Shown here piece after piece: positions 1 to 64,000 of a stretch of DNA of 64,000 nt. Numbering within the stretch: position 1 is the stretch's first letter; each line of letters begins with the position of its first letter. The translations under genes were made by a program, and so were the position numbers. Under the pieces are notes generated by a model, which worked only from the letters and a program-made list of their open reading frames with translations, was not told where the DNA came from and did no database searches. Origin of the DNA: an uncultured Gemmatimonadales bacterium (lineage in GTDB: Bacteria; Gemmatimonadota; Gemmatimonadetes; Longimicrobiales; RSA9); assembly GCA_963741945.1 (NCBI GenBank), contig CAVUKA010000003.1, positions 384,001 to 448,000 on the forward strand, in the 5' to 3' direction.

Positions 1-462
1 CTGCACGTCCATGTCCAAGTCGAAGTCGAGGTGCTCCAGAATCAGTGCTTTGGCCTGGGCGGCCTCGGCGTCGAGCCCCATGAGGAGCATGGTGTCATAT
101 GCGTCGACGGGCGTCATCAGCAGCGACGCACGATACCAATCCGACCCCGTCCCGGAGATCGGGCGCAACTCGTCGTGACCGGCCGCATACGCCATGTACC
201 CGTCCCACGCATGCCGGAACGCCGCGCGAACGCGCCGCATCAGGACCGTGTCGGCCCGCGCGCCAGGTAGCGCGGGCAGCGACTGCCGGGGACAGCCGGG
301 GGCGCCATGCGCCGCGGCGAGTCCGGGCTGTGGGGCGCCAGCCGTGTCGCGCCCCAAGGCCCCCGTGGTCTGGCCGGTCACGGGGGCGGCGCCCGCCGCC
401 CCGGACGCGACTACCGCGAGCAGGAGGAGCAGGCGCCGGCCGGCATCGTGCGCCCCGATCAT
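1..462 (-). CDS. Glycoside hydrolase family 47 (class I alpha-1,2-mannosidase-like), N-terminal part with signal peptide; runs off window edge
   Basis: Not in the ORF track; translated by hand: MIGAHDAGRRLLLLLAVVA...VRAAFRHAWDGYMAYAAGHDELRPISGTGSDWYRASLLMTPVDAYDTMLLMGL...LDFDLDMDVQ. This matches the GH47 N-terminal pattern HAWxGYxxYAxGHDELxP...TxVDAxDT. The ATG overlaps the upstream stop (ATGA at 459-462). Confidence 0.85.
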   Translation of the reverse strand, partial: MIGAHDAGRRLLLLLAVVASGAAGAAPVTGQTTGALGRDTAGAPQPGLAAAHGAPGCPRQSLPALPGARADTVLMRRVRAAFRHAWDGYMAYAAGHDELRPISGTGSDWYRASLLMTPVDAYDTMLLMGLDAEAAQAKALILEHLDFDLDMDVQ

Positions 463-2216
463 CGCGCGCCCGGGACCGACGGCGCGACGGGCCTGCCGCG
501 CTCTCGCACTTCCTGCTGCCGTTCCTCCACCGCCCGCTCCGCTGGGCTGGTGCGGAATGTCAGTCTGAGGTTATCGAATTCGACGAGGTCCACCACGCTG
601 CGGCCGGCGCCGTCGTCGTAGCGGATGCTGACGGTGTCCCCGGGCGACGTCAGCGGGAGCTCGACGGAAAGGTCGCTGGCCCCGGCGAAGACGCGGTCCT
701 CCAGCCCCTGCAGGATGAGGTAGTACGTGGTCTCACCGCGGCGCGTGTCCGCGCTGATGCGAACCACCGGCGCAGTGGCGCGTGCCAGGTCCATGTCCAT
801 GTCCGCCGCCATGACGTTCCCGCGGCTCGTCAGGCGCCGCCGGTACTGGCGCATGGCGTCGGCCACCGTCTCGCCAACACCCACGATCTGATAGTTCTGC
901 TGCGACACCCACGCGTACGCCTTGGCCAGGCCCGTGTTGTCCTTCAGGATCACGAAGAACGCGGGCTGACCCGCCACGTTGTACGGGATCGGGAACGCTG
1001 CGCGATAGCCGGCGTTCTGGACCGCCCCCTCGGCCGATCCGCTCGCCGCCTCCTCCGTGGCCCCGGCCTGGTGATACAGCCTCGCCTCCTTCGTGCGCGT
1101 GTCCACGAGCGTGAAACCAATTGTGCCCTGATCCGACCCGACGGAAGTCATACCCGTGTACCAGTAGCTGCGACCATCGTCGCCGTAGACGAGAGCGGTG
1201 CCGTACGTGGGCATCACCTCGTCCACGTCGCTGGGATTCCACCAGCCGTGCACGAGCCGTCCCCAGTCCTCCAGCTGCGAACGGACGAACGACTCCGGCT
1301 GGATCCGGTCGATCCACGCCGGCGCGGCTTCCGTGTCGTAGTCCGAGATCTCGCCTGTCTGCGCGTCCACGACCACCACGCCGGTTGCGTCATCGCCGCC
1401 GAACCCGATGCGCTTGTGGTAGCGAGTGACGACGTAGTAGGGGCGCCCGTCGTCATCGATCTCGAACGTGAAGTCGGTGAGCCCGGCCGTGGCGTAGCCG
1501 TGGCCATACAGATAGCGGCGGAGCTGCGTGCCGAACCAGTTGCCGCCGTTGTAGACGAGATGGATCGGCCGGCCATCCAGGCTGCGGACCATCTGCCTGT
1601 CGCGATCGTCCGTCGCGCTGACCATGATGTAGCCGGGCGTGCCCTGCGCCCGGAACTTCAGCCACTTGAACGCTCCCGAGTGGTTGAGGGGGGCCACCCA
1701 GTACAGCCGACCGCGCACCTGCTGGATGCTCATGGCGCCCACCGTGACCCGGCTCCCCAACGCCGGGTCCTCGCCCAGCAGCTTGTCCGCGAGCCTCGCG
1801 GCCAGCGGCTCGTCCACCGTGCGCACTTGCGACGGGTCCACCGGCGATGTGTCGGCGGAGTAGTTCGCTTCCCGGATGTCGCCGACCAGCGCGCGGTAGC
1901 GGGCCGCGTGCAGCGCTGGCCACGTGGTGGCCAGGGCGACGCCGCTCCCGACCACGGCGACGGCGCCGAGGGCCACGGGTCCCAGCCAGCGCCCCCGTCC
2001 ACCGAGAGTGCGCGCGCGGACCAGCTCCTCGGCGAAAACGACCAGGATGGCGGTGAGGAACGGTGCGGCGAGGTCCGGGAACCCCCATGCGAGCGTCGGA
2101 GTCTGGGCATACGCGATGACGGCAGTCAGGAAACCCGTGACCACGGTTGCCGCAAGCCTCCGTGTGGCCGCGAACGCCAGGGCGGCGAACACGAGCCCTA
2201 TCACCAGGAACGTCAT
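459..2216 (-). CDS. Conserved hypothetical membrane-anchored protein (several N-terminal TM helices plus a large extracytoplasmic domain)
   Basis: 585-aa ORF with RBS GAGG upstream, hydrophobic N-terminus and aromatic-rich soluble domain (PAWIDRIQPE, HGWWN). Confidence 0.75.
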   Translation of the reverse strand: MTFLVIGLVFAALAFAATRRLAATVVTGFLTAVIAYAQTPTLAWGFPDLAAPFLTAILVVFAEELVRARTLGGRGRWLGPVALGAVAVVGSGVALATTWPALHAARYRALVGDIREANYSADTSPVDPSQVRTVDEPLAARLADKLLGEDPALGSRVTVGAMSIQQVRGRLYWVAPLNHSGAFKWLKFRAQGTPGYIMVSATDDRDRQMVRSLDGRPIHLVYNGGNWFGTQLRRYLYGHGYATAGLTDFTFEIDDDGRPYYVVTRYHKRIGFGGDDATGVVVVDAQTGEISDYDTEAAPAWIDRIQPESFVRSQLEDWGRLVHGWWNPSDVDEVMPTYGTALVYGDDGRSYWYTGMTSVGSDQGTIGFTLVDTRTKEARLYHQAGATEEAASGSAEGAVQNAGYRAAFPIPYNVAGQPAFFVILKDNTGLAKAYAWVSQQNYQIVGVGETVADAMRQYRRRLTSRGNVMAADMDMDLARATAPVVRISADTRRGETTYYLILQGLEDRVFAGASDLSVELPLTSPGDTVSIRYDDGAGRSVVDLVEFDNLRLTFRTSPAERAVEERQQEVRERGRPVAPSVPGAR

Positions 2217-2488
2217 CGTTCATACCTCATGGTCGAGTGGGTCCGGATGCAACGTACTGCGATAGCGGGGCTCGCCGAAACGCTATGCTCGCACGCTACG
2301 CGATGGGTGGACGCAGACTTCAGGAAGCCAGGCAGGCCCTGTCGGGCGCGGACCCGATCGCCGACGCCGTCGCCCGGCCCCGAAACCTCGCCATGGCACC
2401 GCTCGTACGGGAGCCAACCAACGCGCCGTGGCGTGTATCCAATCCGTGCCCGCGCAAACTCGTTCACATCACCGGCACCCGTGCAGCC

Positions 2489-5002
2489 ATGGCCGACCTG
2501 AAGCTCGCGTTCCGCACGCTCGCGAAGACACCGTTCATCACGGGCGTCGCCATTCTCTCCCTGGCCCTGGGTATCGGCGCGAATGCGGGCATCTTCTCGC
2601 TTTTCAACCAGATGATCCTGGCCTCGCTCCCGGTACGAGACGCGGGGCGGCTGGTGAACCTGGGTGCGCCCGGGCCGAAACCCGGCTCCCAGTCGTGCGG
2701 CATGGCCGGCGACTGCGACCAGGTCTTCAGCTACCCCATGTTCCGCGACCTGCAGAGCCAGCAGACCACGCTGGCCGGCATCGCCGCGCACCGGTCGTTC
2801 ACCGCGAACCTGGCGCTGGCCGACCAGACCGTGGACGGGCAGGGGGCGCTGGTCTCGGGGTCCTACTTCGACGTGCTGGGGCTGCGGCCTGCGCTGGGGC
2901 GGCTCCTGACTCCCGCGGATGATGAGAAGGTCGGCGCCAACTTCGTGGCCGTCCTGAGCTACCGCTTCTGGGAGAACCGGTTCGGCGCGGACCCGGCCGT
3001 GCTCAACCAGACGATCCAGATCAACGGGAACGCCATGACCGTCGTAGGCGTCGCGCCCCGCGGCTTCGACGGCACAACGCTGGGCCGTCAGCCGGACGTG
3101 TTCGTTCCGCTGACCATGCGCAGGGAGATCGAGCCGGCATTCGCCAACATGGCCGGCTTCGAGAACCGCCGCGTCTACTATGCCTACCTGTTCGGGCGGC
3201 TGAAGTCCGGCGTCTCGATCGAGCAGGCCAGGGCGGACCTCGGACGGATCTACCACAACATCATCACCGAAGTGGAAGCACCGCTCCAGGACGGGATGAG
3301 CGAACAGGGGATGGAGCGCTTCCTGGCGAAGCAGATCACCGTCGAGCCGGGGCGGCGGGGGCAGAGCTCGATCCACAGCGACACCCGCACTCCGCTCCTT
3401 CTGCTGCTGGGCATCACCGGGATCGTGCTGCTCATCGCCTGCGCCAACATCGCCAACCTGCTCCTGGCACGCGGCGCCGCGCGGGCGCAGGAAATGGCCG
3501 TGCGCGGCTCGCTGGGCGCCACCCGCCGTCAGCTGCTCCGGCAGCTCATGACCGAGTCGCTCCTCCTGGCCATCTTCGGCGGCCTCGCCAGCCTGCTCGT
3601 CGCCCGCGCCACGCTCCTCCTGATCGGGTGGCTGCTCCCGCCCGAGGCCATCCCCGGAATCGAGCTCAGGATCAGCGGGTCCGTGGCCCTGTTCGCCGCC
3701 GCGCTCACCATGGGCACCGGCCTCCTCTTCGGCCTGTTCCCCGCCCTCCACGCCACGCGCCACGACCTGGCGGGGGCGCTGCGTGCCATGGCCGGGCAGC
3801 AGGGCGGGGCCCGCGCCGCCGCCCGCTTCCGGGCCGGCCTGGTGACGGGCCAGATCGCCCTCTCCATGGCGCTCATGGTGGCGGCCGGTCTGTTCATCCG
3901 GAGCCTGATGAACGTGAGCCGGGTGGATCTCGGGATGACGACGGAGGGCGTGGTCACGTTTTCCATCGCGCCCGCGCTCAACGGGTACGAGCCCGAGCGG
4001 AGCCGGACCCTCTTCGCCCGGACGGAGGAGGAGCTGGCGGCAATCCCCGGCGTTCGCAGCGTCAGCGGTGCGATGGTCCCGATCCTGGCCGGGAGCAGCT
4101 GGGGGAACAGCGTGTCCGTGGAGGGCTTCGAGGGCGGTCCCGACATCGACAGCGGCGCCCGCTTCAACGAAGTGGGCCCCGGCTACTTCAACACCCTCGG
4201 CGTCCCCCTCATCGGCGGCCGTGAGTTCAACGCGGCCAATGCGGCCGACCGGGCGCCGGTGGCGATCGTGAACGAGGCGTTCGCCCGCAAGTTCGGGCTC
4301 GAGCCCCGGGAAGCCGTGGGCAAGTGGATGGCCACGGGCAGCGGGCCGGAGGTCGAGCTCGACATGCAGGTCGTGGGCGTGGTTCAGGACGCCAAGTACA
4401 ACGACGTGAAGCAGGAGGTGCCGCCCGTCTACTTCACGCCCTACCGGCAGGACGATCGCCTCGGCTTCCTCACGTTCTATCTCAGCACGTCCGGCGATCC
4501 CGCCCCCGTGCTCCGGGCCGTGCCCGGCGTGATGAAGCGTATCGACCCGACTCTGCCGGTCGAGGAGCTGAAGACGCTCCAGCAGCAGGTGGCCGAGAAC
4601 ACGTTCGGCGACCGTGCGATCGGCACGCTCGCGGCCGCGTTCGCGCTCCTCGCCACCCTCCTCGCCGCCGTGGGACTCTACGGCGTCCTGGCCTACACCG
4701 TGACCCAGCGGACGCGGGAGATCGGGCTGCGCATGGCGCTCGGCGCCCACAGCGGGCGCGTGCGACGCATGATCCTGAGCCAGGTCACCTGGATGTTTGG
4801 CATTGGCGGCGTCCTGGGCCTGCTCGGCGCCCTCGCCCTCGGCAAGGCCGCCGCCTCCCTGCTCTTCGGGCTCTCAGGCACCGACATCCCCGTGATGCTG
4901 GCGGCCGTCGCCGTCCTCGCGCTGGTGGCGTTCGGCGCCGGGTTCCTCCCCGCCCTGCGCGCGTCCCGGGTCGACCCGATGCAGGCGCTGCGCTACGAGT
5001 AG
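2489..5002 (+). CDS. MacB/FtsX-type ABC permease (duplicated, ADOP-like)
   Basis: MADLKLAFRTL...SLALGIGANAGIFS; two FtsX domains (VLLIACANIANLLLAR, RTREIGLRMALGA); ends RVDPMQALRYE. Confidence 0.92.
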   Translation: MADLKLAFRTLAKTPFITGVAILSLALGIGANAGIFSLFNQMILASLPVRDAGRLVNLGAPGPKPGSQSCGMAGDCDQVFSYPMFRDLQSQQTTLAGIAAHRSFTANLALADQTVDGQGALVSGSYFDVLGLRPALGRLLTPADDEKVGANFVAVLSYRFWENRFGADPAVLNQTIQINGNAMTVVGVAPRGFDGTTLGRQPDVFVPLTMRREIEPAFANMAGFENRRVYYAYLFGRLKSGVSIEQARADLGRIYHNIITEVEAPLQDGMSEQGMERFLAKQITVEPGRRGQSSIHSDTRTPLLLLLGITGIVLLIACANIANLLLARGAARAQEMAVRGSLGATRRQLLRQLMTESLLLAIFGGLASLLVARATLLLIGWLLPPEAIPGIELRISGSVALFAAALTMGTGLLFGLFPALHATRHDLAGALRAMAGQQGGARAAARFRAGLVTGQIALSMALMVAAGLFIRSLMNVSRVDLGMTTEGVVTFSIAPALNGYEPERSRTLFARTEEELAAIPGVRSVSGAMVPILAGSSWGNSVSVEGFEGGPDIDSGARFNEVGPGYFNTLGVPLIGGREFNAANAADRAPVAIVNEAFARKFGLEPREAVGKWMATGSGPEVELDMQVVGVVQDAKYNDVKQEVPPVYFTPYRQDDRLGFLTFYLSTSGDPAPVLRAVPGVMKRIDPTLPVEELKTLQQQVAENTFGDRAIGTLAAAFALLATLLAAVGLYGVLAYTVTQRTREIGLRMALGAHSGRVRRMILSQVTWMFGIGGVLGLLGALALGKAAASLLFGLSGTDIPVMLAAVAVLALVAFGAGFLPALRASRVDPMQALRYE

Positions 5003-5062
5003 GGGCCGCTGAGCGGCGGCGACGCCGGGCGGCTCCCGCCACTCGCCTCCGGCGCGCCGCCC

Positions 5063-7009
<1,947 letters not shown>

Positions 7010-7331
7010 GCAGCCTCCTGATCGCTCGGGTTTCCCATGTTCTGCTCCACAACGTAGGGGCAGAACCACTGCCCCCACAAACTCCGGGCCACACCTGTCG
7101 CGCGCGCGCCTGCGCGCGCACCGCGCGGGGAGGTCAGGATCGGGCCAGACTGGCCAGCCCTGGACATGGGCGCGCGCACGACCCGGCATGCACATGCTCC
7201 AGCAGGCATCCATCCGGTTGTCGGATAGCGCCGTCGCGGCTACCTTTCGGCGTTCCGCCGGTTATTGCCGGACCGCGGAGGTGGCAGGAGAGAGAGGCCG
7301 CCTTTGCGCCCCCAGCAACACATAGCGTGAG

Positions 7332-7739
7332 ATGGCAAAGAAGCCGACGAAGAAGCTGACGAAGAAGCAGATCGAGCATCTCCAGAAGAGACTGCTGCGC
7401 GAGCGCGAGCGCGCCCTTCGATCGCTGGGTCGCTACGACGAGCTCGCGAAGCTTTCCGCCGAGCAGGCGGACTCGGACCTGTACTCGTATTCCGATCACA
7501 TGGCGGACCTGGGGACGGACGCCATGGAGCGGGAGAAGATGCTGCTGTTCGCCAGCAAGGAAGGCCGCTACCTCTACCGTATCGAGGACGCCCTACGGAA
7601 GCTGTACAAGGAGCCCGAGACGTTCGGCTTCTGTCAAACGTGTGGGAACCTGATCGACTTCGACAGGCTGGACGCGCTGCCCCACGCGCACTACTGCATC
7701 GACTGCAAGCGGAAGGAAGAGGAGGCGGACGCGGCCTGA
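7332..7739 (+). CDS. TraR/DksA family C4 zinc-finger protein
   Basis: Coiled coil with HMADLGTD, CxxC...CxxC (CQTC, CIDC), RLDALP. Confidence 0.9.
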   Translation: MAKKPTKKLTKKQIEHLQKRLLRERERALRSLGRYDELAKLSAEQADSDLYSYSDHMADLGTDAMEREKMLLFASKEGRYLYRIEDALRKLYKEPETFGFCQTCGNLIDFDRLDALPHAHYCIDCKRKEEEADAA

Positions 7740-7759
7740 GCCCTGCCACCGCCTCTCAG

Positions 7760-7798
7760 CGAGCGGCCCCGCTTCCTACATGGAGGCGGGGCCGCTCG
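7760..7798. terminator. GC-rich hairpin between convergent genes
   Basis: CGAGCGGCCCCGCTTCC-loop-GGAGGCGGGGCCGCTCG, near-perfect stem; no U-tract. Confidence 0.6.
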
Positions 7799-7823
7799 AC
7801 GTATGTGGCGCGCGGGCGAAGCC

Positions 7824-10637
7824 TCAGGGCATCTCGGCCGCAACCGGGGCGGCGCCCTTCGACCGGGGCTCGAGGCCGAGCCCGAGGTCGTTCCAGTTCA
7901 GGATTGCGTTCCAGAGGAAGCCGAAGTCGACGAAGTTCTGGAACCGCTGGATCGGGTTGAAGCCGAAGAGGACGTAGTATCCCTTCCCGGCCGGGAGGGT
8001 GATGAGTGCCGGCTGCTCCGCCAGCTCGCCCGGATTCTGGACCAGGCCGGACAGGAACAGGTCCCTGGTCGGCGCATAGCTCACCACCACGTTCTTCTCG
8101 TGGTCGTCATCCACGCTGAAGTATGGTCCGAAGCGGTGGTGCAGGGTGACGCCCTTGCCGTAGCCGTATCCCAGCGGGTTCGCCCCCTGCTTCACCTCGC
8201 CCTTCACGAGTGACCCGGGGACGAAGAGTCCGCGGGGCTGGGTGGTGGACACACCGCGGACCAGCCCCATGTCCACGGGGAGCGTGGCGGCGGAGCGGAG
8301 CCCGACGAAGGCGCCGCCGTCCTCGACGAAGTCCCGGATGGCGATGAGCCCCTCGTAGCCGATGCCCCCGGTCATGTCATCGGTGGCGTCCGGGTAGCCG
8401 AGCGACGGGTACTCCCGCGAGCGCTGGTACGGGAGCGGGCCGTCTTCGGGATCGATGCCCTGGAAAATGGACCGGGCGTCCCCGCCCTGGTCCGGGAAGA
8501 CGACGACGTCGTAGCGCTTCTTCAGGTCCTTCAACGCGCTCAGCCGGTCCACGCCCACATAGTCGTACGGGATCCCGAACGTGTCGAACGCGTAGCGGAT
8601 CCATCCTTCCTGCTGCGTGGAGCGCCAGGAGTGCAGGAGCATGATCCGTGGGAGGTCGAGCGCGTGTCGGGGCGTGCCGGCCACGAGGGTGTCGGCGACG
8701 CCAACGACTTCCGCGCCGAACCGCTCCGCCAGTGCCACCATGCGCGCGCGGTCCGCATCCCGGCCGCGGACCAGCCACGCGCCCGATGGCACTTCGTCGC
8801 CGTCCAGCGTCATCGGCTTCTCGATCGCTTCCACGGACGTGCGCCCGAGCCAGAGGCGGGCGGGGAGGCTGTAGGCGGAAAGCGTGGGCTTCACCAGCCA
8901 CCAGTCGGGGCCCTCCCCCACAACGCTGCCGGGCGCCGTCAGCTCTGCGGCGGCCTCCATCGGCATGGCCTGGATCGCGCTGTCATCGACGGGCTCCGTC
9001 ACCACGTCGAACATGAGAGGGAACGTCCATGCCACGTCATCGTAGGGGCGGGGCGCATCCGACGGGAACCGCTGCACGTCCATGAGCGTCAGGATGAAGT
9101 TCCGGTACGGCTGGTCCATCCGGATCACCCAGTCCCCCGGCCGGACCACCACGGTGTCCCCCACCGCGAACGTGTCGGGGGCCGTTGCGCGGCTGACTTC
9201 GATGCCCTGGCGGCGCAGCAGGTCCAGCATGTAGCGCATGTTGGCCCGATGCGGCTGGTCCGCGGGCACCACGTACGCGTACGGCTTCTCGGTCCGCCCC
9301 CTGCTCAGTGAGTTCGACGCCTTGGTCCAGTACTGCCGCAGGATCTGCGACCGGTTCTTCGCCGAGAGCGACAGCGCCGAGAGCAACGCCGTCTCCATGT
9401 AGTTCGTGTTGTTGCGCAGTGACCAGAGCGTGGTGTCCCGTGGCGGCAGCGGACGGTACCACTCCACGTCGGTTGCCGACGAGCGCAGCGTCCGCTCCCG
9501 TGTCCAGGGCACCATGTTGCCGAACGTCTCGTAGAAGCGGCCAGTGGCGTTCCGGGTGTTGGTCACCCACAGCAGGTAGCTGGGGTTCCATCCGTCGTAG
9601 AAGCCATGGGTCCATACGCCGGGCATCCCGAGCGCCGTCAGCGACGTCACCTCGTAGTTGGCGAACCACTGCCACTCCCCTATGGTCACAGGGTCGACGG
9701 TGGCGTTGTACGGCCCCGTCCCCGTGGACGTGTAGAGGTACGGCACGGACTCGTGCAGGTCGTGCCCCAGCGGATAGCGCCAGTCCAGGAAGAGGTCCAC
9801 CAGCTCCTGCGTCAGCCGCGCCGTGAGCTGAAGACCGTCCCGGTTGTTGTCATGGAAGATGTACTTCCCCCAGTACGGCGGCCCCCGGAAGGCCTTCGTG
9901 GTGTCCGGCGTGGGGTAGTTGAGCCGGATCCAGTCCACCACCCGGTCACGGCCGTCCGGCTCCGCTACCGGCGTGATGAACACCACCACGCTGTCCCGGA
10001 TGGTCCGGATCATCGGGTCGTCCGAGACGGCCAGCCGGTACGCCAGCTCCATACTCATCTCCGGCGGCCCGGTCTCCGCCGAATGCAGGCCGCCCGTTAT
10101 GGCGTAAACCACCGGGAGCGTCGAAATCGCGCTGTCCGCTGCGGCAGCCGACGCGGTCCGCGGATCGGACAGCGTGTGGAAACCGGCCTTCACCGCGTCC
10201 AGCCTGGCCAGGTTCGCCTCGCTCCCCACCATCGCCACGGCCAGATGGCGGCCTTCCTCCGTCGGCCCCAGAAGCTCCCACCGGACGCGGGGAGAGGCAC
10301 CGGCCAGCGCTTCGAAATAGCCGTAGATCTCCTCCACCTTGTGCAGCACCCCGGGCTGGCCGATGGCGTGCCCAAAATGGTCGCTGGGGGACGGTACGGT
10401 GGCGTCATCGGGCAGGTAGTCCACCCACGCGCTCGTGTACTCCGGCATCGTGGTCCACGAGCGGACTTCACGTGTGGATTCCGCCTCGATCGGCTGACCC
10501 CACGGCGTGCTCGCCGGGATCGGTACGCTGTCGGCCCAGTGGAACACCTGCGGCGGGAACGCCGCCGGCTTCGCCTCCTGCGCCTGCAGCGGGTGAGCGA
10601 TGGCCAGGGCCAGGAGCAGGACGGCGGCGTTGCGCAT
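7824..10637 (-). CDS. Secreted M14 family zinc carboxypeptidase-like protein
   Basis: Signal peptide; GGLHSAE, DNNRD and DLHE zinc/substrate motifs; C-terminal glutamine-amidotransferase-like domain. Confidence 0.85.
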   Translation of the reverse strand: MRNAAVLLLALAIAHPLQAQEAKPAAFPPQVFHWADSVPIPASTPWGQPIEAESTREVRSWTTMPEYTSAWVDYLPDDATVPSPSDHFGHAIGQPGVLHKVEEIYGYFEALAGASPRVRWELLGPTEEGRHLAVAMVGSEANLARLDAVKAGFHTLSDPRTASAAAADSAISTLPVVYAITGGLHSAETGPPEMSMELAYRLAVSDDPMIRTIRDSVVVFITPVAEPDGRDRVVDWIRLNYPTPDTTKAFRGPPYWGKYIFHDNNRDGLQLTARLTQELVDLFLDWRYPLGHDLHESVPYLYTSTGTGPYNATVDPVTIGEWQWFANYEVTSLTALGMPGVWTHGFYDGWNPSYLLWVTNTRNATGRFYETFGNMVPWTRERTLRSSATDVEWYRPLPPRDTTLWSLRNNTNYMETALLSALSLSAKNRSQILRQYWTKASNSLSRGRTEKPYAYVVPADQPHRANMRYMLDLLRRQGIEVSRATAPDTFAVGDTVVVRPGDWVIRMDQPYRNFILTLMDVQRFPSDAPRPYDDVAWTFPLMFDVVTEPVDDSAIQAMPMEAAAELTAPGSVVGEGPDWWLVKPTLSAYSLPARLWLGRTSVEAIEKPMTLDGDEVPSGAWLVRGRDADRARMVALAERFGAEVVGVADTLVAGTPRHALDLPRIMLLHSWRSTQQEGWIRYAFDTFGIPYDYVGVDRLSALKDLKKRYDVVVFPDQGGDARSIFQGIDPEDGPLPYQRSREYPSLGYPDATDDMTGGIGYEGLIAIRDFVEDGGAFVGLRSAATLPVDMGLVRGVSTTQPRGLFVPGSLVKGEVKQGANPLGYGYGKGVTLHHRFGPYFSVDDDHEKNVVVSYAPTRDLFLSGLVQNPGELAEQPALITLPAGKGYYVLFGFNPIQRFQNFVDFGFLWNAILNWNDLGLGLEPRSKGAAPVAAEMP

Positions 10638-10806
10638 GACGGCTCTCCAGAATTTCGGTGTGAGCGGCATCATGGCGGGCGGCCTGCAGGCGCGCAACCG
10701 CGAGATGGACCGGAATGACGACGCCGCAATGAGGACCAGTGTGGAGACCGCCGCCCGCGCGCAGCCGCCCAGGAGGGCAGACCCCGCTCAGTGGCCGCGC
10801 CGCGAC

Positions 10807-11154
10807 TCAAGCCTGCGCGTCCGCCACCAGTGCAGACAGCTCGCGGACAAAGGCGCCCCGGGGCATGACCCGGTCCGCTCCCGCCAATTCCGCCGCGGAC
10901 AGGGCGTCCTCGTTCACGTGCGGCCCGAACGCCACCACGCGCGCCGCAGGCGCGCGCTCGCGCACGCGCTTCACCGCCGCCACGGCTTCCCGCGCCTGGA
11001 GGTCCACCAGGATGAGTCGCGTCCCCTCACCCACACGCTCCAGAAGCGTCTCGAGCGACTGCACCGTCACCGCCGCGGGGGCGGCGCCGCGGATGCGGGC
11101 CGCGAACATCAGGTCCGCCGTGAGCGCTGCTATGGCTGGAATGTCGTCATTCAT
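10807..11154 (-). CDS. Small receiver-like (CheY-fold) hypothetical protein
   Basis: DLMFAARI...LILVDL...VVAFGPHV...AGADRVMPR pattern of a degenerate receiver domain. Confidence 0.6.
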   Translation of the reverse strand: MNDDIPAIAALTADLMFAARIRGAAPAAVTVQSLETLLERVGEGTRLILVDLQAREAVAAVKRVRERAPAARVVAFGPHVNEDALSAAELAGADRVMPRGAFVRELSALVADAQA

Positions 11155-11194
11155 ATCGTTGTGGCTCAATATGTTGGCGTCCCGTCCGGCAACG

Positions 11195-11235
11195 GATAAT
11201 CGCTATTGACAGCGGCTCCGCCCCGCCGTTACGTT
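11195..11235 (+). promoter_or_regulatory. Sigma70-like promoter for the Fur-family gene with an overlapping Fur-box-like sequence
   Basis: TTGACA (11206-11211), 18-nt spacer, TACGTT (11230-11235); GATAATCGCTATT at 11195-11207. Confidence 0.5.
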
Positions 11236-11243
11236 TTGACACG

Positions 11244-11690
11244 ATGATAACATCTCCGGAGCCCCAGGAAACCGACGCGCGGTTGCGAGCCGCGCTCGAA
11301 GCGAATGGCCAGCGTTTCACGGAACAGCGGGCCGCGGTGTACCGGTATCTGCGGAGCACGGACCGACATCCGTCCGCAGACGCGGTGTTCACGGCGGTGC
11401 GCCAGGTGATCGCGGACATCTCGCTGGCCACGGTCTACAAGTCGCTGGAAACACTCGTGAGCTGCGGGCTCGCCAGCAAGCTGACGTACGGCGATGGCTC
11501 GGCGCGGTATGATGGCCGCACCGACCCGCATCCGCATGCCCGGTGTCTGTCGTGTGGCCAGGTGCGTGACCTGCCTGGTCATCTCGATCCGGGTTCGGTG
11601 GACGGCCTGGGCGACCTGCCGGGGTTCGAAGTCGAGAGCTATCGAGTGGAAGTGGTCGGCATCTGCGCGGAGTGCGGCCAGCCGGCCTGA
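11244..11690 (+). CDS. Fur family transcriptional regulator (PerR-like)
   Basis: TEQRAAV, HPSAD, SLATVYKSL, HPHARCLSC and GICAEC motifs. Confidence 0.92.
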   Translation: MITSPEPQETDARLRAALEANGQRFTEQRAAVYRYLRSTDRHPSADAVFTAVRQVIADISLATVYKSLETLVSCGLASKLTYGDGSARYDGRTDPHPHARCLSCGQVRDLPGHLDPGSVDGLGDLPGFEVESYRVEVVGICAECGQPA

Positions 11691-12083
11691 GTCCCCCCGG
11701 CCCGTCCCGGGCAACCGGGCCCTCCTGCGTCCCCCGGGCGCTGCCCCCCCCGCACTCCCCCGTCACGATCGAAGTCACCCCCCCTCGTGGCGCAGCACGC
11801 CCGGAAATGTCCCCTTCGGACGGTTCCAGCAGGGTGGCGTCCAAACCACGCATGCGTCGGCCTGCGCACGCGCGCGTAGACGTGCATCGACGAGTGAAGC
11901 TGCGCGGCCATCCGTACCGCGCACGGGGCGGCGCGCGTCCTGCTGCATGGCAAGGCCGGGCGGTCAGCGTGCCCGGGGGCGGGCGTGGTGCCAGGCGCCT
12001 GTTGTTTCCATTTCGCGCCACGGCGTGCACGAAATCATCTTGGAATTGGAGACACGTTCACCTCAACGTGCAATTTGTCTGGT

Positions 12084-12140
12084 TGTCATGTGACAGGATG
12101 GTTGGATGCGCTTGACACGGACGGGAGCGGGTGGTATCTA
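12084..12140 (+). promoter_or_regulatory. glnA promoter with upstream palindrome
   Basis: TTGACA (12112-12117), 17-nt spacer, TATCTA (12135-12140); TGTCA-TG-TGACA inverted repeat at 12084-12095. Confidence 0.6.
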
Positions 12141-12221
12141 CGGTCGTCGTCCACGCACACCCGCACAACGAGGCCGCCGATGGCGCACGGGAGATCCGGG
12201 AAAACGAGCACGATCGAAGGG

Positions 12222-13625
12222 ATGAGCCAGGTCAAGAACGAGCTGGTACCGGACCACAAGGTCCGGCCGATGCCGGAGGCGGAGACGCGCCGGACCACGG
12301 GCGCGACGAAGGGTGACGTGATGGGGATGATGGAGCGGACGGGGGTGCGCTTCCTCCGGCTCCAGTTCACGGACATCACGGGTGCGGTGAAGAACGTAGA
12401 GATCCCGGAGAGCCAGTTCGAGAAGGCACTGGACGGGGACATCATGTTCGACGGCTCATCGATCGAAGGATTCGTGCGGATCGAGGAGTCGGACATGATT
12501 CTGAAGCCGGACTTCGACACGTTCGCGATCTATCCATGGGGTGACCCGGAGAACCGGGTCGGGCGTCTGATCTGCGATGTGTACACGGCCGACGAGAAGC
12601 CGTTCGCAGGGGATCCTCGTCACGTTCTGAAGCGGCAGATCGCGACGGCGGCGGAGATGGGGTACAGCCTGATGGCGGGTGTGGAGGCGGAGTTCTTCCT
12701 GTTCCATCGGACGGAGGACGGCGCGCCGACGCGTCGGACGCACGACGCGGGCGGCTATTTCGACCTGGGGCCGGTGGACCTGGGTGAGATCGCGCGTCGG
12801 GACATGGTGAACATGCTGACGGCGATGGGCTTCGAGGTGGAGGCGGCGCATCACGAAGTGGCGCAGGGGCAGCACGAGATCGATTTCAAGTACGAGGACG
12901 CGCTGACGACGGCGGACCACCTGTCGACATTCAAGTTCGTGGTGCGGAACATCGCGGTGCGGCACGGGCTGCACGCCACGTTCATGCCGAAGCCGATCTT
13001 CGGGCAGAACGGATCGGGGATGCACACGCACCAGAGCCTGTTCGCGGATGGGCGGAACGCATTCTACGATCCGTCGCGCGACCAAGGCCTGTCGGACGTG
13101 ATGCGCCATTACGTGGGTGGGGTCCTGAAGCACGCGCGCTCCTTCTGCGCGGTGACGAACCCGCTGGTGAACAGCTACAAGCGGCTGGTCCCCGGGTACG
13201 AGGCGCCGGTGAACGTGGCATGGTCGCATCACAATCGCTCGCCGATGGTGCGGGTGCCGGCGAGGCGTGGAAAAGGCACGCGCATGGAGCTGCGGATGCC
13301 CGATCCTTCGGCGAACCCGTACCTGGCGCTGGCCGTGCAGCTGGCGGCGGGGCTGGACGGGATCCGGAGCGGGATCGAGCCGCCGGAGCCTGTGGACAAG
13401 AACATCTTCGAGCTGACCGTCCGTGAGCGGCGGCGGTTCAAGATCCAGGAGCTGCCGAAGGACCTGGGCGAGGCGGTGCGGGAGTTCCGGAAGAGCAAGC
13501 TGATGAAGGAGACACTGGGCGAGCACGTCTTCCAGCACTTCATCACGGCGAAGGAGCACGAGTGGGCGGACTACATCGCGCAGGTGCACGAATGGGAGAT
13601 CGACCGATACCTGGCGGCGTACTAG
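12222..13625 (+). CDS. glnA: Type I glutamine synthetase (start uncertain: 12180, 12222 or 12270)
   Basis: FDGSSIEGF, HHEVAQGQHEI, ATFMPKP, NGSGMHTHQS and NSYKRLVPGYEAP motifs. Confidence 0.96.
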   Translation: MSQVKNELVPDHKVRPMPEAETRRTTGATKGDVMGMMERTGVRFLRLQFTDITGAVKNVEIPESQFEKALDGDIMFDGSSIEGFVRIEESDMILKPDFDTFAIYPWGDPENRVGRLICDVYTADEKPFAGDPRHVLKRQIATAAEMGYSLMAGVEAEFFLFHRTEDGAPTRRTHDAGGYFDLGPVDLGEIARRDMVNMLTAMGFEVEAAHHEVAQGQHEIDFKYEDALTTADHLSTFKFVVRNIAVRHGLHATFMPKPIFGQNGSGMHTHQSLFADGRNAFYDPSRDQGLSDVMRHYVGGVLKHARSFCAVTNPLVNSYKRLVPGYEAPVNVAWSHHNRSPMVRVPARRGKGTRMELRMPDPSANPYLALAVQLAAGLDGIRSGIEPPEPVDKNIFELTVRERRRFKIQELPKDLGEAVREFRKSKLMKETLGEHVFQHFITAKEHEWADYIAQVHEWEIDRYLAAY

Positions 13626-13650
13626 GGGTCTGATTCCTGACCGATCCAAG

Positions 13651-13683
13651 GGGGTCGCGGGTGCAGTATGCGCTCGCGACCCC
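13651..13683. terminator. Hairpin between convergent glnA and kinase genes
   Basis: GGGGTCGCGGGTGCA-GTA-TGCGCTCGCGACCCC, 15-bp stem with two G-U pairs. Confidence 0.6.
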
Positions 13684-13691
13684 TTCCCGGT

Positions 13692-14838
13692 TCAGGGTCC
13701 GGCGGCCGCCTCCTCGATCCCGGCGCCCTTCTCCAGCCGCCGGGGCACGGAAATGCGGACGCGCGACCCGCGGTCCGCGGGCTCGAATGTGACGCGGCCG
13801 CCCAGCTCCGTCTCCACCAGGGCGCGGAGAACCGACTGCTCCATCTCGAGCGTCTCGCGGGCCTTCTCATCGCTTGAGGTGTAGGGCACGCCGTCGTCGG
13901 CCACCACGATCTCGATGCGCTCCGGCTCGGCCACGAAGGATGCGGCGATCTGTCCGGCCCGCCCGTTGGGGAAAGCGTGGCGGAAAGCAATGGAGCCGAC
14001 CTCGTTGACCGCGAGGGCGAGGGCGAATCCGAAGCGCTCAGGGATGGTAGCGTCCTCGCCGGAGACGGAGATCGTGATATCGGCTTCCGGGCGAAGCGTG
14101 TTCTTCAGGCGCTGCAGGATGCGGTCGGTGATGTCCCGCATCTCGACGCCGCGGTAATTGGTCCGGCGAAATCCTTCGTAGGCCATGAGGAAGGAGCGAA
14201 GCCGGTTCTCGAGGGAGAGGATGGCTTCGCTGGCAGATCGCCCGGAGTCGCGGGTCCGTTCGAGCGTGACGAGGCCCATGATGATCGAGAGATTGTTGCG
14301 GACGCGGTGGTCGAGCTCGCGCAGGAGGGCGGCGCGGTCTTCCGAGTCGCGTCTGGCCTGCTCGTAGAGGCGGTAGTTCTGCTCCGCCAGGTCGGAGGCC
14401 TGCTGCGTGGCATGCTGGAGGGCGCGCTCGGCACGGTGCGCACGGAGCCGCGAATCGATGCGCGCTCGCAACTCCGCCACCTGGAACGGCTTGGCCACGT
14501 AGTCATCGGCGCCGGCGTCGAAGGTGCGGACCACATCCTCGGGCAGCGGTCCGGGCAGTGACCATGATGATGGGGAGCAGGGGATCGATCCGCTCCTTGA
14601 TCTCGCGGCAGATACTCCATCCATCGGTGCCCGGGAGCATGGCGTCGAGGAGGATGAGGTCGGCCTGGTGCAGGCGATCGAACGCTTCCTCGGCATTGGC
14701 GGCGGAGATGACGCCATAGCCGTGCGCCTCGAGCAGATCGGAAAGCGTCTCGCGGGCGAGAGGCTCGTCATCCACCACCAGGATGGTGGGCGGCCCTTCC
14801 ACGGCCGATGTTCCCGGAAGAGGGGCGGAGCGGTTCAT
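13692..14838 (-). pseudogene. Receiver domain + HisKA_2/HWE-type histidine kinase, split by a single frameshift near 14545 (possibly a sequencing error)
   Basis: ORF 14503-14874 gives the receiver start (ILVVDD...LLDAMLP...IIMVTA). ORF 13692-14771 continues with PEDVVRTFDAGADDYVAKPF, ELDHRVRNN and DDGV. One extra base at ACC GCT G CCC GAG. Confidence 0.85.
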
Positions 14839-14881
14839 CGTCCCGCTCGCCCATACAGGCGCTGCAACGGCCACGTCCCCG

Positions 14882-15472
14882 TCAATCCCGCTGCAGGAGC
14901 GGAGCGGCGAGCAGGATCTTGCGAGCGAGATCGATCATGGGCGTGTTCTTGTCCTGACTCGTCTTCTGAAGGAATCGATACGCATCCTGCTCGGACATCT
15001 TGCGCGTCTCCATGAGGATTCCCTTGGCGCGCTCGAGCACCTTCCTCTCTTCGAGCTTGTTGGCGAGCGTGTCCCGTTCCTGGCGCGCTCGCATCCACTC
15101 GTCGAAGCGGGCTTTGGCCACGGAGATGGCGGGCGCCAGGTCATCGGGGTCCACCGGCTTGACCAGGTAGTGGAAGATCGGAGAACGGGTGGCGTCGTCC
15201 ACCGTCCGGGTGTCGCTGTAGGCGGAGAGGATGATGATCGGGAGCGGCCGCTCTGCGTGGATCTTCAGCGCCGCCTCGGGGCCGGTCATCACGGGCATGC
15301 GGATGTCCAGGATGGCCATGTCGGGGTGCTTGTCCCGGGCAAGGTTCACGGCCTCCTGGCCGTTGGCAGCCGTGGCTACGACCTCGTGACCGAGCGCCTC
15401 GAGCTGACTGGTCAGCGCAAGGTTGTGCAAGGCCTCGTCGTCCGCGATCAGGAAGCGAAGAGACTGCGCCAT
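14882..15472 (-). CDS. Response regulator with ANTAR RNA-binding output domain (PdtaR/EutV/NasT-like)
   Basis: Receiver (LIADDE, LDIRMP, YLVKP) followed by ERKVLERAKGILM...SEQDAYRFLQKTSQD. Confidence 0.93.
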   Translation of the reverse strand: MAQSLRFLIADDEALHNLALTSQLEALGHEVVATAANGQEAVNLARDKHPDMAILDIRMPVMTGPEAALKIHAERPLPIIILSAYSDTRTVDDATRSPIFHYLVKPVDPDDLAPAISVAKARFDEWMRARQERDTLANKLEERKVLERAKGILMETRKMSEQDAYRFLQKTSQDKNTPMIDLARKILLAAPLLQRD

Positions 15473-15520
15473 GGATTAGGACTCCGTAAAGGGAACGTGC
15501 CAGGAGGACGCGTCTGCGAC

Positions 15521-15562
15521 AAAAAAAAACGCGGCCCATCTCCACCTCGGAGGGGGCACGCG
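15521..15562 (-). terminator. Intrinsic terminator between acpS and the ANTAR regulator gene
   Basis: Minus strand reads CGCGTGCCCCCTCC-GAGGT-GGAGATGGGCCGCG followed by T9. Confidence 0.75.
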
Positions 15563-15638
15563 ACACCCGTTCGTTCTGTTCTCTCGGCCACGACCAAGTT
15601 GCCGACACCGGCGCGGTGACGCAAGAGGAGACGCGGCA

Positions 15639-16016
15639 TCAGCTCTCCAGTACGACGAAGGCGCCCGCCACCTCGTCCGCATGGCTGAGGCTCACGTGGA
15701 CCCGGGCCGCGCCGGCCATGCGTGCCGCGACGGCCGCGCGGCCGTGCAGCGCCAGCGAGGGGGCGCCGCGCGGGTCGTGCTCCACTTCCACATCGCGCCA
15801 CCGACCGCCCCGCCCCCAGCCGGTGCCGACCGCCTTGAAGAACGCTTCCCTGGCGGCGAAGCGAACGGCGAGGAAAGGCGCGGGGTCCGGCTGGCGGAGA
15901 CAGTAGGCCAGCTCCGCCTCCGTGAACAGGCGGCGCAGCCCACGCTCGCCGTGCCGTTCCCGGAAGCGGCGCAGTCGATCGATGGAGACGAGGTCCATAC
16001 CGGTACCGACGATCAT
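15639..16016 (-). CDS. acpS: Holo-[acyl-carrier-protein] synthase
   Basis: MIVGTGMDLV, RLFTEAE, RFAAREAFFKA and VSLSH motifs. Confidence 0.93.
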   Translation of the reverse strand: MIVGTGMDLVSIDRLRRFRERHGERGLRRLFTEAELAYCLRQPDPAPFLAVRFAAREAFFKAVGTGWGRGGRWRDVEVEHDPRGAPSLALHGRAAVAARMAGAARVHVSLSHADEVAGAFVVLES

Positions 16017-16166
16017 CGCGACGCAATATATTCCTCTGGTGCGCGAACCGCGACGTGGCGCCGAGAAGCCGCTGTGGTCTCGTCCTTGCACTTTTCCCTG
16101 TTACTGCACAATTCCTTCGTTCGCGTTGCCGCGACCGCAGCCAATGCTCATGGACATCACCACGGC

Positions 16167-18053
16167 ATGACCAAACGCCTCGTCCTTCTCCTGGCCGCCG
16201 CGTTGGCGGCGATGCCCGCCACCAGCGCGCTGAGCGCCCGGCCCGTTCCCGCGCCGCCCGAGGGGCGATCCGTCGGGGCGTCACCGAACGCGGCGGTTCC
16301 CGCGGAAGGCGCGGCGCTCTCGCTGTCCCGCGACGTCCACCGCGCGGTCGCGTCACCCGGCTGGCGTGGAGATCTATGGGGCGTGGTCGTGGTTTCGCTG
16401 GATGCCGGGGACACGCTGGTTGCGTACGAGCCCACGCGGGAGCTCGAGCCCGCTTCCAACCTGAAGCTGTTCACCACAGCCGCCGCGCTGCACTATCTGG
16501 GGTCCCAGTACCGTTACGCCACGTACCTGGCCGGTACGGGCCCGATCCGCGGGGGTGTGCTGGAGGGGGACCTGGTCCTGTACGGGACGGGCGACCCGAC
16601 GCCCTCGGGGAAGTTCTACGAGCCGGAGCAGGGCGCGTACGAGGCGCTGGCGGACTCGATCGCGGCCATGGGCGTGCGGCGGATCGCGGGAGACGTGGTG
16701 GGCGACGCGTCGTACTTCGAGGGCCAGCCGGTGGGCAGCGGGTGGGAGATGCGGTATGTCACCCACACGTACGCGGCGCAGGGGAGCGCGCTCTCGTACA
16801 ACGACAACGTGGCCACGCTCCGCGTCCGGCCGGCGGACAGCGTGGGCGCGCCACCGCAGGTGACGGTGCTGCCGGCGGGCGCCATCCAGATGGTGAACGA
16901 GGCCCGCACGGTGGCGTCCGGGCGCTCGTGGATCGAGGTGGAGCGGTCGGGCTATGACGCGCCGATCGTCGTACGCGGTCAGATCCAGCGGGGCAATTCC
17001 GGGCTCTGGCGTGCCGTGCCCGTGGTGGACCCGGCGCGCTTCGCCGCGTCGGTGATGCGGGATCTCCTGGCCGAGCGGGGGATCACGGTGGTCGGGTCGG
17101 TGCGCGCGGTGCACGACGCAGCGCGATCGCCGATCACAGCGACGCGCGTTTTCGCCCCCGCGCTCGAGGGCGGCCCCGCCATTCAGGTTCTGGCGGTGCA
17201 TCATTCGCCCCCGCTGATCGACATCATCCGTGTGATCAATCAGCGCAGCCACAACGTTTACGCGGAAGCGGTCCTGCGCACGGTCGGTCGGGTGACCACC
17301 GGGAGCGGATCGGTGGACGGAGGCCAGCGCGCGGTGGACGCGATGCTGAAGCAGGTGGGAGGCGGGGCGGCCTCCATGGTGCACATGGACGACGGCTCCG
17401 GGCTCTCTCCGCTGAACCGGGTGACCCCGATGGCGGTCGCCGACCTCCTCATGTTCGTGGCCCGGTCGCCGTACTTCGACGACTTCCTGACGACGCTGCC
17501 CGAAGCCGCCCACTCCCGCGGTCTGCGTCGCATGCAGCACACGCCGGCCGCGGGCAACCTGCGGGCGAAGACGGGGACGATCGAGCACGTCTCCGCCCTG
17601 TCCGGCTACGTCCGGGCGAAGAACGGCGAGCGTCTGGTGTTCTCGATCATCAGCAACGGCGTGCCATCCACGTGGAAAGCGAAGCGGATCGAAGACCGGA
17701 TCGGCGCGCGGCTGGCGGCGTTCGACCGCCCCGTCCCCGTGCACCGCCCGATGGCCGCGGCCCCCATGCCGAACCGCGCGTCCGATTCGGTGCCGGCCCT
17801 GGCGAACCCGGCTCCCGCGGAAGTCGCGGCGGCCGGCGCTGCGCCCGACACGGCGGCGCGGATATCCGCGAGCGCGGCTGCCGAGAGCGCGTCGCGGCCT
17901 GTCACCTACACGATCCAGTCCGGCGACACGCTGGACGGGATCGCGAAACGCTACGACACCTCCGTGGCCGCGCTGCGAAACGCGAACCCGGGCGTGAACC
18001 CGAGGCGACTGATCCCGGGCAGGACGATCAGGCTCCCGTCCACCCTCGACTGA
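16167..18053 (+). CDS. dacB: D-Ala-D-Ala carboxypeptidase/endopeptidase (PBP4, S13) with C-terminal LysM domain
   Basis: Signal peptide; PASNLK (SxxK), SHN (SxN), AKTGT; C-terminal YTIQSGDTLDGIAKRY...LIPGRTI. Confidence 0.92.
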   Translation: MTKRLVLLLAAALAAMPATSALSARPVPAPPEGRSVGASPNAAVPAEGAALSLSRDVHRAVASPGWRGDLWGVVVVSLDAGDTLVAYEPTRELEPASNLKLFTTAAALHYLGSQYRYATYLAGTGPIRGGVLEGDLVLYGTGDPTPSGKFYEPEQGAYEALADSIAAMGVRRIAGDVVGDASYFEGQPVGSGWEMRYVTHTYAAQGSALSYNDNVATLRVRPADSVGAPPQVTVLPAGAIQMVNEARTVASGRSWIEVERSGYDAPIVVRGQIQRGNSGLWRAVPVVDPARFAASVMRDLLAERGITVVGSVRAVHDAARSPITATRVFAPALEGGPAIQVLAVHHSPPLIDIIRVINQRSHNVYAEAVLRTVGRVTTGSGSVDGGQRAVDAMLKQVGGGAASMVHMDDGSGLSPLNRVTPMAVADLLMFVARSPYFDDFLTTLPEAAHSRGLRRMQHTPAAGNLRAKTGTIEHVSALSGYVRAKNGERLVFSIISNGVPSTWKAKRIEDRIGARLAAFDRPVPVHRPMAAAPMPNRASDSVPALANPAPAEVAAAGAAPDTAARISASAAAESASRPVTYTIQSGDTLDGIAKRYDTSVAALRNANPGVNPRRLIPGRTIRLPSTLD

Positions 18054-18086
18054 ACACGGCGCGTCCTCGCGGCCCTGCGCGCGCGC

Positions 18087-19136
18087 TCATCCAGACAGGA
18101 GCCGACGGGCGGAGTGGTACGCGCCGCGCAGGAAGTGCTCGACGTCGCCATCCCCGTTCAGATCGTTCACGTCCACGCCCCCATTGCTGGCGGATGCGTG
18201 GATGATGCGACCTGCGCCGAGGGACAGGGCCACGTGGTTGACGCGCCGCCGCTCGGCGAAAAACACGAGGTCGCCCGGCCGCAGCGCCCGCCAGTCGTCG
18301 CCCGGGACCACGCCGTCCCCCACGCCCGCCTGCATGTCCGAGTCCCGGGGCAGCGCGAGCCCGTGCAACCGGAAGATGGACTGCACGAAGCCCGAACAAT
18401 CCACGCCGTGCGGCGTCACCCCGCCCCACAGGTATGGCGCGCCGAGCCACCGTCTGGCGGTGCGGGTCACGCGTTCTCCCACCGGCGGGAACAGTTCCGG
18501 CAGCGCGCGCGCGGCGACCAGCTCCCCTTCCCCGACCCGGCCATCGCGCCCGTCCGGAAGCCTGATCCGGTCCGGCCCGAGCCGAAGCAGGCGCGCGCCC
18601 CAGGGCAGGCGAGCGAAGGCGACGCCATGCCGATCGAGCAGAACGGCGCCGAGAGAGACCACGGGCTCGCCGCCCACTCCCGTCTCCCAGGCAAGGGCGC
18701 GCTCCGTCGCGGTCCGCACGAGGTACCCCTGATGGACCCAGCCCACGTGCCGGTCCTGGCCGCGGATGCGCCAGAAGCGTCCCCGGCGCGAGAGCAGCGT
18801 GACGCGGCTTCCCAGCACCTGCTGCGTGAGCTGCGTCGAGTTCATGGTGGGGCGGCGATAGACGGGTGCAATGGGAGCGCGGACCAGCGCATCGCCGCGG
18901 GGGGCCAGTGCGGCATCGGGAAGCGCGCGGACGCGGACATCGGCCTCGACGCCATGCGCGCGGAGCCGCTGTCGTAGCCTGTCCGCGGCGGCGGGCACCG
19001 TGGTGGCGACGTCGGCGTGGACACCGTCACCGTCGCGGCGGGTGCGGACCTCGAAGACGTCCACCCTCGGGTCCGGCACCAGCTCGGCCCGCACTTCGCG
19101 AGCCGCTCGCCTGAGCCGCGCGACCGCATCTTCCAC
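18087..19136 (-). CDS. NlpC/P60 (C40) endopeptidase with SH3-like domain
   Basis: GAPYLWGG, DCSGF, PRDS, PGDLVFF, HVAL, IHAS; GWV in the N-terminal SH3b-like region. Confidence 0.9.
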   Translation of the reverse strand: MEDAVARLRRAAREVRAELVPDPRVDVFEVRTRRDGDGVHADVATTVPAAADRLRQRLRAHGVEADVRVRALPDAALAPRGDALVRAPIAPVYRRPTMNSTQLTQQVLGSRVTLLSRRGRFWRIRGQDRHVGWVHQGYLVRTATERALAWETGVGGEPVVSLGAVLLDRHGVAFARLPWGARLLRLGPDRIRLPDGRDGRVGEGELVAARALPELFPPVGERVTRTARRWLGAPYLWGGVTPHGVDCSGFVQSIFRLHGLALPRDSDMQAGVGDGVVPGDDWRALRPGDLVFFAERRRVNHVALSLGAGRIIHASASNGGVDVNDLNGDGDVEHFLRGAYHSARRLLSG

Positions 19137-19144
19137 GGCGGGCG

Positions 19145-19462
19145 CTATCCGGCGACCGTGCCGCCTTTCGTGCCGGGGCCTCCGGCCTTCCAGCGACCGA
19201 ACGGGGTGCGTTCGACGCCGGGCGGCTCGTGTCGCCGGGCGGCCATGCGCAGGCGCCGGCGCAGCTCGAACTCCGACATGGAGCGGATGCTGCGCTCGGC
19301 CGTCATCCGATTCTGCCAGCGGACTTCCGGGAGCATGAGCCGGCGGGCGTCCCCTTCCGCCGGGTGCAGCACCAGGTACCAGCGGCCGTGATGGCGCGGG
19401 GTATCCTCTTCGTACGCGGTGGCGACCCAGTCGCGTCCGTCCTCACCAGTGAAATTCTTCAT
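19145..19462 (-). CDS. Small hypothetical protein
   Basis: MKNFTGEDGRDW...; ATGA overlap with the upstream gene in the fabI operon. Confidence 0.7.
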   Translation of the reverse strand: MKNFTGEDGRDWVATAYEEDTPRHHGRWYLVLHPAEGDARRLMLPEVRWQNRMTAERSIRSMSEFELRRRLRMAARRHEPPGVERTPFGRWKAGGPGTKGGTVAG

Positions 19463-19689
19463 GCCAGTCTCTTCGGCTCCGATCGTTCGAACAGGTCGGC
19501 CATCTCGTCGTCCGACAGCGCGTCCAGCTCCCGCCCCGCCTCGCCGCTGGAATCGCCGGCCAGCGGGGTCTGGCGCGGCGGGTGATGGTTCCCGGGCGCC
19601 GGCGCGAAGATGGCGTAGAGCGCGCCGAACGACTCCCGCCCCACCACCACGTCCCATGCGCGACCTTCGGAATCCGTGTATCGGCGCAC
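19459..19689 (-). CDS. Small hypothetical protein
   Basis: GTG start 4 nt after the fabI stop; MRRYTDSEGRAWDVVVGRESFG... Confidence 0.7.
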   Translation of the reverse strand: MRRYTDSEGRAWDVVVGRESFGALYAIFAPAPGNHHPPRQTPLAGDSSGEAGRELDALSDDEMADLFERSEPKRLA

Positions 19690-19693
19690 CGGC

Positions 19694-20464
19694 TCAGTAC
19701 CCCAGGATGTTGTAGCCCGAATCCACGTGCAGGACCTCGCCCGTGATCCCGCCCGCGGCGTCGGAGAGGAGGAACAGGGCAGCCCGTCCGACGTCGTCCT
19801 GCGACACGTTCCGGCGCAGCGGCGCGCGCTCCTCGACCACGCTGAGGATGTTGCGGAAGTCGCGGACACCGGACGCGGCCAGCGTCTTGATGGGTCCGGC
19901 GCTGACGGCGTTCACGCGGATCCCTTCCGGGCCGAGGTCGGCGGCAAGGTAGCGGACGGACGCCTCGAGCGCCGCCTTCGCCACGCCCATGACGTTGTAG
20001 TTCTCCACGACCTTCTCGGCGCCGTAATAGGTCATGGTGATGATGCTTCCGCCGCCGGCCATGAGCGACCGGGCCTCGCGCGCCAGGTGGACGAGGGAGA
20101 AAGCGCTGATCTCCAGGGCCATGAGGAAGCCGTCGCGGCTGGTTTCGGAGAACCGACCGTTCAGGTCGTCGCGGTTGGCGAAGGCCACCGAATGGACGAG
20201 GATGTCCAGGCCGCCCCATTGCTCGCGGATGCGGTCGAATGTCTCGCGGACCTGGTCATCGCTGGTCACGTCGCACGGCAGGACGAGCTCGGCGTCCAGG
20301 CTCTCGGCGAGCGGCCGTACGCGCTTCTCGAGCGCGCTGCCGAGAAAATTGAACCCCAGCCTCGCCCCCTCACGGTGCAGGGCCTGACTGATGGCCCAGG
20401 CGATGCTGCGGTCGTTGGCGACACCGAACACCATCGCCCGCTTCCCTTCCATGGAACCCGCCAT
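19694..20464 (-). CDS. fabI: Enoyl-ACP reductase
   Basis: [22 protein letters not shown] and SAGPIKTLA motifs. Confidence 0.96.
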
Positions 20465-20473
20465 CCGTCCTCC

Positions 20474-20749
20474 TCAGTCGAACATCTCGTAGGCCGCGTC
20501 CATGTCGTCGTGCGAATACACGCGGAACGCCACCAGCGTCTCAGTGCGCTCGAGTCCATCGACGCGGGCCACGTGCTCGGTGACGACCTCGGCGATCTGC
20601 TCCCACTCCGGGACCCTCACGATGGCGATCAGGTCCCACTCCCCCGAGACGGAGTAGACTTCGGCCACCCCTTCGATGTCCGCCACCTGCCGCGCCGCCG
20701 TCGGGATCGATTCCCGCCGGGCCCGGATCAGAACCACTGCGGCTACCAT
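20474..20749 (-). CDS. Lrp/AsnC ligand-binding (RAM) domain protein, stand-alone
   Basis: EVYSVSGEWDLIAIV...TETLVAF; RBS GGAGG; no HTH. Confidence 0.85.
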   Translation of the reverse strand: MVAAVVLIRARRESIPTAARQVADIEGVAEVYSVSGEWDLIAIVRVPEWEQIAEVVTEHVARVDGLERTETLVAFRVYSHDDMDAAYEMFD

Positions 20750-20868
20750 ATCCGCCTCCCGCTGCGATATACGTGCTGCCGGCGCGAAGTTAGCCGCGGC
20801 TTCGGGACGCCCGCAAGCCGCGCCCCGGCCTTGCGAGGCGGCGGCGGTGCGGGGATCTTTCCGCCCTC

Positions 20869-21789
20869 ATGTCCGCTCCCGTACTCACCCCCGGACCAAA
20901 CGCGCGGTCGATGCGGCAGGCCGAGATCGGCCTGTTGCTCATGGTCGTGCTCTGGGCCGTGAACTTCCCGGTCATCAAGATCGGCCTCGCGGCCGTGCCG
21001 CCGTACGCGTTCAACGCGCTGCGATTCCCGCTGGCCGCACTGCTGCTCGGGGCCGTGCTCCTGGCCCGGGACGGCCTGGTGCTGCCCGAGCGGGGAGATG
21101 TGACGAAGGTCGTGGTGCTGGGCATCATCGGCAACTTCGTCTACCAGCTCCTCTTCATCTCCGGGCTCGACCGCTCCCGTGCCGGGAACGCGAGCGTGTT
21201 GCTCAACACGTCGCCGATCTACACCGTGCTGTTCAGCTCTCTGCTGGGCCACGAGCGGATCCGGGCGATCGCATGGGGCGGCATTGCTGCCACGGTGGCC
21301 GGTATCGCCCTGGTGGTGGGGAGCGGGGAGGGCGGCTTCCGGTTCAGCACGGCGACGCTGCCCGGGGACCTGATGATGCTTTCGGCCGCGATCATCTGGG
21401 CCATCTACACGGTCGGCTCGCGCAACCTGGTGCGGAAGTACGGCTCTGTCCCGGTCACGGCCTGGACGCTCTGGTCGGGGGCGGTGCTTCTGGTGCTGGT
21501 CGGAATCCCGGAGCTGCGCAGCATGGATTCTTCGATCCCGTTCTCGGCGTGGGGCAGCCTGGTCTATGCCGGGTTCCTCGGACTCGGCCTCTCGTATCTG
21601 CTCTGGTACCGGGGCGTCCACGTGCTCGGCAACACGCGGACGGCCGCGTTCGGGAACCTGGTACCGGTGCTCACGATCCTTCTGGCGTGGCCCATGCTCG
21701 GAGAGGTCCCCAATGTCTGGCAGATCGTGGGGGCCATGGTGATCATTGCGGGAATCAGCGTCGTCAGGCGCGTCACGGAGGCGGCGTGA
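20869..21789 (+). CDS. DMT/EamA family transporter
   Basis: About 10 TM segments in two EamA repeats (LWAVNF, ALRF, LGHERI, LGEVP). Confidence 0.9.
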   Translation: MSAPVLTPGPNARSMRQAEIGLLLMVVLWAVNFPVIKIGLAAVPPYAFNALRFPLAALLLGAVLLARDGLVLPERGDVTKVVVLGIIGNFVYQLLFISGLDRSRAGNASVLLNTSPIYTVLFSSLLGHERIRAIAWGGIAATVAGIALVVGSGEGGFRFSTATLPGDLMMLSAAIIWAIYTVGSRNLVRKYGSVPVTAWTLWSGAVLLVLVGIPELRSMDSSIPFSAWGSLVYAGFLGLGLSYLLWYRGVHVLGNTRTAAFGNLVPVLTILLAWPMLGEVPNVWQIVGAMVIIAGISVVRRVTEAA

Positions 21790-23060
21790 TGTCTCCCACC
21801 CATCCGCGGCCCACGGGAATGGACCGGGTGCGGAACACGCTCCGGGAGTTCGGCCTGACGGCCGGGACGCTGGGAACGACATCCGCCCAGACGGCCATGG
21901 TGGCGTTGCTCCCGATCCTGCTGGCGCGCTACACGAACTCGGCCGTGCTCATCGGCTTCGCCATCGGCGGCGAGGGGATCCTGGCGATGCTGGTGCCGTA
22001 CTGGGTCGGCGCGGCCAGCGACCACCTATCTCCGCGACTGGCGGAGCGGTTCGGCCGTCGCACGTTCTTCCTGCTGGTCAGCGCGCCCGTGCTCGCGGCG
22101 TCCGTGGTCGTAGCGCCGCTGCTGCACGGGTACTGGCCGATCGCGGGCGCCGCGTTCGTCTTCTTCTTCGCCCTGCACGGCTACCTGGCGCCGCTGTGGG
22201 CGCTCATGGTGGACGAAGTGCCGCAGGAACGGCGCGGCCGGGTCCAGGGAGTGCGTGGTGCGCTCCACTCCATGGGGCTGGCGTTCGGGCTGGTGGCCGG
22301 CGGCCTCCTCTTCTCGATCTGGGAGCCGCTGCCGTTCGTCACGGCCGCGGCACTGGTCCTGGTCACGACGGCCATCACCTATTACTCGGCCCCGCGCTCG
22401 TCGGCGGCCGTGACCCAGGGTGACACGTCGGACGTGCTGAAGGTCTGGCGTCGTCTGAAGGGACGGCCGGCCGTGGGCTGGATGTTGCTGGCGAACGCAC
22501 TCTGGACCAGCGGTGTGGACGGGATCCGCCCTTACATCTTCCTGTTCGCCACGGTGGTGCTGGGGATCACAGTGGCCCAGACGTCGCTGCTGCTCACGGT
22601 GGTGGTGGTGGGTGTGGGACTGGGCGCGCTGACGCTGGGATATCTCGGGGACAAGCTGGGCCACGCCAAGCTGCTGGGCATCGGCGTCGCCATCACCGGC
22701 GCGGCCATGGTCGCGGGGTTCTTCGTCCGGAGCTGGATTCCGGCCGTGGGACTCATGCTCTTCGCCGGTCTGGGCGCGGCCACTCAGGTCTCGCTGGCCT
22801 ACCCTCTGTACACGTCCATGATCCCCGACAGGGGTATAGGGCGGGACACGGGGCTCTACATCGTCACCATCGGTGTGGGCCGGATCGTCGCACCGGTGGT
22901 GATCGGCGCCGCCATCGACCTGGGCCGCTCCACGTTGCCCGAGACGAAAGGTTATCCGTACATGTGGCCGATCGCGGGCATGCTCACGCTGCTCGGGTTG
23001 GCAGCGCTCACGCGGTCGATGCACCACGCCCGCCGCTCGCCGCGGCTGGACCCGACCTGA
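21789..23060 (+). CDS. MFS transporter
   Basis: About 12 TM segments; GAASD...FGRR and GYLGDKLG motifs; TGATG overlap with the DMT gene. Confidence 0.88.
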   Translation: MSPTHPRPTGMDRVRNTLREFGLTAGTLGTTSAQTAMVALLPILLARYTNSAVLIGFAIGGEGILAMLVPYWVGAASDHLSPRLAERFGRRTFFLLVSAPVLAASVVVAPLLHGYWPIAGAAFVFFFALHGYLAPLWALMVDEVPQERRGRVQGVRGALHSMGLAFGLVAGGLLFSIWEPLPFVTAAALVLVTTAITYYSAPRSSAAVTQGDTSDVLKVWRRLKGRPAVGWMLLANALWTSGVDGIRPYIFLFATVVLGITVAQTSLLLTVVVVGVGLGALTLGYLGDKLGHAKLLGIGVAITGAAMVAGFFVRSWIPAVGLMLFAGLGAATQVSLAYPLYTSMIPDRGIGRDTGLYIVTIGVGRIVAPVVIGAAIDLGRSTLPETKGYPYMWPIAGMLTLLGLAALTRSMHHARRSPRLDPT

Positions 23061-23074
23061 GGAGGGACGACGGC

Positions 23075-24190
23075 ATGAGCCCTGGCCCGCACGACGCCGA
23101 TCGGCCCGGCCCACCCCCACCCCTGCGGCCGGCGGAGCGCCTCGACCCGAGCATCTTCCACCTCCCCGTGGAGCGGATGCGCAGCGGCTATTACTCGGAC
23201 AAGTACTTCGTACGCGCCAGGGAAGTTCTCATTGCCGATGGCCACGACCCCGTGGTCACGATGCAGGTGTTCCAGAAGAAGGCGGCATGGCTGGGCGGGA
23301 TGGATGAGGCCATTGCCATCCTCAAGCTGTGCCTGACCGAGGGGTACGGGTGGAAGGACCTGGAAGTGCGCGCACTCCACGACGGCGACCGGATCAGCGC
23401 GTGGGAGACAGTGCTCGAGATCACCGGTCCCTACGCCGCGTTCTCCCACCTGGAGACGCTCTTCGTGGGAGTGCTGGCCCGCCGGACGGGCGTGGCGACG
23501 AACACGCGCGAGGTGGTGGAGGCCGCGTGGCCGAAGACGGTGATGTTCTTCCCCGCGCGGCACGACCACTGGCTGGTGCAGACGGGCGACGGGTACGCCG
23601 CGCACATCGCGGGGGCAATCGGGGTATCGACGGACGCGCAGGCTTCCTGGTGGGGCTCCGAGGGGCTGGGCACGGTGCCGCACGCCCTGATCGCGGCGTA
23701 CGCCGGGGATACCGTCCGCGCCTCGGAAGCGTTCGCGCGTCACATGCCGGCGGAAGTCGGCGTCATTGCCCTCGTGGACTTCGAGAACGACTCGGTGCGC
23801 ACCTCGCTGGCCGTGGCCCGCGCGCTGGGCAGTCGGCTGCACGGCGTGCGGCTGGACACGTCGGAGAGCATGGTGGATGAGTCGATCCGAGCGGCGATGG
23901 GCGACTTCGACCCGCGGGGCGTGAACCCGCAGCTCGTGCACAACGTCCGCGATGCGCTGGACGCGGAAGGGTTCCAGCACGTGGAGATCGTGGTGTCGGG
24001 CGGGTTCACGGCGACCAAGATCCGGCACTTCGAGCGCCTTGGCGTTCCCGTGCAGAGCTATGGTGTGGGCTCGTCGCTCTTCCGGGACCGGTTCGACTTC
24101 ACCGCGGACGTGGTCCGGCTGGCAGGTGAGCCGATGGCGAAAGTGGGGCGTCGCTACCGCGCCAACCCGCGGCTCGAGAACGTGGACTGA
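23075..24190 (+). CDS. Nicotinate/quinolinate phosphoribosyltransferase family protein
   Basis: YSDKYF, GTVPHALI, GVRLDTS, IVVSGG and YGVGS motifs. Confidence 0.85.
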   Translation: MSPGPHDADRPGPPPPLRPAERLDPSIFHLPVERMRSGYYSDKYFVRAREVLIADGHDPVVTMQVFQKKAAWLGGMDEAIAILKLCLTEGYGWKDLEVRALHDGDRISAWETVLEITGPYAAFSHLETLFVGVLARRTGVATNTREVVEAAWPKTVMFFPARHDHWLVQTGDGYAAHIAGAIGVSTDAQASWWGSEGLGTVPHALIAAYAGDTVRASEAFARHMPAEVGVIALVDFENDSVRTSLAVARALGSRLHGVRLDTSESMVDESIRAAMGDFDPRGVNPQLVHNVRDALDAEGFQHVEIVVSGGFTATKIRHFERLGVPVQSYGVGSSLFRDRFDFTADVVRLAGEPMAKVGRRYRANPRLENVD

Positions 24191-24253
24191 AGCCCGTCCG
24201 GGCCCGCATACGCGACGCGTAGAGCAGGCCCTCCCCCGGGGACGGGCCGCTGG

Positions 24254-25303
24254 CTACCAGCGGGCGCGCTTCCCCCGCACGTCGATGTGGATGAACGGCC
24301 CGTGGACGCCGTTGTCGTGGTAGATGCCCGCGCCGCCCACGAGGTCCGGATGGCGAGCCTCCACCCGCTCCACGGCCCGGAGCACCACGCGCGCATCGCC
24401 GGTATCCCGCCGCCCATCCCCGTTCAGGTCATCCATGTACCAGTCACTGTCGTTGTCGACCCAGACGTCGGCGGCGTCGCCGTACTGGTGGCGACTGAGG
24501 ACGGCCCGGCCGCTGGAAAGCCCCTTGCGGTTGTACTGCGGCGTGCGGAACCCGCTCATGACCACCATGTGCCGAGCCGGGGCGCCGTCGCGATCCAGCT
24601 GCTGCATGACCAGCTCCAGCTTGTCCAGCAGACGCTCGTCCAGCACCACATACTTGGGCCAGGTCGCGCCCTGGTCGTGCGTCAGGAAATTTGCGAGCGT
24701 GAAATGCTCACTCAGCCGCAGCCCCTCGTTCTCCGGAGTCACCCGGATGAAACCGGCGGGCGGGGCATAGCGGTCGCTCCGGCGCTCCCCTTCCGTCGGC
24801 CATGTCCCCATGAAGTAGCTCCCCAGGTAGCCGCGCCGCTTCTCCCGGAACGGGATGCGGACGATCAGGCGGAAGTCGGAAGCGAACGCGCGCCGGGCCT
24901 CGCCGTCGCCGAGCTCGAGCTCGTACACGCCCGGCTGGGAGGGCGCGACGGCCGCATCGGCGGGGCCCAGTGCCCCTTCGTTGCCGCTCGCCTCGGTTCC
25001 GAGGACCGGCCGCCAGCGATAGTGGACCCCGTCCGGCCGAGAGGCGTCCCACGCCAGCGGCAGCGATACCAGCGCGCCGGCATCGACGATCCGGGCGTGC
25101 AGCGATCCGCTCGTTCCGCGAGCGGCGGCATCGAGTCGGACCGGCAGCCCTGCGAGGCCAGCGTCGCCGGAGTCGCCCGCGACGGGCGTCGCGGGCCGGA
25201 CACCCCGGAGCGCCGGCGCGGGCGCCCACGCCAGTGCGGCTCCCCCGGAAAGCAGGGCGATCGTGGCGAGGGTCCGCCGAATCGGGCGCGCGTTGGCGAG
25301 CAT
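24254..25303 (-). CDS. Secreted peptidase M15 (Zn D-Ala-D-Ala peptidase / YcbK-like) protein
   Basis: LSEHFTL, MSGFRTPQYN, SRHQYGDAAD and FIHIDVR motifs; signal peptide. Confidence 0.82.
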   Translation of the reverse strand: MLANARPIRRTLATIALLSGGAALAWAPAPALRGVRPATPVAGDSGDAGLAGLPVRLDAAARGTSGSLHARIVDAGALVSLPLAWDASRPDGVHYRWRPVLGTEASGNEGALGPADAAVAPSQPGVYELELGDGEARRAFASDFRLIVRIPFREKRRGYLGSYFMGTWPTEGERRSDRYAPPAGFIRVTPENEGLRLSEHFTLANFLTHDQGATWPKYVVLDERLLDKLELVMQQLDRDGAPARHMVVMSGFRTPQYNRKGLSSGRAVLSRHQYGDAADVWVDNDSDWYMDDLNGDGRRDTGDARVVLRAVERVEARHPDLVGGAGIYHDNGVHGPFIHIDVRGKRARW

Positions 25304-25373
25304 CACGTCTCCTTTGCTGTCCTTCTCATGCGGTCGCGCCAGGCGACCAGGCGGAGTCAAAGCCGTCCGCGGG

Positions 25374-26411
25374 TCAGCTCCCGGGCCGGATCTCGAGCAG
25401 GTCGAGCACCGGCGCGCCCGTCAGAGCGGAGCTGGCGGTGCGGACCCTGGCGAGGATTCGGACCTGCTGCAGCGGCTCCAGCTTCTTCGCGGCATCCAGC
25501 CGGTCCGGTGGTACGGCGACGTAGACGAACCCCGCGTCGTCGCCCGGGAGCCGGGCGAGGATGAACGGCTCGCCTTCGACGAAATCCCGCCGGAAAGCCT
25601 CGGCGGACTGCAGCGCGATGAACTGGATTGTCCATTGTACCAGTGAGCCGCGGAATCGATCCGGGTCAGCCTGAAGGGCGGCGCGGTCGGCGGCGGACGC
25701 CATCGCGCTCGCGGCCGTGTCGTCGCCCGCGAGCGCAGCCGCGGGGACCCACCCCTCGATTCTGACGCGAGCCCACTGCCCTTGCCGCGCGAGCACTTCC
25801 ACGGTCCCCCGGGGGCGGACGGCGGCCAGCGTGTCACCCGTCGGATCCGCGAGAATGGCGATAGAGCGTCGCCCCACCCGTACGAAGCCGCGCTCGCCCC
25901 GGTCGGCCGACGACGCCGTTGCGGAGGCCGCGGTATCCGCGCGGACCGGCGGGGCGGACGGTCCGGGCTCGGCGCCGGCGGCGACCTGGCCGCCTGGCGC
26001 CGCGGGCGCGAGCTGCAGCGACGGTTCCCAGATCCACCCGCTCCGCCGCACCCGGATCCACGGTCCGCTCGTCTTCACGTGGTCCAGACCCGCGCCCGGC
26101 CGCAGTCGGGCGGCGACCGGACCGTTCGGGCTCGCGCGCAGGTTCTCGCCCGCTGCCGCCGAGACCGCGAGGTCGTGCCCGTCGCGCGCCTCCTTGCGCA
26201 CCGATGCGGCCCAGATCCAACCCTCGAGCGTGACCTCCCGCCAGCGGCCCTGGCGCTCGCCGGGCGCGAGCTCGATGCCCTTCCGGACCGACGCCAGCAC
26301 CGCGGCCGATGGCGCCACCCTGAAGTTCTCGCTGTCCGGCACCACCGTAGCGCTCTGAGCGGTTGCGCCGGCGCGCGGGAACAGGAGGGCGAAAGCGACA
26401 AATGTCGCCAT
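25374..26411 (-). CDS. Secreted SH3-repeat protein with probable C-terminal OB-fold (start uncertain)
   Basis: Three WxxVxxxGW(I/V) SH3b-like repeats (WREVTLEGWI, WIRVRRSGWI, WARVRIEGWV). Confidence 0.65.
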   Translation of the reverse strand: MATFVAFALLFPRAGATAQSATVVPDSENFRVAPSAAVLASVRKGIELAPGERQGRWREVTLEGWIWAASVRKEARDGHDLAVSAAAGENLRASPNGPVAARLRPGAGLDHVKTSGPWIRVRRSGWIWEPSLQLAPAAPGGQVAAGAEPGPSAPPVRADTAASATASSADRGERGFVRVGRRSIAILADPTGDTLAAVRPRGTVEVLARQGQWARVRIEGWVPAAALAGDDTAASAMASAADRAALQADPDRFRGSLVQWTIQFIALQSAEAFRRDFVEGEPFILARLPGDDAGFVYVAVPPDRLDAAKKLEPLQQVRILARVRTASSALTGAPVLDLLEIRPGS

Positions 26412-26622
26412 GGCGGAGGTGCCGCGAGTCACCACGTCGTCCAAGCCTCTGTCATCCAGCGGGTTAGAAGGTGAACGAGCAAGCTTACGACGCGGCGGTG
26501 AGCGCGTCAACGCGGCCGGAGGTCCTCGCTTGCGTGCCCCGGGCACCGATTCTAGCTTCCGCGCACCGAGCACGCGGCCAGGACATGCCGCTTTCCCAGG
26601 AGCCGAGCCGATTCCCGTGAGC

Positions 26623-27345
26623 ATGCGCAGGACCCTCGCAGCCGTCGCCGCGCTGGCGGCCCTCGTCGCCGCCGCCAGGCCGACCGCAGCGCAGACAATC
26701 CCGTCTCCCTACGACTTCGTGGAGACCTCCCAGAGCGTACAGCTCTACGGGACCTACATCTCCGCCGGGCAGGGTTCGATCGGGATCGGACCCGCGTCCG
26801 GGGCGGCGCTGGCGGTGGGCTACGCGGTCCGGGTCACCGGCCCGTTCGAGTTCGACACCCGCCTCACCTTCTTCCCGACCACCCGCACCGTCTACGACCT
26901 GGCCGCCGAGCAGCCGGATACGGCGACGCTGCGCGCCAACCCCATGGCCGGCCTCGAATCGCTCGGTACCGCAGACCTCTCCCTCGTGCTGCTCGATGCA
27001 TCGCTGCGCTTCGACCTGACGGGGCCCCGCACGTGGCACCGCCTCCAGCCGTTCGCCCTCATCGGCGTCGGCGGCGTGGTGAAGGTGTCCAGCAACAATT
27101 CGGTGGAAGAGAACCTGCCCACGGACGTGGATCTGCGCGTCCGCTTCCACGACGGCTTCACGGGGCACGTGGGGGCCGGTGTCGAATGGCACGCCAGCGA
27201 CCACATCAGCGCCCGCTTCGACGCCCGCGACCTGCTGTGGAAGATCCACGTCCCGCAGGGCTTCATCGACGCCGGTCGGCTCATCAGCTCCGACGAGTGG
27301 GTGCAGACGGTGCACCTGAACCTGGGGCTGGTGGTGCGCTTCTAG
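26623..27345 (+). CDS. Outer-membrane beta-barrel protein
   Basis: Signal peptide, amphipathic beta strands, C-terminal LGLVVRF. Confidence 0.75.
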   Translation: MRRTLAAVAALAALVAAARPTAAQTIPSPYDFVETSQSVQLYGTYISAGQGSIGIGPASGAALAVGYAVRVTGPFEFDTRLTFFPTTRTVYDLAAEQPDTATLRANPMAGLESLGTADLSLVLLDASLRFDLTGPRTWHRLQPFALIGVGGVVKVSSNNSVEENLPTDVDLRVRFHDGFTGHVGAGVEWHASDHISARFDARDLLWKIHVPQGFIDAGRLISSDEWVQTVHLNLGLVVRF

Positions 27346-27418
27346 GCCACCTCGGCGAAAAGCGGCGGCACCGGCGTTGCGTCGTCCTACTCCGGATCAC
27401 CCACCCGGAGGCGACGCA

Positions 27419-27901
27419 ATGGCGGATTACGAAGGCTCAGTGAACCTGGACCAGATGACGGATGAGGACGTCTGTGACCTGGTGCAGGAGCGGCTGAAGG
27501 AGGACGAGGAGTTCGACGCCGACAACGTGGAGGTCTCGATTTCCGACGGTCGGCTGGTGGTGGACGGGCGCGTGGGCACGGAGGGCGAGCGGCAGTACGT
27601 GGACCAGGTGCTGAGCGCTCTCGGCGCCACGGATTTCGAGAACAACGTGGTGGTGGACGAGCTGCGGCGGGGCGAGCGCTCGGAAGCGGCCGACATCGCG
27701 CACATGGAGGACGTCGCGAATCAGGCGCCGCTGGGGGAGTCAGCGAAGAGCGCGTCCGACACGGCGGACCACCGCCTCGGCGAGGAAGCGCCGGAGCTCT
27801 ACGGCACGCAGGACATGAAGAAGGCCATCCAGGAGGGGGACACGTACAACCCCCCCACGGGCCCGGTGCAGGAGGGTGTGCGCGGCGACGAGAACCACTG
27901 A
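27419..27901 (+). CDS. Acidic BON domain protein
   Basis: RBS GGAGG; MTDEDV...VEVSISDGRLVVDGRV...NNVVV. Confidence 0.8.
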   Translation: MADYEGSVNLDQMTDEDVCDLVQERLKEDEEFDADNVEVSISDGRLVVDGRVGTEGERQYVDQVLSALGATDFENNVVVDELRRGERSEAADIAHMEDVANQAPLGESAKSASDTADHRLGEEAPELYGTQDMKKAIQEGDTYNPPTGPVQEGVRGDENH

Positions 27902-27984
27902 AGACCGCCGCGCTGGACGTCTTTCCCCCGGACGATGGCGGCGCCATTGGTTGAGGCGACCCGGGCGCCGGCTATATTCAGCCC

Positions 27985-28716
27985 ATGACCCGGAACGTGC
28001 GCGCAGTACCCGAAGACCCCGTGCGGCTGACCGTGAACGGCGGCATCGTCGCCACGTGGAGCTGTTCGCCCGACGCCCTGGAAGCGCTCGGCGCCGGCCG
28101 CCTCCTGACGCTCGGCTTCATCCGCGATCGCCGCGACCTGCTGGAGCTGGACGTCCCCGGGGCGACCGACGGCATCCTCCGCATCGAGGCCCGCGTCGCC
28201 CCGGAGCGGGCGATGGCGGCGGCGGCGGAGCGCGACCACCGGCGCGCGCACGGCTGTGGGCTGCGCTACCTGGTCGACTGCCGCAGCGACCTCCTCCCCG
28301 CCCGTGGTCCGGCGGCGGCGGGAGCGCCAGGCGCCGACGCGGCGAGAGAGCTGTTCCGGGAGTTGATGGAGCGCTCGCCCAGCCGGCAGGGCGCCGGCGG
28401 GCACCACACCGCCGCCCTCAGTGATGGCGAGCGGCTGGTGTACGTGTTCGAGGAGGTGGGGCGGCACAACGCGGCCGACAAAGTGATCGGCGCCGCACTG
28501 CTGGACGACGTGCCGCTGGAGCGCCACGGCCTGGTCACCAGCGCGCGGATCAGCGGGGAAATGGCAGAGAAAGCAGCCCGGGCCGGGCTCGGCTGGGTGG
28601 CCAGCCGCTCCGTCCCCACCACGCTCGCGGTCGCCATCGCCGCGGCCGCCCGCGTGCCCTTGCTGGCGCGCGCCCCCTCCCCCGACGCCCGGCTCTTCGA
28701 TCCGGGGGTGGCGTGA
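27985..28716 (+). CDS. fdhD: Formate dehydrogenase accessory sulfurtransferase
   Basis: HGCG, VGRHNAADKVIG, SARISGEM and SVPTTLAV motifs. Confidence 0.9.
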   Translation: MTRNVRAVPEDPVRLTVNGGIVATWSCSPDALEALGAGRLLTLGFIRDRRDLLELDVPGATDGILRIEARVAPERAMAAAAERDHRRAHGCGLRYLVDCRSDLLPARGPAAAGAPGADAARELFRELMERSPSRQGAGGHHTAALSDGERLVYVFEEVGRHNAADKVIGAALLDDVPLERHGLVTSARISGEMAEKAARAGLGWVASRSVPTTLAVAIAAAARVPLLARAPSPDARLFDPGVA

Positions 28717-29348
28717 CGCCGTTCGGCGCCATCCTGGCCGGAGGCGAGAGCAGCCGGTACGGCTCCCCCAAAGCGCTGGCCCGAGTGGGCGGCGTGCGGA
28801 TCATCGACCGCGTGGCCGCGGCTCTCGGGGCCGTGACGCCGGATCTCGTACTGCTGGCCAACGAGCCGGCGCTCTTTCCCGACCTCCGGCTCCCCACGCG
28901 CCCGGACGTGCACCGCGGGCTGGGCGCGCTGGGCGGGATCCATTCCGCACTGGTGTGGGCCCGGGAGTCGGAGCGGCCCGGGATCATTGCCGTGGCGTGC
29001 GACATGCCGTTCCCCTCCACGCCGCTGCTGCGCAGGCTCCGGGATGTCGCGTTCGGGCGTGGCGGCGCCCCGCCCTCCGGCGGCCCGGACCTGGTGGTGC
29101 CGGAGAGCCAGGGACGGCGGGGGATCGAGCCGCTGTTCGCCGCGTACGGCATCGGGTGCCTCGACGCCATCGAAGCCAGGATCCGGGCGGGCGATCACCG
29201 GATGGTCTCGTTTCACGACGATGTCCGCGTGGAGCGCATCCCGCTGGCGGAGGTGTCCTCCATGGGTGATCCGACGAAGATGTTCCTGAACGTAAACACG
29301 CCCGAGGATCGGGACCGGGCCGAGCACGTGCTGGAGGAACTGGAATGA
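28713..29348 (+). CDS. mobA: Molybdenum cofactor guanylyltransferase
   Basis: GAILAGGESSRYGSPKA, GALGGI, ACDMP and FLNVNTPED motifs. Confidence 0.93.
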   Translation: MTPFGAILAGGESSRYGSPKALARVGGVRIIDRVAAALGAVTPDLVLLANEPALFPDLRLPTRPDVHRGLGALGGIHSALVWARESERPGIIAVACDMPFPSTPLLRRLRDVAFGRGGAPPSGGPDLVVPESQGRRGIEPLFAAYGIGCLDAIEARIRAGDHRMVSFHDDVRVERIPLAEVSSMGDPTKMFLNVNTPEDRDRAEHVLEELE

Positions 29349-30661
29349 GCCGACGCCAGAGCGATGTGGACTGGTCCGGCCGTACGGCCGACTGGATCTC
29401 TGTCCGCGAGGCCGTGGAGCGCGGCCTGGCCGCGGTCGACGTCACCCCCGCGGAGGAGGTGCTTCTCCAGGAGTCGCTGGGCCGCGTCCTGGCGGAGGAC
29501 GTGACGTCGCCCGTGAACCAGCCGCCCTGGGACAACAGTGCCATGGACGGCTACGCCGCACGCGCCGATGACCTCGCCGGCGCATCTGCCGAGCACCCGG
29601 TCCGGCTGCGCGTGGTGGACCAGATCCCCGCCGGTGGGTTCCCCTCCCGACCGATCGGAGCGGGCGAGGCGGTCAAGATCATGACCGGTGCCCCCGTGCC
29701 CGAGGGCGCCGATTCCGTGATCCGGGTCGAGCACACGGATGCGGGTGACCAAACGGTCACCATCACCAGCGACTCCGACGCGCGCAGCAACATCCGCCGC
29801 CGTGGCGAGGACCTGGTGGAAGGCGACCTCGCGCTGGCCGCCGGCACCGCCATCGACCCCGCCGCCATGGGCGTTCTCGCCATGGTGGGGCGCGCACGGC
29901 CCCGCGTCCACCGCCGACCCGTCATCGCCGTGCTGTCCAATGGCGACGAGCTCGCGTCGCTCGACGAGTTCGACGACGTCCTCGCCGGGCGCCGCATCGT
30001 CAACTCCAACTCCTATTCCCTCGCCGGCGCCATCGCCGCCACCGGCGCCGTGCCCAGGCTCCTCGGCATCGCCCGCGACGACATGGCGGATATCCGGGCG
30101 AAGATCGAGCTGGCGCTCGACGCCGACGCGCTCATCACCACCGCGGGCGCCGCCGTGGGCCAGCACGACCGCGTCAAGGACGCCCTCGACCAGCTCGGCT
30201 TCGAGCTCGACTTCTGGCGCGTGCGCATGCGACCCGGCAGCCCCGGCTCGCTGGGGCGGATCCCCCGGCCGGACCTCCCTCCGCTCCCCGTCTGGGGACT
30301 CCCAGGCAACCCCGTTTCCGCCCTCGTCACCTACATGGTGCTCGCCCGCCCCGCCGTGCGTCGCATGATGGGACGCGCCGATGTCCACAATGCCGTAATC
30401 CCCGTCGAGGCGGGCGCCCGCATCCCGTCCAAGCCCGACAAGACGCACTTCCAACGCGTGACGCTCGAGCCGGGCGACCCCTTCCCGCTGGCCCGCACCA
30501 CCGGCCCGCAGGGTTCCGGAATCCTCACGTCCATGAGCCGTGCCGCCGCGCTGTTCGTCGTTCCGGAAGGCCGGGCCAGAATGGACACGGGCGAGCGGTC
30601 CGTCGCCATTCCCGTTTCCGGTCCGGACCCCGCTTCGGACGTGTACGGCCTGCCGGATTGA
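29345..30661 (+). CDS. moeA: Molybdopterin molybdenumtransferase
   Basis: NSAMDGYA, IMTGAPVPEGAD, NGDEL and GLPGNPVS motifs. Confidence 0.95.
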   Translation: MSRRQSDVDWSGRTADWISVREAVERGLAAVDVTPAEEVLLQESLGRVLAEDVTSPVNQPPWDNSAMDGYAARADDLAGASAEHPVRLRVVDQIPAGGFPSRPIGAGEAVKIMTGAPVPEGADSVIRVEHTDAGDQTVTITSDSDARSNIRRRGEDLVEGDLALAAGTAIDPAAMGVLAMVGRARPRVHRRPVIAVLSNGDELASLDEFDDVLAGRRIVNSNSYSLAGAIAATGAVPRLLGIARDDMADIRAKIELALDADALITTAGAAVGQHDRVKDALDQLGFELDFWRVRMRPGSPGSLGRIPRPDLPPLPVWGLPGNPVSALVTYMVLARPAVRRMMGRADVHNAVIPVEAGARIPSKPDKTHFQRVTLEPGDPFPLARTTGPQGSGILTSMSRAAALFVVPEGRARMDTGERSVAIPVSGPDPASDVYGLPD

Positions 30662-30672
30662 AGGAACCGCGA

Positions 30673-30749
30673 CGTGGGCTCCGGCCGTGGGCTCCGGCCG
30701 TGGGCTCCGGCCGTGGGCTCCGGCCGTGGGCTCCGGCGTGGCCTCCGGC
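30673..30749. repeat. 13-bp tandem repeat (CGTGGGCTCCGGC x5 plus one degenerate copy)
   Basis: Five exact units at 30673-30737, then GTGGCCTCCGGC. Confidence 0.95.
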
Positions 30750-30806
30750 CTGGAGCCGGCGAGCGGGAGCGGGCGAGCGTCGAGTCAGCCCCTGCAGTCG
30801 CGCGTA

Positions 30807-30914
30807 GATCTCTCCAGCTGGAGAGATCCGGAACCCGGGCATAGCTCATATAGTGTTGTAGGGCAACAACATACATAAGCTGATTGTCCGAGGAGGTCTC
30901 TCCACCTGGAGAGA
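30807..30914. repeat. Two copies of the palindromic motif TCTCTCCA(G/C)CTGGAGAGA flanking an AT-rich core
   Basis: GATCTCTCCAGCTGGAGAGATC (30807-30828, perfect 22-bp palindrome) and TCTCTCCACCTGGAGAGA (30897-30914). Confidence 0.85.
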
Positions 30915-31075
30915 ATGTCCGGGGAGGAGGTACAGGCCGGGCAACCTGTCCGGCGACGCCTCGCCCGGCAGCTGACCTCGCCGCGGCGGCTGACCGCGCG
31001 GCGGCGGCTTGCCTCGCGGGGCGGGGCGGCCGAAGATTCGGCGGACACGCACCCGCAGCCGGAGACCGACTCGCC

Positions 31076-32740
31076 ATGGCCGACACCATTGTCCCCGCGA
31101 CCTATCAGCCCCCCCTTCCCGCGGGCCGCCTCATCCTGGAGGAGGCGCCGGACGCCAATGCGGTCCCCATGGATGTGGTATTCGTGGGCGGCGGGCCCGC
31201 GGGGCTGGCGGGCGCGATCGAGCTGGCTCGCCTCGTCGCCGAGGCGAACGAGGCGGGAAGCGGGCCGGGCGAGGTGGAGATCGCGGTGCTGGAGAAGGCA
31301 GAGAGCCTGGGGGAGCACAACCTTTCCGGCGCGGTGATCAATCCGGGCCCGTTCCACACTCTCTTCCCTGACCTGTCCGAGGACGAATTCCCGTTCCGTG
31401 GCCCGGTGGAGAACGAGCGCGTGTACGTCCTGAGCGAGGGCGGGTCGCGCCGCATCCCGGTGCCGCCGCCGATGCGGAACCACGGCAACCGGATCGCGTC
31501 GATCTCGGAAGTGGTGCGCTGGATGGGCGAGAAGGCGGAAGCGGCGGGCGTGAACCTGTTCACGGGGTTCGCGGCCGAGTCGCTGCTGGTGGAGGGGGAG
31601 CGGGTGCTGGGCGTGCGCACGGCGGCCACGGGTCTGAACCGGGACGGCGAGCCGGGGAGCGGGTACATGCCGCCCACGGACGTGCTGGCGAAAGTCACGG
31701 CGTTGTCGGAAGGGACGCGCGGGCCGCTGGCGCAGGCGTTCGTGGAGTGGCAGGAGATTCCATCCGAGAACCCGCAGATCTTCGCTCTGGGCGTCAAGGA
31801 GATCTGGGAGACGAAGAAGCCGTTGGACGCGGTGATCCACACGATGGGGTGGCCGCTCCCGAAGGATGCGTTCGGTGGCAGCTTCATGTATCCGCTGGCC
31901 CCGGACCTGGTGTCCGTCGGGCTCGTCGTCGGCCTTGACTATCACGACGCCGGACTCGACCCGCACGTCCTTTTCCAGCGCATGAAGACGCACCCGCTCT
32001 TCCGGGCATATCTCGAGGGTGGCGAGATGGTGGAGTGGGGCGCGAAGACGATCCCCGAGGGGGGATATTACGCGCTGCCGGAGCGGCGGAGCGGGAACGG
32101 GCTCGTCATCCTGGGCGATGCCGCCGGCTTTGTCGACGTTCCATCACTCAAGGGCATCCACTACGCCGTGCAGTCCGGGATCTTCGCCGCACGCGCCATT
32201 TTCGAGGCCCTCCAGGCCGACGACGCCTCCGCCGCCGCGCTGGCGCGCTATGACGAGCTGGTGAACGAGAGCTTCATCGTGAAGGACCTGCACGGCACCA
32301 GGAACATGCGGCTCGCGTTCAAGGACGGCTTCTATCGCGGCGGCGTGAAAGCCGGACTCATGACGCTCACGGGGGGGCGTCTGTTCGGCGGGAAGATCGA
32401 CATGGAAGCGGATGCCGCCGCGCCGAAGCGGACGGGGTCCCCCGAGCCGGCGTTCGCCCCCGACGGCGAGCTGACGTTCAGCAAGGTGGACGCGGTGTTC
32501 AAGTCCGGGAACCAGACGCGCGATGACATCCCGAGCCACCTGGTGGCGCCGGACCACGTCCCGCCGGAGCTGGTCGAGGTTTACGTCCACATGTGCCCCG
32601 CGGGCGTGTACGAGAAGGACGACGCGGGCAACCTCGTGATCAACGCGCCCAACTGCATCGACTGCAAGGCCACGGACGTGCTGGGGCCGCGCTGGACCCC
32701 CCGCGAAGGGGGCAGCGGCCCGAAGTACCGGACGATGTGA
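31076..32740 (+). CDS. Electron transfer flavoprotein:quinone oxidoreductase (FAD + 4Fe-4S)
   Basis: VGGGPAGL, LSGAV, GAKTIPEGG, GDAAG, KGIHYA; CPAGVYE...NCIDCKAT; PREGGSGP. Confidence 0.92.
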   Translation: MADTIVPATYQPPLPAGRLILEEAPDANAVPMDVVFVGGGPAGLAGAIELARLVAEANEAGSGPGEVEIAVLEKAESLGEHNLSGAVINPGPFHTLFPDLSEDEFPFRGPVENERVYVLSEGGSRRIPVPPPMRNHGNRIASISEVVRWMGEKAEAAGVNLFTGFAAESLLVEGERVLGVRTAATGLNRDGEPGSGYMPPTDVLAKVTALSEGTRGPLAQAFVEWQEIPSENPQIFALGVKEIWETKKPLDAVIHTMGWPLPKDAFGGSFMYPLAPDLVSVGLVVGLDYHDAGLDPHVLFQRMKTHPLFRAYLEGGEMVEWGAKTIPEGGYYALPERRSGNGLVILGDAAGFVDVPSLKGIHYAVQSGIFAARAIFEALQADDASAAALARYDELVNESFIVKDLHGTRNMRLAFKDGFYRGGVKAGLMTLTGGRLFGGKIDMEADAAAPKRTGSPEPAFAPDGELTFSKVDAVFKSGNQTRDDIPSHLVAPDHVPPELVEVYVHMCPAGVYEKDDAGNLVINAPNCIDCKATDVLGPRWTPREGGSGPKYRTM

Positions 32741-32744
32741 GCGG

Positions 32745-33729
<985 letters not shown>

Positions 33730-33737
33730 ATCGCCTC

Positions 33738-34481
33738 CTACAGGACTTTCGCTTCGTCGCGCAGCAGGCGGACCAGCTCCGGCACCGCGTCCGGGCCCTC
33801 GCCCACGATCTTCCCTTCCGGCCGAGCCGGCGGCTCGCTGTAGCTCCGCGCCTTCAGCCGAGGCGCCGGCACGTCCGCCTCCTTCTCCTCCATCGGCTTC
33901 TTCTTCGCCGCCATGATCCCCTTCAGCGACGGATAGCGCGGCTCGTACGGGCCTTTCGTGATGGTGACCACGGCGGGGAGCGCCACTTCGACCACTTCGG
34001 TGCCGCCCTCCACCTCGCGCTGGCAGACGACGGCGTCGCCGTCCTTCTCCAGCTCTGCCACGCCGGTGACGCACGGCAGCCCGAGGATCTCGGCCACCAT
34101 GGGGCCGACCTGGCCCTGATCGTCATCGGCGGCCCGGGTCCCGAACAGCATCAGGTCCGCGCCGATATCCCTCAGCTCCGCCGCCAGCGCCTTGGCCACC
34201 GACAGCCCGTCCATCGAGCCCTCACCATTCAGGCGAACGGCCCGATCCACGCCCATGGCGAGCGCAGCGCGCAGCTGCTCACCGACGGCGGCGGCGCCCA
34301 ACGACACCACCACCGTCTCGCCCTCGCCGGTCGCGTCCTTCAATCGCAGCGCCGCTTCCACCGCGAATTCGTCGTAGGGGCTCACGATGAACTTCAGTCC
34401 GCTCTGGTCCACCGAGTCCCCGCTCACCCGTATGCGCGCCTCGGTATCCGGCACGCGCTTGATGCAGATCGCCGTCTTCAA
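33738..34481 (-). CDS. etfB: Electron transfer flavoprotein beta subunit
   Basis: TTG start after a strong [24 protein letters not shown] and [10 protein letters not shown] motifs. Confidence 0.95.
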
Positions 34482-34604
34482 AGCTCCCCCTCCTTCGTCT
34501 CCGGCCTCGTCCTCGCGCCCAATGTAGACCGCACCGGTACACGAGAAAAGGCGGCCCGCGCCTCACGCGTACCGCCTCTCCTCCCACCTGCCGTGCGGTC
34601 GGGA

Positions 34605-34802
34605 TCAGATCGGCGTGGGCTCGCCGACCTCCTCCTCTTCCTTCTCCGGGCTCCACTTCTCCGGCTTCCACGCCGGCTCGGGCTCATCGGAACGCCGGGG
34701 GGCCGGCTCGTATCGCTCGGGATCTTCCTCCGGTCGCTCTTTCGCCGGCGCGCCGGGGATCGGCAGCGGTTTGTTCGGGTCGGGTCCGGGGACCGTCGCC
34801 AT
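34605..34802 (-). CDS. Small Pro/Glu-rich hypothetical protein (65 aa)
   Basis: AGGAGG RBS upstream of ATG; MATVPGPDPNKPLPIPG...EEEEVGEPTPI fills the intergenic gap. Confidence 0.6.
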   Translation of the reverse strand: MATVPGPDPNKPLPIPGAPAKERPEEDPERYEPAPRRSDEPEPAWKPEKWSPEKEEEEVGEPTPI

Positions 34803-34889
34803 ATGGAAGCCTCCTGTGATCAACAACTCGATTCCGGATTCGCTTCCATACGATGTGCACGCCGCATGCCACCCCCGACGGACCAGCCG

Positions 34890-37800
34890 TCATCCAGCGC
34901 CGATACGGTCCAGGAGGGTGCTCACCGCCGCCTCCAGCTGCCGGTCGTGCCCGCTGTGCGTCTCGCCGAGCGGTCGGCTCACGGGCACGTCCACGGGCCG
35001 CGGATTCAGCTCCATCACCTGCCCGTCATGGGCACGGATGCGCGTGCGTGGCATGCGCAGCGTTGAGCCATCGACCAGCCGCGCGCTCCAGGTGTAGATG
35101 ATCCAGCCAGCCGTGGGCTCCCCCACCACCGGCCCGAGGCCCAGCGTGCGATAGCCCTCGGTGAAGTCCTCGGCATCGGAGAGCGCGTTCATGTCCGTGA
35201 CCAGGACCGTCGGCAGTTCGAGCGACCGCTGCCCGAGCATGCTGCGGGCGGGCACGGTCGGGTAGCCGCGCATCTCCATGGTGATGTAGCCGCGACGGGC
35301 GAAGACATCGAGCGCGTAGGCATTGACGAACCCGCCCCGGTTCGCCCGCACGTCCACCACCACGCCCTCCTTCGCGAAGTTGGCCGCGTCCAGGTCCACC
35401 AGAAGCTGCTGGAGCGAGCCCCACCCCATGTCCGGCATGTGGACGTAGCCGAGCCGACCACCACTGATGGAGTCCACGAACGCCCGTCGGCCCTCCACCC
35501 AGGCGCGGTACGCCAGCGCCCCCTCCTCGGAAGTGGACACGGGCTGCACCGTCACTTCCCGCGCGTTCCTCCCCTGCCCGTCCGCCACCGTCAGCGCCAC
35601 ACGGTCGCCCACGGTGTTCTCCAGCAGCCTGTCCACGGCGACGTCGGGCCCGAGCGGAGATCCAGCAACGGCCAGGATCCGGGCACCCGGCGCGATTCCG
35701 GCCACGGCGGCGGGGCCGCGCGCCAGCGCCCGGGCCACCACGAACCTGCCATCCGCCAGCGCCTCGGGATCCCAACGGATCCCGAGGCGGCCCGTCTCCG
35801 CGTGCCCTTCCGACGGCTCGCTGTGCCCCAGGTGGCTGGCATTGAGCTCGCCCAGCATCAGGTTCATCAGCCGCTCCAGCCCCGCCGCTGTCTCCGCGGC
35901 GACCACGCGCGGGGCCCACGCCTCCCGGACGGCATTCCAGTCGGCGCCGTGCATGTCGGCATCGTAGAAATGGTCGCGCATGTACGACCACGCTTCGTCG
36001 AACACTTCCATCTTGTCCGCGTGGAAGTCCGTGGTCAGCTCCGCCGTGGCGTCGATGGAGCGCTCCTTCCCGCCTTCGAGCGTCACGGCGCGCGCGCGGC
36101 CACGATCGAGGAAATAGACGGTCTTCCCGTCCTTTCCGAACCAGGGCAGCCCCTTGTTCCCGGGCGACGACGTGAGCTGTCGCGCCACACGCGGCCCATC
36201 GGTCACGGCGTCCAGGCTCCATGCATACAGGTTCTGCTGCCCTTCCGCTTCGCCCACGAACACCAGCGTCTCGCCATCGGGCGAGATGGCGATGGAGCCG
36301 GCGCTCAGGCCGAGTGGCAGCAGCGCCAGGCGCCCGGCGATGCCGTCGAAGTCGATTTCGACAGGCGAAGCGGAAACCGCTTTCGGATCCTTCCCCGTCC
36401 GCGCCCCGTCGCCGCCCCCGCTCGCGGGCTCCTCGGGGCGGAACAGTGAATCGAACTTCGCTTCGCGGAACACGGGCACCCGCGGCAGCAGGTCCACCCG
36501 GGCGATCCGGCCATCCTCCGTCCGTTGCTGCGTGTCGAAGTACAGCGCCTTGCCGTCCGGCGACCACGCAAGGGAGCGGGCGTTGCTGTTGGCCAGCCAG
36601 CTCACCGGCCGGGCTTCGGCCGACCCGTCCGCGGGCACCACGTACACGTTGGTGAACATGTGGGCGTCCGCGGCGAGGAAGGCGAGCCAGCGCCCGTCCG
36701 GGGACCACGCCAGCGCTCGCTGGGCGCCGAATGGCGGGCTCCACAGCTGCGCCCGGGCCAGCACGCGCTCACCCCCGCCGCCAACCTCCGCCAGCACGAG
36801 CTGGGACCCGTCGCGCACGAACGCTACGCGGTCACCATCGGGCGAGAACACGGGCAATGCGTGATCCGTCCCCTCCATTGAGACGGCCCGCTCGCGGCCC
36901 GTGACGAAGTCGTAGACGTACGTCTGCATGGTGCCGCTCCGGCGCGACGTGTACGCCAGGCGACGCGAGTCCGGGGCCCACACCAGATCCGCCTCAGGCG
37001 CGACGGTCCGCGTCACCTGCCGGGCCGCGCCACCCTTTTCGGCCGAGACCGCGAACACGTCGCCGCGGGCCACGAACGCCAGCTTCGCCCCGTCCGGCGA
37101 AAGGGCCATGTCGGAGAAATCGGAGGAGAGCCGGCGCGTTTCTCTGGCCGGCCTCCGGACTTCGCCCCCCAGCTTCACGGGGACGGCCGCGGCGCGGCCG
37201 CTCGCCACGTCCGCGGTCCAGATACCGAAATCCCGCTCGAACGCCACGGTGCCACCATCCCGGGTGATGGTGGGCCAGAGCACGCGGCCGCGGTCGAAGC
37301 GCGTGACCGGCCGGGCATCGCCGCCGGACACCGGCTGCCGCCACAGGTTCTCCGCCCCCGAGCGGTCGGACATGAAAAGCACGGTGCTGCCGTCGGCGTC
37401 CCACATCGGCCACAGGCTCTTTTCGCCTTCGGCCGTGAGCCGCCGATACGACGGAGCTCCGTCTTCCTCCGGCCGCACCAGCCAGATCTCCGATTCGTCG
37501 ATGTGACTGTGACCGTGCCGCCACCACTGGGAGAACCCCATGCGCGCCCGCCCGTTCACGGCCACGGTGGCGCCGTCCGGCGACACGGCCGCGAAATACT
37601 CGGGCTGGTACTCGCTGGCGGACACCGGGACCGGTGACCCGCCAGCGGCCGGCACGCGGAACACATCCGTCATCCCGCCCACGTCCCCCACGGCGGATGT
37701 GAAGTAGAGCCACATTCCGTCGGGAGACCACGCGTCCAGCGACTCGGCACCATCGCTCCAGGTCACGCGCGTCACGGCGCCGCTCGCCAGGTCCAGGACG

Positions 37801-38153
37801 TAGACATCGTCGCTCCCGGCGCGATCGGAGACGAACGCCAGCCGGCCACCATCCGGCGAGTAGAGCGGGCGGGCCTCGTTCGCAGGGTTCGCCACCACGA
37901 GCCGGGCTTCCCCACCCCCGGCGGGGACAACCCAGATGTCGCCGCCGGCCACGAATGCGATCTCGCTGCCGTCGGGACGGATCCCGGGTTGGGAGAGCGC
38001 TGGCGCCGCCGAGTCCGCCGGGACCGGCGGGTCGGGGGCCGGGGCGAGCGCGGGTGCGCCGGGCGTCGCATCGGGCAGGGCCAGGGAGACGACAAGGGCG
38101 AGGGGGATGGTCAGCGGCTGCACTGTAGGACCCTCCGTCGGATCGGTCATCAT
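34890..38153 (-). CDS. Tricorn-like S41 peptidase (beta-propellers + PDZ + S41)
   Basis: Many SPDG/PD40 repeats, GELNASH, GYVHMPDM, DVRANRGG, SDAE and GEPTAG motifs. Confidence 0.92.
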   Translation of the reverse strand: MMTDPTEGPTVQPLTIPLALVVSLALPDATPGAPALAPAPDPPVPADSAAPALSQPGIRPDGSEIAFVAGGDIWVVPAGGGEARLVVANPANEARPLYSPDGGRLAFVSDRAGSDDVYVLDLASGAVTRVTWSDGAESLDAWSPDGMWLYFTSAVGDVGGMTDVFRVPAAGGSPVPVSASEYQPEYFAAVSPDGATVAVNGRARMGFSQWWRHGHSHIDESEIWLVRPEEDGAPSYRRLTAEGEKSLWPMWDADGSTVLFMSDRSGAENLWRQPVSGGDARPVTRFDRGRVLWPTITRDGGTVAFERDFGIWTADVASGRAAAVPVKLGGEVRRPARETRRLSSDFSDMALSPDGAKLAFVARGDVFAVSAEKGGAARQVTRTVAPEADLVWAPDSRRLAYTSRRSGTMQTYVYDFVTGRERAVSMEGTDHALPVFSPDGDRVAFVRDGSQLVLAEVGGGGERVLARAQLWSPPFGAQRALAWSPDGRWLAFLAADAHMFTNVYVVPADGSAEARPVSWLANSNARSLAWSPDGKALYFDTQQRTEDGRIARVDLLPRVPVFREAKFDSLFRPEEPASGGGDGARTGKDPKAVSASPVEIDFDGIAGRLALLPLGLSAGSIAISPDGETLVFVGEAEGQQNLYAWSLDAVTDGPRVARQLTSSPGNKGLPWFGKDGKTVYFLDRGRARAVTLEGGKERSIDATAELTTDFHADKMEVFDEAWSYMRDHFYDADMHGADWNAVREAWAPRVVAAETAAGLERLMNLMLGELNASHLGHSEPSEGHAETGRLGIRWDPEALADGRFVVARALARGPAAVAGIAPGARILAVAGSPLGPDVAVDRLLENTVGDRVALTVADGQGRNAREVTVQPVSTSEEGALAYRAWVEGRRAFVDSISGGRLGYVHMPDMGWGSLQQLLVDLDAANFAKEGVVVDVRANRGGFVNAYALDVFARRGYITMEMRGYPTVPARSMLGQRSLELPTVLVTDMNALSDAEDFTEGYRTLGLGPVVGEPTAGWIIYTWSARLVDGSTLRMPRTRIRAHDGQVMELNPRPVDVPVSRPLGETHSGHDRQLEAAVSTLLDRIGAG

Positions 38154-38218
38154 GGGGGCCGGCCGCGCACGTCAGGGCGCCGGCCGGGTCACCGTAGACC
38201 GGGGAAGCTACGCCGGCC

Positions 38219-38806
38219 TCAACGCGAGAGCCAGCGGCTCCCACGGAGCGCGAAACGGAGCGGCGCCTGCGCGGCCCGGGTGATGCCGATCCGGGGCGTC
38301 GCCACGATGGAATCCGGCGGGATGGCCGGGGCGTCGAGGACCGTGACCGGCGGGAGGTCCAGGGGGTGACCGTCCAGCGCGCCAGTGATGGCCAGCGCCT
38401 GCGTGAGGCGCCCGGGGCCGCGCGCCAGATCGCGGTCGGCGGTCCTCCGTCGCTGGCGCATCGGTCCCAGGTCGCCCACCGGCTCCAGCGCGCGGATCAG
38501 GACGGCCGCCGGGAAGCCGTCGCTGTCGGTGACCGCGTTGAGGCACCAGTGGATGCCGTAGCTGCGGTAGACGTACGCGGTCCCGGGGGCGCCGAACATC
38601 GCTTCGTTCCTGGCCGTTCGCCCGATCCGGGCCGCGGCGTGCGAGGCCGGGTCCTCGGGGCCGGTGTACGCTTCCGTCTCGACGATGCGGCCCAGCGCCT
38701 CGCCTCCGCCGAGCGTCGAGCGCAGCACTTTGCCAATGAGAAGAGGCGCCACCTCCCGCGCCGGCCTCGCGTAGAAGGCCGGCGGGAGGGGCGCCCCCAT
38801 CTCCAT
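38219..38806 (-). CDS. DNA-3-methyladenine glycosylase (MPG/AAG family)
   Basis: GRIVETEAY, YVYRSYGIHWCLN, AVLIRA, GPGRL and PRIGI motifs. Confidence 0.93.
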   Translation of the reverse strand: MEMGAPLPPAFYARPAREVAPLLIGKVLRSTLGGGEALGRIVETEAYTGPEDPASHAAARIGRTARNEAMFGAPGTAYVYRSYGIHWCLNAVTDSDGFPAAVLIRALEPVGDLGPMRQRRRTADRDLARGPGRLTQALAITGALDGHPLDLPPVTVLDAPAIPPDSIVATPRIGITRAAQAPLRFALRGSRWLSR

Positions 38807-38819
38807 CGCTCGCGTCAGC

Positions 38820-41183
38820 TCAACGACCGGTGGGCTCGCCCGCGCTCGCGCCTTCGGCCGACGTGCGCCGGCGATAGTCACGCTGCCAGGCGATCAGCAG
38901 GCCGTCCGTGCGGCGGCCGCTGCCGAGCACTTCGCGCACCCGGTCCGGTTCCGCGTGGAGCCCGTTGAAGACCCGCTCCGCACCGAACGTCCGGATCAGC
39001 GCTTCAGCCGTCTTCTGGCCCACGCCCTGGTAGCTGTTCGAGAGGTAGCGGATCACCGCACCTTCGTCCGTCGGCAGTCCCAGCTCGGCCGGATCGAAAT
39101 CCTCGCCGCCCGCCGCAGCGGGTGCCGCTTCCGAGCTGGTCTCCGCCGCCGCGCCGGCCGCCGCCGGCTCCCGCTCCGAGGATGCGCCATCGCCCGAGGG
39201 CGTCCCCCCGCCGGCCGCCGGACTCTCCGGGCCCACTTCCGGGGCTTCCGCAGGCTTCGCCGCGGGCTCCTGCGACGGCATCGCGGGCGACGATTCCTCC
39301 GCCACCTGCGCGGCCGCTCCGCCTCCAGCGCTCGCGCCCGCCCCGACGGCCTGCCCCGGCAGCAGCGGCGGCGGGCCCTCCTGGGCGCCACCACGCCTCC
39401 GCCCCCGACGACCGTATGTGCGCGGCTTGTTCGCTTCCGCGGTGTCGGCGCTCGCGGCGTTCCCGGTCTCCTCCGGCTTCCCGGTCTCCTCCGGCGCCGC
39501 CTCGGCTGCGGGCGCCTCCGCGGCCGGCCCGGCCTCTCGCTCGACCGGCTGCCGCTCGCGCCCGGCTGCTTCCGTGGCCTGTTCCTCCTGCGCGTGGCGC
39601 GCGGCTTCCGCGGCCTGCCTCTCCCGCTCTCCCTCACGCTGTCTGGTCTCCGCGGCTTTCGCCTCGGCGCGATCCCGGCGCTGGGCGGCCTCCGCTTCCC
39701 TCGCCGCCTGGTCGCGGGCCGTCTCCGCCTCAGGACGCGACCGGTCCTCGGCCGCGGGCGTGGCCTGCGTCGCGAGCTGCTCTCGCTCCGTGCCTTCCGT
39801 GCGCTCGGTCCGCTCGGTCCGCTCCCGACCGCCGCGACCACGGCCCTCCTTGCGGGACTCGAACTTCTGCGCCCCCTTCGGCAGCCTCGCCTCGTAATAG
39901 CCGTCCGGCGACTTCTGGAGGTCGATCACTTCCACATCGTGCGCCTGGCGGAGGAAGCGGCTGAACTTGGTGAAGCCCAGCGCCGACTCGTCCCACCCCG
40001 GCTCGATCTCCAGCATCTGGCGCTTGATGTCGGAGTCCCTCGCCGGCTGGTCCGGCTGCTCCACCAGCTGTCGGATGGCGTTCTGCAGCAGGTCGTAGCC
40101 GTGCTGGAGGTCCTCGGCGCGGCCCTCGTGCGTGGACGGCCGCGGCTTCGGCTTCGCCGCCTCCGAGCGCGGCGAACGGGCCTCCACACGAGGCTCCTCC
40201 CGCCGCTCTTCGCGCGGAGTCGGCTCCTGGGGCGCCTGCTCCCGGGGCGCCTGCTCCCGCGGCGCCTGCTCCCGCGGCGCCGACTCCCGCGTGCGCTCCG
40301 GCTGCCGCGCGTGCGCTTCTCCGCGCTGCTCACGGCGGCCGCGGCCGCGACGCCGTTCGTCGCTGCCGCGGCTCTCCCGCTGCTCCGTGGCGCCACGGCT
40401 CTCGCGTTCTCCGTTCTCGTACGGCTGGACCTCGTACTGTCCGTTCTCCAGCTTCCGGAGCGCCAGCCTGTTCCGGGACGCGGCCTCGGTGAGGAACTTG
40501 TTGAACTTGCTGAAGCCCAGCTCGCTCTCGTCGAAGTTGCTGTCCAGCTCGAGCATGACCTGCTTGAGACGGTCGGAGCGCATGACGTCGTTCTGCGACG
40601 CCATCTGCTCCACCGCCCGCTGCACCAGCTCCCACGGGTCCGTCTCCGACACCATGTCCTCCTCGCCCGCCCTCGTGAGGCCGGTGAGCGAGGAATAGGA
40701 GAAGTACTCGTCGCAGTTCTGGACCAGCAGGTCCGACGCGGACTCCCGCAGTCCCACGCCGATCACGTACTTGCCGTACTCCTTCAGCTTGAGAACCATG
40801 CTGCTGAAGTCCGAGTCGCCGGAGAGGAGGATGTACGTCCCGATCTCCGGGCGCGTGAACACCAGCTCCAGCGCGTCGATGGCCAGCCGGATGTCCGTGG
40901 CGTTCTTCTTCGAGCTGCCGTATGCGGGCGCGAAGATCAGGTCCACGCTGGCCTCACTCAGCGGCACGATGTACTGGGCGTAGCGCCGCCAGTCCGCATA
41001 CGCGCGCTGTACGGCCACCTTGCCCTTGATGATGTCGCTGTTGAGGAGGTCCTTCAGCTGACGGGTGAGATCACTCCGGATGCCCATCGTGACGTTGTCG
41101 AAATCGATGAGCAGCGCTGCATTCGGCGCACCCTCGGGCACGCCGGCGCCCCCACGATGGGGAGCGTTGATGAAATTGTGCAT
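38820..41183 (-). CDS. NYN (LabA/DUF88) domain protein with two LOTUS/OST-HTH domains, disordered linkers and a C-terminal helix-hairpin-helix-like domain
   Basis: IDFDN, AYADW, KNATD, SGDSDF; FDESELGFSKF and WDESALGFTKF; YQGVGQKTAEALIRTFG. Confidence 0.85.
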   Translation of the reverse strand: MHNFINAPHRGGAGVPEGAPNAALLIDFDNVTMGIRSDLTRQLKDLLNSDIIKGKVAVQRAYADWRRYAQYIVPLSEASVDLIFAPAYGSSKKNATDIRLAIDALELVFTRPEIGTYILLSGDSDFSSMVLKLKEYGKYVIGVGLRESASDLLVQNCDEYFSYSSLTGLTRAGEEDMVSETDPWELVQRAVEQMASQNDVMRSDRLKQVMLELDSNFDESELGFSKFNKFLTEAASRNRLALRKLENGQYEVQPYENGERESRGATEQRESRGSDERRRGRGRREQRGEAHARQPERTRESAPREQAPREQAPREQAPQEPTPREERREEPRVEARSPRSEAAKPKPRPSTHEGRAEDLQHGYDLLQNAIRQLVEQPDQPARDSDIKRQMLEIEPGWDESALGFTKFSRFLRQAHDVEVIDLQKSPDGYYEARLPKGAQKFESRKEGRGRGGRERTERTERTEGTEREQLATQATPAAEDRSRPEAETARDQAAREAEAAQRRDRAEAKAAETRQREGERERQAAEAARHAQEEQATEAAGRERQPVEREAGPAAEAPAAEAAPEETGKPEETGNAASADTAEANKPRTYGRRGRRRGGAQEGPPPLLPGQAVGAGASAGGGAAAQVAEESSPAMPSQEPAAKPAEAPEVGPESPAAGGGTPSGDGASSEREPAAAGAAAETSSEAAPAAAGGEDFDPAELGLPTDEGAVIRYLSNSYQGVGQKTAEALIRTFGAERVFNGLHAEPDRVREVLGSGRRTDGLLIAWQRDYRRRTSAEGASAGEPTGR

Positions 41184-41380
41184 TTCCTCGCGTTAACCTT
41201 CCGTTCGTTGTTTTCCAGCGCGAGGCCCCTCATTGCCGCCGGCCACATGTGCGGCGCCGGGGTCGGGCGACGAGTGTCGGCCGACAGCCGGACCACGGCA
41301 CATGGCATCCGGACAACCGAGGAGTCCCGCAACAACGAGCCCCGGAGCCTCCTGGCTCGGGGACCCGTTCCGATAGGGTC

Positions 41381-42979
41381 CTACGGTCGACGGCTCGATT
41401 CCTCGGCGCTCACCATCCGCGCCAGCTCGACCCGCCGGACCTTCCCGCTCCCCGTCAGGGGGAACGAGTCGAAGAAGCGGACAAGATCCGGGACCTTGAA
41501 ATCCGCCAACGCGTTCCGGCACCAATCCCTGATTTCCTCGCCGGTGATGATGGCGCCTTCGACCGGCACCACACACGCGCATACCTGCTCGCCGAGTACC
41601 TCGTGCGGCAGCCCGACTACGGCCACGTCCATCACGGCCGGGTGGGCGTGCAGTCGGTCCTCGACTTCACGGGGGTACACGTTGAACCCCCCGCGGATGA
41701 TGAGCTCCTTTCGACGACCCACGAGATGGAGATAGCCCTCCTCGTCGATCATGCCCAGGTCGCCCGTCTGGAAGTAGCCGTCGTCATCGAACGCGTGCGA
41801 CGTCTCCCCCGGCTGGCGATAGTAGCCCTTCATCACGCCGGGGCCTTTTACCCCGATCTCTCCCAAACTTTCCAGCGGCAGCAGGCTGCCGTCGAAATCC
41901 AGGATCCGAACGTCAATGTCCGGTAGCGGCTTCCCGACCGTGAACACCTTCTTCTCTTCCGGGTCGGTGGGCCGCGTCATGGCCACCGTCAATGCGGTCT
42001 CCGTGAGCGAATAGGCGACGCACAGCTCTGGACACAGCTCCTTGCGGATCCGCCGGACCAGGTCATCGCCCACCGGCGCGCCCGCCACGATGCCGGTGCG
42101 CAGCGAGCTCAGGTCGTAGGACCGCTCCTCCAGCTCGCGCAGCTCCGTGATGAACACCGTGGGAACGCCGTAATGCACCGTCGCCCGATGCTCCTCGATG
42201 AGCGACAGCGCCGCTGCAGGCTCGAACGTCTCCTGCAGCACGAGAGTACCTCCGGCAATCAGTGTGCCGAGGATCCCCGGCCCCAGACCGAAGACGTGGA
42301 ACACGGTGGTGACGCCGAACGTCACATCGTCCGGCCGCAGCCCGATGGCGTCGGCCGTGGCCGCCGCCGTCTCCAGGAGGTTGGCATGGGTGAGCGCCAC
42401 CCCCTTCGGCTTCCCCATGGTCCCGGACGTGTACAGGATCGCGAACGTGTCGTCCGGCTTCGCCTGCACCGGCTCGAACGACCGACCCTCTCCGCTGGAG
42501 AGCAGGTCTTCGAACTGGTAGATCCGGTCGTCGTACCAGAGGTCCGCCTCCCCCACGGTCACCAGGTACTGCAGCTCCGGGAGCGAGGTGAGGAACCCCT
42601 CGAACAGCTCGAGGTAGTCCACGCCGTTGAAGTCCTCGGCCGAGACCACGACCGCAGCTTCCGAGTGCCGGAGCATGTATTGCAGCTCCGGCATCGTGTA
42701 GCGGGGGTTCAGCGGGACGATCACGGCCCCGAGCTTGGCGGCCGCGAACAGCGAGATGACGAACTCCGTCCAGTTCGGCAGATCCAGCGCCATGCGGTCG
42801 CCGGGTTCAATGCCCAGTTCCCGCAGCGCCGCGGCCAGCGCCGTGGAGCGCTCGTCCACCTGACGGTACGTGAGCCGGCGGTTCCCTGAAATCAAGAAGA
42901 CGCGGTCGGCGTCGTCCGCGACCCGCGCCCTCAGCGCTTCGGCGACCGTACGTCCCTTAATGCGCTCGACGAGCGCCAT
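41381..42979 (-). CDS. Long-chain fatty acid--CoA ligase-like adenylate-forming enzyme
   Basis: YTSGTMGKPKG, YSLTE, TGDLG, GRRKELIIRGG and GSGKV motifs. Confidence 0.9.
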   Translation of the reverse strand: MALVERIKGRTVAEALRARVADDADRVFLISGNRRLTYRQVDERSTALAAALRELGIEPGDRMALDLPNWTEFVISLFAAAKLGAVIVPLNPRYTMPELQYMLRHSEAAVVVSAEDFNGVDYLELFEGFLTSLPELQYLVTVGEADLWYDDRIYQFEDLLSSGEGRSFEPVQAKPDDTFAILYTSGTMGKPKGVALTHANLLETAAATADAIGLRPDDVTFGVTTVFHVFGLGPGILGTLIAGGTLVLQETFEPAAALSLIEEHRATVHYGVPTVFITELRELEERSYDLSSLRTGIVAGAPVGDDLVRRIRKELCPELCVAYSLTETALTVAMTRPTDPEEKKVFTVGKPLPDIDVRILDFDGSLLPLESLGEIGVKGPGVMKGYYRQPGETSHAFDDDGYFQTGDLGMIDEEGYLHLVGRRKELIIRGGFNVYPREVEDRLHAHPAVMDVAVVGLPHEVLGEQVCACVVPVEGAIITGEEIRDWCRNALADFKVPDLVRFFDSFPLTGSGKVRRVELARMVSAEESSRRP

Positions 42980-43098
42980 CACCCCTCCGTCCGGAGTCCT
43001 GGACCGGTGCGCCGCTCCTCGCGCGCGCACCCTGGATCGAAAACCCGCCCCAAAAACCGCAGAAACATAGTCGCGGCGCAGAGGACCGTCAAACGCCG

Positions 43099-44247
43099 TC
43101 AGCCGCCCGGATTCCCGCCCCGGCACGCGGCCAGGGCTGCCGTGACCACCGCATCGGGCAGCGCATGCGTCCACGCGCCCGCGTCGGTTCTCGCCACTTC
43201 ACCCACCCGCGTCAGCAGCGCGTAGCGGATGGCGCCCGCCCGCGCTTTCTTGTCCGATCGCGCCGCGTCCAGCACCGCCGCCGGCTCCGCATCCGCGGGC
43301 AGGCGGGTGGGCAGCCCGAACGCCGTGAGCGCCTGCGCCACACGCGTGGCGGTGCCGGGTGCCGTGATCCCCGCGCGCTCCCCCGCCATGGCCTCCGCCA
43401 CCATCCCCACGGCGACCCCTTCGCCGTGCGGGGTGCGATAATCCGAGAGCAGCTCCAGGGCGTGCCCGATGGTGTGCCCGAAGTTCAGCACTGCCCGCTC
43501 CCCCGCTTCCAGCACGTCACGGGCGATGACGCCCGTCTTGATCCGGACGGAGCCGGCCACCAGCGCGGCCAGCGCCACGTCGTCGCGTTCGAAGATGGCC
43601 GGCGCGTCGGCCACCAGCCGCTGAAGGTACCCCGGATCCGCGATCACGCCATGCTTCACCGCCTCGGCCGCGCCCGAGCGCAGCTCCGGGTCCGGGAGCG
43701 TGGTGAGGAACCGCGGGTCCACCACCACCAGCCGGGGCTGATGGAAGGCGCCCACCAGGTTCTTGCCGGCCCGGAGATCGAGACCCGTCTTCCCCCCGAG
43801 CGACGCATCCACCATCGCGAGCAGCGTGGTGGGCACCTGGACGAACGTGATGCCGCGGGCGAACGTGGCCGCGGCGAAGCCGGCCAGGTCACCGGTGACG
43901 CCGCCACCCAGCGCGATGATGCACCCATCCCGGCCGGCCCCGAGCGCGCCCAGCTCCTCCACCAGCTCCGACCACCGCGCCAGCGTCTTGTGCTCCTCAC
44001 CCGCGCGCAGCCGCACGACGTCCGCCCTCAGCCCGGCATCCCGGAGATGCCCGAGCACGGTCTCGCCGTGAAGTCCGGCAACGGTGTCGTCGCAGACCAG
44101 GATGTAGCGCTGCGCGGGTGCGTGGCGCTCCAGCACCGCGGGGAGCCGCTCCGCCACGCCGGCACCGATGACGATGTCGCACCGCTCCACCGGCCGGGGC
44201 AGCGCCAGGGACAGCAGCGCTTCCCCGACGTCGAGATCCCCGGTCAT
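43099..44247 (-). CDS. aroB: 3-dehydroquinate synthase
   Basis: GGGVTGDLAGF, VPTTLLAMVD, GGKTG, LNFGHTIGHALE and HGEGV motifs. Confidence 0.93.
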   Translation of the reverse strand: MTGDLDVGEALLSLALPRPVERCDIVIGAGVAERLPAVLERHAPAQRYILVCDDTVAGLHGETVLGHLRDAGLRADVVRLRAGEEHKTLARWSELVEELGALGAGRDGCIIALGGGVTGDLAGFAAATFARGITFVQVPTTLLAMVDASLGGKTGLDLRAGKNLVGAFHQPRLVVVDPRFLTTLPDPELRSGAAEAVKHGVIADPGYLQRLVADAPAIFERDDVALAALVAGSVRIKTGVIARDVLEAGERAVLNFGHTIGHALELLSDYRTPHGEGVAVGMVAEAMAGERAGITAPGTATRVAQALTAFGLPTRLPADAEPAAVLDAARSDKKARAGAIRYALLTRVGEVARTDAGAWTHALPDAVVTAALAACRGGNPGG

Positions 44248-45386
44248 TTCGGCCGCTGCCCTTGCCGACGATCGAACCCCGTCCCCAGCATCGTCTCCCC
44301 GACCAGCCACGCCATCACCTCCTCGAACGACTCCGTCTCCGTGTGCACGCGGCGCAGCCGCTCCGCCCCGTTGCCCCGATCCAGTATCGTCTCCACCCGC
44401 TCCAGCACGTCCGACTCCCCCACGGCGGACGCCAGCGGGGCCGCCCGGTCCAGGATCCGCCGCACCGCCGCGCGCACGGCCGTCCTCCCGCTCGGCGACT
44501 CCGGGTCCGTGAGTTCCCCGTCCAGCCCGAACCTCGCCGCCTGCCACTCGTTCTCCGTCAGCACCTCCCGCCATGCGTCCGGGTTCAACCCGCCGGAGCC
44601 GGGAAGCTCGATCTCCCCCTCCGCGACGCCCATGACCACGAGCTTCGCCAGGGCAGCGATCGTCGCCGCGTCATCCAGCCGCGGGCACACGTCCATCGCC
44701 CGGAACTCCAGCGTCGGGTACGAGGCGTGGGGACGCAGGCTCCAGTACACGCTCCCCCGGTCCCGGATCGCCTTGCTTCGCAACAGCAGGGCGATGAACT
44801 CGCGGTACTCCTCGTCGCTCTCGAAGCGCGGCGGCACCCCCGTGTACGGGTACTGCCGCCACAGGATCGCCCGGTAGGATGCGAAGCCGGTATCCTCCGC
44901 GTCCAGGAACGGCGAGCTGGCGGAGAGGGCGAGCAGGTGCGGGATGAAGCCTCGCACCTTCTCCATGAGCTGCGTCCGGTCGATCTCGTCGGGCACGCCC
45001 ACGTGCACGTGCATGCCGAAGATGTTGACTTCCCGAGCGATCCGGTCGTGCCGCTCCACGATGGCCCGGTACCGCTTGCTCGGGTGGATCCCGGCGACCT
45101 GCCACGGGCTGAACGGGTGCAGCCCCGCCGCGGCGATCTCCAGTCCCTCCGCCGCCGTCGTCGTCGCCGCCTGGAAACGCTGGCGGCGCAGCTCCCGCTC
45201 CACTTCTTCCGTGGTGCCGCACACGGGGGTCCCGACCTCGATGGTGGTCTCGTGCAGCTCACCACGCAGCTCGTCCGCCCAGTCCGTGGCCAGGACGTCC
45301 GACGCGCGGCTCCGCAGGGCCCCCGTCTCGGGGTCCACCAGCTGGTACTCCTCCTCCACACCCATGGTGTAGTGGTGCCTCGCCAT
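44244..45386 (-). CDS. YbdK/GCS2 family carboxylate-amine ligase
   Basis: TMGVEEEYQLVD, FGMHVHVG, ALSASSPF, WSLRP and TLEFRAMD motifs. Confidence 0.9.
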   Translation of the reverse strand: MARHHYTMGVEEEYQLVDPETGALRSRASDVLATDWADELRGELHETTIEVGTPVCGTTEEVERELRRQRFQAATTTAAEGLEIAAAGLHPFSPWQVAGIHPSKRYRAIVERHDRIAREVNIFGMHVHVGVPDEIDRTQLMEKVRGFIPHLLALSASSPFLDAEDTGFASYRAILWRQYPYTGVPPRFESDEEYREFIALLLRSKAIRDRGSVYWSLRPHASYPTLEFRAMDVCPRLDDAATIAALAKLVVMGVAEGEIELPGSGGLNPDAWREVLTENEWQAARFGLDGELTDPESPSGRTAVRAAVRRILDRAAPLASAVGESDVLERVETILDRGNGAERLRRVHTETESFEEVMAWLVGETMLGTGFDRRQGQRPK

Positions 45387-45649
45387 GCGACCGCGCCGCC
45401 TCCTCGCTGCCTCGCCTTTCGAAGTAGTGCAACGGTACGGATGCGGGTGTGCCGGTGGCAAATGCGGGGCCGGTCCCGCCCGGCGCGCACGATCGCGCAA
45501 CCAGACTCTTTCTTTTGTCGGCGCCGCGATTATATTTCGCTTCGACGGAGCGCGCCGGGTCGAACGGGGCGCTGCGGCCACAAGATGGAACGGCTAACGA
45601 CCGCGTCTCTTTGCAGAGGCGCTTTTTCATGGGGGGTTCGGACGGCCTG

Positions 45650-46684
45650 ATGCCGCTGAATATCGGGTTGGCCTACAATCAGAAGCCTGAGCCGGAGGAC
45701 GAGCCTCCCGGTACCAGGCGTCCCCTCGACGATCGATTCGCCGAGTGGGACGACCCCTCGACGATCACAGCCGTCGAGGCTGCGCTGGCCGAAGCCGGCC
45801 ACGTGATCCGTCTGGAAGCCGACGAGGACTTCCCCGCCCGACTCCGGGCGAGCAGGCCGGACATCGTGTTCAACATCGCGGAAGGGCTGCACGGCCCGAA
45901 CCGGGAAGCGCACGTGCCGGCCATCTGCGAGTTCTTCGACATCCCCTATACCGGCAGTGACCCGCTCGCCCTGGCGCTGAGCCTGGACAAGCGTCGCGCC
46001 AAGGATGTCTTCCGCACGGCCGGCATTCCGGCCCCGGCGGGGGTGACCGTGACGCGGCCGGAGGAGCGTCAGAGCGCACTCCACGTCCCGGTCCCGGCAC
46101 TGGTGAAGCCGCTGTTCGAGGGATCGAGCAAGGGGATCCCCGAGAGCGCGCTGTGCGAGAGCCCGGATGACGTGCTGGTCCGGGTCGACGCGATCCTGGC
46201 GGAGTACGGGCAGCCGGCACTCGTGGAAGCGTTCCTCCCGGGCCGCGAATTCACCTGCGCCGTGCTGGGGAACGGTGACACGGCCCGTGCGCTCCCCCTG
46301 GTCGAGATCCGCTTCGATGCTCTCCCGGTCGGCGCGAAGCCGATCTACGGCTACGAAGCGAAGTGGGTGTGGGACACGCCCGAGCGCCCGCTCTCCATCT
46401 TCAGCTGTCCGGCCCCGGTCGATCCCGCGCTGGGCGCGCTCGTGGAGCGGACCGCCGTGGCAGCGTTCAACGCCCTCGGCTGTCGCGACTGGGCCAGGGT
46501 CGACCTGCGGCTCGACGACACCGGGCTCCCCCACGTGCTCGAGATCAACCCGCTTCCCGGGGTCCTCCCCGACCCGGACCAGAACTCCTGCTATCCCAAG
46601 GCCGCCCGCGCGGCGGGGCTGGACTACGGGCAGATGATCCGATCCGTGCTGGACGCGGCGCTGGAACGGTACGGGCTGCGATGA
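45650..46684 (+). CDS. D-Ala-D-Ala ligase-like ATP-grasp protein (non-canonical) 1
   Basis: FNIAEG, IPYTGS, DK, VKP.FEGSSKG, PGREF, RVD and EINPLPG motifs; lacks the GGxSxEH and LHG motifs of true Ddl. Confidence 0.88.
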   Translation: MPLNIGLAYNQKPEPEDEPPGTRRPLDDRFAEWDDPSTITAVEAALAEAGHVIRLEADEDFPARLRASRPDIVFNIAEGLHGPNREAHVPAICEFFDIPYTGSDPLALALSLDKRRAKDVFRTAGIPAPAGVTVTRPEERQSALHVPVPALVKPLFEGSSKGIPESALCESPDDVLVRVDAILAEYGQPALVEAFLPGREFTCAVLGNGDTARALPLVEIRFDALPVGAKPIYGYEAKWVWDTPERPLSIFSCPAPVDPALGALVERTAVAAFNALGCRDWARVDLRLDDTGLPHVLEINPLPGVLPDPDQNSCYPKAARAAGLDYGQMIRSVLDAALERYGLR

Positions 46685-47787
46685 GGATCGCCGTGGTCTA
46701 CGACCGCGCCGCCGACGCCCGGGAGGGCGAAGGCCCGACCCCTGGCCGTGACGCCGCGGCCGCATCCACCGGCCGCTTCGCCCGGGACCTCCGGCCCACC
46801 ACCGGCCGCGCGCCGGCGCCGGACGCGGCCCTCTCCACGACCGGCGCGGGGGCGGCGGGCACCCCGGCCACGGGCGGAGCGGGCGCCGCCCCGGATGTCG
46901 CCGGGGTGAGGGAGGCCGTCGACGCCGTCGTCGAGAGCCTCGTTCGGCTCGGTCACGCCGCGTTCCCCGTGGCCGTGCACGCGCCGCTGGAGCGGTTCCT
47001 GACCCGGCTCGGTGGCGTGGACCTGGTCTTCAACCTGGCCGAGGGCCTCAATGGCCGGGCGGAGCACGAGCCGCGACTCGCCGCGCTCATGGAGCTGGCC
47101 GGGCGCCCGATCACCGGCGCGTCCTCCGACTCGCTGGCGCTCTGCCGCCGCAAGGACCGCGTGAACGCACTCGCCGAGAGCCGCGGTCTGGCCGTGCCGC
47201 CCTGGATCGTGGCGCGCCCATCCGGCGCCGGCTCGTCCGCGCCCCCGTGGACGCTCTTCCCCGCCATCGTCAAGCCCGTGGGCGAGGACGGGTCCGTGGG
47301 CATCCACGAGGACTCGGTCGTCGAGAACGACGTTGAGCTGAGCGCTGCCCTGGACCGCGCGCGCACCGACGTGCTCGTCCAGGCCTTCGTGGCGGGCCGC
47401 GAGTTCAATGTGGGCTTCGTCGGCGACGTCGCGCTCCCCCTCTCCGAAATCGTCTTCGCCGGCGCGCAGCGCGTGGTCAGCTACGCCGCCAAGTGGAGCC
47501 CGGGCTCCACCGACGACCTGTCCACGCTACCCGTCTGCCCCGCGCGCGTGACCACCACGTTCCACGACCACGCCGTCGCGATGGCCCGTGAAGCGTGGAG
47601 CGCCGTGGGTGGCCGCGGCTACGGCCGCGTGGACCTGCGCACCGACGCGGTCGGACGGCTGTATCTGCTCGAGGTGAACCCCAACCCGGACCTCGCCCCC
47701 TCGGCCGGCCTCGCCCGCATGGCCCGCGTGGCCGGCTGGGCATTTGACGACCTGGTGGCGCGAATCATGGAAGAAGCGGTCAGATGA
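46681..47787 (+). CDS. D-Ala-D-Ala ligase-like ATP-grasp protein (non-canonical) 2
   Basis: FNLAEG, VKP..EDGSVGI, GREF, YAAKW, RVDLR and EVNPNP motifs; ATGA overlap with the preceding gene. Confidence 0.88.
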   Translation: MRIAVVYDRAADAREGEGPTPGRDAAAASTGRFARDLRPTTGRAPAPDAALSTTGAGAAGTPATGGAGAAPDVAGVREAVDAVVESLVRLGHAAFPVAVHAPLERFLTRLGGVDLVFNLAEGLNGRAEHEPRLAALMELAGRPITGASSDSLALCRRKDRVNALAESRGLAVPPWIVARPSGAGSSAPPWTLFPAIVKPVGEDGSVGIHEDSVVENDVELSAALDRARTDVLVQAFVAGREFNVGFVGDVALPLSEIVFAGAQRVVSYAAKWSPGSTDDLSTLPVCPARVTTTFHDHAVAMAREAWSAVGGRGYGRVDLRTDAVGRLYLLEVNPNPDLAPSAGLARMARVAGWAFDDLVARIMEEAVR

Positions 47788-48296
47788 GCGTCAGCTCCCT
47801 TCAAGACGACACGGCCACGCGGCTGCGGGCGCTGCAGCCTGGAGACCGGCCGGCGCTCGAGCGCCTGGTCCGCTCGGTCGAGCTTTTCAGCGCCGCGGAG
47901 CAAGACGTGGCCATGGAAGTGCTGGACGCATACATGGAGCACCCCGGGAAGGACTACCACGCGCTGGGCGCCTTCACCCATCGCGGCGACCTCCTGGGCT
48001 ACGCGTGCTACGGCCCGACGCCGTGCACCGAAGGCACCTGGGACCTGTACTGGATCGCGGTATCCGGTGAGTCCCGGGGCCGAGGCATCGGAACCCTGCT
48101 GATGGAGGAGATCGAACGAAGGCTCGTCGAACAACACGCTCGACTCGTGCTCATCGAGACCGCTTCGCGCGCCGATTACGCCCCCACCCGGGCGTTCTAC
48201 GAGCGGCGCGACTACGAGGTGGTCGCACGGGTCCCGGATTTCTACGCGCCGGGCGACGATCGCGTGATCTTCGCCCGCAAATTTCCCAGCGTTTGA
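47784..48296 (+). CDS. GNAT family N-acetyltransferase
   Basis: LYWIAV...RGRGIG (motif A), RAFYERRDY; ATGA overlap. Confidence 0.9.
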   Translation: MSVSSLQDDTATRLRALQPGDRPALERLVRSVELFSAAEQDVAMEVLDAYMEHPGKDYHALGAFTHRGDLLGYACYGPTPCTEGTWDLYWIAVSGESRGRGIGTLLMEEIERRLVEQHARLVLIETASRADYAPTRAFYERRDYEVVARVPDFYAPGDDRVIFARKFPSV

Positions 48297-48310
48297 ACGA
48301 CGAGAGAGCC

Positions 48311-49732
48311 ATGTCAAACTGGCAAGAGACCCTGAAACAGAGCGTCACGACGGTAGACGAGCTCATCGACCGCTTCGGCCCCGAGAACGTGGACCGTGAA
48401 GCGGTCGAGAAAGCCATCGCCAAGTTCAACCTCCGCATCACACCGGCCGCGCTGGCGCAGATCAAGACGCCCGGCGACTGGGCGTGGAACCAGTACGTGC
48501 CCACGGGCGCGGAGAACGAGATCGTGGACGGGATCGTGGATTCCCTGGACGAGGATGCCGATTCACCCGTCCCGAACATCACGCATCGCTACCCGGACCG
48601 GGTGCTCTTCCTGGTGTCGCCCGTGTGCTCCACCTACTGCCGGTTCTGCACCCGACGGCGGAAGGTGGGCGACCCGGAGAAGATCCCGCTCAACCAGTTC
48701 GACGCCGCGTTCGCCTACCTGCGCGAGCACACCGAGGTTCGCGACGTGGTGCTGAGTGGCGGAGACCCGTTCATGCTGAGCGACCGCCGCATCGAGTACT
48801 TCCTCTCGACGCTCCGGTCCATCCCGCACATCGAGATCATCCGCATCCACTCCCGCGTGCCGAACCACCTCCCGGAGCGGGTCACACCCGAACTGGCGGA
48901 GATGATCCGGAAGTACCACCCCGTGTACGTGAACGTGCACTTCAACCACCCCGACGAGCTCACGCCGGAGTCCGTCAAAGCGCTCGGCCTGCTCGCCGAC
49001 GCCGGTATCCCGCTCGGCTCCCAGAGCGTGCTCCTCAAGGGCGTGAACGACGACCCGGCCATCATGAAGCGGCTCATGCAGAAGCTGCTCGTGGCCCGGG
49101 TCAAGCCGTACTACATCTACCAGGCCGACGTGGTGGCCGGCGGAGAGCACTTCCGCACTTCCGTGCAGAAGGGTATCGAGATCATCCAGGCCATCCGCGG
49201 CTGGACGTCCGGCCTCGGCGTCCCCCACTACGTCATCGATGCCCCCGGCGGCGGCGGGAAGATCCCGATCCTCCCCGAGTACGTGCAGGCGGTCACCGAC
49301 AGCGAGATCGTGCTCCGCAACTACGCGGGCGAGGAGTTCCGCTACCCGCTGCCGCAGGAGCCCGTGCCGGCGACAGGGACCGGGTGCGATATCCCGAGTA
49401 TCCCCAACCGCATCGCCGCCCGCACCGCCCGCGTGGGGGGCGTCGCCGGCGGGACGGGCGGCGCCGGCCTGCGCCGCGACGGCGCCAAGGGGCGCACAGG
49501 CAGCCGCAGCCGACAGAAAAAGGCCGTCAACGGCAACGGCGGCGGACACCGCAACGGTCGCGGAAGCGCGGACAGCGGATCGCGCAAAGCCGCGGCCCCA
49601 GCGGCCTCCAACGGGCAGCGCGCTGGTGGGATCACCGCGAACAGTCGGCGAAACGGAAACGGAAACGGCCATGCCGACCCCGCCCAGCTCACCTTCGAGC
49701 CGCTGCCCGGGATCGTGCCGATGGACATGTAG
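48311..49732 (+). CDS. kamA: KamA family radical SAM enzyme, probably lysine 2,3-aminomutase, with a disordered C-terminal tail
   Basis: HRYPDR, CSTYCRFCTR (CxxxCxxC), LSGGDP, QSVLLKGVND, YIYQAD and DAPGGGGKIP (PLP lysine). Confidence 0.9.
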   Translation: MSNWQETLKQSVTTVDELIDRFGPENVDREAVEKAIAKFNLRITPAALAQIKTPGDWAWNQYVPTGAENEIVDGIVDSLDEDADSPVPNITHRYPDRVLFLVSPVCSTYCRFCTRRRKVGDPEKIPLNQFDAAFAYLREHTEVRDVVLSGGDPFMLSDRRIEYFLSTLRSIPHIEIIRIHSRVPNHLPERVTPELAEMIRKYHPVYVNVHFNHPDELTPESVKALGLLADAGIPLGSQSVLLKGVNDDPAIMKRLMQKLLVARVKPYYIYQADVVAGGEHFRTSVQKGIEIIQAIRGWTSGLGVPHYVIDAPGGGGKIPILPEYVQAVTDSEIVLRNYAGEEFRYPLPQEPVPATGTGCDIPSIPNRIAARTARVGGVAGGTGGAGLRRDGAKGRTGSRSRQKKAVNGNGGGHRNGRGSADSGSRKAAAPAASNGQRAGGITANSRRNGNGNGHADPAQLTFEPLPGIVPMDM

Positions 49733-50066
49733 CCGGCGGCCAGCCGCGTCGCCCCGTCCGGAGACGCCGGTGGACGGGCGCTGAGAACGCACCGCGCGTC
49801 GGCCCGTCCAGCGCGCGAGGGTGCCTGACGGCGTTATTCGAGGACGGATCCCCACGGGTCAGGGCGCTGCCTGGCGCGTGGGGATTCGTTGCGAATATCC
49901 GCGGAAAAGACACCGGTGCTGCCCGGCGGGACGTCGCTCGGGACACGGTCGGCTCCACTCGCCCGCGCGGACGCCGGACCGCGCGCGGCGTGCCGGACCG
50001 GAGCGAAGTCGACGGGTTCGCTCCGGCCCCCGGCGGCGCGCGGCCGGTCCGGCGCGGCCGCTGCGC

Positions 50067-51395
50067 TCAGGGCCCTGGCTGATCGATTCCCACGAGCGAC
50101 GGCACGGGGATGTCGATCAGGGGGACGCCAGCCGATGCGGCCGTCTCCACCACCCGGGCGACCGGCCGCCCGTCCACCTCCAGCCGTTCCACGCCACCCG
50201 TCCGCCCCGGACGTTTCGCGAGGACGCGGCGGTAGTCGGCGGCGAAGCGGTCGGCGGAAGCGACGTCGTCCCAGACGGAGTACCACACCAGCGCCTGGGC
50301 GCCGGCGGGCCCGTCCAGAAGCGCGTACCGGTCGCCGTCCCAGCCGCGGGCGAACCCGGCCGACCGTGCGGTTCCGGCCCCGCGGGCAGTGATGGCGCTG
50401 TCGGCGTGCTCGCCGAGGTACTCCGAGAGGATGACGGAGGTCTCCATCTCGCCGAACGTGTTGGTGTAGGCCACCCGCCAGCCATCGGCCGCGGCTCCGA
50501 GCGTGAGCTCCGAGGGTGGGTCGCGCGTGTCGAGGAACCGGTCCAAGGGGCGCATGACCTGCTCGGTGGACTGGGGGAGGAGGTCGCGGAACGGGATGGG
50601 GATGGCGTCGCCCTGGCGGTGGCGGAAGAGCGCCTGTACGAAGACGGCGCCGCCCAGGTAGGGGAAGAGGAGCGTCTCCTTGATGATGCGGGGAGCGCGC
50701 TGGAAGACGGGGAACTGGTCGTTCTGCGACTCGAGGGCGGGTCCCATCACGTCGCGCATGTCGGGGAGGTCCCCCGGGTCGGCGGGCTTGCCGGTGAGCT
50801 CGGCGGTCTGGATGGCCACCATGACCAGCGTCGCCTGCCCCTCGGCCGCGGCCTGCGCCGCCATCTGGCGGTCGTTGCCGCGGTCCGGCGCCACGAGCGA
50901 GTCGAGGTCGGTGTACTGGTCCTGGAGAGCGTGGACCAGCTCGTGGGCGACGACGGGCGCCGCGGAGTCCGCGGGCACCCCCTCCAGGACGTACAGCCGA
51001 TCCGTTTTCGGGTCGTAGTAGCCGATCACCTGTTCGGTGTACAGCGCCAGGAGCGTCTCCCGCAGGTCCAGCGTGTCGGGGATCAGCCCGAGCGCCCTGT
51101 ACACCCGCTCCGTGCCGTGCAGCACTTCCGGCCCGAGCTCCTCGTCGAGCTGCGCATCGATGAAAACGCGCGCGTCCGCCCGCGACTGGAGCCGGTAGGC
51201 CACGGGATGTCGCACGGGCAGTCCGCTGGTGCGCGAGATGACGGGGACCAGCGAATCGATCATCACGGCGAGGCCCGCGGAGTCGAGCGGGACCCGCGCG
51301 CCCCGGCGTGCGCCGCCGCCCCGGGCATCGCACGCGGCGGCGGCCGCGACCGCGAGCGTCATCACCAGGACTGCCGTCCTAGGGCGCATCCGCAT
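50067..51395 (-). CDS. Putative lipoprotein zinc metallopeptidase (HExxH)
   Basis: Lipoprotein-like signal (AAAAC); GYYDP, AHELVHALQDQ, EGQAT, FPY and PQSTEQ motifs. Confidence 0.7.
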   Translation of the reverse strand: MRMRPRTAVLVMTLAVAAAAACDARGGGARRGARVPLDSAGLAVMIDSLVPVISRTSGLPVRHPVAYRLQSRADARVFIDAQLDEELGPEVLHGTERVYRALGLIPDTLDLRETLLALYTEQVIGYYDPKTDRLYVLEGVPADSAAPVVAHELVHALQDQYTDLDSLVAPDRGNDRQMAAQAAAEGQATLVMVAIQTAELTGKPADPGDLPDMRDVMGPALESQNDQFPVFQRAPRIIKETLLFPYLGGAVFVQALFRHRQGDAIPIPFRDLLPQSTEQVMRPLDRFLDTRDPPSELTLGAAADGWRVAYTNTFGEMETSVILSEYLGEHADSAITARGAGTARSAGFARGWDGDRYALLDGPAGAQALVWYSVWDDVASADRFAADYRRVLAKRPGRTGGVERLEVDGRPVARVVETAASAGVPLIDIPVPSLVGIDQPGP

Positions 51396-51927
51396 CTTCC
51401 TCCTCCGACGGCAGCCGTGTGTCCCCCTGGAGCAGCGTCCCGCCGGAGGCGACCGCGCGCATCCCTGGCGCTGGCACCGCCGCCTCCGCCTCCGCCAGGG
51501 GCCGTCCGGTGGTGGGATCGACAAGGTCGGGATCCAGCTCCAGGAGCGGGACGAGGACGAACGCCCGCTCGCGCATGCGTGGGTGCGGTATGGTGAGCCC
51601 GGGGCGGTCGATCCGCCGGTCGTCGTAGAGAAGGATGTCCACGTCCAGCGTGCGGGGCCCGTTGCGGACGGTGCGCTCACGCCCGCGCTCACGTTCCAGG
51701 CGACGCCCGAGCGCCAGCAGGTCTTCCGGCTCCAGCGATGTCTCCAGCCGCACGACCATGTTCAGGAATCGGGGCTGATCGGTGTAGCCGACCGGCTCGG
51801 TCTCGTAGACGGTGGACACGCCCGTGAGCGCGACGGCGGGCTCGCGGGCGAGAGCGTGGAGCGCGTGGCGCAGGTGCCGCGCGCGCGCGCCGACATTCGT
51901 CCCGAGGCCGAGCCAGGCAGTGGCCAC
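51379..51927 (-). CDS. folK: 6-hydroxymethyl-7,8-dihydropterin pyrophosphokinase
   Basis: LGLGTNVG, YETEP, FLN, GPRTLDVDIL and PHPRMRERAFVL motifs. Confidence 0.95.
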   Translation of the reverse strand: MATAWLGLGTNVGARARHLRHALHALAREPAVALTGVSTVYETEPVGYTDQPRFLNMVVRLETSLEPEDLLALGRRLERERGRERTVRNGPRTLDVDILLYDDRRIDRPGLTIPHPRMRERAFVLVPLLELDPDLVDPTTGRPLAEAEAAVPAPGMRAVASGGTLLQGDTRLPSEEEDADAP

Positions 51928-51937
51928 GCCGCTCGCG

Positions 51938-52339
51938 TCAGCTCCGGCCGTAGCGGTCCTGGAGCCGGACCACGTCGTCGAGCTCCGGCGTGGAAGCTTC
52001 CAGGATGTCCACGTCCGTGAGGGCCGTCATCCGGTGAACGGTGCCGGGCGTGACGTGGTAGCTCGCGCCCTCCTCCAGCGGCACCTCCTCCAGCTCTTCC
52101 AGCGACGGGCCCGCCTCGAACTTCATCCGCCCGCTCAGCAGGTGGATGGTCTCGTCCTTCCGCTCGTGGTACTGCAGCGAGAGCGCGTGACCGGCCTTCA
52201 CGTGCAGGATCTTCCCCACGTACCGGGCGGTGTGCGCCCAGATCAGCTCGTGGCCCCACGGCTTGTCCACGCGAACCGGCTGCGTCAGTCCGGCATCGCC
52301 TGTCCCGCTCGCCACTCCCTGCTCCGCTGGCCCGCTCAT
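51938..52339 (-). CDS. Cupin domain protein (mannose-6-phosphate isomerase type II C-terminal-like)
   Basis: KPWG, LSLQYH..KDE, HRM and DDVVRLQDRYGR motifs. Confidence 0.85.
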   Translation of the reverse strand: MSGPAEQGVASGTGDAGLTQPVRVDKPWGHELIWAHTARYVGKILHVKAGHALSLQYHERKDETIHLLSGRMKFEAGPSLEELEEVPLEEGASYHVTPGTVHRMTALTDVDILEASTPELDDVVRLQDRYGRS

Positions 52340-53580
52340 GCGACGAATCTCACGCGCGCGAACTTCCGCTTCCCCCGCCGGAATACCCGCTCGTCCCCTT
52401 CGCCCGCGTCCACCATCGCGTTCCGATCCTCCACCACGTCTCCGTCCACGGCCACTGCGCCCTGCTCGAGGAGTCGCACCGCTTCACTGTTCGACGACGC
52501 CAGCCCGGCCACCACGAGGACGCCGACCACCCAGACCTGCCCGGCTTCGTGGCGAACCCGCTCGTCGCCGAGCCGGACGGCGATCTCCGGCATCTCGTCC
52601 GGGTCCTCCTTCTTGCGGAAGACCTGGTCGAAGTGCGCCTCGCCCGCTTTCGCACCCTTCTCGCCGTGGTACTCCGTCGTGATCAGCTTCGCGAGCGCCC
52701 GCTTCGCCTCGTACGGCTGCTCCGCGGCGCCGGCGAGCGCAGTCTCGAGCGCGTCGCCGGTGAGGCCGCTGGCCAGGTGGTACCACTCCTCCAGCAGCGT
52801 GTCCGGGATCGACATGGTCTTCCCGTACATCTCCTCCGGCGGCTCCGCAAGCCCGATGTAGTTGTCGTAGCTTTTCGACATCTTCTGCTCGCCGTCCGTG
52901 CCCCGGAGCAGCGGCATGATGAGGCAGACCTGCGGCTCCTGGCCGTAGCGCTCCTGGATGGTCCTCGCCACAAGCAGGTTGAACTTCTGGTCGCTCCCGC
53001 CCAGCTCCACGTCCGCGCCCAGCGCCACGGAGTCGTACGCCTGCATGAGCGGGTACATGAGCTCCATCATGGAAATGGGGCGGTTCTCCTTCATCCGCTT
53101 GTCGAAGTCGTCCCGCTCCAGCATGCGCGCCACGGTATACGACGCCGTCAGCTTCAGGATGTCGGCCAGGTTCAGCGGCGCCAGCCACTTCGAGTTCGGC
53201 TCCACCCGCACCCGGTCCACGTCCAGGATGCGGCCCACCTGCTCCGCGTACGTGGCCGCATTCGCATCGATCTCCTCCGGCGACAGCGCCGGGCGCGTCT
53301 CACTCCGCCCGCTCGGGTCCCCCACCCGGGCCGTGTAGTCCCCCACCACGAACACCACGCTGTGCCCCAGCTCCTGGAAGGTGCGGAGCTTCCGCATGCT
53401 CACCGCGTGCCCGATGTGCAGGTCCGGGCGCGTCGGGTCGAAGCCCTGCTTGATGATGAGGGGCGTCCCCTGCGCCAGGCTCCGCTCCAGCTTCCGCGCC
53501 AGCTCGTCCTCGGGGATGATCTCCAGCGCGTCGCGCCGGATCGCGTCCATCTGCTCGTTCACAGGTGGGAACTTCGCCAC
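52336..53580 (-). CDS. tyrS: Tyrosine--tRNA ligase
   Basis: GFDPT, HIGH, YPLMQAYD, GGSDQ, KMSKS motifs; C-terminal S4 domain ending RGKRK. Confidence 0.97.
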   Translation of the reverse strand: MAKFPPVNEQMDAIRRDALEIIPEDELARKLERSLAQGTPLIIKQGFDPTRPDLHIGHAVSMRKLRTFQELGHSVVFVVGDYTARVGDPSGRSETRPALSPEEIDANAATYAEQVGRILDVDRVRVEPNSKWLAPLNLADILKLTASYTVARMLERDDFDKRMKENRPISMMELMYPLMQAYDSVALGADVELGGSDQKFNLLVARTIQERYGQEPQVCLIMPLLRGTDGEQKMSKSYDNYIGLAEPPEEMYGKTMSIPDTLLEEWYHLASGLTGDALETALAGAAEQPYEAKRALAKLITTEYHGEKGAKAGEAHFDQVFRKKEDPDEMPEIAVRLGDERVRHEAGQVWVVGVLVVAGLASSNSEAVRLLEQGAVAVDGDVVEDRNAMVDAGEGDERVFRRGKRKFARVRFVA

Positions 53581-53741
53581 GTCTCGTCCCTTCGATGCGG
53601 CCCGGGCCGCGTCCACTGCCATTGCTCGACCAGCGCGGTCACGCGCGCGGGTGTCTGTGAACCTGGGAAGGTGTCGGGAGCGTGAGGCGAGTGTCAAGCC
53701 GGTCGAGGAAGGTGCGAAGGGGGCGAAGGGCACGGCCAACA

Positions 53742-53956
53742 GCGTGACACGAAGAGCACGACGGGTCGAAGCAACGAAGGAATGCGGGGGGAGCGGGTGC
53801 CGGGGCTTCGCAAGCCGCGCGGACCCGGCAGCGCGTCGGGGGGGAACCTGAATGGATTGCCCCGCGCGTTTCCGGGCGTCGAGGCATCCCCGCCTGGAAT
53901 GCCTCACCGGCGCCGTTCTTCGTGCCCTTCGACCCTTCGAGCCCTTCGTGTCACGC
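53742..53956. repeat. Imperfect inverted-repeat element built of ~9-nt CGAAG units (REP/MITE-like)
   Basis: Left GCGTGACACGAAGAGCACGACGGGTCGAAG vs reverse complement of right arm GCGTGACACGAAGGGCTCGAAGGGTCGAAG (27/30 identical). Confidence 0.75.
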
Positions 53957-54106
53957 CGTTGTGCGGAGGCCGCGACCAGCCCACCCGCAATGGCGGCGCC
54001 GGGATGCCGACGCCCGGGACACTCCGTGAGCCGTGCCACGCCACGGCCCGCGATGTATCTTGCCCACGTGAGCCGCACCGTTTCCACGCCCAACCGAAGG
54101 AGGCGT

Positions 54107-54637
54107 ATGGCTCGCCAGCAGAGTCGTGCCTCGGCCCCGTCCGACGCGGAGCTGCGCGCGCAGCTCGGCCCCGCCCACACGGCCTACCGCGCGCTCCTGG
54201 GCGCACACCCGGAGCTGAAGCCCGAGTGGAAGTGGTACGGGCAGAAGAACGGCTGGAGCCTCAAGCTCCTGGACGGGAAACGGAACCTCTGCTTCATCGG
54301 CCCGCACGACGGCTACTTCAACGCCGGCTTCGTCTTCGGCCACGACGCCACCAACCGAGCGCTGGAGAGCGAGGCGCTCCCGGCCGACGTCAAGCGCCTC
54401 ATTGCCGACGCGCCCACGCTCCCGGAAGGCCGCGGGTTCCGGCTGGAGGTGCGCGACGACTCCCTCCTCCCCGCCATCTCGCTCCTGCTGGAGATCAAGC
54501 GCGGCCCCAAGTCCGCCGCCGCGGCGCACGAGCGCGCGGCCCACGCCCACACCGCCCGGGAGGCCGCGGTGCCGAAGCCGCCGCCGGCGCCCCGGAAGGA
54601 GCTGCGGATGCGGTCGCACCGGAGAGGACGGGGCTAG
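54107..54637 (+). CDS. DUF3788-like protein
   Basis: RBS AGGAGG; EWKWYG.K.GWSLK...KRNLCFI.P..GYF...FVFG...EGRG. Confidence 0.75.
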   Translation: MARQQSRASAPSDAELRAQLGPAHTAYRALLGAHPELKPEWKWYGQKNGWSLKLLDGKRNLCFIGPHDGYFNAGFVFGHDATNRALESEALPADVKRLIADAPTLPEGRGFRLEVRDDSLLPAISLLLEIKRGPKSAAAAHERAAHAHTAREAAVPKPPPAPRKELRMRSHRRGRG

Positions 54638-54754
54638 CGGGGCCGGCCCGTCGGGCGGAGCCGGGCAGCGTCCGGACGTTGGTCCCTCAGGACGTGCGCC
54701 TCGACACCGCGTGAGCAGGCGCGGCCGAGGGGAGCAGGCGCTCGAGCCTCCGCT

Positions 54755-56133
54755 CCAGCGCGGCACCGGCAGACCGCTGGGCACTCGCTCGGGGATGAGG
54801 TGGGTGAGGTTTCTGGCGGCGGGGTCCGTGAGGGCGAGCAGGTAGGCGGTGAGCGCGTCCACGATCTCGGGCGCGAGCACCACGCCGTCAATGATCGGGT
54901 CTCTCGTGGCGAGAATGGCCGTGGCGTTGTCCACGACGGTTCCCTGCAGGGCCGGCTCGAGCCGTGAAGCGTCGAACGTGCGCAGCTTCCTTTCCGACTC
55001 GCTGTAGTGGTCGATGAAGTCGTGCAAGCTGAAGAACTGACCGGCGTGGCCATAGGGGCCCGTCAGCTCCACATTTCGGAGCGGTGTGGTGCGGAACGCG
55101 TACCGGTCGGCCGGGCTCCCGCTGACACGTTCACGACCGAAGTCGTCATTGCCCGCGGGTCCATCGCCGGCGCCCGGTCCGAACTGCGCGAGGGCGACGT
55201 TGTGGAAGGCGCCATCCGAGAACGCGGGTCCGGTGTGGCATTCGGAGCACCGGATCTCCATGAAGATCCGGGCGCCCTCGAGCTGTGCCGGGTCGAGGGC
55301 GTCGTCGTCGCCGGCGAGGAAGCGGTCCCACGGCGAGTGGTTGAAGGAGAGCTCTGCGGCCATGAAGCCGGCCATGGCGTTGGTGGCGTGGGCGAACGTC
55401 ATCCGCTCGAAAGGCGTTCCCGGGTAGGCACTTTCAAAGAGCTGCCGATACTCCGCCACGTCGCCGAGCCTGCGCATGATGGCGCGCCAGATCCGCGCGG
55501 GTTGGCCGTCCGGGATCGCCGCCAGCTCATTGCCCGACGCGCCGCGCATCTCGGCCCGGGAAAGAACGGGGAGCAATCCCACGGCGGACAGCGCTCCGAA
55601 CTCGAAGACGCGCGCCATGTCGTCCGTGACCCGGACGCCATGGACGTACGGAAACGCCCCTTCGCGTCGGCCGCGATCTTCCCGTCCCAGAAGAAGGAGC
55701 GCATGGCGTACAGGTTGAAGAGCGGCGGCGCGTTGCGCGGGATGAAGTGACCGCCGGGGTGGGAGCGCGCCGGGCCCAGACCCGTGCCCCCCTGGCCAAT
55801 CGGGAGACGCCGCGCATCGCCCATGGCGAAGCGCGGCGCGTGGCAGGTCATGCACGCGATGTCGCGGTTGCCACTCAGGAGCGGATCGAACATGAGGACT
55901 CGACCGAGCTCCACCAGCGCCGGACGCACGGCGGGTGGCGGTGGCAGCGGGCTTATCCCTCGGCCTGCCGCGAGAGCGCGCACCTGGTCCGCCGCGTCGC
56001 TCGACGTGATCTCGGTGGAAGCCCGCTCCGGACCGACCGGGTCGGTGGAAACGCCGTCGCCGCAGCCTCCGACGATCGTGGCCGTCACCACCGCGATCGT
56101 GCCAACGAGGGTGGTCAGGTGGGATTTCGGCAT
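54755..56133 (-). pseudogene. Diheme cytochrome c peroxidase/MauG family lipoprotein; frameshift near 55645 and apparently corrupted stop near 54755
   Basis: ORF 55399-56178: lipoprotein-like signal (VGGC), LGRVLMFDPLLSG, CMTCH, RNAP, FFWDG. ORF 53951-55855 continues with CSECH, FRTTPLRNV..TGPYGH and YLLALTD. Confidence 0.85.
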
Positions 56134-56200
56134 CGCATGTGCTCCGATGGCGTGGGACGACGGAGGCCCGCCCTGCACGGGCCTCCGCCGATCTTCCGGA

Positions 56201-56841
56201 TCACTCCGCGGGCGTGCAGAGGTTGGTCGTGGGACTGATCTGGCACCCGCACAGCGGCACGTCCGGGTTGAAGTTGTCGAACATGCCGTCCGGGTTGTGC
56301 ATCCACGCCCAGATGTGCGCGACCCAGCCGCCGTGCGCGTCGCTCCAGGTCAGCTCCTTACCGATCCCCTCGATCGTGGGCGGGTGACCGGGATAGCCGG
56401 CTGCCGTCGGGGCAGGATAGAAGTCGCCGGGAATGAAGTAGTCGAAAGCGGCCATCCGCATCCCCCAACTGGTCATCCAGGGACGACGATCCGCCCATCC
56501 GGCCCCACCAGCGAGGTATGGTCGTCCAGCAGGAGATCCATATTGGCGGTGTGGTAGCCCATGCCGCGCGCCTGCGAAGCGGAGACCGCCTCGGTGCGCT
56601 CGTCGGAGCACCCCACATCCGCCGTGTAGCCGTCGGCCTCAGCCATTGCGCGATTGTGCCAGCTCGCCGACCGCGCACGCAGCGCCGCGAGGGCCTGGTT
56701 GTCCTGAGCCGGAGACAGCTTGACGGGAGCGCTAGTGACATCGGTGAGGCGCTCCCGACGGGCCCGAGCGCCCCGGGCGGCGGCCACCGCGAGCGCTGCG
56801 AATGCGGCGGCCAGGTGTCGAGCGTGTCCAGACGAAGTCAT
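56201..56841 (-). pseudogene. Exported hypothetical protein (GMGYH...HIWAW.HNP.GMF..FNP.V type), frameshifted near 56480
   Basis: ORF 56473-56853 (signal-like N-terminus, GMGYH) and ORF 56201-56611 (FDYFIP...HIWAWMHNPDGMFDNFNPDV) read as two halves of one protein; RBS GGAGG. Confidence 0.65.
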
Positions 56842-57042
56842 GTAGCCCTCCATGTGAGTGGTTCGGTGATGCGGACGGACGGGATCGTCGTTGCTCCGCC
56901 CGAAGGCCGCGGCTACATTGCGCTCGAGCCCTCAACTCCAGGTCAGCGGTCGCTCAACGGCGGTTGATTCCGCGGCTGATCCTCGCCATTCACAACCCGG
57001 TGTACCGCGGCTTCGGCCGGATCCCAGGACATGGCTCGTGGC

Positions 57043-59412
57043 ATGATCTCCCTCAGGCTCTTCGGCGGCGCATCGCTCGAGCGTGACGGTGAGGTGCTGA
57101 GCGGCCCGCCCACCCAGCGCCACCGTCTGGCGCTGCTGGCCCTCCTGTGCATCTCGCACCCGCGCCCGCTGAGCCGCGACAAGCTGATGGGCTACCTCGG
57201 CCGGCGCGTACGCCGTGCGCCCACGGCATGGCTGCTTCACCAGGAACGAGCGCACCGTGTCGCGGAAAACGGTCGGTGATAACGCGATCCTCTCGGTGGG
57301 TGAAGAGCTGCGGCTCGGATCTCCGTCTCTCGAGTGCGACGTTCTCACCTTCGAGGATGCGCTCGATGCGGGCGATCGGACTCGGGCCACGACCCTCTAC
57401 ACCGGCGCCCTGATGGACGGCTTCTTCCTGGCGACACACTCGAACGAGACCTGGCCGACCACGAGCCGGAGCGCCTGACCGTCGGCAGTGGCCGGAGTCC
57501 GCGACGCTGGCCGGGGCGGCCACTGCCGGGGATGCGGAGGCCGCCGGAGAATACTGGCGCCGCCTGCTCGTCGACGATCCGTACGAGGCCGGGGTGACCG
57601 TCGGGCTCATGCGAGCCCTGGAGATGCTGGGCGATCGGGCCGGCGCCATCCGTCAGGCACGCCTGCACGAAGTGCTCATCGAGGAGGAGTTCGGCGCGGA
57701 GCCCGACGCGGCGGTGCGCGCGTTGGCGGCGCGCATCCGCGCCGGCGAGGACGACACCGCCGTTGAGGGTGAGGGCGCCGCTGCAGGGGTTCACGTTGAC
57801 GAGGGCGAGGGCCAGGGGGGGGACGAAGGCGGGGGGATCGGCTTTGCCGACGACGGAGGTGCGGGCCATTCCGGGTCGGCTATCGCTCGGACGGGTGCCG
57901 ACCACGGCCGCGGACGCGCGAGCACGTCCGGGGCCGTGAAGCCCCGAAGTCCACGCCGGTCGTGGAAGCGCAGGGGCTGGGTGGCGGTCGCACTGCTCCT
58001 GGTCGGAATGATGGTCTGGGCGTCGACCCGCGGACGCTCCGCCAACGCCGCCGGGCTGACTCGCATCGCCGTCCTTCCTCTCGCCAACCTCACCGGTGAT
58101 CCCGGGCAGGAGTACTTCGTGGCGGGGATGCACGACGCGTTGATCTCGGAGCTGGCCAAGATCGGCACACTGGTCGTCTATTCCCGCCAGTCGGTGCTCC
58201 GCTACGCGGACAGTGACCTGCCGCTGCCGGTGATCGCGAAGGAGCTGGGCGTCGACGCCCTCGTGGAAGGGGCCGTGTTCAAGAGCGGCGACAATGTCCA
58301 CATCCAGCGCCAGATCGTCGCCCGGGCGCCTGCCGCGGCCGGTCAGGTCGCGAGAGCCGGCCCCAGCGCCCACAGGACAGCCCACGCCAGCAGCAGCGCC
58401 ACGCCGGCGCGGGACGCCCGATGTGCGGGCGCGCCTGTCGAGCACTCGTCGCGTCGGCCCCACGCCCACGAGCGCATACCGGGCAGGCTGTACCGCGGTC
58501 CCCGCGGCAACGGGCAGTCGCTGCCGGCGATCCTCACGGGCGAGCCGGACGGCGCGCCACCGGAAGCGTGAAGGCGGCCGCGATGGACTCAGCAGGCCGC
58601 GCACGCGAAGCTCCGCTGACGACCACTGGTTCTCGAGCCTCTGAGGGAAGATCCGGACGAGTACACCGGAAGACGAAAGCCGTCCAGCCCTGCGGGCCAT
58701 CGCTCTCGACAATACGGAGGCGCAAGCGTACGCCTCGCTCGGGTTCGTGCTGTTCCGCTATGAATGGGACTGGGACGGAGCGGAGCGCGCGATCCGGCGA
58801 GCGAACGACCTGGACCCGAACTCTCACCACTGGATCTACGCCCTCTACCTGTCCGCCGCCGGCCGGCACGAAGAAGCGATCGCCGAGTACCACAAGGCGG
58901 AGGAGCGGGACCCGGCTTCCGACCTGCTGAAAGCGCAGGTCGCGCGGGAGTACGGGTGCGCCGGTCACTACGACGAGGCGATCGCCGAGGCAAGGGAGCT
59001 CCACGCCCGTGTGGCCGCTGACGGCACGCCGGGCGAGGTCGGGGACACCGCCTGGCTGCTGGCCTTCACGGCGATCCAGAACACCTTCGCGGGCGCCTAC
59101 GAGCAAGCGATCGGCGACGCCCGACGGCTCGTCGCCCTCACCGACACAGCCAGCGACGGTCCCCTGCTCGCCTTCGCTCTGGCCATGGGTGGCCGGCGCG
59201 ATGAGGCACGATCGGTCATCGCGCGGCTCGACACGAGCTGGAGCCGAGGGTTCGCCGGGTGGCAACCGGAGGTTTACGCCGCGCTCGGTGACACCGATCG
59301 CGCCGTCGCCGCCGCGGCCGCGCTGGTCCGGTCGTACGGCCGCGATCTGACGGGCCTGCGCTGCTGGACCGCGTACGGTCTTCACGCGACGAAGCCCGAC
59401 CAGGCGCTGTGA
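57043..59412 (+). pseudogene. SARP/BTAD transcriptional activator + TM + TolB-like + TPR protein, multiply frameshifted
   Basis: Fragments in different frames: LRLFGG...LALLALL...SRDKL; CDVLTFE...LYTGALMDGF; WRRLLVDDPYE; LMRAL...GDRAGA; IAVLPLANL...EYFVAGMHDALI; EWDWDGAERAIRRA..LDPN. Confidence 0.8.
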
Positions 59413-59470
59413 AGCCAGCAACACGAGAGCCGCGGGCTCCGCACAGCAGGCGCCGCAACCCACCCGGACC

Positions 59471-60187
59471 CTACCACACCCCCGGCACCAGCCTCGCCGG
59501 CGTCCGCTCGGCGTAGGCGTCGTACCCCGGCAGCCCTGTCCGGAGCAGGCGGTCCTCCCGCCCGGTCCGGAGCACGATCACCGCGGCCACGACCAGTGAA
59601 GGGATCAGCGCCCACAGGGAGTCGAGGAGGAGCGGCGTCGCCACTGTGGCCAGGAACGAGGCGGCGTACGCGGGGTGCCGCACGAGGGCGTACGGGCCCC
59701 GGCTCACCACGACCTGCCCCCGATCGGCCTGGATCCTGGCCACGGCGGAGAACCACGGGTTCCCGGCCATGGCCCACGTCGCGAACGCCAGCGCCGTGGC
59801 GATCACGACGGCGGCCGCGAGCTGGACGGCCAGGAGCCCGGGGGGCGACCAGGCGAAACGGTGGTCCAGACCCGCCGTCGCCAGGACGACCACCGGCCCG
59901 AGCACCACCAGCGTGACCAGCGCCCTGTCCCCTCTCTGCACGCCCTCCACGGAAGCGTAGCGCGCGCGCTCCCGCAGCGTGTCCGGGCTGCGGAGCGCCA
60001 GCGTCACACGGCTGGCGACGGTGCCCGCCGTCATCAGTCCGACGTACAGCCACGCCATGGGCCAGCGCACCGTCCCCGCAGTGGTGAAGAGAAACGCCGG
60101 GACCAGCACTAGGAACAACGCGAAACCGACCGTGGAGCGGACCATCTGCCGCCCTGACGATGGCGTGGTCGCCGCGATCCCTTCCAT
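59471..60187 (-). CDS. Isoprenylcysteine carboxyl methyltransferase (ICMT/PEMT) family membrane protein
   Basis: NPWFS, GPYALVRHPAY, EDRLL, LPGY..Y and RLVPGVW motifs. Confidence 0.88.
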   Translation of the reverse strand: MEGIAATTPSSGRQMVRSTVGFALFLVLVPAFLFTTAGTVRWPMAWLYVGLMTAGTVASRVTLALRSPDTLRERARYASVEGVQRGDRALVTLVVLGPVVVLATAGLDHRFAWSPPGLLAVQLAAAVVIATALAFATWAMAGNPWFSAVARIQADRGQVVVSRGPYALVRHPAYAASFLATVATPLLLDSLWALIPSLVVAAVIVLRTGREDRLLRTGLPGYDAYAERTPARLVPGVW

Positions 60188-60275
60188 CAGACCCTCCGCG
60201 CTCCGGGGTTCGAGCGCTTCGCCGGTAGAGGACAAGGTAGCGGTCCGCGCCCACGCGGGTCGAGGGTGGCGGCCC

Positions 60276-60305
60276 TTGACCCCATACCGATATATCGGAT
60301 AGTAT
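60276..60305 (+). promoter_or_regulatory. Promoter of the padR-like operon with a palindromic operator
   Basis: TTGACC (60276-60281), 18-nt spacer, TAGTAT (60300-60305); perfect palindrome CCGATATATCGG at 60287-60298. Confidence 0.65.
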
Positions 60306-60355
60306 CCCGTAACCACGGCCGGAACGCGTCCGACCGTCTGCTAATGGAGGGAGCC

Positions 60356-60922
60356 ATGGGACCGAGAGGCAATGATTACGGCTGGAGCGCGTGGGCCAGC
60401 ATGTGCGGCCCGAACTTCCCGTTCGGGCGGGGGCATCACCGTCGTCGGCGTGTGTTCCGGCGGGGTGACCTGAAGTACATGGTGCTGGGGCTGCTGGAGG
60501 AGCAGCCGATGCACGGGTACGAAGTGATGCAGCGTCTGGAGGAGGAGTCGGGCGGGTTCTATTCGGCGAGCCCTGGCTCGGTCTATCCGGTGCTCCAGAT
60601 GCTGGAGGACCAGGGGTACGTGCGGGGTGAGGAGCGGGACGGGAAGAAGGTGTACAGCATCACGGCGGAGGGGAAAGCGTTCCTGCACGAGCACCGGGAT
60701 CGTGTGGAGGACGTGTCGGGCCGGGTGGAGGACCTGGGCTCGATGTTCGGCGGGCGCGGCATGGGGGATCTGACGCGAACGTTCGTGCGGCTGGCGCAGG
60801 CGAGCTTCGAGGGGGCACTGGACGCGGCGGGTGACCCGGAGAAGGTTGCGGCGCTGAGGGAAGTACTGGAAAGGGCGACGCGGGAGGTGGAGTCGTCGCG
60901 GGATCGACCGAAGCAGGCGTGA
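60356..60922 (+). CDS. PadR family transcriptional regulator
   Basis: RGDLKY..L.LL.E.P.HGYE, SPGSVYP.L..LED.G and YSIT.EG motifs. Confidence 0.92.
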   Translation: MGPRGNDYGWSAWASMCGPNFPFGRGHHRRRRVFRRGDLKYMVLGLLEEQPMHGYEVMQRLEEESGGFYSASPGSVYPVLQMLEDQGYVRGEERDGKKVYSITAEGKAFLHEHRDRVEDVSGRVEDLGSMFGGRGMGDLTRTFVRLAQASFEGALDAAGDPEKVAALREVLERATREVESSRDRPKQA

Positions 60923-60950
60923 GGACCGGAACGGAGGAGAGGAGGCAAGC

Positions 60951-61313
60951 GTGCCCGAGTGGCTGATCATCGGCCTGGTGCTCTGGTTCGTCTTCAGCGA
61001 CGGAGGGCGTCGTCGTCGCCGCTGGCGGCGACGCATGCTGCGGGAGTACGGGGACGACTGGCTGTACGTCGGGGACGGGCGGGGCACGGGTCGATGGGGC
61101 GACGGCTGGCGCCGCGGCTCGCTTCCGGGTGAGCGCGCGGAGGGAGGGCCGACATCGACGGCGCGGTCCGGCGGGCACGCGCCTCCGCCGGTGCCCCGGC
61201 AGGAGACGGCGGAGGAGCGGCTGCGGCGGGAGTTCGTGGAGGGTCGGCTGACCATGGAGGAGTACGAGTCGCGGCTGTGGCAGGAGCTGAAGCCGAGGAC
61301 GCCCCGCGAATAG
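60951..61313 (+). CDS. Small membrane protein with SHOCT-like C-terminus
   Basis: Strong RBS, N-terminal TM helix, LRREFVEGRLTMEEYE. Confidence 0.72.
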   Translation: MPEWLIIGLVLWFVFSDGGRRRRRWRRRMLREYGDDWLYVGDGRGTGRWGDGWRRGSLPGERAEGGPTSTARSGGHAPPPVPRQETAEERLRREFVEGRLTMEEYESRLWQELKPRTPRE

Positions 61314-61401
61314 CCGTCCGGGCCCTGCCCCGGGGATTCCGCCCCGAATCTTGCACTACGTCCCCGCCGGACGACGAGCGACCGAGCGGGGGCGAGGCAT
61401 T

Positions 61402-63075
61402 ATGGGACTGTCGATGAATCCGAAGCACGTGAAGCGTTACGCGCGACTTACGGGTCTGCTGGCGCGTCATGGCGGGACGGACCTGGTGCGGCGGGCAGGA
61501 CTGGAAGCGGCGCTGGAGGGAGGCGACGCGCCGTCGCCTGAGGGGGCGGAGGAAGCCGCACAGGACGGGAAGCCGGAATCGCTGGCAGCGGACCTGGAAT
61601 CGATGGGCCCGGCGTACGTGAAGCTGGGACAGCTGCTGTCCACGCGCGCCGACCTCCTCCCGCCGCAGTACCTGGACGCGCTTTCCCGTCTGCAGGACCG
61701 GGTAGAGCCGTTTTCGTACGAGGAAGTGGATCGGATCGTCTCGGAGGAGCTGGGGGTGCGGCTGTCGAAGGCGTTCGCGTCGTTCGAGCGGGAGCCGGTG
61801 GCTGCGGCGTCGCTGGCGCAGGTGCACCGGGCGGTGCTGCGGAGCGGCGAGGCGGTGGCGGTGAAGGTGCAGCGGCCGGGGATCCAGGAGAGCGTACGCG
61901 AGGAGCTGGAAGTACTGGAGGAGGTGGCGAGTTTCCTGGACGAGCACTCGGAGCGTGCCCATCGCTACCGGGTGGCGGCGGTTCTGGACCAGTTCCGGCG
62001 CTCGCTGCTGCTGGAGATGGACTTCCGCAACGAGGCCCGGAACCTGGCGACGCTGCGGGAGAACCTCGCCGGCTTCGACCGTCTCGTGGTCCCCCGCCCG
62101 ATACCGGACTACAGCACCGGCCGAGTGCTGACCATGGAGCTGGTGCGCGGCCACAAGGTGACATCGTTGAGCCCTGTGGCGCTGCTGGAAGTGGACAGGC
62201 GCGCGCTGGCGGACGAGCTCTTCCGCGCGTACCTGAAGCAGATCCTGGTGGACGGGTTCTTCCACGCGGACCCGCACCCCGGGAACGTGCTGCTCACCGA
62301 CGACCACCGTCTCGCATTGCTGGACCTGGGGCAGACGGCCACGCTCTCGCCGGGGTCCCGGGAAGCGCTGCTGAAGCTTCTGCTGTCCGTGGCCGATGGC
62401 GATGCCGACCATGCGTCGGACGTGCTGCTGGAGCTGAGCGAGCCCGAGGACGACGCGGACCGCGCGGGCTTCCGTGCCGCCGTCGCCGAGCTGGTGGCGA
62501 GGGCGGAGGGGCGGAAGGCGGGCGACATCGCGCTGGGCGTGGTGGTTCTCCAGCTGGTCCGGATCGCCGGGACGCACCACATCAGCCCGCCACCGGCGCT
62601 GAGCATGCTGGGCAAGACGCTCTTCGACCTGGACCAGGTGGGCAAGGCGCTGGACCCGGAGCTGGAGCCCAACGCCGCCATCCGGCGCCACGCGGCCGAG
62701 ATCATGGAGCGGCGGATGCTGTCATCGCTGAGCCCATCGTCGCTGTTCCAGCGGGCGCTGGAAGCGAACGAGCTGGTGCAGCACCTGCCCCGTCGGCTGA
62801 ACCGGATCATGGATCTCGTGGCGGAGAACCGCTTGAGCGTGGGCGTGGACGCCATTGACGAGGTCCGCTTCATCGCCGGGCTGGAGAAGATCGCCAACCG
62901 CATCACGCTGGGCGTCATCATCGCCGCCCTCATCGTGGGCGCCGCCATGCTGGTGCGCGTGGACGCCGGGCCGCGCGTCCTCGGCTACCCCGCCCCGGCC
63001 TTCCTCCTCTTCATCGTCGCCGCCGTGGCGGGCGCCGCGCTGGCGATCCACATCGTGGTGAAGGACCGGGAGTAG
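61402..63075 (+). CDS. ABC1/UbiB/AarF family atypical kinase
   Basis: YVKLGQLLSTR.D, AAASLAQVH, VKVQRP, HADPHPGN and LLDLG motifs; C-terminal TM helices. Confidence 0.93.
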   Translation: MGLSMNPKHVKRYARLTGLLARHGGTDLVRRAGLEAALEGGDAPSPEGAEEAAQDGKPESLAADLESMGPAYVKLGQLLSTRADLLPPQYLDALSRLQDRVEPFSYEEVDRIVSEELGVRLSKAFASFEREPVAAASLAQVHRAVLRSGEAVAVKVQRPGIQESVREELEVLEEVASFLDEHSERAHRYRVAAVLDQFRRSLLLEMDFRNEARNLATLRENLAGFDRLVVPRPIPDYSTGRVLTMELVRGHKVTSLSPVALLEVDRRALADELFRAYLKQILVDGFFHADPHPGNVLLTDDHRLALLDLGQTATLSPGSREALLKLLLSVADGDADHASDVLLELSEPEDDADRAGFRAAVAELVARAEGRKAGDIALGVVVLQLVRIAGTHHISPPPALSMLGKTLFDLDQVGKALDPELEPNAAIRRHAAEIMERRMLSSLSPSSLFQRALEANELVQHLPRRLNRIMDLVAENRLSVGVDAIDEVRFIAGLEKIANRITLGVIIAALIVGAAMLVRVDAGPRVLGYPAPAFLLFIVAAVAGAALAIHIVVKDRE

Positions 63076-63105
63076 AGGACGCGAAGCACCTCGAATTCCC
63101 GCTCC

Positions 63106-63406
63106 ACGCGAAGGACGCGAAGAGCGCGAAGAACTGCAACCCCCTTTTTCACGCGGAGCCGCGAAGAACGCGGAGGGTCGGCCGGGAGACATCGGGGGCT
63201 CGATCGGGCGGATCGGCCTGGAAGCGTACCGGGCCAGGCCATCAGGTTTGGCCCGGCGAGTTGCCGGGCCGAGCGCGCCGGACCGGCCGGGCGGCTCCCG
63301 GGGGAAACCAGCTTCGGGCCCGGGCTGTTTCCGGGCCCCCCGAGGCCTTCCTCCGCGTTCTTCGCGGCTCCGCGTGAGATTGAAGTTCTTCGCGCCCTCC
63401 GCGTGA
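63106..63406. repeat. Nested inverted-repeat element (MITE/REP-like): perfect 28-bp inner IR and imperfect outer IR
   Basis: TCACGCGGAGCCGCGAAGAACGCGGAGG (63149-63176) is the exact reverse complement of 63350-63377; outer arms ...GCGCGAAGAACT / AGTTCTTCGCGC... Confidence 0.85.
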
Positions 63407-64000
63407 TCAGGCGCGTCGGACCGCGGCACTCCCGAGGCCCACGATGACGGTGACGGCGGACCCGATCAACGCGAACCAGAGCGTGTCCACCAACACGGGG
63501 ATGGCGCCGAAGGTCTGGGCGGCCCAGAGGGCGGTCATGGCCACCACGGCCACGGCGATGCCGGTGACCGCGTCGCGCTGGTCGGGGCGTCGGAAGAGGG
63601 TGCCGAGGAGGAAGCCGCCCAGGAGGGGGCCGAACGTGAAGGACGCGATCTGGAGCGCCACCACCACCACAGGGGTGCCCTGCTGGGCGAAGTGGAAGAG
63701 GGTGGCGCCGCCGATGAGGATGGCGGCCCAGAGGAGGGTGAAGGCGCGGCCCACGCGCAGGAGGTGGTCCTCGTCGTCCTCCCGGTGCGCCAGCGGGGCG
63801 TAGATGTCGTGGGTGGCGGAGGAGGCGAGGGAGTTGAGGGACGAGCTCACGGTGGACATGGCGGCGGCCAGCACGCCGGCCACGATGAGGCCGCTGAGCC
63901 CGGACGGCAGTCCCTCGATGATGAACGCGGGGAACACTTCGTCGGGCGTGGCGAACGTGCGGCCGGCGTAGAACGTCCGGAGGCCGGCGCCCACCAGGAG
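63407..64000 (-). CDS. Sodium:solute symporter family protein, C-terminal part
   Basis: GLSGLIVAGVLAAAMSTVSSSLNSLAS..T.D motif; multiple TM helices; truncated by window edge. Confidence 0.9.
   Translation of the reverse strand, partial: LLVGAGLRTFYAGRTFATPDEVFPAFIIEGLPSGLSGLIVAGVLAAAMSTVSSSLNSLASSATHDIYAPLAHREDDEDHLLRVGRAFTLLWAAILIGGATLFHFAQQGTPVVVVALQIASFTFGPLLGGFLLGTLFRRPDQRDAVTGIAVAVVAMTALWAAQTFGAIPVLVDTLWFALIGSAVTVIVGLGSAAVRRA

Follow-up and report, generated by a model that had tools for sequence, protein, structure and literature searches.

Four co-directional genes in the 64-kb stretch of Gemmatimonadota DNA analysed here (hereafter the window) encode two different Ddl-fold ATP-grasp ligases (Lig1 and Lig2), a small GNAT acetyltransferase and a KamA-family lysine 2,3-aminomutase (Table 1), and we consider it fairly probable that they constitute a self-contained operon whose product is a small amide or peptide derived from beta-lysine. 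This compound is probably acetylated. Because the genome has a separate Ddl, the four genes recur together and in several pairwise fusions, KamA keeps its two aspartates and the GNAT is not of the AblB type, the best reading is a ligase-requiring beta-lysine pathway, distinct from both D-Ala-D-Ala synthesis and the two-gene AblA/AblB route to N-epsilon-acetyl-beta-lysine. Such a pathway had been proposed in the preliminary description, and this part of the proposal stands; a self-protective role for the GNAT, suggested at the same time, is unsupported. No published description of the cassette was found in a literature of incomplete coverage.

Table 1. Features of the cassette and its upstream region (window coordinates)
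Feature	Coordinates	Strand	Remarks
Promoter-like -10 box ATTATA	45529..45534	+	263-nt divergent intergenic region; sequence pattern only
Terminator-like leader element	45603..45627	+	terminator scan; 22 nt before Lig1 ATG
Lig1, Ddl-fold ATP-grasp ligase	45650..46684	+	344 aa
Lig2, second, different Ddl-fold ATP-grasp ligase	46681..47787	+	368 aa
Small GNAT acetyltransferase	47784..48296	+	170 aa
KamA-family radical SAM/PLP lysine 2,3-aminomutase	48311..49732	+	473 aa

Layout, leader and conservation of the cassette

The genes, spanning 45650-49732, are joined by ATGA overlaps at 46681-46684 and 47784-47787, with a gap of exactly 14 nt (48297-48310) between the GNAT stop and the kamA ATG, just as first described. 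GC at third codon positions is 0.83-0.92 in each, a coding signal. Family searches assign both ligases to Dala_Dala_lig_C (E = 8.7e-30 and 7e-27 for Lig1 and Lig2), the third protein to the GNAT family and the fourth to Radical_SAM plus LAM_C. An alternative Lig1 start, the ATG at 45629, is used in one database copy (P0005, 351 aa); since relatives have ATA at this position, 45650 is the better start.

The leader consists of an 8-bp GC-rich hairpin (45603-45622), TTTTT (45623-45627) and then CATGGGGGG. It is not the terminator of the upstream gene, because that gene is divergent. A hairpin ending at the U-tract folds in all eight aligned close relatives, the stem sequence differing in each, and 38 of 97 loci have a hairpin followed by T5-7 no more than 150 nt 5' of Lig1. 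The window contains the motif TTTTTCATRGGGG once, versus none in 100 shuffles; this motif also directly precedes Lig1 in G180 and in five related genome_contigs loci. The ATTATA box lies about 95 nt 5' of the U-tract; a TATA-like box is present in six of the eight relatives, the window included (ATTATA, ACTATA, GTTATA, CATTACA, GCTATA and CTAGAT), and is missing at the aligned -10 position in L060 and L039. A strict sigma-70 scan found no promoter, and no Rfam riboswitch was found beside the cassette. In Gemmatimonadota the cassette seems to be expressed through a terminator-like leader.

Of the best 80 loci, which bear labels of at least six phyla, 61 show this gene order; 33 of the 80 have non-Gemmatimonadota labels. 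Among loci of the phylum, order and strand are the same in 17 of 20, and one more has a broken KamA. Lig1 is present in 97 of 201 phylum genomes, accompanied by a close KamA in 83, a divergent KamA-like gene in 11, a broken KamA in one and none in two; no full-length close KamA without Lig1 was found in the 201. Fusions join KamA to a ligase (P0136, P0178, P0240, P0174, P0279 and P0280), ligase to ligase (P0127 and P0146) and ligase to GNAT (P0268, and the Lig2-GNAT single ORFs of L060 and L068). The survey of gene neighbourhoods therefore found the four genes co-conserved across phyla and fused in various pairs. Incomplete cassettes also occur: the GNAT is missing from four Rokubacteria/Methylomirabilota loci, nine loci are without an adjacent KamA (one of these ending at the GNAT), and in two genomes of genus g24 the fetched loci likewise have no adjacent KamA, a divergent KamA-like gene lying 10-18 kb off. 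No conserved transporter, sensor, resistance gene or other biosynthetic gene was found beside the cassette, nor anything linking it to salt or stress, and the self-protection idea is left unsupported.

Active sites of the ligases and the aminomutase

Lig1 and Lig2 are predicted to fold as Ddl (pLDDT 92.3 and 82.7), every top PDB match listed being a Ddl, and score 179.7 and 128.2 bits with Ddl family models, below the cut-off of 243. Their residues were mapped by alignment to E. coli DdlB and 23 other canonical Ddl (DdlB numbering), whose active-site roles, such as the donor-amine site and the acceptor-carboxylate serine, we take to be those of the Ddl literature. All of the 97 Lig1 and 90 Lig2 orthologues have K97, K144, E187, K215, R255, D257 and N272, and position 270 is Glu in all 97 Lig1 and in 82 Lig2, with Asp in the other eight, so that the ATP, Mg and acyl-phosphate chemistry of both enzymes appears intact. 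FNIAEG (Lig1 residue 74) and FNLAEG (Lig2 residue 117) occupy the place of F-x-A-L-H-G in Ddl, giving H63E in both, and the GGxSxER stretch (E15, R16) has no conserved counterpart in either. H63E and Y216W are shared by the two ligases, each fixed across phyla. In Lig1, the altered donor-amine site (H63E, E68R, Y216W, E15/R16 lost) is combined with a retained acceptor-carboxylate site (S150, G276 and S281, with L282C, all fixed across phyla) and a new invariant motif, AEWD, at residues 31-34. The Lig2 pocket, also fixed across phyla, has G149D, S150A/G, G276D, S281A and L282G. Residues 16-68 of Lig2 are a disordered low-complexity insert specific to this lineage; its orthologues measure 306-367 aa.

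The same genome carries, 95 kb from the cassette, a canonical ddl that retains all Ddl signature residues, so the cassette ligases are not its only ddl; all 25 genomes sampled from the phylum have a canonical Ddl. Lig1 (31/31, support 0.90), Lig2 (27/27, 0.98) and Ddl (24/24, 1.0) form clean, separate clades in a tree of 82 sequences. The separate ddl and these clades rule out Lig1 or Lig2 as the cell's housekeeping Ddl.

A Lig1-Lig2 heterodimer was predicted with a score of 0.70, compared with 0.02 for the best of three controls, with contact agreement between runs of at least 95% and partner pLDDT of at least 73. At the mark applied, 116 of 157 solved complexes pass, as against 2 of 215 mismatched pairs, a rough guide only, own alignments having been used. 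On this model the two ligases probably sit together as a Ddl-like heterodimer; two homodimers are also compatible, and resemblance to Ddl homodimers of known structure may be all that the pass reflects.

KamA matches the solved lysine 2,3-aminomutase 2a5h (E = 5e-115) and carries CSTYCRFC at residue 106, YIYQAD at 268, YVIDAP at 307 and GGGGK at 313; like the ligase FNxAEG, the motifs first reported for it (CxxxCxxC, YIYQAD, YVIDAP, GGGGK) were thus all located. All 75 module orthologues share its cluster cysteines, PLP lysine and both lysine-binding aspartates. The catalytic core extends from residue 1 to about 360 and is followed by a 113-aa C-terminal tail, rich in G, A, R and N and ending VPMDM, in which GC3 is 0.66 as against 0.93 in the core; the tail is nevertheless matched over its full length in L059. 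BKACE (Kce) was not found in the whole genome (96.7% complete), and GenX/EpmA gave no match above cut-off there (best 258.4 versus 286.9 bits, a 586-aa frame), in keeping with the reported absence of lysine-fermentation genes and epmA. The GNAT has the acetyl-CoA loop RGRGIG; of the solved proteins, the structural-genomics entry 2r7h is its nearest relative.

Candidate pathway and competing readings

In the proposed pathway KamA, judging by its conserved residues, would convert L-lysine to beta-lysine, Lig1 and Lig2 would each form one amide bond via a carboxylate activated as acyl phosphate, and the GNAT would acetylate a remaining free amine. The order KamA, Lig1, Lig2, GNAT is weakly suggested because KamA is fused to a Lig1-like domain and Lig2 to GNAT; such partners can stem from mere gene adjacency. 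Donors and acceptors are assigned here by analogy with DdlB residues. The donor of both ligases may be cationic with a displaced amine, for instance beta-lysine, since they share a rebuilt, more acidic donor-amine site. With the acceptor-carboxylate serine of Ddl retained, Lig1 would be expected to take an amino acid as acceptor; Lig2, which has lost this serine and gained two aspartates, would be expected to take a cationic amine that has no carboxylate next to it, for instance a diamine or the amine of a side chain. Of the possible roles of the product, that of a cytoplasmic stress or compatible solute seems likeliest to us, again a guess by analogy.

A simpler reading, in which KamA and the GNAT make N-epsilon-acetyl-beta-lysine, an osmolyte, through an AblA/AblB-type route, is unlikely. 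AblA is indeed the best NCBIfam model for KamA (433.5 bits), the GNAT directly adjoins it, and the authors of a genome paper on a Desulfuromonadales species inferred that a neighbouring kamA/GNAT pair makes this osmolyte (PMC3543383); Desulfuromonadales-labelled loci have the four-gene cassette. However, KamA falls under the AblA cut-off (525.4 bits), and the GNAT, by these models, is outside the AblB family: it has no match to AblB (TIGR03827) at E <= 0.01, and nothing genome-wide passes that model, which does detect Methanosarcina and Bacillus controls. The ligases, moreover, are co-conserved with KamA and fused to both KamA and GNAT.

A beta-lysine oligomer or polymer, like the beta-lysine chains of streptothricin or a cyanophycin-like store, is improbable. 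One ligase would act via the side-chain amine and the other via the beta-amine or a further residue, with the GNAT as cap; two different amide-forming sites are present, and that of Lig2 would suit a side-chain amine. Ddl-type enzymes, however, are known to form a single bond per substrate pair, and the cassette has neither a conserved depolymerase gene nor a conserved export gene at its side.

We hold it quite improbable that the ligases beta-lysylate protein or RNA as an alternative to EpmA/EpmB. This would agree with the cassette KamA being the only KamA-family gene of the genome, which has no EpmA above cut-off, with the K/R-rich KamA tails of several phyla (net charge +13 here) and with RimI as the best NCBIfam model of the GNAT, although its score, 42.4 bits, is below the cut-off of 86.4. 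The ligase fold and pocket, by contrast, are of the small-molecule type, no conserved target gene lies nearby, and the cassette is present in only 97 of 201 phylum genomes, unlike a translation-factor modification.

Very doubtful, too, is a larger cluster making a cyclitol or aminocyclitol that bears beta-lysine. Genes for a GCS2 ligase, a DHQS-like cyclase and an AMP-dependent ligase are divergent and head to head with Lig1 here, and the latter two adjoin Lig1 in L039, L059, L062, L063 and L080, GCS2 only in L059; but none of these neighbours occurs in the remaining 19 loci of the phylum or the remaining 76 cross-phylum ones, where the flanks are lineage-specific housekeeping genes (FAD oxidase, RecG, DnaG). 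Van-like ligases for an alternative cell-wall dipeptide or depsipeptide are highly improbable despite the Ddl fold and Ddl-family matches, given listed Van scores of 36.7-91.3 bits against cut-offs of 495-775, replaced D-Ala1 site residues, strict linkage to KamA and four ORFs carrying only ATP-grasp, GNAT and KamA domains.

Relation to known systems

The proposed ligase-requiring pathway shares with AblA/AblB of methanogens and some bacteria a KamA-type aminomutase adjoining a GNAT, but it has two extra, obligatorily linked ATP-grasp ligases, its GNAT (170 aa) lies outside the AblB family, and its KamA scores below the AblA cut-off. The C-terminal cysteines of 2a5h, which we take to be zinc ligands, have no counterpart in the cassette KamA by alignment. 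The ligases resemble DdlB (PDB 2dln/1iov) in fold, in the catalytic residues of the ATP-grasp core and, by prediction, in the dimer interface; they differ in the E15/R16, H63E and Y216W changes of both and G276D and S281A of Lig2, and in forming separate clades that exist besides canonical Ddl.

PylC is Ddl-like and acylates the lysine epsilon-amine, and PylB is not known to belong to the KamA family. PylC was absent among PDB sequence matches of Lig1 and Lig2 at E <= 1e-5, and no PylD, PylS or tRNA is found at the cassette. The likeness to PylB and PylC (with PylD) is thus one of working logic, not of membership: there, lysine is first rearranged by a radical SAM enzyme, and what results is then linked to a second amine by an ATP-dependent ligase (PMC8225853). 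The Ngg/AsnO system likewise combines acetylation with ATP-dependent peptide-bond formation to make a small product, the N-acetylated dipeptide osmoprotectant NAGGN, without ribosomes or NRPS (PMC8070244). In that system, however, a single bifunctional protein, Ngg, acts on glutamine, the place of the second ligase is taken by an amidotransferase, and there is neither an aminomutase nor a beta-amino acid.

Tandem double Ddl-like ligases of Myxococcota and Bdellovibrionota (~700 aa) also have two Ddl-like halves, about 35-41% identical to Lig1. Yet KamA or GNAT lies within 6 kb in none of 80 loci, a family S58 peptidase follows in 43 of them, and in the one member read (P0127) the halves have L or Q where the cassette ligases have W216. 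These tandem ligases are a related but different system.

Gene order and distribution of the cassette

The cassette lies in a window of about 70% G+C, part of contig 3 of a 4.09 Mb host genome (8 contigs, 96.7% complete), and the nearest proteins in the database belong to Gemmatimonadota- or Longimicrobiales-labelled records. Pfam and NCBIfam models assign both ligases (Lig1 and Lig2) to Dala_Dala_lig_C, the third protein to GNAT, and the fourth to the KamA-family radical SAM enzymes; third-position GC is 0.83-0.92 in each of the four ORFs. The operon layout given in the preliminary description, with ATGA junctions at 46681 and 47784 and a 14-nt gap 5' of kamA, holds in every detail, and all of the motifs named there were located in the window proteins.

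Features of the cassette and its surroundings in the window
Feature	Position	Strand	Description
Lig1	45650-46684	+	ORF
Lig2	46681-47787	+	ORF
GNAT	47784-48296	+	ORF
KamA	48311-49732	+	ORF
Lig2 insert	46726-46884		residues 16-68
KamA tail	49391-49729		113 aa
Leader hairpin	45603-45622		8-bp GC hairpin
21-codon reading frame	45590-45652		MERLTTASLCRGAFSWGVRTA
Divergent neighbors	41381-45386	-	GCS2-family carboxylate-amine ligase, DHQS-like sugar-phosphate cyclase, AMP-dependent ligase, then NYN/OST-HTH protein
Convergent ORF	50067-51692	-	541 aa; weak DUF6782 (putative metallopeptidase) match

Lig1 orthologues (E <= 1e-60) occur in 97 of the 201 sampled genomes of the phylum, a tally that, like the others for the phylum, takes in the unpublished genomes G057, G157, and G182. 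Their distribution is clumped by family, with 77 of 96 genomes in family f4, 17 of 38 in f5, and 0 of 23 in f2. A close KamA (E <= 1e-140) accompanies Lig1 in 83 of the 97 genomes. Eleven more (G045, G122, G145, and eight others) have only a divergent KamA-like gene of 36-39% identity, one (G138) has frame-shifted KamA pieces, and in two no KamA was found (in G035 the locus is at a contig end, and in G129 bases are withheld). Distant KamA-family matches occur in 19 genomes without Lig1, the best of them 49-50% identical, a contig-end fragment in G183 aside. Among 20 fetched loci from the phylum, 17 have the Lig1-Lig2-GNAT-KamA order intact and one has this order with a broken KamA (L058, G138:C4:204507-205534), where the gene is split over three reading frames, through either a genuine lesion or an assembly error. 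The remaining two loci, both from genus g24, have no adjoining KamA and carry the divergent KamA-like gene 10-18 kb downstream. This divergent protein, found in a subset of the Gemmatimonadales, shows 33-39% identity and has both lysine-site aspartates (read in L072 and L140); its gene directly follows GNAT in loci L072 (10631-11971), L073, and L079.

In a scan across phyla, in which each species was represented by a single genome, the best 80 loci were kept. Their record titles name Gemmatimonadota in 47 cases and, in the remaining 33, Acidobacteriota, Rokubacteria/Methylomirabilota, Ignavibacteriota, Bacteroidota, and Desulfuromonadales or other Deltaproteobacteria. Binning error may account for two MAG contigs, one labelled Bacillota and the other as a cyanobacterium. 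Of these 80 loci, 61 carry the full set of four genes with order and strand unchanged (with the divergent KamA-like gene in three of the 61). GNAT is absent from four, all Rokubacteria/Methylomirabilota; an adjoining KamA is absent from nine, one of which ends at GNAT; and six have one or two ligases only, five of them cut by a contig end. The co-conservation on which the preliminary description depended is seen both within and outside the phylum. The flanks are lineage-specific (FAD-linked oxidase, RecG, DnaG, and others), and clustering of flanking genes revealed no fifth gene common to the phyla. The convergent 541-aa ORF of the window is kept downstream of KamA in L039, L059, and L080. On the other side, the arrangement of DHQS-like, AMP-ligase, and NYN genes stands beside Lig1 in five close relatives and not beyond, the GCS2 gene being shared with L059 only.

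Linkage extends to gene fusion. KamA is fused to a Lig1-like domain in P0136, P0178, P0240, P0279, and P0280, and in reverse order in P0174. Ligase-ligase fusions are numerous (P0127, P0129, P0146, and many others), a ligase-GNAT fusion occurs in P0268, and Lig2 and GNAT form a single ORF in L060 and L068.

Two ligases of the Ddl fold with altered substrate sites

Both ligases match PF07478 (E = 8.7e-30 for Lig1, 7e-27 for Lig2), and the database at present annotates their genes as D-alanine--D-alanine ligase. Several lines of evidence rule out that either is the Ddl of the cell. Against the best Ddl model, NF002378, Lig1 scores 179.7 bits and Lig2 128.2 bits, below the cut-off of 243, and both fall far below the cut-offs of all equivalog and Van models. 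The separate canonical ddl anticipated in the preliminary description was found about 95 kb from the cassette; its product, with the motifs GGTSEER, ALHG, YEAKY, and SASL, scores 187.5 bits to PF07478, and all 25 sampled genomes of the phylum, cassette carriers among them, yielded a canonical Ddl. A tree of 82 sequences (FastTree, LG+gamma, 329 columns, midpoint root) also separates both ligases from Ddl. It comprised 31 Lig1 and 27 Lig2 sequences (of 97 and 90 extracted) from 31 loci hand-picked to span the taxonomy, with fused Lig2-GNAT ORFs excluded, along with 24 canonical Ddl sequences (E. coli DdlB, the Ddl of the host genome, and 22 others from the phylum). All three groups come out as single clades, with support of 0.90 for Lig1, 0.98 for Lig2, and 1.0 for Ddl, and neither ligase has a member inside Ddl; with three groups only, the tree cannot tell which two are sisters. 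Changed residues at the substrate site, also unlike Ddl, are set out below.

Residues of the two ligases at positions of E. coli DdlB (locus L144), counted over 97 Lig1, 90 Lig2, and 24 canonical Ddl sequences
DdlB position	Canonical Ddl	Lig1	Lig2
K97, K144, K215, R255, D257, N272	kept (24/24)	kept	kept
E187	E in 19/24	kept	kept
E270 (Ddl: 24/24)	E	E (97/97)	E (82/90), D (8/90)
E15, R16	E, R (24/24)	no counterpart	no counterpart (neither ligase conserves them)
H63	H (24/24)	E	E
Y216	Y (24/24)	W	W
E68	E (24/24)	R	variable
G149 (Ddl and Lig1: single sequences only)	G (E. coli DdlB)	G (window)	D
S150	S (24/24)	S	A or G
G276	G (24/24)	G	D
S281	S (24/24)	S	A
L282	L in 19/24	C	G

We assume that the roles of the DdlB residues in binding ATP, Mg, the donor amine, and the acceptor carboxylate carry over to the aligned positions. 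On that basis both proteins look like working ligases, because no ATP, Mg, or acyl-phosphate residue varies among the orthologues of each, apart from the occasional Asp at position 270 of Lig2. From the residue map, the donor-amine site appears to have been rebuilt alike in Lig1 and Lig2, and the acceptor sites appear to differ. Each signature is fixed across phyla, and Lig1 has an invariant A-E-W-D motif close to its N-terminus.

AlphaFold models have a mean pLDDT of 92.3 for Lig1 and 82.7 for Lig2, and every top PDB match listed by Foldseek is a Ddl (TMt 0.78-0.84 among the top ten). Lig2 carries an Ala/Gly/Pro/Thr-rich insert that is predicted to be disordered (pLDDT < 50); its orthologues are 306-367 aa long, most of them without the insert.

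The two ligases may also act as a pair. Their predicted complex scores 0.70, versus 0.02 for the best of three controls. Of 157 solved complexes, 116 pass the mark applied, as do 2 of 215 mismatched pairs; these counts are only a rough calibration here, given that our own alignments were supplied to the prediction. Across runs at least 95% of the contacts agree, and the partner pLDDT is at least 73. The predicted interface, between residues 59-135 of Lig1 and 102-168 of Lig2 with a few contacts at Lig2 307-310, involves mainly the N-terminal domains and presumably resembles that of the Ddl homodimer. Because Ddl homodimers have been solved, the pass may reflect likeness only, and a Lig1-Lig2 heterodimer and two homodimers are both compatible with it.

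KamA, GNAT, and the leader upstream of Lig1

KamA, the sole member of its family in the genome, passes the family model TIGR00238 (274.6 bits, cut-off 199.2), with CxxxCxxC and the PLP lysine present, and aligns to the solved lysine 2,3-aminomutase 2a5h with E = 5e-115. In that alignment YIYQAD corresponds to QCD and YVIDAP to VVDAP, so that its two aspartates match D293 and D330 of 2a5h, which we take to be the residues holding the lysine epsilon-amine. All 75 module orthologues share both aspartates, the GGGGK lysine, and the three cysteines of the cluster. Judged by sequence, KamA has the residues specific to lysine. It scores below the cut-offs of AblA (TIGR03820, 433.5 versus 525.4 bits), EpmB (TIGR03821, 222.6 versus 369.3), and the glutamate and arginine mutases. 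The preliminary description had reported no lysine-fermentation genes or epmA nearby, and this extends to the whole genome: BKACE was not found, and no EpmA (GenX) match lies above the cut-off, the best (258.4 versus 286.9 bits) falling within a frame of 586 aa, probably LysRS.

In the alignment with 2a5h, no counterpart was seen in KamA of the C-terminal cysteines, which we take to be zinc ligands. KamA ends instead in a tail rich in Gly, Ala, Arg, and Asn, with a net charge of +13, a lower GC3 (0.66), and the terminus VPMDM. L059 matches this tail along its full length, and both L059 and L060 share the VPMDM ending. Low-complexity tails rich in Lys and Arg end most of the cassette KamA orthologues (L040-L138), many of them from Gemmatimonadota, Bacteroidota, Ignavibacteriota, and Rokubacteria.

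The third protein matches PF00583 (E = 3.3e-12) and has an acetyl-CoA loop, RGRGIG, at residue 98. Its sole close solved relative is PDB 2r7h (E = 1.2e-32), a structural-genomics entry whose name is a putative annotation. It has no match to the AblB model TIGR03827 at E <= 0.01, and no AblB lies above the cut-off anywhere in the genome (best 24.6 bits, elsewhere, versus 205.1); the model passes its own cut-off in two control genomes.

Upstream of Lig1, the divergent intergenic region is 263 nt long if the neighboring GCS2 gene starts at ATG 45386, which is probably its start rather than GTG 45581. Within the leader region at 45529-45649, the GC hairpin is followed by TTTTT and CATGGGGGG, 22 nt 5' of the Lig1 ATG. 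This last motif occurs once in the window and recurs in the corresponding position in six related loci. A terminator-like hairpin before the U-tract folds in eight relatives, with a different stem sequence in each, and 38 of 97 loci (the window, L039, L059-L064, and 30 more) have a hairpin with T5-7 no more than 150 nt 5' of Lig1. The consensus in Gemmatimonadales is GGCC-TTTTTT-GTAGAGG, mostly 13 nt 5' of the start. Since the upstream gene in the window is divergent and the hairpin leaves no space for a promoter between itself and Lig1, transcription must read through it, which suggests an attenuator or control of the adjoining ribosome-binding site. Rfam returned no matches at gathering thresholds in the window and five loci, and alignment of relatives revealed no aptamer-like conserved sequence 5' of the hairpin. 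The stems do not align, and the RNAalifold consensus is accordingly weak (-4.06 kcal/mol). A 21-codon ORF also runs through the hairpin, its TGA overlapping the Lig1 ATG, and the L059 leader has a similar reading, …GAFFIGV…. The stretch is invariant at the nucleotide level, which favors an RNA or DNA element over a peptide.

Proposed pathway and its relation to known systems

The genes, their linkage and fusions, the conserved residues, and the folds, all established by computation, are consistent with a small-molecule pathway in which KamA would supply beta-lysine, Lig1 and Lig2 would each form one amide bond via an acyl phosphate, and GNAT would acetylate a leftover amine; this order, KamA, Lig1, Lig2, GNAT, is suggested by the fusion partners. 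The acidic donor site common to both ligases would fit beta-lysine. Retention of the carboxylate-holding serine would make an amino acid the acceptor of Lig1, and the acceptor of Lig2 could be a cationic amine with no nearby carboxylate. That the product serves as a compatible solute is a guess.

An alternative is that the cassette makes no small molecule, and that the ATP-grasp system instead places acetylated beta-lysine on a protein or RNA, with the polybasic tail of KamA tethering the enzymes to the ribosome or nucleic acid. Such a system would be an EpmA-independent counterpart of EF-P beta-lysylation; we regard it as very improbable. The family S58 (DmpA/BapA-type) peptidase, a candidate raised by the double ligases of the myxobacterial type, was rejected as a partner of the cassette, since it is near-universal in the phylum (179 of 201 genomes), including 22 of the 23 genomes of the cassette-free family f2; neither of the two copies in the window genome adjoins the cassette.

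If the small-molecule pathway is right, an unrecognized beta-lysine compound is made in bacteria of at least six phylum labels (Gemmatimonadota, Acidobacteriota, Methylomirabilota/Rokubacteria, Ignavibacteriota, Bacteroidota, and Desulfuromonadales-type Deltaproteobacteria), and the D-alanine--D-alanine ligase label of the ligase genes is an annotation error. The ligases would then represent a new specificity class in the Ddl family, perhaps working as an obligate heterodimer whose two active sites differ. Since the cassette is compact enough for expression as a whole, the question is directly testable. A full-text literature search returned no paper describing KamA with Ddl-like ligases and a GNAT; a 2009 Mol BioSyst survey, outside that search, reportedly treats ATP-grasp amidoligases and may bear on novelty. 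Added by the present analysis are the residue map, the heterodimer prediction, the basic tails, the divergent KamA-like replacement, and the leader element.

Among known systems, the tandem ligases of roughly 700 aa that abound in Myxococcota- and Bdellovibrionota-labelled records are different from the cassette. In 80 such loci from metagenome contigs (L169-L248), none has a KamA or GNAT within 6 kb; an S58 peptidase follows the ligases in 43, and DUF1015 and Sua5/YrdC lie upstream in 24 and 18, respectively. The cassette also differs from EpmA/EpmB, with its KamA under the EpmB cut-off and no GenX partner above threshold, and from AblA/AblB, with its KamA under the AblA cut-off and a GNAT that does not match AblB. 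At least one genome paper assigns an adjoining KamA/GNAT pair to the N-epsilon-acetyl-beta-lysine pathway by inference (PMC3543383). The likeness to PylB/PylC of pyrrolysine synthesis is in logic only: no PylC chain is among the PDB sequence matches of Lig1 or Lig2 at E <= 1e-5, and PMC8225853 describes a radical SAM rearrangement of lysine followed by ATP-dependent ligation. Ngg resembles the cassette in combining acetylation with peptide-bond formation, which yields the osmoprotectant NAGGN (PMC8070244).
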